Of a stretch of DNA of 64,000 nucleotides, positions 1 to 64,000 are shown in pieces; positions within the stretch are counted from its first letter, which is position 1, and every line of letters begins with the position of its first letter. The translations under genes were made by a program, and so were the position numbers. Source of the DNA: Eledone cirrhosa. Taxonomy: Eukaryota. Under the pieces are notes generated by a model. It did no database searches. It saw nothing but the letters and a program-made list of their open reading frames with translations, and had not been told where the DNA came from. The stretch is taken from the NCBI GenBank assembly GCA_964016885.1, contig OZ024745.1:4092001-4156000 (forward strand). The letters run 5' to 3'.

Positions 1-57
1 TGGCCTGTTATTTCTATATTCAAATTCTATCCTAATTGGATCTAATGGCCTGAAGAA
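1..57 (-). CDS. HNRNPH: hnRNP F/H-like gene, coding exon 7 (partial, runs off window), qRRM3
   Basis: Acceptor ttgttatttgcag| then FFRPLDPIRIEFEYRNNRP, in phase 0 with the previous exon. Confidence 0.88.
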
Positions 58-141
58 CTGCAAATAACAAGTAAAGTTGTATAATTATAAATTATGCACA
101 TATACAAATTTAAAACAAGTTTGACCAATATGTATACTTAC

Positions 142-371
142 ATCTCTGATATCCTGTTCAATTGCTTGGAATGGTAACCCTCTCATGTGTACTGAATGAC
201 CAGATTTACTGACATACATACTGCCAGGAGTTGCACCCTTTGGTCTTGCAAAAGATCCTTGTAATCGACCTCTAGTTTGAGGACGAAGAGTACCTCTCCT
301 GTTGATTCCACCAAAACCCATTCCACCGCCATAACCACCTCCATACTCATCATAGTCATCCTCAAAAAATC
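142..371 (-). CDS. HNRNPH: hnRNP F/H-like gene, coding exon 6: Gly/Tyr-rich region and start of qRRM3
   Basis: tttgtag|GA...AGAGAT|gtaagt; encodes SGHSVHMRGLPFQAIEQDIRD, typical of qRRM3. Confidence 0.93.
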
Positions 372-461
372 CTACAAATATAAATATAAATATATACAAT
401 AAAAACAGTTCCATTTTACATATTTAACAGTAATCAAAACTATTATATATAAAACACTCAC

Positions 462-667
462 CTTTGACATTGCGCCCACCTCTTCCTCGACCATAACCAC
501 CAGCAGCAAATCCACCACCACCCATGGCGTTCATACTACCACCAAAACGATCGTTTCTATCATATGGACCAGGCCTATTACCAGCCATAAATCCTAGATT
601 ACGCTGCCGTGGTGGACCAACATTTGCATAAGCCTCTTGCAATGTACTCGGAAATATTTCAATATAT
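462..667 (-). CDS. HNRNPH: hnRNP F/H-like gene, coding exon 5: end of qRRM2 and GYR region
   Basis: ttttag|A TAT ATT GAA ATA TTT (R-YIEIF) ... RPGPYDR motif ... AAAG|gtgagt. Confidence 0.94.
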
Positions 668-1835
668 CTAAAATAAGAGAAGATTTATATTAAAACTTGC
701 ACAATGCTTAAAAATATGCAAAGAAAATATTCCCAATTATACAGAGGATACTGAAACTTGGCCAATAAAAATTATATTGATTATAAATTGAAATTATTTA
801 ATATTCAGTATCCTGTGTATTAAATAATGGGAAAATAAAGAAAACTGAAAAAACCCATTCACACATCATCTACACACTAGACACTAAATTAAACCATGTT
901 ATATTGCCACTGTTGTACTAAGGAGCTCATTCAGCCAAAACCCTTAATACTAGGGAGATTTCAATGATCAAGCCTGAGAATTCAGAAACATTAGGCTAAG
1001 ATTTTTTTCTTCTTTTCTTTTAAATCATATTTACAAAAATGTTTTCAGGAAAACATCCAAATGACCCACCAACCAAATAAAGCTAACCTTCAAGCTTGAT
1101 CAAATCAAAAACTCCGTAAAGACATCTAATTTCAAACGGAAATGCCCAAATGCCTCAAACTAGAATTTTAAATCTGTTAGAATACACATCAGAAATACTC
1201 CTGCCAAGGAGGCACCAGCCTCAATTTCATTTTAATCATTTCTTATACAAATGTATTAAATATATCCATTAGAAAATTGACGGTATACACCAACAGTCAA
1301 GGTAACAGTCCGTAAATATAGCTAACTGAAAATATGCCAATCTACATGAATTTTATCCAGTTCAATTTGCCCGTTAAGTCAATTTTTCAAAACCTTGGGC
1401 AAAAATATAATTTTCAAAAGATACAGATCACTAAATATAGGCTGAATGAGCTTTTACATATAAATTACAATATTTAGTCTTAAAAACCCATCTTAATAAA
1501 TTATTGAAAATTTAGTCTACAATGATGATAATACAAAAATTACAGAACTTTATAGAAAAAAAAAAAATTAAAAAAAATAAAAAAATCAATACACAAAGAA
1601 AAATGCTTTTTATTAGAAATAATTAAAAGTTAAGGGCAAATTACAAGCCAACCAAAATTTTAATCAAAAAGTTTCAATTTAATAAAAAGATTTTTAAAAA
1701 AAAAACATTTTTCCAGTGTGCAAATTTATCCCAATATAAATTATTAAAAAAGAATTAAAAAATTAATTCAGTCATTCAAACTCAGCACACAAACCAACAA
1801 TAGATAAGCCCCAACAGGCCCATCCGTCCTCCCAC

Positions 1836-1974
1836 CTGTGCCCCAGTCTTGCCATGTGTTTATCCAATGCTTTTTTGGCTATTTCTGGTGATGCATACTG
1901 TACATAGGCCTCCCCCGTGCTGCGCCCCTGTCGGTCCTCAGGTAGCATAATCCCATTGGGAACAATCTCCAGCC
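1836..1974 (-). CDS. HNRNPH: hnRNP F/H-like gene, coding exon 4 (139 nt), core of qRRM2
   Basis: gtgtag|GG CTG GAG ATT ([27 protein letters not shown]...LGHR) ... CACAG|gtggga. Confidence 0.95.
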
Positions 1975-2657
1975 CTACACACCCGTCCCAATCAGAAAGA
2001 CACATAATGAAGCAACAAGTGAAACTTATCATGCAAAAAATATTAAAAACCAATTTAAATTAAGATAAAATATCAAAGTGCATACAAAAAGTTAAATATT
2101 CAAAATACAAACATTATGTCAATAAAAGGTGGGTTATTAAAGCCCAACCTTTAACAAAGTGAGCAACATTTCATTGTAACAATTAGCAAGATTTTATAAT
2201 TATATTTACAGTAAGTTAACCATTTAATTATCATTCCAAGAAAAGAGGAATAAAGGACTAAAGTTGAAACAAAAGTCTTACAATTTATACAATCAAAGTT
2301 TTAATTACAAAATCACATCAGCAGTACAATACAATACATGGCAAACAACTTTAACAATTCAATTAATTACTAAAAATTAATTATTTATAAAATACAAAAT
2401 ACAGTTTCTAGAGTATTACAGGTGAAATATGTTTAATCCAACCTAAGATAAAAATAGGGAAGAAAACTCACAAACAGCCCCTGAAAATGTAGAATATGTT
2501 AATGTGATATAAGAGGTCTAAACTGGACTACAATATCTTCATAGACTAGTCCAATGTCTACAATAATGGCCTAGTCCACTTTTATAAATTTCATCGATTA
2601 CAATAAAAAGTGGGTAAAAAAATGTGAAAGTTATTTCAATATCAATGAAAATCTTAC

Positions 2658-2801
2658 CTGTGAAAAATTGAGCAATCTCTTCTTTGGAACATCCAAATGG
2701 CAATCCTCTCATCCTTACCACAGCATCACTTTGACCTGTCACCTGGCTTGACCCTGCTCTCTTGATCACCCAATCCATCTCACTCTTCTTAGATCTGAAC
2801 A
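2658..2801 (-). CDS. HNRNPH: hnRNP F/H-like gene, coding exon 3: qRRM1/qRRM2 linker and start of qRRM2
   Basis: tttgtag|TG TTC AGA (VFRSKKSEMDWV...VVRMRGLPFGCSKEEIAQFFTG) ACAG|gtaaga. Confidence 0.95.
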
Positions 2802-2886
2802 CTACAAAGGGTTAAATTGAAAATATTTGATATTGAAAGTAGATTGATCCATAGTAATCGATGATCAATAATCTACACCAACCTAC

Positions 2887-3042
2887 CTTCAATGTATCTC
2901 TGACCCATGTGGGCATTATTCTTCTTCAATGCCAACTCCTTGTCTTCATTACTGACAAACTCCACAAACGCCTCGCCACTAGGTCGACCCTCCCTGGAAT
3001 AAGTGAAGTGGACTCCCAATTCTTCACCATAAACTCGGCAAC
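2887..3042 (-). CDS. HNRNPH: hnRNP F/H-like gene, coding exon 2, qRRM1 (absent from the ORF track)
   Basis: ttgaacag|GT TGC...: CRVYGEELGVHFTYSREGRPSGEAFVEFVSNEDKELALKKNNAHMGQRYIE, GAAG|gtaggt. Confidence 0.95.
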
Positions 3043-3124
3043 CTGTTCAAACAAGACACCATTTATCACTTTCTATTAAGGGCTGTCAATATTTCCCCCC
3101 CCAAAACAGATGTTTTATACGAAC

Positions 3125-3227
3125 CTTCAAAGAACTTGAGAACATCTGAGGCTGTAGCTGCCCATGGTAAACCACGAAGTCTTACAACACAGCCCTCGTC
3201 GTCGTTGTGTTGATCTTGCTGTTGCAT
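3125..3227 (-). CDS. HNRNPH: hnRNP F/H-like gene, coding exon 1 (ATG at 3227-3225)
   Basis: MQQQDQHNDDEGCVVRLRGLPWAATASDVLKFFE, donor GAAG|gttcgt; exon acceptor lies upstream (exon start 3284 or 3262). Confidence 0.92.
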
Positions 3228-4476
3228 GGTGACAGCAAATTTAAGAGAAATATGGAAATTCACTGCAAGTCCTTGTCAAACTTCCTACACAATACAAAAT
3301 ATTTTATTTAAGCAAATCAAATCAGTTTTTTTACAGCAAGAAAATATAAATAAATAAAATGCAAGTGCAGACATGTTTTAACCTATAAAAATAGAAATGT
3401 CCTACTTTAAATTTATTAAAAACTACAAAAATTTGTGAAGAAAAAAAAAAAAAACGAAACAAAGTCGCGTTCCAAGAAAACCGGAAAATTTTGATTTATT
3501 GAAAATATTGTAAAAAGGTGAATATTTGAGGACAAAAGACGGATTTATTAGAGTTTAACATATTTCACAGAGAGAAAGAGAAATATACTTTATATAAATA
3601 TATATTTAAGGTTTATTTAGAATAAATAAGGTTTAATTTAATAAATGTGAAAAAAAAAAAGGGGGAAGTGAATGTCGGCTTTGTTAGGATGGAGGAGACG
3701 GGGAAGAATGGCTTTGTCTTCAAATTATTACAGAAATAATATTTCACTCATTAATAAACAAATACGGCAACGATTTTAGCCAGAAATTGTTAAAATATAT
3801 GTTTTAAACTAATTATTAGTTGAGATAAAAGGAATCTCTATTTTGTTGAACAAGAAACGTGTAAGAAAGACTTCAATATGGAGTACAACCTTTCTCTCTC
3901 TTTATTAATGTTCACTTCATTTCAACATACAATATTTACCAATACTTATGTCGATTAAAATCACTTTCGTTATAAAGTATATATGGAGATATATTAAAGA
4001 ATCATTAAAATGAAACTAAATGAATTTTTCTAACGGAAAATAATAATTAGGAAACAATCAAGTCAATGGCTGAAACAGTTTTTCCCGCCTAGACTTGTCT
4101 TCCTGGATATATTAATGGAAAACTAGCTTTACATATCATTATAGGCTAACACATTAGGATATAACACTAAACAAATTAACACCGCACAAATTTGAAAATT
4201 AGGAAACCAAAATTGAGAAAAATAAGAAAAAAAAATTTTAAAAAGAAACGGATTTTTATTTGTTTCTTGCCCGGCAAGACAAAAGATGGCACGTGCAGCC
4301 GATACGTGATACAAGATAAAACTACTTTTTAACATAAAAGAATAGCTAAAATTATGGTTAAATCGTAATTGATATTTTCCTTAGTACCTTATGAATTAAT
4401 TAATGAAAAATCTAGCATAATATTGTAGATAAAAACATGTAAATACTTTCTTCCGTGTTATAAAGACACACCTTAC

Positions 4477-4510
4477 CTTTTCGTTGACCTGGTAAAGATG
4501 GCGTAGAGGG
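4477..4510 (-). other. Probable non-coding first exon of the hnRNP F/H gene
   Basis: Pyrimidine-rich start CCCTCTACGCCATCTTT followed by a strong donor AAAG|gtaagg at 4477/4476; start position is approximate. Confidence 0.65.
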
Positions 4511-4555
4511 CTTATCGTTTCACTATATACTGGAGCATCATGGGAAATACTCTCC
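4490..4555 (-). promoter_or_regulatory. Core promoter candidate with YY1-like, TATA-like and ZNF143/Staf-like motifs
   Basis: AAGATGGCG at 4495-4503 (second AAGATGGC near 4283); TATATAG on minus strand near 4523-4529; TTTCCCATGATGC on minus strand near 4535-4547. Confidence 0.55.
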
Positions 4556-6004
4556 AATCAACATTTATCACTTTGTTTTTTATATATTTATTAATAATAT
4601 TTTTACTCCCTTATTAATAGTGTATTCTTATAAAAAGAAAAGAAATTTCATAAATTGATAAAATTATTCAATGTTTCTGAAGAACTTTTTTTTAATGCTT
4701 CTATTAGTAGAACGTAGCCATATTGCTCAATAGCTTTCCATGGAATAGTCTTTGTCATCGTCTTTTATCCCAGTCATCTATCACAGACTTTAATTAAATT
4801 CACTATTTTTTAATTGGACAAATATTAAGTTTTTACTCTGTATGCTTCATTCTGGATGAACAATGAGTTTTCTCTTGTAAGTATCACTACATTAGTACTC
4901 CGGTTTTTTTCAACCAATGTTTATGTAGGTCTTTCGTCATACAAACAATCTTCTATATTTTATTCGCAATAGCAAACAACTCCACAAAATACCAATTGTA
5001 ACTCCTTCAATTAAAATATACTTTCACGAGATTTTTGGAAATTAACTCCTGTGTTACCTTGCCATTTCTTATGAGATGTCACTAAAAGATTACTTTAGGA
5101 AAGTTTCTTTTTTGACCAACTTATCGATCTCTATCGATCACAGAATGTCATTTCCTTTCATGTAGACTTAATGTTTGTTGTTGTCTCGTCGCAATATTTA
5201 TAGAATTTCTTTAGAAAATATTTTCTATCAATTAATTCTTCAAAATGTCGATCGAAAAAAAAAAAAAAACTTTAAAACTTGATTTCTTGGTGTAAAATAT
5301 TAAAGTTTCTTCCATTGTCAACAATATTATTTTCATTTTAACCTAAGTCGATAATATACAGATATTATGTTTTGTTTCACTGAAAAGTTTATATTTATTA
5401 AATTTAATGAACATAATTTTATATTCTTACTCTTTTATATAATTTCTTGCTCCAGAAAAACAAATGTGTGACTTTCAATGAATGAAATTATAATGAAGTG
5501 TTGGACAGACTCCAAATCTAAAATAATTAATTATAGAAATAAAATATATTTCATTTTAAAGATAAAGGTTATTACAATGTAAAAATTGACTTTGTTGCCA
5601 CATCATTTGATGAGACATCTATAGTTTATTAGTTGTAATTACTTTCACCGTAAACGAAAGTTAAGACATTAACAATTGTAAGATATACATGTATAACGAG
5701 GAAGTGTGGCATTACAATAGTAGATTAGTATCGTGAAAAACAAAGTGGGCGCTACCATAATATATACTGTTGTGTGAATAACAAAACACCTGCTGCTAAC
5801 GATATTTATAAATATCAAAATTGACAGGAATATCAAACCCATCACAACATGAAATTATAAATAATTCGTAAGAATTTCCCGTAAAATTGTGGCTTTATTT
5901 AAAGTATTAATAACTTAAGTGATACTAATTAGAATCTATTTTTCTTTGGTTGTGGATCTTAGACAGTGTATGTGTGTTCCTGGATAATGTATGCATAAAC
6001 CCGT

Positions 6005-6165
6005 AACTCCTGGTGGAGTGGTAGAGGCGCCGTCATTATATGTGCCATTCTGAGTTCAAATCCCGCCGAGGTTAACTTTGCCTTTCATCCTTACGGGGTC
6101 GATAAAATAAAGTACCAGTAATACACTGGTGAATTTGCTGGCCTTGTGCCAAAAGTAGAAACAAT
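6005..6165 (+). mobile_element. SINE family S1 (tRNA-like head, core CTTTCATCCTTACGGGGTCGATAAAATAAAGTACCAGT)
   Basis: B-box-like GAGTTCAAATCC; near-identical copies at 23765, 44880 and 48520. Confidence 0.8.
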
Positions 6166-6269
6166 TATGTGGCTGTCTTCGACATTTTAAAACCTGGTGG
6201 AGCCCATCCCCTCACCACGTCTGAACACAGCTGATTTCTTCCAGAGAAAGTGATATAGATGGAGAATTG

Positions 6270-6420
6270 ACCCCAGTACTGAACTGGTACCTTTATATCG
6301 ACCTCGAAAGGATGAAAGGCAAAGCTAACGTCAACGTAATTTGAACTCAGAGTACAGAGAAAACCAGAACAAATACCACAAAACATTCTATCAGATCTAA
6401 CGACTCTGTCAAATCGTCTT
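6270..6420 (-). mobile_element. SINE S1, diverged copy
   Basis: Reverse complement of core: ctggtacc..tcgacctcgaaaggatgaaaggcaaag..tttgaactcag. Confidence 0.7.
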
Positions 6421-6529
6421 GTGGATAATGAACCTTAATTTCAAACAGTATTGACCTTTACACAGGGAGTTAATAAAGGGCCCTCTGGGTGGTCCTTTTT
6501 CAATTTATATGTTAATATCTGTATGTTGA

Positions 6530-6680
6530 TATAAAGGATTGGTAGAGAGTCGGATTGCAGTATTTGTTCTGGCTCTTTACATTCTGAGATCCAGCCTAGG
6601 TCAACTTTGTCTTTCATCTGGGGTCAATAAAAGTGCCAATCAAAAAAGCCTTTGCTGGCTTTGTGCCTAAATTAGAAACC
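6530..6680 (+). mobile_element. SINE S1, diverged copy
   Basis: gtcaactttgtctttcatc..ggggtcaataaa..tgctggctttgtgcc. Confidence 0.65.
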
Positions 6681-7654
6681 TTTATCTGTGCATTGATCAA
6701 AGCTTTCTCACTTTGTTAATCCCTCAAAGTTTACCTCATATTGAACTTGTTTCTTTTTGTTGTTTAGAGCAGCACACTTATGACACCGGGAGAAAGTTAA
6801 AATGAAAGTCTTCCCAACAAATCCATATTAAACTTCTTTCTCAGTTTTATCACCTTTGCTCACTGGATGTGATGTTAATCTTAAGCAAGTAACAATACCA
6901 ATTGTTATTTTCTCAACTGGGATGATTAAGAACATCCAGATTGCTGAAAAAAATAATTGTGCCAAAACGTATGAGTAAAATACTTCACTATGTCTGCTTC
7001 CATATTTCATTTTGTTTCCTTTACCTATCACCTGTAGTAATTAGTCTTGTGGCAGTATTGGAGAGGAATGAGTTGTGAATTCAATCAACTATATCTTATA
7101 TTATCAAACCTTAGTTGGAGGAAAGGCGAAACCATTCCTTTTATAGATTGAAATCAATACACTCATCACTATCATATGTTCATTTTCCTTGCTAGCAAGG
7201 TAATGACAGACCAAGTCAAATCTCAGATATGTTGGGGAGCCCACTTATGTACCCATACTGTAAAGAGTGCAGCATGTATTTATGTTGTGACACCAGCACT
7301 ATGGAGGTTGTCCTTGAATACATCTGAAGAGTCTTGTTCTATTGTCTTATTCACTGGATACCCTTCCTATCACCAGCCAATTTACAGTCTGTACTGGGTG
7401 CATTTTATTATGCCACCAATAGTAAAGTGGTTATCCTGCCCTGAGTCCTCTCAACCTTTTTTTGGCATGATTTCTACAGTAGGAAGCTCCTTCCAGCACC
7501 AATTGCCCTATAGTGGCACAGCATTACAACAGTCAGTCATTGACTCATCTGATGAACATACTTGTCCCACGTCCCTCTAATCTTCTCAGCTCCTCTACAA
7601 TCAAAGCCCATGCCTCATTGCCATGTGACATTGTCACTCACACACCCTTCATAA

Positions 7655-7880
7655 GATCATGGGTTTGATTCCTTCACCGGGCAGTGTTGTGTTCATAAGG
7701 TCGTGAGTTGGATTCCTGTACCAGGTGGTTCTTTGTGTGTGAACAAGGCGCTTTATTTTATATTGCTCCATTCCACTCGGTTATAATTCAAGGGACCAGC
7801 CTTGTCACACTGAATCTCTCTGAGAACTATGTTATGGGTGCACACTAATTTCGCAGCTGGAACACTTGTCGTTGGAAAAC
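7655..7880 (+). mobile_element. tRNA-headed SINE relic (S2-type head, B-box region duplicated)
   Basis: gggtttgattcc and gagttggattcc; ctttattttatattgctcca matches the 22892 and 44256 copies. Confidence 0.55.
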
Positions 7881-7960
7881 AGAAGTCTCAAAAAACAGAT
7901 ATATATTGAATGTATTGTAATTAGGCATATACCTTCAATATATATATATAATATAGAAAT

Positions 7961-8011
7961 GGCTTCTACAGGACTAGGACTGTTTCGTTCGGGAGAAATC
8001 ATCAGGAAGCC
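7961..8011 (-). ncRNA. Type I hammerhead ribozyme motif in a short Penelope/retrozyme-like insert
   Basis: Minus strand: GGCUUC-CUGAUGA-uUUCucccGAAc-GAAA-CAGuccuagucCUG-UA-GAAGCC; perfect 6-bp stem I, intact core, GUA cleavage triplet. Confidence 0.75.
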
Positions 8012-8118
8012 CTATATTAAATATTTATACTCTGCTATGTATTGAGTACCTTACTTCCGGTGGTTTCTTCCGATTGAACCCAGGATAAACTTATACATAT
8101 AAATGTATGTATATATAT

Positions 8119-9584
8119 AAGAGTTTAGCGTAAAAGTTGGCGTCCATCAGGGCTCTGTTCTCAGCCCCCTACTATTTATTATTGCCCTTCAGGCTATAAC
8201 AGCGGAGTTCAAGACAGGCTGCCCATGGGAACTCCTATACGCAGACGACCTGACACTCATAGCGGAATCAATGGCCGAGCTAGAGAAGAAATTCCAAATA
8301 TGGAAGCACGGCCTAGAGTCAAAAGGACTTAAAATTAACCTGGCTAAGACCAAAGTTCTAGTTTGTAGGAAAGAAAACAAGGCGGCGGTCCCTTCTGGGA
8401 AATGGTCGTGCTCGGTGTGTAGGAAAGGCGTAGGTAGAAACTCCATTTTATGTCCTAAATGCAAAGTATGGGTGCATAAAAGATGTAGTGGGATCACAGG
8501 TAAGCTAACTAAGAACATAGATTTTACATGTGGCCGGTGTTCTGGTGCAATAAGTAGCAGCAAGTGCCCACAAAATACTAGCTCTTTCAATTGCGCAGAG
8601 GGTTCTATAGAAATAGTGGACAGCTTCCGTTACCTGGGCGATAAAATCAGCAGTGGGGGAGGGTGCACTGAAAGTACTGTAGCTAGAGTCAGAACTGGTT
8701 GGAAAAAGTTCAGAGAGCTTATACCACTATTAGCTGCTAAAGGGTTCTCCCTAAAAATGAAAGGCAGGTTGTACGATGCCTGCATACGAACAGCAATGCT
8801 GCATGGCAGTGAGACCTGGGCATTGTGTGCAGAGGATATACGCAGACTAGAGAGGAACGAAGCTTGCATGCTCCGCTGGATGTGTAACAGTAATATACGT
8901 GAACGGCAAAGCATAAACGAACTAAGGAAAAAATTAGAGATAAGAGGGATCAGATGTTGTTTACTCGAGAGAAGGCTACGTTGGTATGGACACGTGATGC
9001 GCATGAAAGTCGATAGCTGTATAACAAAGTGCAGGGCAATAAAGATAGACGGTAGTCACGGAATAGGCAGACCTAGAAAAACCTGGGACGAGCTGATAAA
9101 CTCCGACCTCACACACTTACACCTCTCCAAGACAATGTCACTGGACCGAGACCTTTGGCGGTACTCAGTAACAGAGAAGACCCGCCTTACCTAAATATAT
9201 AGTAAAACCTACTCCAGCCAGTAGGCATCTCTAACAAAATACACCCCGTCCCACCACCACCACCCCCACCCCATCCACACCACCCCGTTCTATGTAAAGT
9301 TATGTTGGTGCCGCGCCATCGAGGCCGAAACAAATGAGATCGTGTAGGTGTCACGACAAAAAAACACACAGTCCACGCTGTAATGTGGCCGTGTCGGCAA
9401 CACGGTAAAAACCTCCCAGACCCACACTGTAAATGTGGTTGGTGTTAGGAAGGGCATCCAACTGTAGAAAACCTGCCAGACAGTCCTATGCGAGCAAGAC
9501 AATCACTCTTGCCTCAAGTGGGACTACCCCCGTCCAAACCCATGCAAGCGTGGAACACGGACGTTAAACGTTGATGATGATGAT
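8119..9584 (+). mobile_element. RTE-clade LINE, 5'-truncated copy A (C-terminal RT, PHD insert, 3' UTR, (GAT)n tail)
   Basis: GVHQGSVLSP, LLYADDL, FRYLG, RRLRWYGHV and GRPRKTW motifs; open frame to 9194; nearly identical to copy B. Confidence 0.95.
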
Positions 9585-9939
9585 ATATATATATGTATAT
9601 ACGTATATATATATTGAATGCATTGTAATTAGGCATATACCTTCAAAAATATGTGAAGTTTCATAAGGTTTTGTTGTTGAGAAGATGAATTCTATTATAG
9701 GGGATGTTACAGTTATATATATGAAGAGTTTCTGTACAAGTTTACATTTACCAAATTCCATTGACAGAGTATTGGTTAATTTGATGCTGCAGTACATTGA
9801 AGGTGCTGAACTGTGTCTTTCAACCCTCAACTACATGTTTACAAAGCAAATCTTTTGACCACATGCTTGTGTCTATGTACGAGACTTATTTTTTGTTGTT
9901 TTTATTTATGCTCATCCTATGTATGGTAGGATATGGACC

Positions 9940-10215
9940 TGATGAGGGAGTCGCTGGGGTACTATATTGAGGTACAGTGTTTTTAAACTTGGTGGAGCCC
10001 ATCCTCTCTCCAGCCTGATTACAATAGATTTCTTCCAGGAAAAGGATAGAAAGTGAGAGATATAGAGGAAGAATCAACCCCAGTACTAGACTGGTACTTA
10101 ATCAACCTTAAATGGATGAAAGGCAAAGTTGAGCTGAGTGGGATTTGAACTGTGACAGCAGACAGCCACAATGTACTCTATCCAATGTTCTAATGACTCT
10201 GCCAATTTGCCCCCT
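9940..10215 (-). mobile_element. SINE S1, long diverged copy
   Basis: ggatgaaaggcaaagttga..gggatttgaac..ctctgccaatt; shares flank with 6185-6290. Confidence 0.65.
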
Positions 10216-10404
10216 ATCATCCTATATATATTCAGCTTAAAAGATGTAGCATTCATACCAAAAATGTATGAACTACTTAGAATATCAAGCAGTTCAGTTA
10301 ATAATTACCTAATGTTTCTTTAAAATAATTAGTAAGCAATCTCAAAAATATATCCATATATGCCTTTATTGTGAATCACTTTGTGTTAGTGCTACTGCTA
10401 AATA

Positions 10405-10700
10405 ATTGTTTCTACTATTGGCACAAGGCCAGCAATTATCCAGTGCATTACTGGTACTTTATTTTATCGACTCCCATAAGGCAAAGTTAACCTCGACGGG
10501 ATTTGAACTCAGACCGTAAAGGGATGTAACTATGCTGGAAAGCATGATATCCAACCCTCAACCGATTCTGCCAATTCACCGCCCTGCTAAATAATTGTTT
10601 CTTACTTTAGGCACAAGGCCAGCAATTACCCAGTACATTACTGGTACTTTATTTTATCGACCCCGTAAGGATGAAAGGCAAAGTTAACCTCACTGCCCTG
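10405..10700 (-). mobile_element. Two tandem SINE S1 copies (second internally deleted)
   Basis: Core repeated twice; CTGCTAAATAAT occurs three times, delimiting both copies. Confidence 0.8.
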
Positions 10701-10840
10701 CTAAATAATACTGGCTGGTCAGACTTACACTATATGTAAATAAACTTTCAACAGAAATAGTTTAATTACAACATCTATACAATATTGACTTCGACCATAG
10801 AATAATGACAATGTCTTTTAAACCTCAGTATCCTGTAGTA

Positions 10841-10889
10841 AGCATTGCTGATGATGGATAAAAATCCTGAAATACATATCTACAGTGCT
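10841..10889 (+). ncRNA. Degenerate type I hammerhead ribozyme motif
   Basis: AGCAUUG-CUGAUGA-uGGAUaaaaAUCCu-GAAA-uacauauc-UA-CAGUGCU; 7-bp stem I and 4-bp stem II, stem III decayed. Confidence 0.6.
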
Positions 10890-11209
10890 CTTCCAAGGGT
10901 ACTAGAAGTAGCTGTGATATGACCACAACTTAAAATATTCACATGGCGACTATGTATATTGTACATGGCTCTATATATGCCTTGTGAACCCTACTGTGTT
11001 AGTGTTATTGCTAACACAATATCATCAGAACTTCAGTATTTCCATGTTGAAGTGAAACAGCACGTGGGAGCCCATTTGCATACAATAGTGAGAGATGGGG
11101 AGAGAGATGGAAGCAGTGAGTGAAAATAAAATGCACCAACTTTCTATTACAAATGTTTTATGTGTCTGTCATCTTTAGTTGTGCCTCAAGAATGCTCAAA
11201 ATGGAATTC

Positions 11210-11720
11210 TTCTTCTATACATCTGTTACCAGTGCTATGACAAAGTACCTCCTCCAGTTCACCCTCTCCAACATTGCCAGCTGAATTTCCCATGCCTCCA
11301 ACCCAGTGTCTTCAAGAACATCCTTCAGTGTTGTAGTTGGTCTCCCTACTCATCTGCCCACATCAGGTTTCCAGGAAAGAACTCTGCCAGCAGGTTCATT
11401 GTGATGTTTCACATGCCCGGCTAATGTCAGCCTCCTACGCCTTATGATGTCAGAAAGGCGAAGGTGTGAGCTGTACTGTATTTATTCACTACATTCGTTC
11501 TCCAAGATATGTTCTGGACCTTTCTCAGCATTTGGGTGAATGTGCCATCAATCCTCTTTGTGGGTGTTTTTGTCAGTGTCTGTGACTCGCATCCCTAGAG
11601 GAGAAGGGACTCAACTGTTGCTTTAAATAGCCTCATTTTTGTGGTTTTTCTTGATTGGAGACACCCACACTTTTGATAGGGAGTTGAGAGCTACCCCATA
11701 CCTTGCCCAACATGGTGTCC
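11210..11720 (-). mobile_element. Degenerate LINE (RTE-like, second family), 3' fragment
   Basis: Minus-strand translation KMRLFKATVESLLL*GCESQTLT...MLRKVQNISW...IIRRRRLTLAGHV...GRP with stops. Confidence 0.75.
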
Positions 11721-12339
11721 ATGTCATGCTCAGTAATTATAAAACTACCAAGATGGAATTAAAACCTGTATAATTGTTCTATACTGCTTGTATTATATTT
11801 AGAGTAGTGAGAACAAAACTATCAGCAATTTAATAGAACTATTTTTACATCCCAAGACATTTGGTTGAGCTATAGAAAAATGTACTTTACTGAAAAATTA
11901 TTGAGCATGAAAAACCTAATGATCATTATAATTAGATTAATTTGGAGCCAGAGTAGTCTTTCTTTCTTTGTTTTAGATTTTTTTAAAAATTCAATTGAAA
12001 ATATGGTTTACCATTTAATCAGTGTGATCGATTTTAATGCTGAGATCAATGATAACAGTCTGAAGGTTTAAGTTTATTGTCAGTGTAGTTGTGTGTCTGT
12101 ATGTCAAAATATACTTCTTATGTGTACAGTTCCAAGACAAGAAAAGTACATCAAAATTATTTGCTAAATATTCAGTGTTAAGGTTAAAGATAAACTGAAT
12201 TTAAATTAAACTATAAAAATAACTAAATATTTGCAGCATTTTGGAATCAAAATAAAGACATTTTATTTCCTTATAAAACTGGTAGTAAAGTAGTATTAAG
12301 TATGGACGAACATGAAACAGTGTGGTAACTTAGACTTGA

Positions 12340-12813
12340 TTAACCCTTTAGCATTTAAACCAGCTGTATCCAGCCAGGATGCTCTCACCTCTTTCAGTTC
12401 AAACTGGCCGTAGCCAGTCACTCATACTGATGTTAAGGTATTCTTCTCAAAATAAATATCAAAATCTAATAGATTTGATATTATGTGAGATAAAACCTTT
12501 ACAGGGGAAATGCAATAGTAAATATAGAGTAATGTAAATGATAAAGAATTAACACAAAACACATGTTCATTTGTACTACTGTTAAAAGTTGATATCATTA
12601 ATCCTTTAGCATTCAAACCAGCTGTATTCGGCCAGAATTCTCTCAACTCTTTCTGTTCAACCCAGCCGTAACCAGCTGCTCATACTTGTGTTAAGGTATT
12701 GTTCTCAAAATAAATAACATCAAAATCTAATAGATTCGATATTATGTGAGGTAAAGCCTTTACCATGGAAATACAATAGTATATATAGAGTAATGTAAAT
12801 GATAAAGGGTTAA
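12340..12813. mobile_element. Two tandem TTAA-flanked MITEs (piggyBac-type), 12340-12552 and 12598-12813
   Basis: TTAA-CCCTTTAGCATT ... AATGATAAAGGG-TTAA termini; the two copies of about 210 bp are highly similar. Confidence 0.7.
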
Positions 12814-13901
12814 AAGAAAATAAGTTATCATATCTTACAATACTGTATTATTGTAGTAATATTGATGCCTCTTAAAGGTCAGTTGTTAATTCAAGTGTTT
12901 ATAGTATTTTTACTAGTGACACATCACTGAAAATTTGCAGTATTTGAGTAAATACTTTAATTTTTAATGTGATGCAGTCATAGTACTGTTTTCTACATTT
13001 CAAAATTATTTTGCTAATGTGGTTTCATATGGTACAGGAGGTTAAGAGTTAATTAGATGGGTTATTAGTTTTCAGTCTATTACAGGTAATTTTCATTGGT
13101 GAAGTGGTACCTCTACTTGACAGGTAAACTAATAGAATCAACAAAATTACTGCAGCTAATTTAAACTCCTCACTACTGAGCAGGAAATACAATATATACT
13201 TGGCTATCCTACTTCAACTTACTACATTGTTAATAACAAACTATATGGTTGTTTAACCCTTCCCTTATATTTCTAATGGCATTGTATATGCTTTGCAAAT
13301 AATTTTGAAAATAATCAAGAATTTGGATGCAATAGAGTATCCACATACCTTGTCTCACTGGTCAGAGACTCTGACTAACAGGAAACCCAGAGGGAGTCCA
13401 TGAGCAAGGTGGTTGAATAACATAAGTTTGATTGGTCTTGTTTAGGGATCTAACTGAATTATTTAGAGAGGGTTGTTTCTGTTAGGCCCCTCTGGAAGGT
13501 AGGAGTCTTGTATTCTCAATTGCTTCATGCCACACAAACAGATAATCTCTGACCTGATGAGCCTCGGGCTTCAGACAGACTTTAGACTTTTATCTTGGGT
13601 TAATGTTAACCCTCTTGTATAAGAATAAAGTGGACTGATATATTATGGTTCAATGAGAATGGCTTATAGTTGTCTTTTTGCAATGTGTTCATCTCAAGTT
13701 TATGCCAAAAAATAGCCTATACTTTAAAAAAACTTATTGTATAATTAAGTTGCATTGTTACTAGAAATAAAGATTGTTCCAGAAAGTAACTATAAGAATA
13801 AGAAGACATTAATAAATTGTTTGAAGTTGATAGACTGAGTGACAAGATCCTCATAATAATTTCCTCTTTTTATTTATTCCTCCCATACATGAAATGGAAT
13901 T

Positions 13902-13950
<49 letters not shown>

Positions 13951-13956
<6 letters not shown>

Positions 13957-14712
13957 CATCATCATCTTCATTTAACGTCCATCTTCCACGCTAGCATGGG
14001 TTAAACAGGAGTTGTCCCACTTGAGTCAAGGTTGGTCGGGTGACATTGTCTCGCTCATATAGGACTATCTGGCTGGATGCCCTTCCTAACACCAACCACA
14101 TTTACAGTGTAGAACTGGGAACTTTTTACTGTGTTACCTACACAGCCACATTACAGCGTGGACTGTGTTTTTTTTTGTCGTGACGCCTACACGATCTTAA
14201 TCTCATTATCTCATTTATTTGGACTGGATGTTGTGGTACCAACTTTACAGAGAGAGAGTGGTGTTGGTGGGAGTGGGAGGATAGGGTATTGGATTGGGGT
14301 GTATATTTGGTTAAGAAGTGCCTACTGACTGTAGGTTTCGCTTTGTACATAGTCAAGGTGGGTCTTCTGTATTACTGCGTAGTGCCAAAGATCTCGGTCC
14401 AGTGACATTGTCTTAGAGAGGTGCAAGTGTGTAAGGTCGGAATTTATTAGATCGTCCCAGGTTTTTCTGGGTCTGCCTACTCCGTAACTATCATCTATTT
14501 TGATCACTCTGCACTTTTTTATACAGCTGTCGTCTTTCATGCGCATCACGTGACCATACCAACATAGTCTTCTCTCAAGTAAACAGCATCTGATCCCTCT
14601 TATTACTAATTTCTGACTTAGTTCATTTATGCTTTGCCGTTCACGTATATTACTATTACACATCCAACGGAGCATGCATGCTTCGTTCCTTTCCAGTCTG
14701 CGCAGGTCCTTC
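13951..14712 (-). mobile_element. RTE LINE, 5'-truncated older copy C
   Basis: DLRRLERNEACMLRWMC...GRPRKTW matches copies A and B; (CAT)n tail abuts (TA)n. Confidence 0.92.
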
Positions 14713-14942
14713 ATTTAGTGGTTTCTGAGTAAGTTACAAGATCAATGTGAATGAAGTTTATTGATGTGCCATTACTTTTCTTGATCAATGGCTATAATGT
14801 TTTCCTATCTTAGGGCTCTATAGTTTCACAAAACATGGTTCAATATCTGTCAGGCTATCAAATCAAAATGGATTAGTTGTGTATCAATTGTTTGATGCAT
14901 AGTTGAAACTCTGCTGTTAGCCAAAAATCTATTTATATCAAA

Positions 14943-17478
14943 AACAGCTACCATCTTCAGACTCTCGTTCCTAGACAACAGTTACCATCTTCTTCAGACT
15001 CTCATTCCAAGACAACAGCTACCATCTTCTTCAGACTCTCGTTCCTAGACAACAGCTACCATCTTCTTCAGACTCTCGTTCCAAGACAACAGCTACCATC
15101 TTCTTCAGACTCTCATTCCTAGACAACAGCTACCATCTTATTCAGACTCTCGTTCCTAGACAACAGCTACCATCTTCTTCAGACTCTCATTCCTAGACAA
15201 CAGCTACCATCTTCTTCAGACTCTCGTTCCAAGACAACAGCTACCATCTTCTTCAGACTCTCATTCCTAGACAACAGCTACCATCTTCTTCAGACTCTCG
15301 TTCCTAGACAACAGCTACCATCTTCTTCAGACTCTCATTCCTAGACAACAGCTACCATCTTCTTCAGACTCTCGTTCCAAGACAACAGCTACCATCTTCT
15401 TCAGACTCTCGTTCCTAGACAACAGCTACCATCTTCTTCAGACTCTCGTTCCTAGACAACAGCTACCATCTTCTTCAGACTCTCTTTCCTAGACAACAGC
15501 TACCATCTTCTTCAGACTCTCATTCCTAGACAACAGCTACCATCTTCTTCAGACTCTCGTTCCTAGACAACAGTTACCATCTTCTTCAGACTCTCGTTCC
15601 TAGACAACAGTTACCATCTTCTTCAGACTCTCATTCCTAGACAACAGCTACAATCTTCTTCAGACTCTCGTTCCAAGACAACAGCTACCATCTTATTCAG
15701 ACTCTTGTTCCTAGACAACAGCTACCATCTTCTTCAGACTCTCGTTCCTAGACAACAGTTACCATCTTCTTCAGACTCTCATTCCTAGACAACAGCTACA
15801 ATCTTCTTCAGACTCTTGTTCCTAGACAACAGCTACCATCTTCTTCAGACTCTCGTTCCTAGACAACAGCTACAATCTTCTTCAGACTCTTGTTCCTAGA
15901 CAACAGCTACCATCTTATTCAGACTCTTGTTCCTAGACAACAGCTACCATCTTCTTCAGACTCTCATTCCTAGACAACAGCTACCATCTTCTTCAGACTC
16001 TCGTTCCTAGACAACAGTTACCATCTTCTTCAGACTCTCGTTCCTAGACAACAGCTACCATCTTCTTCAGACTCTCTTTCCTAGACAACAGCTACCATCT
16101 TATTCAGACTCTCGTTCCTAGACAACAGCTACCATCTTCTTCAGACTCTCTTTCCTAGACAACAGCTACCATCTTATTCAGACTCTTGTTCCTAGACAAC
16201 AGCTACCATCTTCTTCAGACTCTCGTTCCTAGACAACAGCTACCATCTTATTCAGACTCTCATTCCTAGACAACAGCTACCATCTTCTTCAGACTCTCAT
16301 TCCTAGACAACAGCTACCAACTTCTTCAGACTCTCGTTCCTAGACAACAGTTACCATCTTCTTCAGACTCTCGTTCCTAGACAACAGTTACCATCTTCTT
16401 CAGACTCTCATTCCTAGACAACAGCTACAATCTTCTTCAGACTCTCGTTCCAAGACAACAGCTACCATCTTATTCAGACTCTTGTTCCTAGACAACAGCT
16501 ACCATCTTCTTCAGACTCTCGTTCCTAGACAACAGCTACCATCTTATTCAGACTCTTGTTCCTAGACAACAGCTACCATCTTCTTCAGACTCTCGTTCCT
16601 AGACAACAGCTACCATCTTCTTCAGACTCTCATTCCTAGACAACAGCTACCATCTTCTTCAGACTCTCATTCCTAGACAACAGCTACCATCTTCTTCAGA
16701 CTCTCATTCCTAGACAACAGCTACCATCTTATTCAGACTCTCGTTCCAAGACAACAGCTACCATCTTCTTCAGACTCTCATTCCTAGACAACAGCTACCA
16801 TCTTCTTCAGACTCTCATTCCTAGACAACAGCTACCATCTTATTCAGACTCTCGTTCCAAGACAACAGCTACCATCTTCTTCAGACTCTCATTCCTAGAC
16901 AACAGCTACCATCTTCTTCAGACTCTCATTCCTAGACAACAGCTACCATCTTCTTCAGACTCTTGTTCCAAGACAACAGCTACCACCTTCTTCAGACTCT
17001 CATTCCTAGACAACAGCTACCATCTTCTTCAGACTCTCATTCCTAGACAACAGCTACCATCTTCTTCAGACTCTCATTCCAAGACAACAGCTACCATCTT
17101 CTTCAGACTCTCATTCCTAGACAACAGCTACCATCTTCTTCAGACTCTCATTCCTAGACAACAGCTACCATCTTCTTCAGACTCTCGTTCCAAGACAACA
17201 GCTACCATCTTCTTCAGACTCTCATTCCTAGACAACAGCTACCATCTTCTTCAGACTCTCATTCCTAGACAACAGCTACCATCTTCTTCAGACTCTCGTT
17301 CCAAGACAACAGCTACCATCTTCTTCAGACTCTCATTCCTAGACAACAGCTACCATCTTCAGACTCTCATTCCTAGACAACAGCTACCATCTTCTTCAGA
17401 CTCTCATTCCTAGACAACAGCTACCATCTTCAGACTCTCATTCCTAGACAACAGCTACCGTCTTCTCGTTCCTAGACA
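14943..17478. repeat. Minisatellite, 37-bp unit, about 68 copies
   Basis: Unit GACAACAGCTACCATCTTCTTCAGACTCTC(G/A)TTCCTA, with a few recurrent variants. Confidence 0.97.
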
Positions 17479-17694
17479 GCAGATGTACTTGTTTCTTTTT
17501 CATTTTACAATTCAGTTTGATTTTTATTTGATTGGAAACTTTCAATCATAGACAATATGCAATTCTTGGTTTACTCTTTTATTTTTTTATTTCTGGAATG
17601 GTTTCTTAACATGTGGTTGTCATCCCTCTTCCACTGGAATGGTTTCTGCACTTGCATCCTGATTATGCAGGATACTTTAAACATCGTCGACCAG

Positions 17695-17905
17695 GATAGT
17701 AGAATGGCAGAATTTGTAGAGCATTGGATAAATTGCCATTGCAATATTCTTTCTGACTATTCTCATTCTGTGTTTAAATCTCATCAAGGTCAACTTTCCC
17801 TTTCATTCTTCTGGGTTCAATAAAGTACCAGTTAAGTACTAGGGTTGACTTTTTTTAAACTTTGCTCTTCTCCTAAATGTGCTGGTCTTGAGCCTAAATT
17901 AAGAA
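17695..17905 (+). mobile_element. SINE S1, diverged copy
   Basis: aatggcagaatt..aggtcaacttt..taaagtaccagt..gctggtcttgagcc. Confidence 0.6.
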
Positions 17906-19129
17906 CAAAACATTGTGAGCCAAAGCACATTTTGTGTAGTAAAGGCAAATAATGAAAATATATTCGTTGTTGATATAATTTGTTGGGTATTTTAATCTAT
18001 TTAGGCTAGTATAGAGTTTATATAGTTAAACATAATTGCATCCTTTATCTCATCTTTTGTTTTTAGAGTTAACCAACATAGAGCTGCCCTGTACATATTG
18101 TAAACATTAACCTTGTAACTTAGCCAAGAAACTTGATCTATATGTAGTGACTCCTCTATTTAATAAATATCATGAGATATTTATTAGTAGTTATGGCTGT
18201 CTGTGTCTGGTGTTCCAGCTAGGTTTAATTGATACTACACCATGATGTCTGTGACCAAAATCTCTGGGTCATTACTTAATTGAAGATACTGTCCTTCCAG
18301 ACAGGCTGAGGTGGGGAGGCCTGACATCACACATATATTCCAGTTTTTTTTTTTTGGCATGGCTTCTATAGTTGAATGCAACCACTTTACAACTATAAAA
18401 CAACAACAAAGAAAAACATGAGATATCTTCAGTTATCACTGCTAGAATAAATAACTGATGTTTATCTACTTGAACAGTGTATCTCACTAGAAACTAAACC
18501 TATGTCCAGCACAGTAACTCTCATCAAAATATAGGAATTAATTGTATTGGTATATTAGTGGTTCCTAGAGAGAGTGTATGATAGCTGGCATTACATTGAA
18601 GACTAGCTGGTAGCTATAGAAACCATTTAGGTGGCACAATCTCTATAAAAAAAACAACTGTGTATTTCCTGTTGGCTGCAGCTGTTTCCTCACTTTTCAA
18701 TATTTGAATATAAATGACAGCTGACCTCCTCCTATCTAACTAGCTAAATGTGACATCTGTGATGATAGAGAGAATATATCTAACAATAACCATAGTTTTC
18801 ACCTGTAGAACAAGGTGAATATTAAAACTTGTTTACACTTCCATCGATTATTTAGTAAAACTCTCTGCTTCATCTTTTATAGTGTTTACTTTGTTTGTGA
18901 TTTTTATTCCAAATATTAGTAGGTTTAATTCAGCCTTTCATCCATTTCTGGTTCAAATTAATAAGAATACCACCTCCACCTGAACAATGGGTTTTATCCC
19001 TAATTAAAAACAAAACTCATTTTCACTTCTCCCCTTTTGACTACCAATTACTACTCACGTGTTACACGTGCTCATTTAGTTATTCATCTTCAATTGTCCA
19101 AACAAACCAAACTTCTTCACCCACTTATT

Positions 19130-19475
19130 CCTGGGAGGGCTGTGGTGGACAGAGTCCTCAAATACTCCTTCCGGCGAGTCCTGTCAGAAGCAACCATCTC
19201 CAACTGATCCAATTAGACCCCCATGCTATTCAACCTTCTTGCTCGGGATCTACCCCTGGGTCTCTTGCCAGTTGGTTTTGCCCATAAAATCTGTCCAGTG
19301 ATTCTTTAATTTATATTGCACTACGAAGGGCATCCAACTGTAAAAATCCCAGCCAAAATACAGTTCCATCTGAGCAAGGTACAGCACAACCAGCTGGCGA
19401 AACATGTCTCATAACATGGACAGCCTGTCTAACCCATGCACGCATGGAAAAATAAACATTAATCAATGATGATAA
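19130..19475. mobile_element. Expander/Rex3-like RTE 3' relic (minus) joined to an S2/RTE-tail SINE fragment (plus)
   Basis: tctacccctgggtctcttgccagttggttttgcc matches 46940-46980 in reverse; gaagggcatccaactgta...aacccatgca..gatgat tail. Confidence 0.6.
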
Positions 19476-21049
19476 GTCATCATTGAGAAAGAGTATTTGT
19501 CATCTCTGTTATTCTAACAGTCTATACATGTCATCAAGTGGGGCCTCCATGTGGGCTGGGAGTCTACCAAGTTCATTTAATCATGGCATCAACACTGAAG
19601 AAGTTGTCATGTCAGTGTCATAGCTAAAGAGTCTACCTGTCCCTTTGCTTGGCAGCTTTTTTACAGTGTATTAGATGTTATGGTGTAGATCACCAACACA
19701 AAGGAAGTTGTCATATCTATGGCACAGCTGAACAGTCCTCCCAACCCTTTCTTTAGCAACTTCATACATTGATACCTTCCACCATAATTTTATTTAATAT
19801 TTTAAACATCAGCTAATGAAAAGGTCAGTTATTTCATTAAATTCTTCAAATTTTCCAAATCAATTAATAGGCAGGGTATTTTATTAAAAATATAGTTTGT
19901 TTATTTTCTATAGTTCATTTATGACAATATCAGTTTATATTTGAGTAAAAGGTAATCAGTTGACATATTCACACAATGCCAGGTAAATGGTTAATAAAAC
20001 ACACATACTAAGAAGCTGTTATAGTATAAATTTTTATAATGTGAATTTGTCAGTCTAGCAAACATCATACTATTGCGTTACTGTAATGAGAAGACGGTGA
20101 ATTTGTAGAGTTGTTAGAATGTCGGATAGAATGCTTTGCAGTATTCATTCTGGCATTCTGAGTTCAAATCCTACCAAGATCAACTTGGCCTTTCATCCTG
20201 TCAAAGTATTAGAGTTCTATACTTGAGTTGATACTTCCTCTTCTCACTTTCTTCTCCTCTGGAAGAAATTGACTGCATTCAGACCTGGAGAAGTGATGAA
20301 TTCCACCAGGAGTTATGGTTTCATTATTATTAGAAGAGATGAGTTGAACCTATATTCTTAGATCTGGAGTTCAATATTTAATATAGCTTCACTAAAATGA
20401 GAATGGTTTAGTTTGATAGCTCAATAATACATATGTCAGACAGTGTAATGTAATAATAGTAGTATTTACAATATGAGATTGTAACTGTTGCTCTATAAGT
20501 TTAACTGGCTACTAATATCTCTGAAGTGTAGAGATTGTAACTGCTGTTCTATAAGTTTAACTAACTAGCTACTTTGTAAATGTGCTCATGAAAGGGTTAA
20601 CTAACTAGCTACTTTGTAAATGAAGTCCTTCATACATATAATCCTGTACAATATTAGTTTTAACATTAGTCTAAACCCATGCTAGCGTGGAAGATAGACG
20701 TTAAACGACGATGATGATGATTGTTAGCTAATTCATTTTGTGATTATTTGCTACTTTTTTTTTTTATCAATTACCATTTACCTTAATTATCAACTATTAA
20801 GAGAAAAAAAGAGGAATCGGTATTTCTGATGTCTCTATAATCAATTATCTAAACAGAATTATGTCTCCGAAGAATACTTCCATTATATAGAACATCTATA
20901 TAACTCACTCTCTGGTACAGATAGGTAGATATGTAACATTTGATAAAGTGATGTCTACTTCTACTAAAAGATAATGTAATGTACATTAATTACAGAGAAC
21001 CTTAACTATTGAGATGGTTAAAGTATCAAGATGAATTGCTATCTTTTGT

Positions 21050-21360
21050 CGACTTTATCAGATTATTCAGCGATGTGTTATACTAGTAACAAACGGTAAC
21101 AAGTAGTTACATATATGGAGTTACATGAAAGTTGTTGGATCAAGCTATGAAGATGTAGAAAGCTACTATAAATCTAGTGAAATAGAATGGATTGGACTAA
21201 ATATGTTGATTTGGGATAGGTTAGTAAGGCTAAAAGAAAATGAAGCTTGGATTATATGAGCAAGGTGTGGTCTCCTGACTTGTCTGGCCTCATAATATGA
21301 CAACCTTCTTAGACTTTAAGGATGATGTGTGAGAAGTTTTCCATAATTTCACTGTGTTTG
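21050..21360 (+). mobile_element. Highly decayed RTE RT relic
   Basis: atgaaagttgttggatcaagctatgaag resembles the IKLIDRVMK region of copy B; many disablements. Confidence 0.4.
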
Positions 21361-22107
21361 GTGGATGTTCATACCATTATTGTTATATATTTTAGTAATT
21401 AATACAAGGAAACACAGAAACTAATATAATCATGACAATGTCAAATTAACCAGACAGACCTGTCTTATGATTACCGACATAGACAACTGTTAAAACAGCA
21501 ATGTTTCTCATTCAAATGCTTCTGTTTGTGAATGTTGTGATGTATGAGATTTTCTTTTTGAATAGTTTTGCTATAAATAATTTTATTGCCAAAGAATCAG
21601 GTAGAATTTGAAAGGAAAACAGTGTATTAACTGCTAACTCTTATATTTTTGCCAAAATACTTGTTTATAAGAAAGAAAAATTTTATATGCTATCAGAATT
21701 ATATCATTCTATATTATAAGAAATAATTGTCATAAATATGATAGATACTGTTCTCTGGTTATACACATTCCAATCTATGACAGATATCAAAGTAGAATAG
21801 TTTCCATCAACATGCTTACTTGTAAATACTTATTTGTTTGAGCTTCATGATAGCTAATATATAAGGGCAGTCCCCCAGCCTGGCCTCAACTATATGGTTG
21901 GAACAGGCTAACCTGTACCCAAAACTTCTGCCAAACAAACCATACCTTCTAAATTCATCAAATCATACACAGTTCACCCATTCTCCTACATGGCTTATGC
22001 AACCGGACCTTATGAGGAAGACAGATGTTATCAAGTTACAACTGCCATATTATGTAGTTTCCATATAATAAAGCCAATCTCTCTCTCTCTCGAGAGAGAG
22101 AGAGAGA

Positions 22108-22703
22108 TTGTTAATATTTTGAATTAATATATATATATATATATATATATAGTTTTGCGAGGTTTTTTATATGAAATCGTGTGTCGAAACAGATATTGTT
22201 ATATTTGGGGAGGGTCATATTTGCGTAATATTGCCAGAATTAATAACAGAACACACTCACTGTTTGGTTGGTTTTCGCTTCTCGCTGTCTTTTATATATA
22301 TATATCGCTTCTCGCTGTCTTTTTGTTTGAGCTTCATTTTTTTTTTGTTCAGAGACTGAACAAAAAAAAATGGCGTAGACATACAACACAACAGGAGGAA
22401 CAATGAATATAACACCACTGACGATGTTGCAGATGTGCAACGAAAGATTTATGTAAACTATATATATATGTGTTTGTCTATATTGTATCTGTATTATTTT
22501 TGACCGCCGGTCAGTCAATGGCAACATTGAGGACCGAGTAAGTTAGATCGCAGATATATATATATAAAAGACAGCGAGAAGCGAAAACCAACCAAACAGT
22601 GAGTGTGTTCTGTTATTAATTCTGGCAATATTACGCAAATATGACCCTCCCCAAATATAACAATATATATATATATATATATATTAATTCAAAATATTAA
22701 CAA
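22108..22703. repeat. Nested inverted repeat (foldback) insert in (TA)n
   Basis: 22194-22305 is the reverse complement of about 22553-22665; outer TTGTTAATATTTTGAATTAATATA is also mirrored at 22678-22703. Confidence 0.9.
22418..22455 (+). ncRNA. Degenerate hammerhead-like motif in the foldback loop
   Basis: CUGACGA-u-GUUGCAgaugUGCAAC-GAAA-gauu-UA; perfect 6-bp stem II, weak stem I. Confidence 0.4.
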
Positions 22704-22891
22704 AATAGCTATTCTTGTGATCAAGTATATTTTATTATACATATTTCAGAGGTACTGAGTTAACTTCAACAGTACGTCCTCATCAGATAAAATAAGATGA
22801 TGCATGACATACCCTGACATAGTAGATGGTTAAGATTCACTCATTCTTTGATTTATTCATTGAACCTTGTTTAACTTTTATATATATATAT

Positions 22892-23235
22892 GGAGGCACA
22901 TGGCTTAGTGGTTAGAGCATTGGCCTTGCAATCGAAAGGTTGTGAGTTCAATTCTCAGACCGGGTGATGTGTTGTTTCCTTGAGCAAGACACTTTATTTC
23001 ACATTGCTCCAGTTTACTCAGCTGTAGAAATGAGATGATAGGGACTGGGTTCCATATCATTCCACTGCAAAGTGGTCGTGGAGGTGCCACGGCAAAAAAG
23101 CACCCAGCACTCACTGTAAATGAGGTTGGTGTTAGGAAGGGCATCCAGCTGTAGAAATAAAGCCAGAATCAGTTCCCGTCCCACCCTTGCAAGCAGGGAA
23201 AAGTGGACGTAAAATGAAATGATGATGATGATGAT
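22892..23235 (+). mobile_element. Full-length tRNA-derived SINE S2 with RTE-type 3' tail
   Basis: A-box TGGCTTAGTGG 22901-22911, B-box GAGTTCAATTC 22944-22954, GGTTGGTGTTAGGAAGGGCATCCA shared with the RTE 3' UTR, (GAT)n tail. Confidence 0.85.
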
Positions 23236-23507
23236 ATATTTGTGATCTCTGGTTAGTTTTTCTATGAATGTTGTGACATATTAAAGTAAGATGAGAAATA
23301 GAAAGATATGTCCCCTCCAATTGTCTTTATTTCTCAGCACCACTTCTCTCTTTCTCCCTCTTCACATATGAACAAAGACCAACTTCCCTTACATACAAAA
23401 ATCATATTCATGATTTTTGTATGTAAGGGAAGCCTTTTAAAATATGTGATTTTGTTTGAAGCAAAAGCCAGTTTTGGATTAAAGATATTATTGAGTTTTA
23501 TTCCTGC

Positions 23508-23748
23508 TTAACTCATTACCAACCTGGTCAAAACTGCCTTTGGTTTTAGGAAATAAAACCACCAATTGTAAAAGTTTCCAATTTAAATTTATATCTTCCA
23601 GCATAATTTTATATAAGAATTAAGTTACTCTTAATTTAGTTACTATCTTAGTAGTGAAATAATTAATAATTTTAGTAAATCCCTCAAAATTCTTCATTAA
23701 ATAAATGAAATAGTGTATTTCATTAGAAATGTGGCCATGAAAGAGTTA
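23508..23748. mobile_element. TTAA-flanked MITE relic (related copies near 48864-49100 and 55433-55630)
   Basis: ttaactc...tttcattagaaatgtggccatgaaagagttaa, shared with the other copies. Confidence 0.5.
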
Positions 23749-23764
23749 AGGTGACTTTTAACTT

Positions 23765-23952
23765 CATGTGGATTGGCAGTATCAGTAGAGGTTTGGACAC
23801 CATGCTTTCTAGCAGAGTTACGTCCCTTTACGGTCAGAGTTCAAATCCCATCGAGGTTAACTTTGCCTTTCATCCTTACGGGGTCGATAAAATAAAGTAC
23901 CAGTGATGTACTGGGTAATTGCTGGCCTTGTGCCAAAAGTAGAAACAATTAT
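23765..23952 (+). mobile_element. SINE S1, young copy
   Basis: Near-identical core to the 6005 and 48520 copies. Confidence 0.8.
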
Positions 23953-26013
23953 TACAATCAGGCATTTTTTTGTTTTGTTTTTTTATATATTTAATACCTC
24001 ATTTATTTGATTTTCTTTTCCTCAACTTTTAAAAAAATGTTAACTGAACAAATAAAAGAGATTATAGAACAAATGGAATTTGGTAAAGACCTTGTAATTC
24101 TTGTGGATAGTTAATTTTGTAAAGCCTAACACCTAGTAATTCTTGACAATTTTTTTGTTGTTTTTTAATCAAAGATAAATTTGATGTGTGTATAACTACA
24201 GTTATAAGCCATATCTATAAAAATTTAAGCAAATGTGAAAAATATTCAGTTATTCCCTTTGTACACATAGAAACATAAGAGATAGTCTTTTACATGTTTC
24301 ATAGCTAATTGTTTATCAGAAGACTAGTACTCTTATCCTTCTGTTAAAGAAAAGAGCTATTGTCAAATGCTATTTATATCAAACATAATCTAGAACTTAA
24401 TAAAAAAGGCCAGTCTAATTTGCATAATCTAATTTTAGTGTTATTCAACAAATAATTTAGTGATGTTTATTATTTGATTTAAACTATATACTTAGATTTT
24501 TTTTAAATACCTCACGATCTCCATTATTGGTTTAGAAAATAAAAAAAACTGCTTGGCTGTTCTGTAGCTACCTAGCACCAACCAACCAATATGATGTCTC
24601 AGGTTTAAATAAGATTTCTACTAACTCTCTTGTTACTGCTAAGGTGATTGTCTTAGTAAATTAGTTCAAATTTCAGCTACTTCACTAACGATCTCTTAAC
24701 CTCTTATAATCATTTCTTTTTCAGTTTGTTGTTTTTCTTTGTTCTGTCTAAATCTTAATAATGTACTGACATAGCTGAAATGATTCTCTACAGTCATTTC
24801 ACATTTCTCTTTCCTGTTTTCTCTGTTCATCTCTACATCTCATTTATTAGGTTTCTTTTAATCCTACAGCAATTTATTCTTAGAGTGTCTGGTTATTTTC
24901 ATTGCACATTACCTTTCTAACTGTACATAGTACCTTACTAATTTGGATTAGCATTCATCATCATCATCGTTTTTATGTCCATATTTCTACGCTTGCATAG
25001 GTTGGACACATCATTGTCAGCACAGCATCTCTCTGCACGTCAAGAATGTATTATATTCAACGTAATAAATTCTTTCGTGCTACTACATAAACCCTTTCTA
25101 AAGGGATTCTGCAGTGGAATTTCTTGAAACTGGTGTGTACAAGCTGAGTAAATAGCAATGAGTAGAGAACTAAATGACACTCTGTAAAGTAGTTGATGAA
25201 CAAGTGGAGACAGAATATGACAACCTGTCAAGTACTGGTACCATATTCCAATACACCCACTATGTTCTCTGTAAAGTGGTTAGCTATAAGAGTATCCAGC
25301 TGTAGAAAACATGGCAAAAGTGGAACCTATGGCTGAGCCATCTCTCTATCTCTCTATCTCTCTATCTCTCTCTCAATAAGAACTGATTCGGTCAGTGACA
25401 GCCTAACTCAGACCAACATGAAAAAGTAGATGCAAAGAGTTGACTTTTATGGTCAATTCCTTAAACTTGAAGCAAATATCCAAGATAATGTATTTAGTTG
25501 TTTGCAGATTACTGTTCATGATTATCATCACCATCACCATCTCCCATGCTGGACAGGACTTACTGATACAATGTTTTACAGCTAAATGACCATCCTCACA
25601 CCTCTTTTAATCACATCTTCTCACACAGGAATACAGTGTACCTATTCTAAACTAGATACATCTTTATTTCTCTGAGTCTTTTCAGTGGAGGCTTTCATAG
25701 TTAAGATTTTCTTAATAGTAATCACACAACAGTGTTAAACATTGATTTTTCTTCCTGTTTTTATAACCTACTCAGATTAATTATTACTAATTAGTTTGAG
25801 ATTTGTGTTGCTGTTGAAGCCATTCCAGCTAATTAAAGAATAACTGTGAAACAAGTATTCCAGACATTTTTTTCTATTCCACCTACATCATCTTATAAAT
25901 TTAGTGTCATGGCCGCCCTAGGAAATTTCATGTCAAGTATAGAAGATATTCTCACAAGCTGGAAGGGTTAAAATATTAACATTTAACTTATGAATATATA
26001 TATATTTCAAATG

Positions 26014-26155
26014 AAGGCAGTGAATTGGCAGAGTTGTTAGAATGTCGAATTTGCAGTATTCATTTCAGCTCTCTGAGTTCAAATCTTGTCGAGGTCAACT
26101 TTACCTTTCATCCATTCGAGGTTGATAAAAAAAGTACCAACCAAGTACTGGTGTC
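26014..26155 (+). mobile_element. SINE S1
   Basis: ggcagtgaattggcagag..ctgagttcaaatc..aggtcaactttacctttcatcc. Confidence 0.7.
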
Positions 26156-27471
26156 AATTCTTCTTCTATATCTCTTTCTCACTTTCATTCTCTCACTCTG
26201 GAAGAAATCTGTTATATTCAGACCTAATGAGGCGATGGGGTAGGATTTCTACAGCTGGATGTGTCTTAATGCTAACCACTTTATACAGTGTACTAGATGT
26301 ATTTTATCATGGTTGCCAACACATACAAATTAGTGTATGATCTCTTTATATCAGTTTTAATTATGTATATCTATTAGAAGCAGTTGCAACTAATATAATT
26401 TACAGGTTAACATTACATCGGAAATTGTGAGATTTTTTTTAACTATGAATCACACACACATGTATCATTTGATTGTTCAAGGAAGGGAATTAGAGAATAC
26501 TAAATTACTTTAGGAAGAGACAACAGTTTAATGAAGTTGGATAGAAAATATAAATTTAAACGACATAAAAACCTAGGCTGCAGCAACAAATTGTTCTTTA
26601 TCTCTCTTTCTCTTCCGTATGACCTCCTAAGTTGTCAATATATCTCACTTCAGACTAAGTCTGATTTAACAACTGCAAACTTTACCTATTTTCATTTAAA
26701 AGGAAATTATTTTTACTTTTTCCCTTGCATTGAACATCAGTCTAATGACATAAATTGGTTATATTTGGTATTGTATACACCATTAGTATCACTGAATGGT
26801 TAAGGAGTTCATTACTGCATGGTACCATTGCCATGGTACATGCCTTGTGAGTAGGTGGAAACTGTTTCTTTTCAATATTTCACATGAAATTGTGAAGTGA
26901 TAAACGTTAAAAAGGAGGAGAAAATGTCATGAATGACAATTAAAACTAAAAATATTAATTCAATTGAGTTTTAATTTCAGTATTAATTGTTTTCAGTTTA
27001 ATTTAGCAATTTTCAAACGATACTTTGAGGAAAGAAGTTGAAAGACCTTTGTGCTTGTTAATGATAAATATATTGTGTAGGAGGTGTCAAAGTGAAATAT
27101 GGTCAGTGAAGACAGAAATAGCCAGAGAAAACTGAACCTAACAAGGATTTATTGGTTATGTAACATCAATTCCTAAATCAAACTGGATGGAAGTGATCTG
27201 AACGACTGGTTATTAGACTCATTGATTATATAAATATATGATTGATGAGAAGTTATGCTGAGTAAAGAAATATTAGATAATAGCTGAGGCGAGAGATAAA
27301 GGAGGACAAAGTAGATCATATAGAAAGCTAAACCTTTTATAGATGAAATAACACAAGATAAGCAGAGTAAATGTATTTCTACAAACTTGTCAGTATGAAA
27401 CCTTTGGCTACTGTCATATATATATTAAACTATTGCTACTTGATTATGTCAAGTTTAGATATTTGTCAAGT

Positions 27472-27660
27472 ATCATCATCATCATCACTGTTTCATGTCC
27501 ATTTTTTTCACGCCAACATGGATTAAACAAGTCCCATTGTGAGACAAGTCAGATCAGGTGACCATGTCTTGCTCATACAGAACTGATTCTGGCTTGGTTT
27601 CTATGGCTGGATGCCCTTCCTAACAACAAGCACATTTACAGTGTAGACTGGGCGCTTTTT
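27472..27660 (-). mobile_element. S2/RTE-tail SINE whose internal segment continues into the adjacent array
   Basis: (CAT)n tail, ggctggatgcccttcctaac motif, runs directly into the repeat. Confidence 0.8.
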
Positions 27661-29101
27661 GTTGTGTCACCAACACAACCACTTTACAGTGTGGTCTGGG
27701 TACTTTTTGTTGTGTCGCCAATACAACCACTTTACAGTGTGGTCTGGGCACTTTTTGTTGTGTCACCAACACAACCACTTTACAGTATGGTCTGGGCACT
27801 TTTTGTTGTGTCACTAACACAACCACTTTACAGTGTGGTCTGGGTACTTTTTGTTGTGTCGCCAATACAACCACTTTACAGTGTGGTCTGGGTACTTTTT
27901 GTTGTCACCAACACAACCACTTTACAGTGTGGTCTGGGTACTTTTTGTTGTCACCAACACAACCACTTTACAGTGTGGTCTGGGTACTTTTTGTTGTCAC
28001 CAACACAACCACTTTACAGTGTGGTCTGGGTACTTTTTGTTGTCACCAACACAACCACTTTACAGTGTGGTCTGGGTACTTTTTGTTGTGTCACCAACAC
28101 AACCACTTTACAGTGTGGTCTGGGCACTTTTTGTTGTGTCACTAACACAACCACTTTACAGTGTGGTCTGGGTACTTTTTGTTGTGTCACCAACACAACC
28201 ACTTTACAGTATGGTCTGGGCACTTTTTGTTGTGTCACTAACACAACCACTTTACAGTGTGGTCTGGGTACTTTTTGTTGTCACCAACACAACCACTTTA
28301 CAGTGTGGTCTGGGTACTTTTTGTTGTCACCAACACAACCACTTTACAGTGTGGTCTGGGTACTTTTTGTGGTCACCAACACAACCACTTTACAGTGTGG
28401 TCTGGGTACTTTTTGTTGTGTCACCAACACAACCACTTTACAGTGTGGTCTGGGCACTTTTTGTTGTGTCACTAACACAACCACTTTACAGTGTGGTCTG
28501 GGTACTTTTTGTTGTGTCACCAACACAACCACTTTACAGTATGGTCTGGGCACTTTTTGTTGTGTCACTAACACAACCACTTTACAGTGTGGTCTGGGTA
28601 CTTTTTGTTGTCACCAACACAACCACTTTACAGTGTGGTCTGGGTACTTTTTGTTGTCACCAACACAACCACTTTACAGTGTGGTCTGGGTACTTTTTGT
28701 TGTCACCAACACAACCACTTTACAGTGTGGTCTGGGTACTTTTTGTTGTCACCAACACAACCACTTTACAGTGTGGTCTGGGTACTTTTTGTTGTGTCAC
28801 CAACACAACCACTTTACAGTGTGGTCTGGGTACTTTTTGTTGTCACCAACACAACCACTTTACAGTGTGGTCTGGGTACTTTTTGTTGTGTCGCCAATAC
28901 AACCACTTTACAGTGTGGTCTGGGCACTTTTTGTTGTGTCGCCAATACAACCACTTTACAGTGTGGTCTGGGCACTTTTTGTTGTGTCGCCAGCACAACC
29001 ACTTTACAGTGTGGTCTGGGCACTTTTTGTTGTGTCACCAATACAACCACTTTACAGTGTGGTCTGGGCACTTTTTGTTGTGTCACCAACACAACCACTT
29101 T
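27635..29101. repeat. Minisatellite, 46/48-bp units, about 31 copies, with a 330-bp higher-order period
   Basis: Unit GTCACCAACACAACCACTTTACAGTGTGGTCTGGGTACTTTTTGTT(GT); matching ORF starts at 27927, 28257 and 28587. Confidence 0.97.
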
Positions 29102-29629
29102 GATTATATTAGGAATTAAAGATAGTTCACTAAAATATATCTAACTCAAAGATCACTAGGTTAGGAACAACTATAAGGGATTTCCTAATTTTACTGATAT
29201 TCATTTTGTATATTTTGGAATTTTTCCAAGTTTACTAAATGAGCATAGGTAGTGATGTGGGTTTCTAAAAACAGCTTTCAATAAATCCCAACATGATCCT
29301 ATTTAGATATTGATAACAATAGTTGTTTTGGCTACAATACAACCAATGGAATGACAATCTCTTGTAATCTTACTATTTTAAACTACTGTTGTCATATCTT
29401 CTTATTCAGGACATACTAATAAGATTGTTGATTGCTTCTGGGCCTTGCCTTATTCACTTTAATCTTATTATCATCATCAGTTTAGTATTACATCATCATA
29501 TGTTAGTTTTCCATACTTGCATGTGTTGGACAGGTTGTTACAGTTTGAGACTAAATAGGTTGGAGAATCTTGTCTCACTCATGTGTTCCATATATGGAGT
29601 GGTTTCTTTTTCATTGTGAGAGGGGCACC

Positions 29630-30165
29630 TTGTTGTCAACAGAGGTATCAATATATATGAGAGGGCCCCCTATTGTCAACAGAGGTATCAATATATATGA
29701 GAGGGCCCCCTATTGTCAACAGAGGTATCAATATATATGAGAGGGCCCCCTATTGTCAACAGAGGTATCAATATATATGAGAGAGACATGTCAACAGAGG
29801 TGTCAATATATATATGAGAGAGACATGTCAACAGAGGTGTCAATATATATATGAGAGAGACATGTTGTCAACAGAGGTGTCAATATATATATGAGAGAGA
29901 CATGTCAACAGAGGTGTCAATATATATATGAGAGAGACATGTCAACAGAGGTATCAATATATATATGAGAGAGACATGTTGTCAACAGAGGTGTCAATAT
30001 ATATATGAGAGAGACATGTTGTCAACAGAGGTGTCAATATATATATGAGAGAGACATGTTGTCAACAGAGGTGTCAATATATATATGAGAGAGACATGTT
30101 GTCAACAGAGGTGTCAATATATATATGAGAGAGACATGTTGTCAACAGAGGTGTCAATATATATA
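29630..30165. repeat. Minisatellite, 37-40-bp units, two unit types
   Basis: TTGTCAACAGAGGTATCAATATATATGAGAGGGCCCCCTA then TGTCAACAGAGGTGTCAATATATATATGAGAGAGACA(TGT). Confidence 0.95.
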
Positions 30166-30412
30166 GTAGACAAAGGCAGATTTAGCATTTGGTCAAATGC
30201 ATACCAGACTAAGAACTAGTCAATATACCAGATTGAAACCCTTGCAGGTGGTGCCTCAGCATGGCCGCACACCAAAGACAGAAACCAATAAAATATCATC
30301 ATCATCGTTTAACAATAGACACACATACACACCACCATTGATTCCTTCCTTATACTCTTTATATGATGATGTCAAGATATATATTGGCAACTTGTCAAAT
30401 CTACATAAGAAA

Positions 30413-30957
30413 TAGTGGTGGTGGTGGTAGTGGTAGTAATGGTGGCAGCGGTGGTGGTGGTAGTAATGGTGACAGCGGTGGTGGTGGTAGTAATGGTGGC
30501 AGTGGTGGTGGTGGTAGTAATGGTGGCAGTGGTGGTGGTGGTAGTAATGGTGGCAGTGGTGGTGGTGGTAGTAATGGTGACAGCGGTGGTGGTGGTAGTA
30601 ATGGTGGCAGTGGTGGTGGTGGTAGTAATGGTGGCAGTGGTGGTGGTGGTAGTAATGGTGGCAGTGGTGGTGGTGGTAGTAATGGTGGCAGTGGTGGTGG
30701 TGGTAGTAATGGTGGCAGTGGTGGTGGTGGTAGTATAGGTGGCAGTGGTGGTGGTAGTAATGGTGACAGCGGTGGTGGTGGTAGTATAGGTGGCAGCGGT
30801 AGTAGTGGTGGCAGTGGTGGTGGTAGTAATGGTAGCAACGGTGGTGGTGGTGGTAATGGTGGCAGCGATGGTGGTGGTGGTAGTAATGGTGGCAGCGGTG
30901 GTGGTAGTAATGGTAGCAGCGGTAGTGGTGGTAGTAATGGTTGCAGTGGTAGTAGTA
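30413..30957. repeat. (GGT)n-derived satellite with a 27-bp period
   Basis: GGTGGTGGTGGTAGTAATGGTGGCAGT repeated, decaying at the right end. Confidence 0.93.
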
Positions 30958-30999
30958 TAACAGTAAAGTTGTATTATAGTTTATGTAGTTAACAAGAAG

Positions 31000-31110
31000 A
31001 CGTTAATTGGAACTCTCCCTACATTAATTGGACCTCTCCCTACGTTAATTGGAACTCTCCCTACATTAATTGGACCTCTCCCTACGTTAATTGGAACTCT
31101 CCCTACATTA
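31000..31110. repeat. 21-bp tandem repeat, 5 copies, strictly alternating A/B variants
   Basis: ACGTTAATTGGAACTCTCCCT / ACATTAATTGGACCTCTCCCT. Confidence 0.9.
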
Positions 31111-31729
31111 AGGAGAGGTAAAAAATCTAATGATTTGGCAACAGTAAATCTTGGTTAAATTTGGAAACAAGTGGTGAGGGACAGAAAAACACAGCACAAA
31201 GTCTGATATTAAATGAATCTGATCTTTGGCAAGGACAACTCCAAACATGTTCTGGTATTATTAATACTCTTCAATGAAGCACAGTGTTTAATATATCTGC
31301 CAGATCTGTAATAATAGAATTTGTTTGTGTAAAAATGATTAGTATAACACAGTAATGAAGGGAGAATTGCACATGGATGTCATCACCATCATTTGACATC
31401 TATTTCCCATGCTTGTATGGGTTAGATGGCTCGTCACGCTATGAGGTCAGATAGATTAGGTAACTATATCGTTAGATTCATTTGTTGTTGTTTTATGGCT
31501 GGATGCTCTTCCTAATGCCAACCACATTACATCATGTACTGGGAGCTTTTTGTTGTGGCACCTATTCGACAACCACTTTACATGTGGAAAATCATTAGCA
31601 AAGGTAGTACTAACACAATGTGGCCAGCAAGAAAACCTTAATTAATGAAGACTATATCTCTGCATTCAGTAGAGTTAAATATTGGATCATTGCTTAAATC
31701 TGATCAAGGAAGGAAGGGGCAACAACTCC

Positions 31730-32160
31730 ATATTTCCTGAGTTAGCTTCTGTATCAATTTGGTGTCTGTGCCTTACCTATGGTCATGAATATTTGATAAT
31801 GACTAAAAGAATACAATCACGAATACTAGCAGTTGAAATGGGGTTACCTCTGAAGGTTCTTTGTAGTAATGTTACTCAATGGGGTACGTAGCTTTAAGAT
31901 GAGAGAGTTGCTATTTCTCCACATCAAGAGATCACAGCTTCAATATTACAGACATACGGTTAGAATGTCCTGGGAAAGAATCACTGAACATATTTTATGG
32001 ACAAAGCTAATTTGCAAGAGACCCCGAGGTAGACGATGAGCAAAATAGTTGGATAACATCCATAATTTGGTTGATCTTGCTTCGGGATTCATCCGGATCA
32101 TTTCAAGGTGGTTTTGCTTCTGGAAGGGGTGTCTAGGTACTCTGCCCCATGATCCTCTCG
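31730..32160 (+). mobile_element. Degenerate Expander/Rex3-like RTE 3' fragment
   Basis: LTYGHEYLIMTKRIQSRILAVEMG and RPRGR motifs with frameshifts. Confidence 0.72.
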
Positions 32161-32343
32161 GGAATATGTGGTAGAAGAGAAGCTCTTGTGTCATAACATG
32201 TGCAGTCACAGCTTATGACGTATCCCATGATCCTCCTTGTCAAAAGACTTCACAAACTCCAGAAATACTATATATAATATATATATAAGAAAAAAAGATG
32301 AAATCGGAAATGCAACTAGTTTTTTTTTTAAATATTTATTTGG

Positions 32344-32385
32344 CTCCTTTACCGGTTTCGCAGTTCTTGTGCTTTTCAAAAGTAG
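32344..32385 (-). ncRNA. Minimal Penelope-type hammerhead variant
   Basis: Minus strand: CUACUU-UUGAAAA-GCAcaagaacUGC-GAAA-CCGG-UA-AAGGAG, palindromic ACCGGU stem III, AAUAAA just downstream; non-canonical core. Confidence 0.45.
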
Positions 32386-32436
32386 AATTAAGATGGAGGG
32401 TTTGTGGTTTTATCTATTATATATATATATATATAT

Positions 32437-32550
32437 AATGCCAGACAGTCCTATACGAGCAAGACAACCAATCTTGCTTCAAGTGGGAAAATTCCCGTCC
32501 AAACCCATGCAAGCGTAGAAGATGGATGTTAAACGATGATGATGATGATG
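32437..32550 (+). mobile_element. Extreme 3' fragment of the RTE LINE, in (TA)n
   Basis: tgccagacagtcctatacgagcaagaca...cccgtccaaacccatgcaagcg..(GAT)n matches 9475-9584. Confidence 0.85.
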
Positions 32551-32568
32551 ATATATATATATATATAT

Positions 32569-32968
32569 ATATCACATAAGAAACAGAGAATCAGTGGTGC
32601 AAAGAATTAGAATTTATTATACATATTACAATCGTTTCTCTGGCGACCAGCTCGAGGCACGATCAATGCAATGATCGAACCTGACTCTGAAATCGCAAGT
32701 TCTTCAGATACATCTCAATCTTTGGAAACTCTGCTTCGAAGAATCGAGGTGTATCTGAGGAACTTGCGATTTCAGAGTCAGGTTCGATCATCGCATTGAT
32801 CGTGCCTCGAGCTGGTCGCCAGAGAAACGATTGTAATATGTCTAATAAATTCTAATTCGTTGCACCACTGATTCTGTTTCTTATGTGATATCATACTCTG
32901 CTCTGTAAGAGCATAGAGTACTCAAACAGCCTACCGCATACGGACACTTTAAGCATCCTACACCAAAT
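32569..32968. mobile_element. Foldback element: arms of about 155 bp (32569-32891) plus an unpaired tail; Penelope-like
   Basis: Arms are reverse complements with few mismatches and a loop of about 7 nt; each arm has CTGA(G/A)GA...GAAAC-GATT-GTA then AATAAA; flanked by (TA)n. Confidence 0.75.
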
Positions 32969-34149
32969 ATATATATATATATAAGCAGTGCGTGTGCATG
33001 GTCACCTCAATTACTTTATATTATTTAACTGAAATAGATATAATTGTAGCTGTCATGAAATATTTATATCTCTAGTGCCACTTGTATATCACAGTTTTTA
33101 GTTCCTTTATTTGCTAGTAGTGTGGGATTGGCTTAGCTGTTTTTCCTTTTGTTTGTTTTGGTTTTGTTTTTTTCTGTTCTGTTGAATTGTTATGTTAGTC
33201 CTTTACTTTACAACAAAGTTTAACTTTATCTAAATTTAGCACTTGTTCTTTGGTGATACTAAAGATCCAAAATTTCACATTGAAACACTTCCGTATTTAG
33301 GCAGGAGTACAAGGCATGTATGAATTACTTTAAAAGTATTTATCATACAGATGCTCCAACATTCCTATTGTTTGTTATGGAAGAATTGTTCAGTTTATTC
33401 AAATCATTTCTGGTGACTATTCATGACTGCAATATTATAGGAAAATATAGTTTTTGAAAATATATTTAATTAATTTCCATTTGACAAATATTTTTCTTTC
33501 TCAAAAACACATCCCCACCTCCCTATATTTAAGCAGGAAACTGCATCTGTCATATGAAATTCATCTTTGTCAGTAATCCAACAATTGTATTGTCCACAAA
33601 AGCTATATATCACTTGTTTTACAAATTGCTTCTCTAAATAATTTTTTACTAATTAAGAACACAAGTCGTTTTGAAAAAGGAAGACAAATAAAATGAATGG
33701 CAGCTTGTAAAATAAAATAATGTGGGGAATGGGGGCGTTTTCATTAAAAAAGCCCCCCCCCCCCTCTCTCTCTCTCAATATAACTCTTTAGAAAGAATCT
33801 CTAAAGAGCGTTATGTTTTTGTAGAACTTGTATGATAAAAGAGTCTGGTCTCTCTAGAAATAGATATATCCTGGGAGGATGATAAACTAAATGAAGATTA
33901 GTTCACTGGATATTCAGAAGTAGCAAGTGTCCATCATCATTGCCATGTAACGTCTATTTTACATGCTTGCAGGGGTTAGACATGTCTGTCACATTATGAG
34001 GCCAGACAGGTCAGGTAACCACATCATACATTCCATTTTTATGCTTGGTTTTCTATAGCTAAATGCTCTTCCTAATGCTAACTATCATACAGGCTTACAG
34101 GGTGGACTGACACCAGTACAACCATTTATATATATATTATATATACATA

Positions 34150-34600
34150 TATGTGCTGTGCAACTAGAGAAGAAAAACCTGAAATCAAAAGGCCTCAAAG
34201 TCAATTTAGCTCACACTGAAGTCCTGGTAAATAGGAAAGACAACAGGGCTCTGGGTCCATCAAGGAAATGGCTATACTCAATGTGCAAAAAAAAAAATAG
34301 CTGGTAGAAACTGAATGTAAACTATAGGCACACAAGTGGTCTATGAGGATATCTGGCAAACCAACAAAGTTAATAGGTTTGGTATGTGGCTTCAGGAACA
34401 GTAAACAGCAAATGTTCACATAAAATAGACTTTATCAAATGTTCTGATGGTTCCTTAGAAGTGGTTGACAATTTCTACTACCTAGGTGACTTAAGGGTGG
34501 GGGAGGGTGTAATAGTAGAGTGAGAACCCAGTGAAGAAAGTTCAGGAAGCTTCTATCTCTGCTGGTCATAAAGGGTTTCTCCCTCAAAATGAAGCAAGTT
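34150..34600 (+). mobile_element. Old RTE relic of the PHD-containing lineage
   Basis: LKSKGLKVNLAHTEVLV..RKW..C..CKLxAHKW..LEVVDNFYYLGD..KGFSLKMK, colinear with copy A. Confidence 0.78.
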
Positions 34601-34642
34601 GTGTAACTCAAACTTTGATTGATTCAAATTGAAACCTAGTTT

Positions 34643-34845
34643 TTAACTCTTAACATCCTGTAATAATTTAGCAGAAAATATCTAAAAATAGATATGTTAA
34701 TTCAAATGTTTTATAGTATCTTGTTGACAAATTATTCTGAAGATTTTCATTATATAACATATTTTCTGTGATGTAGTCATGATGCTGTGTTGTACTTTTC
34801 AAGAACGTCTTGGTAATGTGGTTTGATAGGGTACAGGACATTGAG
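34643..34845. mobile_element. TTAA MITE, same family as 42611
   Basis: ttaactcttaacatcctgta ... tacaggacatt; internal similarity to 42611-42843. Confidence 0.6.
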
Positions 34846-35206
34846 GTAACAAGGTCAACTCATCTTATTTTTGAACCCCTGCTATAATTTAACAGATTTT
34901 ACTCTTATTTTTAGGGTTTAATATTAATAAATTTACTGTTGATGTCGTTCTCAAATGTTATTTCGTAGCAAGGCCAGTCATCCACTGAAGGTATATCCTA
35001 TAATTAGGAAAAGTCAAGAAATTTACAGTATATTTTTACAATGTTATAAATAAATAAATTTAAAATAAGAGTATTTCTATTTTGTTCAATACTTCACCAC
35101 CATCGTCCTGCTATTGATAATTAAATCTTCTTGATAAGATGATAATTTTATATTTTTCTCATAATTTTTGTTTAATTTTCAATAACCTTATTTAATTTTA
35201 CTGCAG

Positions 35207-35224
35207 GCTTTCATGGAATTGAAG
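35207..35224 (+). other. Candidate 18-nt micro-exon
   Basis: ttatttaattttactgcag|GCTTTCATGGAATTGAAG|gtatgt; supported by splice signals only. Confidence 0.35.
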
Positions 35225-36195
35225 GTATGTTGCTTCCACCAGAAAGTTGATGTCTTCTTTTGCCTTATCTAAAATTGTGTATTTTTCATTTTATCATATA
35301 AATTGGTTTATAATAGTTTATATCACTAGCATTATATCTATTACATTTATTTGATTGATGTGAATACATGCAGGTAATTACCATTACCTTTAAACATTTA
35401 TACCTGTTGCAACCTGTCAGCATCATTATACCTCAGATAAATAATACATCTTTGTGTTTCATATATTTTATTACTGAGAGAAACTGATTTCATCTTCATC
35501 AGTTTATCACAAACATGAGTAAAAAATATTAAAGTTAACTAAATCTTGACTTTAGAATAATTAATACAGATGAAATAACCTAACTCAGACATCAGACTCT
35601 TCAGGGGGAAAAAGTGTGTGTGTATATATATATGTGTGTGTGTGTGTGTGTCTGAAGTGCTGAGACTGGGGAGATCACAAACCAGGGTAGTACTCTATAC
35701 ATGGGAAGAAACAGTGGATATAGAGAAAGGTAAAAACTCAACTGCGATGCCAGTTTCAGCTTGTATTAGCAAGTCAAGGGAGTACACCCTTGTAAAGGCT
35801 GAATACAAAACTGCTTGGTATCGTGGCTGGCATTTTATCTTCATCATCATTGTTTAACGTCCATCTTCCGCGCTAGTATATATTCCTTTATTGATCTGTA
35901 TGTTGGAAGTTGAATTTCATGTTTCCTTTTTCTTTCATTCTATACTGTAAATCATTAAGTAGGAAACGATAATAACATACTTAGTCTTAACATGTTTATT
36001 TTTTAATTATTGATTAATTGCTATTTATTTTATTTATTTATTATTATTTTTTTAGCATCAATATTCCTATTATAAATGTAACTTGGCAACTGGTGCCAGA
36101 TTGCCAGTAGAATCGTTTGCATATTTGATCTTCTACTGCACCAGGTGTATAGTACCATTGGAGCAGGTTAGCTTGGTGTATGTGTTAAGAAAATT

Positions 36196-36198
<3 letters not shown>

Positions 36199-36277
<79 letters not shown>
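36199..36277. repeat. (CT)n microsatellite
   Basis: About 39 perfect CT units. Confidence 0.97.
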
Positions 36278-36280
<3 letters not shown>

Positions 36281-36430
36281 CCACCTATCCAACACCATCC
36301 TGGTTAATGGAAAGGCTGCAACAACAGACCCCCCCCCCCCCCCATATAATTCTTTCTCTCTATCTTCTTTATATTTGTGATTGATTAGTTCTGTGTCACT
36401 TCTTTTTTTAATAACTTTTGTACTCTCCTA

Positions 36431-39400
36431 ACCACCACACCACACCACACCGACCATACCACACCACCACCGCACCACACCACACTACACCACACCGACC
36501 ATACCACACCACCACCACACCGACCACACCACACCGACCATACCACACCACCACCGCACCACACCACACCACCACACCATACCACACCGACCATACCACA
36601 CCACCACCACACCACACCACACTGACCATACCACACCACACCACACCGACCACCGCACCACACCGCACCACACCACACCACCACCGCACCACACCACACC
36701 GACCATACCACACCACCACCACACCACACCACATCGACCATAGCACACCACACCACCACCACACCGCACCGACCATACCACACCGACCATACCACACCAC
36801 ACCACACCGACCATACCACACCACACCACACCGACCATACCACACCACCACCACACCACACCACACCACCACCGCACCACACCACACCGACCGCACCACA
36901 CCACACCACACCGCACCACACCACACCGACCACACCACACCGACCACACCACACCGACCATACCACACCACCACCACACCACACCACACCGACCATACCA
37001 CACCACCACCGCACCACACCACACCGACCATACCACACCGACCATACCACACCACACCACACCGACCATACCACACCACACCACACCGACCATACCACAC
37101 CACCACCACACCACACCACACCACCACCGCACCACACCACACCGACCACACCACACCACACCACACCACACCACCACCGCACCACACCACACCGACCATA
37201 CCACACCGACCATACCACACCGACCATACCACACCGACCATACCACACCACACCACACCGACCATACCACACCACCACCGCACCACACCACACCGACCAT
37301 ACCACACCGACCATACCACACCACACCACACCGACCATACCACACCACCACCACACCACACCACACCGACCATACCACACCACACCACACCGACCATACC
37401 ACACCATACCACACCGACCATACCACACCACCACCGCACCACACCACACCACACCACCACCGCACCACACCACACCGACCATACCACACCACCACCATAC
37501 CACACCGACCATACCACACCACACCACACCGACCATACCACACCACCACCGCACCACACCACACCACACCACACCGACCATACCACACCACCACCACACC
37601 ACACCGACCATACCACACCACCACCGCACCACACCGACCATACCACACCACCACCGCACCACACCACACCAACCATACCACACCACCACCATACCACACC
37701 GACCATACCACACCACACCACACCGACCACACCACACCACACCGACCATACCACACCACACCACACCACACCGACCATACCACACCACCACCACACCACA
37801 CCACACCGACCATACCACACCACCACCGCACCACACCACACCAACCATACCACACCACACCACACCACACCGACCATACCACACCACACCACACCACACC
37901 GACCATACCACACCACCACCGCACCACACCACACCAACCATACCACACCACACCACACCACACCGACCATACCACACCACCACCACACCACACCACACCG
38001 ACCATACCACACCACCACCGCACCACACCACACCAACCATACCACACCACACCACACCACACCGACCATACCACACCACACCACACCACACCGACCATAC
38101 CACACCACCACCACACCGCACCACACCGACCATACCACACCACACCACACCACACCGACCATACCACACCACCACCGCACCACACCACACCGACCACACC
38201 ACACCACACCACACCGACCATACCACACCACCACCGCACCACACCACACCGACCATACCACACCACACCACACCACACCGACCATACCACACCACCACCG
38301 CACCACACCACACCGACCATACCACACCACCACCACACCACACCGACCATACCACACCACCACCGCACCACACCACACCGACCATACCACACCACACCGG
38401 CCATACCACACCACACCGGCCATACCACACCACACCACACCACACCACACCGACCATACCACACCACCACCGCACCACACCACACCGACCATACCACACC
38501 ACACCGACCATACCACACCACCACCGCACCACACCACACCGACCATACCACACCACCACCACACCACACCACACCGACCATACCACACCACACCGGCCAT
38601 ACCACACCACACCACACCACACCGACCATACCACACCACCACCGCACCACACCACACCGACCATACCACACCACACCGACCATACCACACCACCACCGCA
38701 CCACACCACACCGACCATACCACACCACCACCACACCACACCACACCGACCATACCACACCGGCCATACCACACCACCACCACACCACACCACACCGACC
38801 ATACCACACCACCACCACACCACACCACACCGACCATACCACACCACCACCGCACCACACCACACCACCGACCACACCACCGACCATACCACACCACCAC
38901 CGCACCACACCACACCACACCGACCATACCACACCACCACCACCACCGCACCACACCGACCATACCACACCACCACCGCACCACACCACACCGACCATAC
39001 CACACCACCACCGCACCACACCACACCGACCATACCACACCACCACCGCACCACACCACACCGACCATACCACACCACCACCGCACCACACCACACCGAC
39101 CATACCACACCACACCACACCATACCACACCACCACCGCACCACACCGACCATACCACACCACCACCGCACCACACCACCACCGCACCACACCACACCGA
39201 CCATACCACACCACACCACACCATACCACACCACCACCGCACCACACCGACCATACAACACCACCACCGCACCACACCACACCACCGACCACACCACACC
39301 GACACCACCACCACCACACCACACTACCACCACACCACCGCACCACACCACCACACCGACACCACCACCACCGCACCACACCGACCACACCACCACCACA

Positions 39401-40102
39401 CCACCACCACCGCACCACACCGACCACACCACCACACCACACCGACACCACCACACCGACCACACCACACCACCACCACACCACCACCACCGGACCACAC
39501 CACCACCACCGCACCACACCGACACCACCACCACCACACTACCACCACACCACCACCACACCACCACCACCGCACCACACCGACCACACCACCGCACCAC
39601 ACCGACCACACCACACCGACCACACCACACCACCACCACACCACCACCACCGCACCACACCGACCACCACACCACACCGACCACACCACCGCACCACACC
39701 GACCACACCACACCACCACCACACCGACACCACCACCACACCGACCACACCACCACACCACCGCCACACCACCACCACCGCACCACACCGACCACACCAC
39801 CACCACCACCACACCACCACTACACCACCACCACCACCGCACCACACCGACCACACCACCACCACCACCGCACCACACCGACCACACCACCACCACCGCC
39901 ACACCACCACCACCGCACCACACCGACCACACCACCACCACCACCACACCACCACTACACCACCACCACACCACCACCACCGCACCACACCGACCACACC
40001 ACCACCACCACCACACCACCACCACCGCACCACACCGACCACACCACCACCACCACCACACCACCACCACCGCACCACACCGACCACACCACCACCACCG
40101 CC
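36431..40102. repeat. 3.7-kb C/A-rich cryptic satellite (CACCA, CAC, CGACCATAC, CCGCA modules)
   Basis: Irregular concatenation of 3-9-nt modules with extreme strand asymmetry. Confidence 0.97.
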
Positions 40103-40595
40103 ATGACACCGGCCTCTGCTGCTGCTGATCTCTCCTCTATTTGATTTTTTTTTTGTTTGTTTTTCCTTTCCTCTTTATCTCCATTTCCTCTCTCACTCAG
40201 TTCTCACTGCACACAAACCTGTTAGCAATAATTATTGAAATATATAAATATATAGAAATATATATCTATATATATCTATATATCTATATATATATAGATA
40301 TATATATCTATATATCTATATATATATATATATATATATATCTATATATATATATATATAAACAATATCATTTATGAAGTATCCTGTCCTGGCTTCATAA
40401 TCCAATAACACCATCTGAATTTCTTCATCTTTTTTTCTCAAATACTACTACGACCTACCCCACCCCTACCATAATCCTCACCCCTACCACCATCCTCATT
40501 CTCCTCACCCCTACCACCATCATCCTCCTCACCCTGGAACCATCACTTCCCAACGTGGGATTACTCATGTCTGTATTTCTGGCTTCGTTGTTTAG

Positions 40596-40679
40596 TATGG
40601 GCTGAATTGGAGTGAATAAGGAAGATATCATAATGGACTGGTTAAAAGATCATGTACCTCTCTTAGCAATCAAAGCAAG
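40596..40679 (+). other. Candidate exon, possibly first coding (ATG 40633, MDWLKDHVPLLAIKA...)
   Basis: cttcgttgtttag| acceptor and CAAG|gtaggt donor; no recognisable homology. Confidence 0.25.
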
Positions 40680-41672
40680 GTAGGTTTGATTGTTGGATGT
40701 TCTTATTAGTTCTGATGCTTCTCCTGCAACATTTTCCTCATCCTCTTGTCCAAATCTGCCTTTACTATATATATGCCATAGTACACATTGTATTCCATGT
40801 TGGTGTAGATATCTGTGAAAGCATTGCTAATCTCCCACGTTGACTCAGAAAGTATGAAACCGTCAGTAAATATAGTTATTTTATATTGTATATGTATATG
40901 TCATTTCTGTTTGCACCCCAGCAACTAGTGTCACAATCCTTGTTTTAATGTTCACTTTATTTCTAGTCTAATATCAGTTAGTTTCAAACACAGCAGCCTC
41001 CATGTGTCTTCTGTGATATTTGTGAGGCACACTATGCACAGATCTAAATATCTCATTTTTAGGCTTCTATGCTGGAAAATTATCAACAAGTTATATTCTA
41101 CATCCTGTTCAATTTTTCACCCAACTATTCTGTGTCTGTGTGTATGTGTGTGTGTGTACGTGTCTGTGTGTCTGTGTGCATACATACATGAAAGTGAACC
41201 CTTCATATGCATTTCCATAAGGAATTTTACATTTGTTTTAAACAATTTCTTGAGAAAAATTCCCAAATTATTTTTAATTGATAAATAGTTTAATATTGAT
41301 CTCTTTAATATTTAAAATAACTTTTATTTCTTGTTATTTTGGAGGGTTGAAACCCTAACCACTTCTTTAGTTTCTTCATCATTTAGAGTTGAATAAACCC
41401 CAGTTTGTGACTGTACCCTAGACAATTTGAAACTATCCTGACAACACTGAGGTATTATTTAATTCCCTGGCATTCAACTATTTCTACCAATGTGAATATA
41501 AAAATACCAACTACATTAAGTAGTTACCCATCCCTTACTAGAAATTCTAACCATCACACACACACACAGACACATAGTAGATTAGAAGGGGGATGTTCTA
41601 TCACATATGTGAATATTTAATTTCAACATAAATCTCCATTTCCATCTTCAACTGTTCTCCTACTTTAATTCA

Positions 41673-41725
<53 letters not shown>

Positions 41726-42610
41726 AATTTTCTTTCCCTCTCCCACTTTTATGAGATGACTATTCATTGCCTCTTTTCTTCATTTACTCATCTGTTATGT
41801 AACATTATTTCATCTTTTATTCATCATCTCCACCTTCATCTAACTCCTCTCTTCCTCTTCTACAACCTGTAACAGTTTAAGGCAAACAGGATCACTAGAA
41901 AAATGTCAATACAGAACCTTTGCCACTCTCTACTGTAATTTTACATGCATACCCCCCCCCCTCTCTCTCATTAAAACATATCCCTATGTATCTAGCCTAC
42001 ATTTTATAACACTGGTCACTTAACATCCTGCTGGTTCAGGCAAACATTTCAAATAAAAATTCAATTATCCTTCTTTTCTTTATTCTGTCTCTGCATTCTG
42101 CCTCTTTCTCTCCTCTATTTGCCTCTCCTGTCCTAAGGTTCTACATTTCTTAAGTTTAGGCTACTAAGTTGAATAATGGTCTTAGTGGTTTTAACTAGCA
42201 ACATCTCACACACATATATCATCATCATCACATGTCCATTTTCCATACTTACATGGGTTAGACAGGTCATCCGTGCCATGAGAAAAGCCTGACCAGATGG
42301 GTCACACCATACCTTGCTCAGGCAGAATTGTAAAATTGGCTGGGATTTTTATAGCTGGATACCCTTCTTAACACCAACTACATTTGCAGTGTATATAATA
42401 TCACCCACTATTCTAATCTTTTCTTACTATTTCTCTCTGGATCTTTTCTTCATGCTTGCATTTGTATGTATCAATTTTTGTGTCTTTTTTTAAGGTCTTC
42501 CATCCCGAGTATCATGCCCCCCCCCCCCCCCCCCCTCCTCTCCAATATGCTGAATGTATGTTAGCTGAATTGGAAATGTTACTTTGCAATGTACTGACAA
42601 TAAAACTGAT

Positions 42611-42843
42611 TTAACTCTTAACATCCTGTAAATATAGGAAAGCAGAAAATATCTAAAAACTGGTTTGATAAAATTTGTTTACAGTATTTTTTGTTACTGA
42701 ACAGATTGTTGTGGAAATTTGAAGTATGAGAATAAAAATTTGAAATGTTTGTTTTAAATGTGATACAGTGATGGTGCTGTTTTGTACTCTTCAAGAATGT
42801 CTTGCTAATGTGACTTCATGTGATACAGGACGTTAAGAGTTAA
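42611..42843. mobile_element. TTAA-flanked MITE with 16-bp TIRs (piggyBac-type)
   Basis: TTAA-CTCTTAACATCCTGTA ... TACAGGACGTTAAGAG-TTAA; relatives at 34643 and ending at 13051. Confidence 0.78.
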
Positions 42844-43302
42844 AAGATAAAGTGGATTTACATGCAATTTTCTAGGATTCTCTTGTGTCAGTGTATGTAA
42901 GATATTATCTTTCTACATTAATATCTGACATATCCTGCTGAAAATAACATGTTAAATGTTATTAGTACCAAAATATGGCTTGAAAAAATATTTTCTCAGA
43001 GCTATATATGTTGTTTAGCCCCAGGTCAGTCCTCATTGAGCATGTTTATGATCAAAGGCATTCCAACTATGACCATCACCTCTTTTTCAAAGACGCAATG
43101 CACCTAGAACCACTTTATCCAATGTGTCCTTCTTTTCTAAGACAATAGAGCATGGTTTAAGGAAGATTTGGCTGCCATCACTTGCAGGGCAAGTGAGTGC
43201 ATAAAAGCTTCCATGTTCAATTGTGTAAGGTGTATGTGTGTATCATGATCACTGTTTAACGGTCTTTTTCATACTTGTTTGGCTTAAATAGGTTTTCATG
43301 TA

Positions 43303-43660
43303 CTCTTCTTCTTCTTCTTGTCATATGACATAAACACAATAGTTAGAGAGGCAGGAGAGCCAGACCAAGGTATCATTTGTAGCATTATGGACTGCCTCCG
43401 TGCCACTGGGAGAACGTCTGAGGGGGAAATCCTGAACAACATGCGGTACTGTCTGGTCAGGGTCTTCAGAGGCTGGGCTGACTTTCATTTTCCATTGATG
43501 GAGATAATGGGTAGTCCTGACATATGTTGTGTGGATCCGATTAAGGGACACCCATTGCTTTCTGGGAAGGTCAATGGCAAATTTGGACTCCTTCCATGAT
43601 CTTCACCACTCTTCCTTCAGATCAAAGTCTTGGAGGATTGTCATTGATTCCCAGAATGGT
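43303..43660 (-). mobile_element. Ingi/Vingi-like (I-group) LINE 3' fragment with (GAA)n tail, inserted in an S2 SINE
   Basis: IDLPRKQWVSLNRIHT...LHQWKMKVSPA...QTVPHVVQDFPLRR resembles a decayed C-terminal CCHC region; clade assignment is from recall. Confidence 0.6.
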
Positions 43661-44255
43661 TTGCATGATTTCAAGCACATGTACTGAGACTTGACTGGTC
43701 ATGTGGTCACATCTTGTTCAAATGCTCCAATTTTGCCTTGGTTTCTACGGCTAGAAGCCCTTTCTAATGCCAACCATTTTACAGTGTGTACTGGGAGCAT
43801 TTTATCGTGTCTTTGACATTGCCATCTTACAGGCTGGACTGAGTATTTTTTTTTTTTGTGGCACCAGCACTATTGTCTAACAGTGTGACCTGGGTGCCTT
43901 ATCATAGCACCAATATATATATATATATCATTTTAGTGTCAACAATTACTGATGGGAAGATTCAATAGTAGTAAAATTTATACATCTCTGATAGATCAAA
44001 AGTTTTGCCTTCAGTAGGTTTATTCATAATCATCCAGACTGGATGATTTAGCAAAACCTGGTAGTCCGGCAATCTAAGATGATAAATATAATCTTGGAGT
44101 GACTGGAACTACCAAGTTTTGCTCTTGTGTGTGTATAAGAGAATAATTGAAAGTGGAAAACTCCACTTGTTTTAACAAGTTGTGTTGAAGCTCAATGGAT
44201 CATTCAGGTGAAATTATGCAAGACACAAAATCCATATAAATAATTAAGTGATATA

Positions 44256-44568
44256 TGAGCATGGCTTAATGGTTATAGTGTTGGGCTTGCAATCGGGAAA
44301 TTGAGTTTGATTCTCAGACTGGGTCGTGTTGTGTCAGCAAGACTCTTTATTTCATGTTGCTCCAGTTTACTCAGCTGTAGAAATGGGTTGCGGCGTCACT
44401 AGTGCCAAGTTGTATCAGTCTTTGCCTTTCCCTTGGACAACATCAGTGACATAGAGAGTGGAGGACTGGTATACATGGGCGACTACTGGTCTTTGACAAA
44501 TAACCTTACCCGGACTTGTGCCTCAGAGGGGAAATTTCTAGGTGCAAATCCCATGGACTAAAGGGTTT
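44256..44568 (+). mobile_element. tRNA-headed SINE (head shared with S2, different body)
   Basis: TGGCTTAATGG A-box, GAGTTTGATTC B-box, gctccagtttactcagctgtagaaatg. Confidence 0.75.
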
Positions 44569-44607
44569 TTATATGTGTGTGTATATATATATATATATAT
44601 ATACGCA

Positions 44608-44826
44608 CTGTGTGTTTGCTTTTTACACAAAGATGCATTCGTGAACGCGGCGTGTAAAGCAAATTTGCGTGATTCAACTGTTATATTTCTGATAAATAAA
44701 AAATATTAAAAATCACACGTGTTATAGCGCATTATTCACGCAAAGTGAATATTTAATAATATATTTTCAAGAGGTGTTAAAACGAATTCGTGTACTTCAA
44801 GTTCATGTAAAAAGTGAACAGACTGT
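44608..44826. mobile_element. Possible MITE with imperfect TIRs of about 24 bp
   Basis: ctgtgtgtttgctttttacac versus reverse complement of the right end cagtctgttcactttttacat; locally CpG-rich. Confidence 0.45.
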
Positions 44827-44879
44827 CTCATCATCATTTAACGTCTATCTTCCACGTTAATCATCGTCACTATAAAGTA

Positions 44880-45070
44880 ATAATTGTTTCTACTTTTTGG
44901 CACAAGGCCAGCAATTACCCATTGCATTACTGGTACTTTATTTTATCGACCCTGTAAGGATGAAAGGCAAAGTTAACCTCGGCGGGATTCGAACTCAGAA
45001 TGGCAAGGGCCGTAACTCTGTGCGTCAAAGCATAGCATCCAACCGTCTACCGATACTGCCAATCCACCGC
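44880..45070 (-). mobile_element. SINE S1, young copy with target-site duplication
   Basis: TAAAGTAATAAT flanks both ends (about 44873 and 45075). Confidence 0.82.
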
Positions 45071-46111
45071 ACATTAAAGTAATAATGTTCTGTAGCAATA
45101 TCTTATTAAAATTTTGTTGATTTATTTTTTACTTCTATTCTGTCACCCTGAAAGCATGACTTAGTTTTTTAGTTGACATATCTGAGTGGAAAATGTGATG
45201 CTTATTTCTTGTCTTTTATTTATTGTGACCATTGTCACCAATTCATTATTGTTGTTGTTACTGCACTAGTGCCATATACTGTCATTCTCCTCCATTTTCT
45301 TCTCTCCTCCTGTTTTTTGAAGTTGAATAACAAAATATTCGTCTTTGTAGTCATGATTGTTTTATCATTTCAGCTCCATAAACAATGTGACAACATGTCT
45401 GACACCTACATTTTCACATTACTCATCATCGTTGAAACTTCTCACACTTTTTTCATATCATTTTCTTTTGTTTTTCTGACTTTGGCTTTAAAACTTGGTT
45501 TATATTTTTAAGCTATTTTCAGCTAAGACTTGTTTATGACCTGTACCCACTTAATTTTTTTCAAGGAGGTTTCTGCCTCCATATAAGTAATTCTTCATCC
45601 ATTTAACATTTTCAGAGGTTAGCACTTGTAATTGTGTGAGGTTAATATTGTTATTTAAAGCCAGGTCAACTATAATCTAGATGAAATGTGATGAAAGGTG
45701 TTCCAACCATGACCTCCCCAACTATAATCTAGATGAAATGTGATCAAAGGTATTCCAGCTGTGACCTCCCCAACTATTTCCAGTGTTCCCAGTACTTAGG
45801 ATGACATTATCAAATATGTTCTTTTGTTTTTTAGACAGGTAGACTGATTTGAGGGAGAGTTGACTGCTAGTTCTAGCAGATCTAACAACCACGTAGAGCA
45901 GTGTTTCTCGCCCTTTTTTGTCCCATGCCCCTCTTTGATTTTCAAAAATAAAAACGTGTGTCCGGCTATGTTTAGACAAAGTATATAGTATAGTATATAC
46001 ACATACCATTGTAAAGTCCTACTCCCCAGTAACACTGATACAGAGGCTCCCTTGGTGCCTCAATCTTGTGTGTAGCTGATGGAGGTAGAGTATTCACACA
46101 CACACAAGTGC

Positions 46112-46320
46112 TCATCACCGTTTAATGTCCATTTTCCATGCTAACAGAGGTTAGACGGATTGTCCTATTTGAAGCCATTCGAGGTCAGATGACCATGTCC
46201 TGCTCATACAGAATCGATTTGGGATTGGTTTCTACGGCTGGATGTCCTTCCTAATGCCAACAACATTTACATTGTGGACTGGGTGCTTTTTGTCATAACA
46301 CTTACATGACCACTTTGTTT
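46112..46320 (-). mobile_element. S2/RTE-tail SINE fragment (similar fragments near 24955, 31380, 33933, 42218, 47370, 55686, 60240, 61850)
   Basis: tcatc..tttaatgtccattttccatgc..ggctggatgtccttcctaatgccaac. Confidence 0.75.
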
Positions 46321-46769
46321 GAAACTGAGTGCAATTCATTGTATATAGCATAAGTTCCTGTTCAAAACCATCGGGTCTCCCAGTCAGACACCTTTACCAA
46401 TTTGTACGGGTAAATTACAAACACACAGCCTAAGTAAACATATTTAGTCTTCTGTGAAGAATTGAAAAGAAAATATGAAATAAACAGTTGAATGATCACA
46501 ATATTTTTTTCTTCTTAGATGTTGGTCTCTAGCATTGTTGAAATGTTTTCTTATTCATTGCAAACACTTTACAGAGGCCTATGTTCTGAGAGTAATGTTG
46601 GCTGAACAATAAATGATCACAAATACCACACAATGTATCAAATAGATTTATACTAGATTCACATGGAATTACTGCTGTTGTATATTAAAGAATTGTTTTG
46701 TTGTTTTTTTCAATACTGAACACCTGCTTTTCTCCAACAGTTATTTTGAATGTGGTTTTATTTTTTAAT

Positions 46770-47065
46770 GAGATTCCTCCAATGGGTCTTTGGAGTAACG
46801 ATACTCAATAGAGGGCGTAGCTGAGAGATGAAAGAGTCACTCCAGGTAGAGCCGCTACTTCTCTGAATTGAGAGATCACAGCTCCGATATTTCGAGTATG
46901 TAGTTAGAATGTCTCAGGGAAGAATTGCTGGACAGATTTTACAGGCAAAACCAACCAACAGGAGACCCAGAGGTAGACCCAGAGCAAGATGGTTAGATAA
47001 CATCCATGAGCTTGGCTTGTCTCGCTTGGAGATCCAGCCGAATAAGTTGGGGCTGGTTGCAGGAC
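46770..47065 (+). mobile_element. Expander/Rex3-like RTE 3' fragment
   Basis: IERSQLRYFEYVVRMSQGRIAGQILQAKPTNRRPRGRPRARWLDNI. Confidence 0.78.
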
Positions 47066-47155
47066 CCGCTGGAAGGAGTGTTATTTCTGTTGGATTTTAA
47101 AGTAATAGAAAATGAGATTTCTGGAATCCTGTAAAACATAGAATGGCTTATTGGC

Positions 47156-47293
47156 CACATTGTTGGTGTCTTACTATATTACTACATATACATTGTTGGT
47201 GTCTTACTATATTACTACATATACATTGTTGGTGTCTTACTATATTACTACATATACATTGTTGGTGTCTTACTATATTACTACATATACATT
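47156..47293. repeat. 33-bp tandem repeat, 4 copies
   Basis: ACATTGTTGGTGTCTTACTATATTACTACATAT. Confidence 0.93.
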
Positions 47294-48519
47294 TTGGAAA
47301 GACACAGATTTCTTACATGAGTTTTCCTCGCTTGTGACCAGATTTTAATCCTCCTTCATTGTAGTATAGTCATCATCATTTAATGTCCATTTTCCACACA
47401 TGGGTTAAAGGGGTTGTCACTTTGAGACAAGTCAGGTTCAGAGACCACACCTTGCTCATACAGATCTGTGTTTTGGCTTGGTTTCTATGGCTGGATGCCC
47501 TCCTTACTACCAAGCACATTAAACTATGTGTTGGAATAAAATCGACCTCCTTAATATAGAGCAATTTCATTTGACTACTACTTAAATTTATTGATTGTTT
47601 GGCATTTGATTGTGTCTCCAACACTAGGGAAGTTATATCCTTGACATGGCTGTAGAGCTCAATACTTTTAATATGGTTTCTACAACTTGATGACCTCCCT
47701 ATTTCAACCACTTTTATCATTATCTCTATCCTATATAGTTTATCTTTGAATTGCTAACCATTTTACACACTGCCTGTTATTATGACAGCACCATGTTCCA
47801 ACAGTGAATAAGAGGAGGAATATTACGTATTACATACACCAACATTTTGCAATCTTTTGGTTGTAAAATGTTGGTGTGTGTATGTAGAAGTTATATATGT
47901 ATATGTTGAGAATATATATACAGTTGTTTTCTATTTCTAGTGATATGTTTTCAGATAGCTTCTTGCTATCTTCTGTATAATCACTATGTTGGCTGTGATA
48001 ACTTACAGGTGTATACATTGTGTGGAATCAACTTACTTTATATTCACCTTTATATAACTTAGAAACACCAACATTCTTCTTACATTTATCACAACATTAC
48101 TGAAATAAACTCTTCTTATATCATGTAATCTCAGTCTATTATATATGCTAGCATGTGTAGTGTGTATATTGATATTATATGCAGGTATATATTCATGTAG
48201 ATATGATACATCAAATAAAATTGTAATTGACAATATACATAGAAATTGAACGAAGACTGTGTTACACTGTCTTATGTAATCAGTAACGTAATCCATGATA
48301 CATTAAAAAAGACGATATTATATATAAACTGCATTAGGAGAAAATTAGTGACGGAAATATATGAATGTTTATTTAAGCGATGGCCAACCGGAAGTGTTGA
48401 CATTTCAGAAATTTTAAAGAAGGGGATCTTTAAATAAGCTATAAAATATATTTAATCAACAGCCACGAAATTTAGTAGATAAATTATGTAATATTCATTC
48501 ATTATTTATTCAAAGTAAA

Positions 48520-48710
48520 TGCGGTGGATTGGCAGTATTGGTAGAGGGTCGGACGCCATGCTTTGACGTATAGAGTTACGGCCCTTGCCATTCTGAGTTC
48601 AAATCCCGCCAAGGTTAACTTTGCCTTTCATCCTTACGGGGTCGATAAAATAAAGTACCAGTAATGCACTGAGTATTTGCTGGCCTTGTGCCTAACGTAG
48701 AAACAATTAT
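48520..48710 (+). mobile_element. SINE S1, young copy
   Basis: Complete head, core and tail; flanked by attatttattcaaagtaa / attatttgttcaaagtaa duplication. Confidence 0.85.
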
Positions 48711-49266
48711 TTGTTCAAAGTAATCCAACTTATTTTACAAACGGGATAAAAAAGAATAAACCGTACGCAATCCCGCAGACCTTCCTTTATTATAGTTTAG
48801 ATTTCTCTATAACAGAGATGATGAACCTTTTTAGGCCAACATGTTAAAATTCTAATTTATTTTAACACTTTTGATACAAAACCACCTGAAAACAGCTCTG
48901 GTTTTATAAGAAAGTGTTTATATTAATACCTATATTTACCTAAAAACTTTCCACCATAGTTTTATATGTTCCAGCAGCTTAATAATAATGAGAAAAATAG
49001 TTATATTACTAAATCCCTTTAAATTCTTAATTATTTTGAAAATGATTTGAAAATCATAGGCTGTCTCTCTCATTAGAAATATAGTAATGAAAGTTGCTAA
49101 TAGTTCTGTTGTTGGAGTGTCATGTATTTTAGTTTTGGCTATAGATAAGTCTTTTATGGAATAATATTGCAGGCAGATATTATTTTTGTCAAACTCCATC
49201 ACATGTCATCTAAAAATATATCCACAGTATCACATATGTCATATGATTGCAATCACTGCTCTATAG

Positions 49267-49317
<51 letters not shown>

Positions 49318-49319
<2 letters not shown>

Positions 49320-51766
49320 TCATCATCATCATCATCATCAACGTTTAACGTCCGTGTTCCACGCTTGCATGGGTTTGGACGGGGGTAGTCCCACTTGAGG
49401 CAAGAGTGATTGTCTTGCTCGCATAGGACTGTCTGGCAGGTTTTCTACAGTTGGATGCCCTTCCTAACACCAACCACATTTACAGTGTGGGTCTGGGAGG
49501 TTTTTACCGTGTTGCCTACACGGCCACATTACAGCGTGGACTGTGTGTTTTTTTGTCGTGACACCTACACGATCTCATTTGTTTCGGCCTCGATGGCGCG
49601 GCACCAACATAACTTTACATAGAACGGGGTGATGTGGATGGGGTGGGACGGGGTGTATTTTGTTAGAGATGCCTACTGGCTGGAGTAGGTTTTACTATAT
49701 ATTTAGGTAAGGCGGGTCTTCTCTGTTACTGAGTACCGCCAAAGGTCTCGGTCCAGTGACATTGTCTTGGAGAGGTGTAAGTGTGTGATGTCGGAGTTTA
49801 TCAGCTCGTCCCAGGTTTTTCTAGGTCTGCCTATTCCGTGACTACCGTCTATCTTTATTGCCCTGCACTTTGTTATACAGCTATCGACTTTCATGCGCAT
49901 CACGTGTCCATACCAACGTAGCCTTCTCTCGAGTAAACAACATCTGATCCCTCTTATCTCTAATTTTTTCCTTAGTTCGTTTATGCTTTGCCGTTCACGT
50001 ATATTACTGTTACACATCCAGCGGAGCATGCAAGCTTCGTTCCTCTCTAGTCTGCGTATATCCTCTGCACACAATGCCCAGGTCTCACTGCCATGCAGCA
50101 TTGCTGTTCGTATGCAGGCATCGTACAACCTGCCTTTCATTTTTAGTGAGAACCCTTTAGCAGCTAATAGTGGTATAAGCTCTCTGAACTTTTTCCAACC
50201 AGTTCTGACTCTAGCTACAGTACTTTCAGAGCACCCTCCCCCACTGCTGATTTTATCGCCCAGGTAACGGAAGCTGTCCACTATTTCTATAGAACCCTCT
50301 GCGCAATTGAAAGAGCTAGTATTTTGTGGGCACTTGCTGCTACTTATTGCACCAGAGCACCGGCCACATGTAAAATCTATGTTCTTAGTTAGCTTACCTG
50401 TGATCCCACTACATCTTTTATGCACCCATACTTTGCATTTAGGACATAAAATGGAGTTTCTACCTACGCCTTTCCTACACACCGAGCACGACCATTTCCC
50501 AGAAGGGACCGCCGCCTTGTTTTCTTTCCTACAAACTAGTACTTTGGTCTTAGCCAGGTTAATTTTAAGTCCTTTTGACTCTAGGCCGTGCTTCCATGTT
50601 TGGAATTTCTTCTCTAGCTCGGCCATTGATTCCGCTATGAGTGTCAGGTCGTCTGCGTATAGGAGTTCCCATGGGCAGCCGGTCTTGAACTCCTCTGTTA
50701 TAGCCTGAAGGGCAATAATAAATAGTAGTGGGCTGAGAACAGAGCCCTGATGGACGCCAACTTTTACGCTAAACTCTTCACTATATTCGTTGTTAATTCT
50801 AACCTTGCTGACTGTTTCTTTATACATGGCTTGTATAGCCCTCACAAGCCATTCGTCAACGCCTAGTTTTCTAAGAGCCCACCAGATAATGGAGCGGGGG
50901 ACTCTGTCGAAGGCTTTCTCCAAGTCGACAAAAGCTAAGTAGAGGGGTTTACCTTTAGCTAGGTACTTCTCCTGTAGTTGTCGTACTATGAAAAGAGCGT
51001 CTGTGGTACTTTTGCCTGACACAAACCCGAACTGCATTTCATCTAGGTCAATTCTCTCTCTGATTAGTTGCGCTATTACTTTTTCCGTGACCTTCATGAC
51101 CCGGTCGATTAATTTAATGCCTCTATAGTTACTCCTATCTAGGGCGTCTCCTTTACCCTTATAACAGTTAACGATGATGCTGCTATGCCAGTCCTTCGGA
51201 ACAACCCCATTCTGTACGACTTGGTTAACTATGCGGGTGACCATGGTGTGTCCCACCGTGCCAGATGCCTTCAGCATCTCAGCAACTATTTCCGAAGGCC
51301 CAGCCGCCTTACCCGTCTTCATATCCTTGATTGCCTTACTTATTATACTCCCCTCGACTAACACTGCTGGTCCCTCTATTGGGTCGATATGGGGGAGACT
51401 GTCTTTCTCCCATTTAGTAGCCTTTCATAGTGACACTTCCAAGCTACCTTCTTATCAGCGTCGGTGATGGCAAGTGTGCCATCGTCGTTTAGTACACACT
51501 TCTCCCCGATAATATCACGGTTTTCCTTGACGCATTGCCTAGCAATCCTGAACACCTCACGTTTTTGGTCATCGCGTTGTAGAACATGCTTGAACTTTCT
51601 TTCCTCAGCTTCCCTTCTTGCTAAGTACACTTGTCTCCTAGCTTCCCTTCTGGCCACTTGATAGTCTTCTCTACTTCCCCCATCCTGCCATACTTTCCAA
51701 GCCTGCTTTTTGGCCTTAATTGACCCCTCCACCTTACTGTTCCACCACCATGTTACTCTCCTCCTG

Positions 51767-51768
<2 letters not shown>
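49318..51768 (-). mobile_element. RTE LINE, 5'-truncated copy B (whole RT plus PHD insert, no endonuclease, one frameshift near 51412)
   Basis: 553-aa frame with NYRGIKL, QFGF, AFVDLEKAFD, QGSVLSP, YADD; upstream frame TWWWN...HYERLLN; (CAT)n tail next to (TA)n. Confidence 0.97.
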
Positions 51769-51789
<21 letters not shown>

Positions 51790-51799
<10 letters not shown>

Positions 51800-54187
51800 C
51801 AACAATATACACCACTATATATAGCAACAGTATACACCACTATATATATAGCAACAATATACACCACTATATATAGCAACAATATACACCACTATATATA
51901 TAGCAACAATATACACCACTATATATAGCAACAATATACATCACTATATATAGCAACAATATACATCACTATATATAGCAACAATATACACCACTATATA
52001 TAGCAACAATATACACCACTATATATAGCAACAATATACACCACTATATATAGCAACAATATACATCACTATATATAGCAACAATATACATCACTATATA
52101 TAGCAACAATATACACCAGTATTTATAGTTCAATATACACCACTATATATAGCAACAGTATACATCACTATATATAGCAACAATATACACCACTATATAT
52201 AGCAACAATATACATCACTATATATAGCAACAATATACACCACTATATATAGCAACAATATACACCACTATATATAGCAACAATATACACCAGTATTTAT
52301 AGCAACAATATACATCACTATATATAGCAACAATATACACCACTATATATATAGCAACAATATACATCACTATATATAGCAACAATATACACCACTATAT
52401 ATATAGCAACAATATACACCACTATATATAGCAACAATATACACCAGTATTTATAGTTCAATATACACCACTATATATAGCAACAATATACATCACTATA
52501 TATAGCAACAATATACACCACTATATATATAGCAACAATATACACCACTATATATAGCAACAATATACACCACTATATATAGCAACAATATACACCACTA
52601 TATATATAGCAACAATATACACCACTATATATAGCAACAATATACACCACTATATATATAGCAACAATATACATCACTATATATAGCAACAGTATACACC
52701 ACTATATATAGCAACAATATACACCACTATATATATAGCAACTATATATATAGCAACAATATACATCACTATATATAGCAACAATATACATCACTATATA
52801 TAGCAACAATATACACCACTATATATAGCAACAATATACACCACTATATATAGCAACAATATACACCACTATATATAGCAACAATATACACCACTATATA
52901 TAGCAGCAGTATACACCACTATATATAGCAACAATATACATCACTATATATAGCAGCAGTATACACCACTATATATATAGCAACAATATACACCACTATA
53001 TATAGCAACAATATACACCAGTATATATAGTTCAATATACATCACTATATATATAGCAACAATATACATCACTATATATAGCAACAATATACATCACTAT
53101 ATATAGCAACAATATACACCAGTATATATAGCAACAATATACACCACTATATATAGCAACAATATACACCACTGTTTATATATAGCAACAATATACACCA
53201 CTGTTTATATATAGCAACAATATACACCACTATATATAGCAACAATATACACCACTATATATAGCAACAATATACACCACTATATATAGCAACAATATAC
53301 ACCACTATATATATAGCAACAATATACACCACTATATATATATATAGCAACAATATACACCACTATATATAGCAACAATATACATCACTATATATAGCAG
53401 CAGTATACACCACTATATATAGCAACAATATACACCACTATATATAGCAACAATATACATCACTATATATAGCAACAATATACATCACTATATATAGCAA
53501 CAATATACACCACTATATATAGCAACAATATACACCACTGTTTATATATAGCAACAATATACACCACTGTTTATATATAGCAACAATATACACCACTATA
53601 TATAGCAACAATATACACCACTATATATAGCAACAATATACACCACTGTTTATAGCAACAATATACACCACTATATATATAGCAACAATATACACCACTA
53701 TATATAGCAACAATATACACCACTGTTTATATATAGCAACAATATACACCACTATATATAGCAACAATATACACCAGTATATATAGCAACAATATACACC
53801 AGTATTTATAGCAACAATATACACCACTATATATAGCAACAATATACACCACTGTTTATATATAGCAACAATATACACCACTATATATAGCAACAATATA
53901 CACCAGTATTTATAGCAACAATATACACCACTATATATAGCAACAATATACACCACTATATATAGCAACAATATACACCACTGTTTATATATAGCAACAA
54001 TATACACCACTATATATAGCAACAATATACACCACTATATATAGCAACAATATACACCACTGTTTATAGCAACAATATACACCATTATATATAGCAACAA
54101 TATACACCACTATATATAGCAACAATATACACCACTATATATAGCAACAATATACACCAGTATATATAGCAACAATATACACCACTG
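51790..54187. repeat. Minisatellite, 25(-29)-bp unit, about 95 copies, abutting the RTE 5' junction
   Basis: Unit TATATATAGCAACAATATACACCAC. Confidence 0.97.
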
Positions 54188-54419
54188 TATATATATATTG
54201 TAACATCTGAATCTACTTTCCTTCCACCTCCATTCCTCTTATGTGAGAATGGCGCCAATCTCTGTACAATAATTTCAGCTATAAAAACTGCTAAACACAT
54301 GGAAAATTGTTGTACATGATGGATGTGAATTTTCTGCTTCTTTGCTCACTTATTCCTGGTGAGGCATGAGGGGCTGAGTCCTGTGAGAGGCATGAGGGGC
54401 TGAGTCCTGTGAGAGGCGA

Positions 54420-54660
54420 CTGTCTCTAACTGATCTGGCTGGATCCCCAAGCAAGACCAACCAAGCTCATGGATATTATCCAACCATCTTACTCAGGGTC
54501 TACCTCTGGGTCTCCTGCTGGTTGGTTTTGCCCGTAAAATCTGCCCAGCAATTCTTTCCTTAGACATTCCAACCACATGTCCATTATATCGGAGTGGTCT
54601 CTCAATTCAGTGAAGTAGCAGCTCTACCTGGAGTGACTCTCTCATCTCTGAGCAACATTA
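54420..54660 (-). mobile_element. Expander/Rex3-like RTE 3' fragment
   Basis: Reverse complement of 46820-47060. Confidence 0.75.
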
Positions 54661-55750
54661 CTCAATTCAAATTCTAATTTTTAAAAAATAAGTTAACGCA
54701 GGAACTTCTATAAATGTTCAACTGTTTCCTTGTTGTTTGTGTTTTACAGGGGGAGGGGGCATCCTAATTGGTTAGATTATATCTTGCTCCTTAACACTCC
54801 ACCTATGTCTCTTTTATCTAAATATATTACTGATAAGAGAGAAACCTGCTTCCACAAGCCATGTGGTTGTAAAAAAAGATTATGGTTGATTAAAGCAGTT
54901 TTAAAATGTCTCACTTTGTGTCAGTTTTTAGCCTAAATTCCACCCACAACTTCTTCATTTTCAAATTTTCTAACTAGTTGGATATTTTCTTTAAATTATC
55001 AATTCTCTTTGGTAAAGTACAAATGACATATTTGGCAGGGAGAAATATTGATCTGTTCATACATTTGAATGGTATTAGTAGCATTACTGAGAAATTGAAA
55101 CCTAAGCAATACATATGAAGTAACCTCCTGCTCAAGTGTTCAATATATGCCTAACATGACACATATACTTACACATATATTGTCTGTGTATGTAAATATA
55201 GTAATTTAGAGTGTAATATATCAATATTTTGGTGTTTGTGTAGTGGTCCTGCTAATGATTCTAATGATCTATTTCATTTAACTTGAGATATGAAGTATTT
55301 CACAGTGTCACAATAATATTTCTCTAGACTAATTAACCTCAATGTCTTCAACACAAACTTACTCTTAAAATTCCCACTCTATTGAAATTCACTGCTTGCT
55401 GAAGGGTAACTTGATGTTACACATACAAATATTAACCCTTTTGAAATAAAGCCACCCATTTTAAAGGGTTTCTATTGAAGTAAAATTATGTTGGAAGGTT
55501 TTAATATTTATGTTACAAATATCATCTTAATAATGAAATAATAAATAATTTTAGCAAATCCTTTGAACTTCTTCATTAACTTATTCAAATACTGTGTGTT
55601 TCATTAGAAATGTGGTAACAAAAGAGTTACATTTCGGCTGGAGGTGACAATTCTTCATGAAAACTATGCAACATGCCCCACCAAATCATCATCATCATTA
55701 TCATTTAACATCTGTTTTCCACACTTACATAGATTCAGCATATGAAATAT

Positions 55751-56619
55751 GCTGTGTATCCAGTCTTGACATACACAGAGCAATCTGACATAATGTTTGG
55801 TTGTGAGTGGTACATTGGTAGAATTGGTAGAGCATTGGATGCCATTGCTGTGTATCCAGTCTTGACATACACAGAGCAATCTGTCACAATGTTTGGTTGT
55901 GAGTGGTGCATTGGTAGAATTGGTAGAGCATTGGATGCCATTGCTGTGTATCCAGTCTTGACATACACAGAGCAATCTGTCACAATGTTTGGTTGTGAGT
56001 GGTGCATTGGTAGAATTGGTAGAGCATTGGATGCCATTGCTGTGTATCCAGTCTTGACATACACAGAGCAATCTGTCACAATGTTTGGTTGTGAGTGGTG
56101 CATTGGTAGAATTGGTAGAGCATTGGATGCCATTGCTGTGTATCCAGTCTTGACATACACAGAGCAATCTGTCACAATGTTTGGTTGTGAGTGGTGCATT
56201 GGTAGAATTGGTAGAGCATTGGATGCCATTGCTGTGTATCCAGTCTTGACATACACAGAGCAATCTGTCACAATGTTTGGTTGTGAGTGGTGCATTGGTA
56301 GAATTGGTAGAGCATTGGATGCCATTGCTGTGTATCCAGTCTTGACATACACAGAGCAATCTGTCACAATGTTTGGTTGTGAGTGGTGCATTGGTAGAAT
56401 TGGTAGAGCATTGGATGCCATTGCTGTGTATCCAGTCTTGACATACACAGAGCAATCTGTCACAATGTTTGGTTGTGAGTGGTACATTGGTAGAATTGGT
56501 AGAGCATTGGATGCCATTGCTGTGTATCCAGTCTTGACATACACAGAGCAATCTGTCACAATGTTTGGTTGTGAGTGGTGTATTGGTAGAATTGGTAGAG
56601 CATTGGATGCCATTGCTGT
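55751..56619. repeat. 96-bp tandem repeat, 9 copies, containing a SINE S1 head
   Basis: 32-aa periodicity in the ORF track; last unit continues into the S1 body. Confidence 0.97.
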
Positions 56620-56775
56620 ATTTCTTTTGGCTCTTTACATTCCCACAGAGGGCAACTTTACCTTTCATCCTTCTGGGGTTCAGTAAAATAAAGTACCAGT
56701 GAAGTACTGGGGGGATTGATATAATCAACTTTACCTTTCCTCCCTAACTGCTGGCCTTGTACCTAAATTAAAAAT
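56575..56775 (+). mobile_element. SINE S1
   Basis: caactttacctttcatcc..aaaataaagtaccagt..gctggccttgtacc. Confidence 0.75.
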
Positions 56776-59098
56776 CTGTTTTGTTGTGGGAGGTGTATTT
56801 TATAGTTAAACTTATTTTTATGCTCCTGACAACTGCTATTCCTTTGGTATACAACAAATTGAGTTAAGAGACCCAATTTTCTGTTATGAACCATAACATT
56901 TTCTACATATTATAATAATGAACACCCCTTCTTAATTAAATCTAAATGCTTTTGTAAACTGATCCTAACGTTTTGGTTTTATATATATTTAAAGCTAACA
57001 AAACAAATAGAATTGGTAAAATAATTTGTGTGCAATAAAGAAAGGTGAAAACTGATATTGTTGACTGGAACTTTCTTCAAAGAAATTTTGCTGGTCTTCC
57101 ATCATTTCCATCTACAAGTGTTCCAGTTGATTCACTCATTAATGTCTATGTTATTTATGTTCATACACGGAACAAAAGTGCTAGCTAAGGTTTCAACTTA
57201 TAAACTCGTATCAATATTTCTGCTCTCTTTGCGATTGTGCACTGTTTTCCTTTTTCACACCTACTGGATATTGCTATATATAAACAATATATAAACATTC
57301 TGCTAGTGTCAATAATTCTTATTTTCAGGCTGTCCTGTTCAACTATTGATTGCCTATAACTTAATGCCCGACTTGTTTCTGTTTATTCTGTGTTAATGTC
57401 ATACTGACATAAGTGACTCTGTATTGAAATAACTCAATATACAACTTAATATAATTAATAGATGATGAATTGGCAAAGTTGTTAGAACAATGGATAAAAT
57501 ACTGTCCAATATTTGTTCCAGTTTTCTGTGCCCTCATCAATTTAAACCTCAGAGATCAACTTTATCCTTTTGGGGTCGATGACAGAAGACCAGTCCAATC
57601 CTTAGATTGATTCTTTTTTTTAATATTTTTTGTACTTGCTCTCTCTCTCTCTCTCTATAATCTTTTTTAATTTTCTTAATAGGTATAGGCTACAGTATCA
57701 TCAATTTAAATTCTGATTTAAATAAGGATCCATGCTGAAGTTCTCAGCTATGTTAGTAATGTCCCTAAGTTCTCAGCTATGTTAGTAATGTTCCTGAAAA
57801 AATTTCACAGCTCCTCAAACTACAAATTAAAGACTTTATACTTATGTAAGATATTGTTATTTAATCTATATCTACACTTAGTTCTTGCCTTTCATCCTTT
57901 CAAAGTTGATTAACAAAGTACCAGTTTGATACTGGGGTCAATTCTTCCTCTATATTGCTTTCTCACTTCCTCTCTCTCTCCTCTGATAAATCAGTTGTTT
58001 TCAGAGGGGCTGGGATCTGCCAAGTTTGAAAACTTCCCAAGACATGCCACATGTCACTGCAGTCTTCCTATGACTCCAGCAGTAATTATGGATCCATACA
58101 TATATTAAATTCAATATTAGATAAGCTATTGAAGTTATACAATAACTATATTGTATAACTAGTGTCAGTTTTTGGTTAGTATGTAATGTAAATTGCAATA
58201 CATCAATGTGTATGCTATCTCAGTTGTTGAATGTTATTGCCATCAATATTTCTCATAGAAGATTGGACCATCTCAACTAATCTAATTTGTATTATCAAAT
58301 TCTTTTTCTGGTTCCTTATTCTGCCTTGTTTACCAGTTTTCTCACTAGATTTCAATATTTGCTCTGTTCTTATAGTCACATGACCCCCCCCCCCCCCTCC
58401 TCTTCTCTTACAACACATCTTTCATTGATAATCCTGCAGTAAAGAACATTAAAAGTTATTTCTATTTAACTTTTTGTTAACTTATCTTCAAGGATATAAG
58501 AAATGAAAATAGTTGTATTTGTATTCTGCATGAGAAACCAGTTTAAACTGGTAAAACTGCTGAAATAAATCTTTATTACAATACTTGTGATGTATGATGC
58601 CATTTAGTTATAAGAATGAGAAGAGTTGTCTGGTTTGAAACACTGGAGACAATATAAGACTCTTAGAGAAATATAGAAAGGTCTCCCTTGTATTTCTCAT
58701 ATTGTGTGAAAGAGGAGAGTGAGATTTTCAGGCCATTACTAACATGTTTCAAATGAAATTGTGTCTCTGTTTTGGAAACCATCATCTGGCCAAAGCCAAA
58801 GAGGTTGCAAGCTCTCCTATCCAGAGACTGTGGTGTTGATGTTTGAGATGTAAGCAATGAGCAACAGACCTACATGGAGATCTTTTGTTGAATCTATTTC
58901 ATTTGAGGCTACAGGAGGAGGTAAGGATACTAAACCTCATGTTTGAGATGAAAATCTCCAATATACTGTGCATCATCACAAGCCGGGGAAAATGTTTCAA
59001 TTTTTTTAATGAGTTAGTGTTCTTAAAGTAATTCATCCTGGGTCGATAAAATAAAGTACCAGTAAGGTTTTCATTGATTTTCCCCTCCCCCAAAACAT

Positions 59099-60231
59099 TG
59101 AAAAAAACTGTAAACATATTACAGTAGATACTCCCAGTATTTTAAAAGCTATTTACTAAATATATCAGCTACCAAAATCCTCAGGTATTAACAGTTTTCT
59201 ATTGAAACCAATAATATTAGAAGTTATACATTCATCTTGGAAAGCAGTCAGCATATCTTCAAATCTGATATTGTCTTTCAGTGTTTCTTTTACATTTTCA
59301 AATAGTTCTCCCTTTATATGTCTTTTGATTCACTGTCTTTTAATGACCAGAAAACCTTGCACAAAACAACTCAGTATGTTTAGAGATTCTCTTCCTTTCT
59401 ATCATTGTTTTCATTCTATATAAACAAAGATGAAATAAATTTGTTGGTGCAGGCATTTACCTGTATTCTTGATACTAACCTTTACAGTCAGAGGATATCT
59501 ATTTATAGCTTGAGAGAGAGTAATGTGTCTTGCTTAAGACTACAATTCAGTGTTTTTAGCAGTAAAGAATATATAATCATCTTATCGTTTAGCTACTCAT
59601 CTACCAACAATATTCTAAATAACTTCTACATTGAACTAACATTTGTACCATATATTTCTACATCATTGATTTCGCTCAGAATTAAAACACTATGCTAATC
59701 ATCTTTAAATATTTTTTTTTTATTTTGTGCTCTTGTTGTTGTATGTTTTATTACAAACATCATTGTAAAATGTTCTTCAAATTTTCTATCATGCTTCATT
59801 TCAATAATGGTTCATGCTGCATAGAAATGAATTGTCTTTTATTTGTTTGTCTTATAATATCCAAACATATAACCATAGCAACATGAAATACCTCCAGTTT
59901 GTAAGTAGTTATATTATTATTATTGCCATAGTGTACTTTCTTGGAAGTTTGTTTTTGGAAGCTGACAAAGGCCTAATTAAATAGACATATTTGAAATTAA
60001 TGATAAGAAACTAGCTATATCTGTTCTAGAATATATATAATGGAGATTATTACTTTTGTACCCCAAAAAACTGACCTAATCAGCTTTATAGATTCACATT
60101 ATTAAACACTGGACTTACCCATCCAGTTGCTATGAAAAAAACTGTAAACATATTACAGTAGATACTCCCAGTATTTTAAAAGCTATTTACTAAATATATC
60201 AGCTACCAAAATCCTCAGGTATTAACAGTTT
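59099..60231. repeat. 99-bp direct repeat (59099-59197 and 60133-60231)
   Basis: Apparently identical TGAAAAAAACTGTAAAC...ATTAACAGTTT copies 1034 bp apart. Confidence 0.9.
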
Positions 60232-62654
60232 ACTATAATTCATCATCATCATCGTTTTTACATACAGTTGTCCAGGCTTGCATGGGTTGGATGGGTCCTT
60301 TTCAGCACAGCATCTCTCCACTCTAAATATTTGAAATTAAAAATATGTTTTCATAATGTAATCATGAATCAAAATTCCATCATGGTATTTCGTGTCTCCT
60401 GTTACTTATGTAAAGTACATTATTAACATCTGTCCCAAGCCCAGAGAATCATCAGGCCACTGCTTACCCTGGTTTCATTTGTGTTAAATAACTGAGAATA
60501 CAAGACATCAGTCCATCATAGTGTTTAAACCTCAGCTACTCTTGGTATTCATTTTAGCTGAGTGTACTGGAGCAATGTGTAATGAAGTGTTTTGCTCAAG
60601 AATACAATAAACGTATCACCTGATCCAGGAATCAAAAGCACGTTATGGAAAGTATACGTGGCACAGCTGTGTATGTTTGGCTCTGACATTCTCAACACTT
60701 ATGTTTAGTTACTAAATTTTAACCAATCTGCTTAATAAGTTAACTAAAAACACTTCCATTTTTAAACTAGAAAGGATGTCTTGAATGCAAAAGAAAAAAG
60801 GGAGAATTTTTTTTTTTTTTTAATTAGATAAATAATTATTGCTTTGTTCCAGTTACAAAACACATTTTCAATTTTGTTTCTTGTTAAAAAAATCAAAATG
60901 AAATATGCTGTTATATATAATAGCTTCTATAAAGTTGATGAAATATGTTGTTACATATAATAGCTTCTATAAAGTTGATGATAAAAATAATATTGGTGAT
61001 ATTTTGTTTCTTTTTGATGGGAGGAGGGAGGGGGGGATTATTTGAAATACTTAGTGGTGGGTAGTTTGTAGTAAAGGAATATTAAAATGGTTTACAAGAC
61101 TTGGAAGACACTGTCTTACTTGGAAGTTCTTCCTTTAGTGTAACATGAATCATTCTATAATATTCTGACTACATCAAGTTGGTACAAGTTGAATGTTCTC
61201 ACTTAATGAAGTGTTCACTGTTCCATGTTCTTTCATGGATATCATGTATGGATTGCATGCACAGTGACTTTAGATGAAGCTAAAGTGATTAATGGAGTAA
61301 AGTATGGCTAGAATGGCAAGTTGCTTGCTCACTGAAGCCATGCTTATTTCAGATATAATGGTAACTACATTTTGGCAACCAAAATTGAATTTTGGAAATA
61401 AATTGTATGGAAGACAAATCTGATATTTCAATAGACGTTATGAGTCCTGCCAAAACAGCAGGATATGATTAATAAACAGTATATACAACAAAATAGTCTT
61501 TTTGTAAAAAAGGTAGCTTCACAAATATGTGGTGTCTGGTTCAATCACACTGCTTGGTGCTTTTAGTAAAATCTTCTACCAAAACTTCTGGTTGGACCAT
61601 GACTTAGTAGACATTCCATGCCAGCATGAAAAAACTGTATGATGAGAATGATAATAAACTGCAGAAAGTGTTTATATAAAACTTGCTTGTCATATCTGTC
61701 ATATTACACAGAATCTTGTCAGTCTCACATAAATACAGTAAACCAGTCATGTACAAAATACTGTTGTTCGGAATCAGATGGGGTAGGTGGGTGGAATCAG
61801 TTAAATAATTTGTATCTGTTTTACATGTCTTTCCATATTAGTTCTTCCTATCATCATCATCATCATTGTTTAACGTCTATTTTCCACACTAGTATGGGTA
61901 GGACTAAATAACTTTTAAACATTCTCCCAACCCATGTTTTGACATTTATTTACCTCCTTTAAAAGGTTTATTTCAATCCTTTAGAAAATAACAGATTTGT
62001 GATAAGAAGAGCATCCAGCTGTAGAAAACTTGTCAGATAAAGAGTTGGGAGGTCTCTTCAGTTGTGTTAGAGACATAACCTCCCTAGTGTTGGTGCAATG
62101 ATAAAATACACTTGGTAGAGCGCAGTGTCATATGTCAGAGACTCTACTTAAGTACTGATCTGTGGTGAAGGGAAGCGGACATTAAACAATGATGACAGTT
62201 TATGATTGAAAGATATAAAAATATGCTCAATAGATTACAACTCTTACGTATTTTATTCTTTTAGTTAGAAGCTACCATTCCTAGGTATATCTCTCTGACT
62301 CTCGTTATTAATGATCAACTGGTTAAATCTCTCTCTCTCTCATTTTACAGTTTTTTCTAATCATCAACTGCTCATATCTATGGTCTATAAATAACCTTCC
62401 ATAAATACCAAACTAGTCTATTCTAGAATAACATGCTTGATAGATTCTAGATAAGGAAAGTCTAGAATATTGATTGTGATGTCAGCTGTTGTGAGAAACA
62501 AAGTACTACCAATAAACTATAAATATAACTCATTAATCTGGCTAATTGTTAATCTATTTTAACTTCTGCTGCAATATGAATGGGGGGGGGCTAAAGTTTT
62601 AAACTATTGATCACAGATAAATTGGATTTTATTCAGTTAGCCAGTGTTAAAAAG

Positions 62655-62910
62655 TTTGTCTTGTGTCCAGAGGCTCATGAAACCGGTGTTTATCCCAGTT
62701 TCTGTGGTGTTAAGTAACTAAGAGTACAAGACATTCCCCTAGAAAGGACACCAGTTCATCACTATTGCTGGTACTCATTTTCAGCTGAGTATACTGGAGC
62801 AACATGAAATGAAGTGTTTTGCTCGAGAATACAATACACAAGCCAGTCCAGGAATTAAACCCACAACATTATGATCATAAGTCCAACTCCCTTACTACTA
62901 GGTCACGTGC
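62655..62910 (-). mobile_element. tRNA-headed SINE (related copy near 60430-60640)
   Basis: cagctgagtatactggagcaacatgaaatgaagtgttttgctc is the reverse complement of the 22980-23025 segment. Confidence 0.68.
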
Positions 62911-63247
62911 CAGTGTTACAAGGGACATCATCTGTCTTGAATGGCAAGAACTAAATATAGTTTATCAGCATGTTGGCTTATGTCACAAGTAGAGCAGTAT
63001 TGAGAACAACTCTTTTTCAAGAGATGATGTTGCCAAATCAGGCAGTAATTGAGTTTGTAACAATCAACTCAACTATGTAGTGCTAATAGACATCACCATG
63101 TGGTTTAAATGTTCTCTTTACAACCACAAGTTCAATTCCTCCCTTACTCATGACCTTGAGCAAATGTCTTCTACCATAGCTGTGAACTGATCAATATCTT
63201 GTGACAAACTACTGGGGCTTAACAGAAATCAATAACATTATCACTTA

Positions 63248-63314
63248 TAGAGTTACGGCCCTTGACTTTCTGAGTTCAAATCCCGCCAAGGTTAACTTTG
63301 CCTTTCATCCTTAC
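63248..63314 (+). mobile_element. SINE S1 fragment truncated by the following array
   Basis: tagagttacggccc..gagttcaaatcccgccaaggttaactttgcctttcatccttac. Confidence 0.8.
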
Positions 63315-64000
63315 AAAATAGTGTCATGGTGCCATGTTACATGACAAATAGTGTCATGTAACATGACCAAATAGTGTCATGGTACCATGTTACATGACAA
63401 ATAGTGTCATGGTACCATGTTACATGACAAATAGTGTCATGGTACCATGTTACATGACCAAATAGTGTCATGGTACAATGTTACATGACAAATAGTGTCA
63501 TGGTACCATGTTACATGACCAAATAGTGTCATGGTACCATGTTACATGACAAATAGTGTCATGGTACCATGTTACATGACCAAATAGTGTCATGGTGCCA
63601 TGTTACATGACAAATAGTGTCATGGTACCATGTTACATGACAAATAGTGTCATGGTACCATGTTACATGACAAATAGTGTCATGGTACCATGTTACATGA
63701 CAAATAGTGTCATGGTACCATGTTACATGACAAATAGTGTCATGGTACCATGTTACATGACCAAATAGTGTCATGGTACCATGTTACATGACCAAATAGT
63801 GTCATGGTACAATGTTACATGACAAATAGTGTCATGGTACCATGTTACATGACCAAATAGTGTCATGGTACCATGTTACATGACAAATAGTGTCATGGTA
63901 CCATGTTACATGACCAAATAGTGTCATGGTACCATGTTACATGACAAATAGTGTCATGGTACCATGTTACATGACAAATAGTGTCATGGTGCCATGTTAC
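63315..64000. repeat. Minisatellite, 30/31-bp palindrome-rich unit, runs off window
   Basis: Unit AAATAGTGTCATGGTACCATGTTACATGAC(C). Confidence 0.97.

What the first reader, a model, noticed from the sequence alone, without database searches (positions are those of the whole stretch)
1772..1995. 139-nt frameshifting exon framed by G-runs: HNRNPH1-type autoregulation apparently conserved in an invertebrate
Seen: exon 1974-1836 is 139 nt (not a multiple of 3). Its acceptor lacks a pyrimidine tract and has G-runs instead (TTGGGACGGGTGTGTAG). Its donor is weak and G-rich (CACAG|GTGGGAGGACGGATGGGCCTGTTGGGG). It sits between the two longest coding-region introns in otherwise very AT-rich DNA. Skipping it gives a TAG at 596-594, about 130 nt upstream of the next junction. 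Established: hnRNP F/H qRRMs bind G-runs, and human HNRNPH1 exon 4 (same GLEIVPNG...GHR boundaries) is skipped in an NMD-coupled autoregulatory loop. Inference: the loop is ancestral to bilaterians and retained here.
Basis: partly seen in the sequence, partly recalled or inferred. Interest (0 to 1): 0.75.

Follow-up and report, generated by a model that had tools for sequence, protein, structure and literature searches.

The report
Pre-bilaterian G-run switch exon, hnRNP H
In this octopus gene for a splicing protein of the G-binding hnRNP H family, one frame-breaking exon is packed with G-runs at the same places as in coral, annelid, clam, crustacean, insect and vertebrate copies, so it likely works as the self-damping splicing switch already shown in mammals and likely predates bilaterian animals, but the switch itself is untested here.

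Summary
The gene is an octopus hnRNP H orthologue. Exon 1974-1836 (minus strand) is 139 nt, has G-run splice sites, and its skipping gives TAG 596-594, 132 nt before the next junction. It is nearly invariant in three related species: 1 change in about 140 nt against about 9% in other exons. In metagenome loci, 37 of 39 readable intron-bearing copies are 139 nt, and all 37 have the donor GTGGG. Glycine codons are GGG in 59 of 72 cases inside the exon against 6 of 69 next door. Mammalian skipping, NMD and detained flanking introns at this exon are published. Skipping was not seen in 7 contig-only runs, a weak test; contigs do hold the flanking introns. Verdict: a new, deeply conserved member of a known kind, with an SRSF5 precedent. 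This scan noted the same exon three times before on other DNA.

The parts
1836..1974 (-). 139-nt coding exon 4, most of qRRM2 (GLEIVPNG...GHR); frame-breaking if skipped
   Evidence: inclusion joints in 7 of 7 runs; 1 change in 138-141 nt in 5 runs of organisms A-C where its contig is listed
1975..1990 (-). acceptor with two GGG runs where the pyrimidine tract would be
   Evidence: near-identical last 16 nt in bivalve- and annelid-placed loci; at least one GGG run in the last 30 nt in 14 of 17 clusters
1991..2117 (-). highly conserved upstream intron flank with displaced T/C-rich stretch and one TGCATG at 2035
   Evidence: 0-1 substitutions and 2 one-base gaps over 1947/1978-2117 in organisms B and C; TGCATG not shared at this place by distant loci
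1809..1835 (-). donor GTGGG followed by further G-runs; with the exon's last GGGG (1844-1841) four runs form a quadruplex-like pattern
   Evidence: GTGGG in 37 of 37 loci with the 139-nt exon
1676..1808 (-). conserved downstream intron flank
   Evidence: 11 substitutions and 3 gaps over 1676-1865 in organism A
1841..1954 (-). four exonic G-runs at glycine codons (1954-1952, 1928-1925, 1916-1912, 1844-1841), all GGG
   Evidence: 4 of 4 against 3 of 43 in exons 1, 2, 3, 5, 6; 59 of 72 against 6 of 69 in 17 other loci
594..596 (-). premature TAG reached if exon 4 is skipped, 132 nt before junction 462
1772..1774 (-). in-frame TGA reached if intron 4 is retained
2539..2541 (-). in-frame TGA reached if intron 3 is retained
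1975..2657 (-). intron 3 (683 nt), candidate detained intron
   Evidence: one contig of run X24 covers 1947-2686 without a difference
668..1835 (-). intron 4 (1168 nt), candidate detained intron
   Evidence: X24 contigs 640-1550 and 1591-1865
2658..3227 (-). coding exons 1-3 (3227-3125, 3042-2887, 2801-2658): qRRM1 and start of qRRM2
1..667 (-). coding exons 5-7 (667-462, 371-142, 57-edge): end of qRRM2, Gly-rich linker, start of qRRM3; gene continues beyond the window
3285..4476 (-). 5'UTR intron (1192 nt); upstream exon ends at 4477
   Evidence: loose end behind 3286 in X24 matches 4479-4492

Best explanation
This is the octopus counterpart of the mammalian HNRNPH1/H3 139-nt 'essential exon', with G-runs in the acceptor, at silent codon positions and behind the donor, and it likely works as a negative-feedback switch in which the gene's own protein would bind those runs and block recognition of the exon. 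Shown here: the exon, its homology, the G-runs, their conservation from cnidarians to vertebrates, and the stop codons that skipping or intron retention produce. Inferred from mammals: at high protein level hnRNP H qRRMs coat the runs and hinder U1 and U2AF at two already weak sites. The exon is then skipped (frameshift, TAG 132 nt before the next junction, predicted NMD target) or the transcript is held with both flanking introns, and protein output falls. The octopus genome gave one match for the exon, so the loop would be self-regulation rather than cross-regulation between paralogues.
For: Homology. Constraint beyond protein need: 1/141 against 8.7-9.1% in other exons, Fisher P 8e-5 to 2e-4 in three runs; intron flank nearly unchanged. 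Deep motif conservation: GTGGG donor in 37 of 37 139-nt loci and 16 of 17 clusters, against 0 of 13 upstream-intron donors with G at +3. Glycine GGG 59/72 against 6/69 in neighbouring exons, 24/31 against 47/436 in six intronless loci, and 3 of 18 at the matching glycines of qRRM1. All 27 stored proteins that read R-W past the exon continue with G, E, D, A or V, as GTGGG predicts. A stop follows 29-158 nt into the next exon in 7 of 11 loci that hold it; the other 4 end first. [quoted passage not shown] Contigs run from the exon into intron 3 in 7 of 7 runs.
Against: No binding, skipping or NMD data for any invertebrate copy here. G-runs can enhance as well as repress, so conservation does not give the sign. 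The octopus exon does not meet the UAGG plus GGGG silencing code of Han 2005: 0 TAGG, no GGGG at +3..+10, and each feature is in only 7 of 16 other representatives. Intron-holding contigs are not unique to introns 3 and 4: a long intron 2 of organisms B and C is also held in 3 runs (joint 2822/2884). The X24 intron-3 contig has only 28-29 letters on its exon sides, under the tool's 31-letter bar for bridging. Cnidarian-placed acceptors have no GGG run. Two divergent loci lost the donor run (L049, L053). The Fisher tests on codons treat related sequences as independent.
Confidence: 0.7

Rival explanations
1. Feedback works mainly by intron detention: hnRNP H stalls both flanking introns and the transcript stays nuclear; skipping to NMD is minor or a vertebrate addition.
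For: Contigs hold intron 3 in 7 of 7 runs and intron 4 in X24, X2 and X17; both introns are long in a gene of 82-110-nt coding introns; detained introns are reported for the mouse exon.
Against: An exon length that is not a multiple of 3 is kept in 38 of 38 further loci at 136, 139 or 142 nt plus one more (39 of 39), which fits skipping to NMD; NMD would hide skipped RNA; a long intron 2 is also held in organisms B and C.
Confidence: 0.13
2. The G-runs are enhancers or sites for another factor: G-binding proteins help weak sites splice, giving constitutive inclusion, positive feedback or control by a different regulator.
For: G triplets next to weak donors can enhance inclusion (PMC1079783 discussion passage); inclusion joints are in all 7 runs; one TGCATG lies in the conserved octopod flank.
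Against: At the homologous mammalian exon, loss of the runs raises inclusion and raising HNRNPH2 lowers productive splicing; only this exon of the gene carries the pattern.
Confidence: 0.12
3. No regulation: protein constraint, codon bias or chance leaves a G-rich exon with an old intron pair.
For: The exon encodes a conserved qRRM2 core; old intron positions are common.
Against: Silent third positions and intronic +3..+5 are conserved where neighbouring exons and the matching qRRM1 glycines are not.
Confidence: 0.05

Closest known systems
Mammalian HNRNPH1 essential exon (exon 4 or 5 by numbering) and HNRNPH3 exon 3 (10.1101/686956; PMC1079783; 10.1101/2025.11.04.686541; PMC13001508)
   Same: Same 139-nt exon, phases and peptide; GTGGG donor; G-rich acceptor; frameshift and stop in the next exon on skipping; long flanking introns found in RNA contigs.
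   Different: No exonic UAGG and no GGGG at +3..+10 in octopus; one gene copy found, so no paralogue cross-regulation; skipping, NMD and binding not shown here.
SRSF5/B52 unproductive splicing, conserved from anemone to human and to fungi (PMC4379411)
   Same: A splicing factor with a homologous NMD-inducing event across animals, with retained flanking introns.
   Different: SRSF5 uses an included poison exon; here a coding exon would be left out, and the factor's own motif is written into silent codon positions. For SRSF5 the event was seen in ESTs in each species; here only the layout is shown.
C. elegans hrpf-1 exon 5 skipping and NMD (PMC2265522)
   Same: An invertebrate hnRNP F/H gene with a skipped exon that is an NMD substrate.
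   Different: The paper says the skipped form keeps two of three RRMs, so it is probably a different, later exon (inferred, not aligned here); autoregulation is not shown in the passages read.

Membership tests
hnRNP F/H proteins | qRRM domains homologous to hnRNP H | tested here: met
   Each window exon is 94-100% identical to O. bimaculoides hnRNP H3-like P0122; the exon peptide groups with mollusc hnRNP F/H proteins, 99/96.
HNRNPH1-type essential-exon AS-NMD switch | Homologous 139-nt exon with the same boundaries and phases | tested here: met
   L006 (47/47 to PDB hnRNP H) and L022 share the boundaries; mouse exon 139 nt.
HNRNPH1-type essential-exon AS-NMD switch | Poly-G motifs in and beside the exon, under selection | tested here: met
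HNRNPH1-type essential-exon AS-NMD switch | Skipping gives a stop more than 50-55 nt before a later junction (rule recalled) | tested here: met
   TAG 596-594, 132 nt before junction 462, further junctions downstream.
HNRNPH1-type essential-exon AS-NMD switch | The exon is actually skipped in RNA | tested here: inconclusive
   No 667/2657 joint in 7 contig-only runs; contigs drop rare variants.
HNRNPH1-type essential-exon AS-NMD switch | Flanking introns are detained | tested here: inconclusive
   Contigs cover introns 3 and 4, but cannot show level or location, and another long intron is held in organisms B and C.
HNRNPH1-type essential-exon AS-NMD switch | Skipped RNA is stabilised by NMD block | not testable with these tools
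   needs inhibitor or knockdown data
HNRNPH1-type essential-exon AS-NMD switch | The gene's own protein binds the runs and represses inclusion | not testable with these tools
   needs CLIP and a minigene
UAGG plus 5'-splice-site GGGG silencing code (Han 2005) | Exonic UAGG and GGGG in intron bases 3-10 | tested here: not met
   0 TAGG and GGGA at +3..+6 in the window.

The most novel reading that the evidence does not exclude
A position-fixed splicing code, written partly in silent glycine codons of the very domain that reads it, has kept hnRNP H under its own negative feedback since before the cnidarian-bilaterian split; acceptor G-runs were added on the bilaterian line. The lymphoma-mutated G-runs of human HNRNPH1 would then sit in one of the oldest identifiable cassette-exon switches in animals.
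Probability: 0.55. Interest if true: 0.65.

Novelty: new member of a known kind. Interest (0 to 1): 0.5.

Why it matters
Cassette-exon regulation usually turns over fast, and few events are traced across all animals (SRSF5 is one). A second case, with its cis-elements readable base by base from coral to mammal, gives a natural alignment that ranks which G-runs matter in an exon mutated in mantle cell lymphoma and targeted by splice-switching oligonucleotides. It also makes the age of hnRNP H homeostasis directly testable by one RT-PCR in Nematostella, oyster or octopus. The mechanism itself is not new.

Tried and rejected
No RNA holder listed on record; the 7 runs laid are guessed or unlabelled, though all hold spliced joints; 7 of 24 listed runs were laid, and X24 may come from the source study. 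The skip joint 667/2657 was not listed in any: contigs show presence, not absence. Control for retention: in X24 the 1192-nt 5'UTR intron has little or no cover (contigs at depth 2.3 and 6.3, three empty or near-empty bins) beside 24-49 for introns 3 and 4; depth cannot rank parts of a gene, so this is not counted as evidence. Rfam on 1-5000: 0 matches. Folding of acceptor, exon and donor: z -0.75, 0.90, -1.23, no special structure. TGCATG not conserved in place: 2 of 17 loci have one within 200 nt upstream, at other distances. Rows set aside from the 64 loci: 6 intronless, 2 cut before the donor, and 17 distant, of which L053 (GTGCT) and L056 (GTGGG) have an intron at this donor and 15 show none or are spurious. 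L024, L034, L045, L049 and L053 could not be placed in a lineage, so nothing is claimed for sponges or other early branches. The Atlas look-up gave nothing. A full-length protein search of the window's product was not done; identity rests on exon-by-exon comparison with stored proteins. PMC3064809 and PMC6142364 (passages) say nothing on invertebrate copies of this exon.

Full report
Observation. The minus strand of 3227-1 encodes an hnRNP F/H protein in seven coding exons within the window; the gene continues in L002. Each exon is 94-100% identical in amino acids to Octopus bimaculoides P0122, and the next best named proteins are other molluscs. The genome is 3.0 Gb and gives one match for the exon peptide (counts there are lower bounds). 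Exon 1974-1836 is 139 nt. Skipping gives TAG 596-594, 132 nt before junction 462; retaining intron 3 or 4 gives TGA 2541-2539 or 1774-1772. Skipping exon 5 or 6 would also shift the frame, so frame alone is not special. The G-runs are: none of 1725 30-nt windows in the intron bodies has two runs, the donor has three.

Close relatives. Seven of 24 listed runs were laid, all as contigs, from 7 studies and 4 coded organisms. All hold both inclusion joints. In organisms A-C the exon shows 1 change in 138-141 nt in the 5 runs where its contig is listed, against 8.7-9.1% in other exons of three runs tested (Fisher P 8e-5 to 2e-4). The 143 intron bases upstream show 0-1 substitutions and 2 one-base gaps in B and C; in A, 1947-2154 shows 14 substitutions and 7 gaps, and 1676-1865 shows 11 and 3. 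Contigs run from the exon into intron 3 in all 7 runs; in X24 one covers the whole intron and two cover most of intron 4. Against specificity, a long intron 2 in B and C is also held in 3 runs. No skip joint was listed, which contigs cannot turn into absence.

Distant relatives. A metagenome scan with the exon peptide gave 64 loci. Of the 47 closest, 39 have introns and a readable donor, 6 are intronless and 2 are cut. Of the 39, 37 are 139 nt, one 136 and one 142; they form 17 clusters at 90% identity. All 37 have GTGGG, as does the 136-nt exon; the 142-nt one has GTGCC. None of 13 donors of the preceding intron has G at +3 (L027 left out as a copy of L025). At least one GGG run lies in the last 30 nt of the acceptor in 14 of 17 clusters, against 1 of 11 acceptors of the next exon. 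Bivalve- and annelid-placed loci share nearly the same last 16 acceptor bases with the octopus. Glycine codons are GGG in 59 of 72 cases inside the exon against 6 of 69 in neighbouring exons of 17 representatives, and in 3 of 18 matching qRRM1 glycines; the split first glycine is GGG in 17 of 17 and the last histidine CAC in 17 of 17. Among 249 stored proteins, 196 read R-Y (spliced), 27 read R-W followed by G, E, D, A or V as GTGGG predicts, 2 read otherwise and 24 did not match the pattern. The selection used peptide words, not intron letters.

Lineages. L006 is 47/47 identical to solved mammalian hnRNP H, and L022 is nearest to shark H3. L005, L007, L009 and L025 are 46/46 identical to Dreissena, Daphnia, Zootermopsis and Neodiprion proteins. 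In a 46-column tree of 43 rows, L019, L036 and L044 group with five named cnidarians (95/86), L013, L014 and L016 with Capitella (97/89), and the window with molluscs (99/96) (few columns, midpoint root). For L036 the best named hits are anthozoans at 77-89% among the top rows, against 72% or less for named bilaterians. The cnidarian-placed loci keep the 139-nt exon, GTGGG with further runs, and 4 of 4 GGG glycines, but have no acceptor run. The donor and exonic layout therefore predates the cnidarian-bilaterian split (over 600 million years, recalled); the acceptor runs look bilaterian.

Mechanism. In mammals this exon is skipped, the skipped RNA rises under cycloheximide, HNRNPH1 crosslinks near it and poly-G mutations raise inclusion (10.1101/686956, passages). 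Skipping of the H1 and H3 exons was confirmed by RT-PCR and described as relatively weak (PMC1079783, passages and section 11). The mouse exon is 139 nt, flanked by detained introns and repressed by HNRNPH2 (10.1101/2025.11.04.686541, passages); oligonucleotides that force skipping lower HNRNPH1 (PMC13001508, passages). I infer the same feedback here at 0.7. Detention only (0.13), enhancement or another factor (0.12) and no regulation (0.05) are the rivals. The octopus exon fails the narrower UAGG plus GGGG code.

Novelty. Ten full-text searches listed no paper whose title or abstract start describes this exon outside vertebrates; most subscription papers, splicing databases and preprint supplements were not visible and may hold it. 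Precedents: SRSF5 unproductive splicing from anemone to human and fungi (PMC4379411, passages), and NMD-coupled skipping of a probably different exon in C. elegans hrpf-1 (PMC2265522, passages). Three earlier notes of this scan reached the same reading on two other octopus genomes and an insect; I saw them, and they are not independent support. Verdict: real, strongly selected, a new member of a known kind; interest 0.5.

Noticed in passing
window 2284-2328: 45-nt block deep in intron 3 kept in organisms B and C (4 changes) although their intron is longer; role unknown.
   Followed up: no
window 813-984 and 1251-1464: Blocks of intron 4 that still align in organism A (16 substitutions over 172 nt for the first); possible further elements, or only recent divergence.
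   Followed up: no
window 3095-3102: Run of 8 G in the 82-nt intron 1, behind a weak donor; the only other long intronic G-run in the coding region.
   Followed up: no
L006:1502-1640 and L022:1419-1557: Vertebrate H1-like and H3-like exons are at least 90% identical in DNA (they clustered), although the genes are old paralogues.
   Followed up: partly
L002:1-830: Tandem array of a roughly 40-45-nt unit several kb downstream of the gene (seen).
   Followed up: no
L002:5420-5660: Possible alternative 3' ends: reading on past the donor near 5647 gives the C-terminus of P0122, while splicing adds a further Gly/Met-rich exon.
   Followed up: partly
L049, L053, L056: Divergent copies with altered exon length or acceptor; L049 and L053 lost the donor G-run, candidate escapes from the switch. 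Lineage not placed.
   Followed up: partly
window 1228: One C>T difference (plus strand) in the X24 intron-4 contig; reads as G>A on the sense strand, so likely an allele and not A-to-I editing.
   Followed up: no
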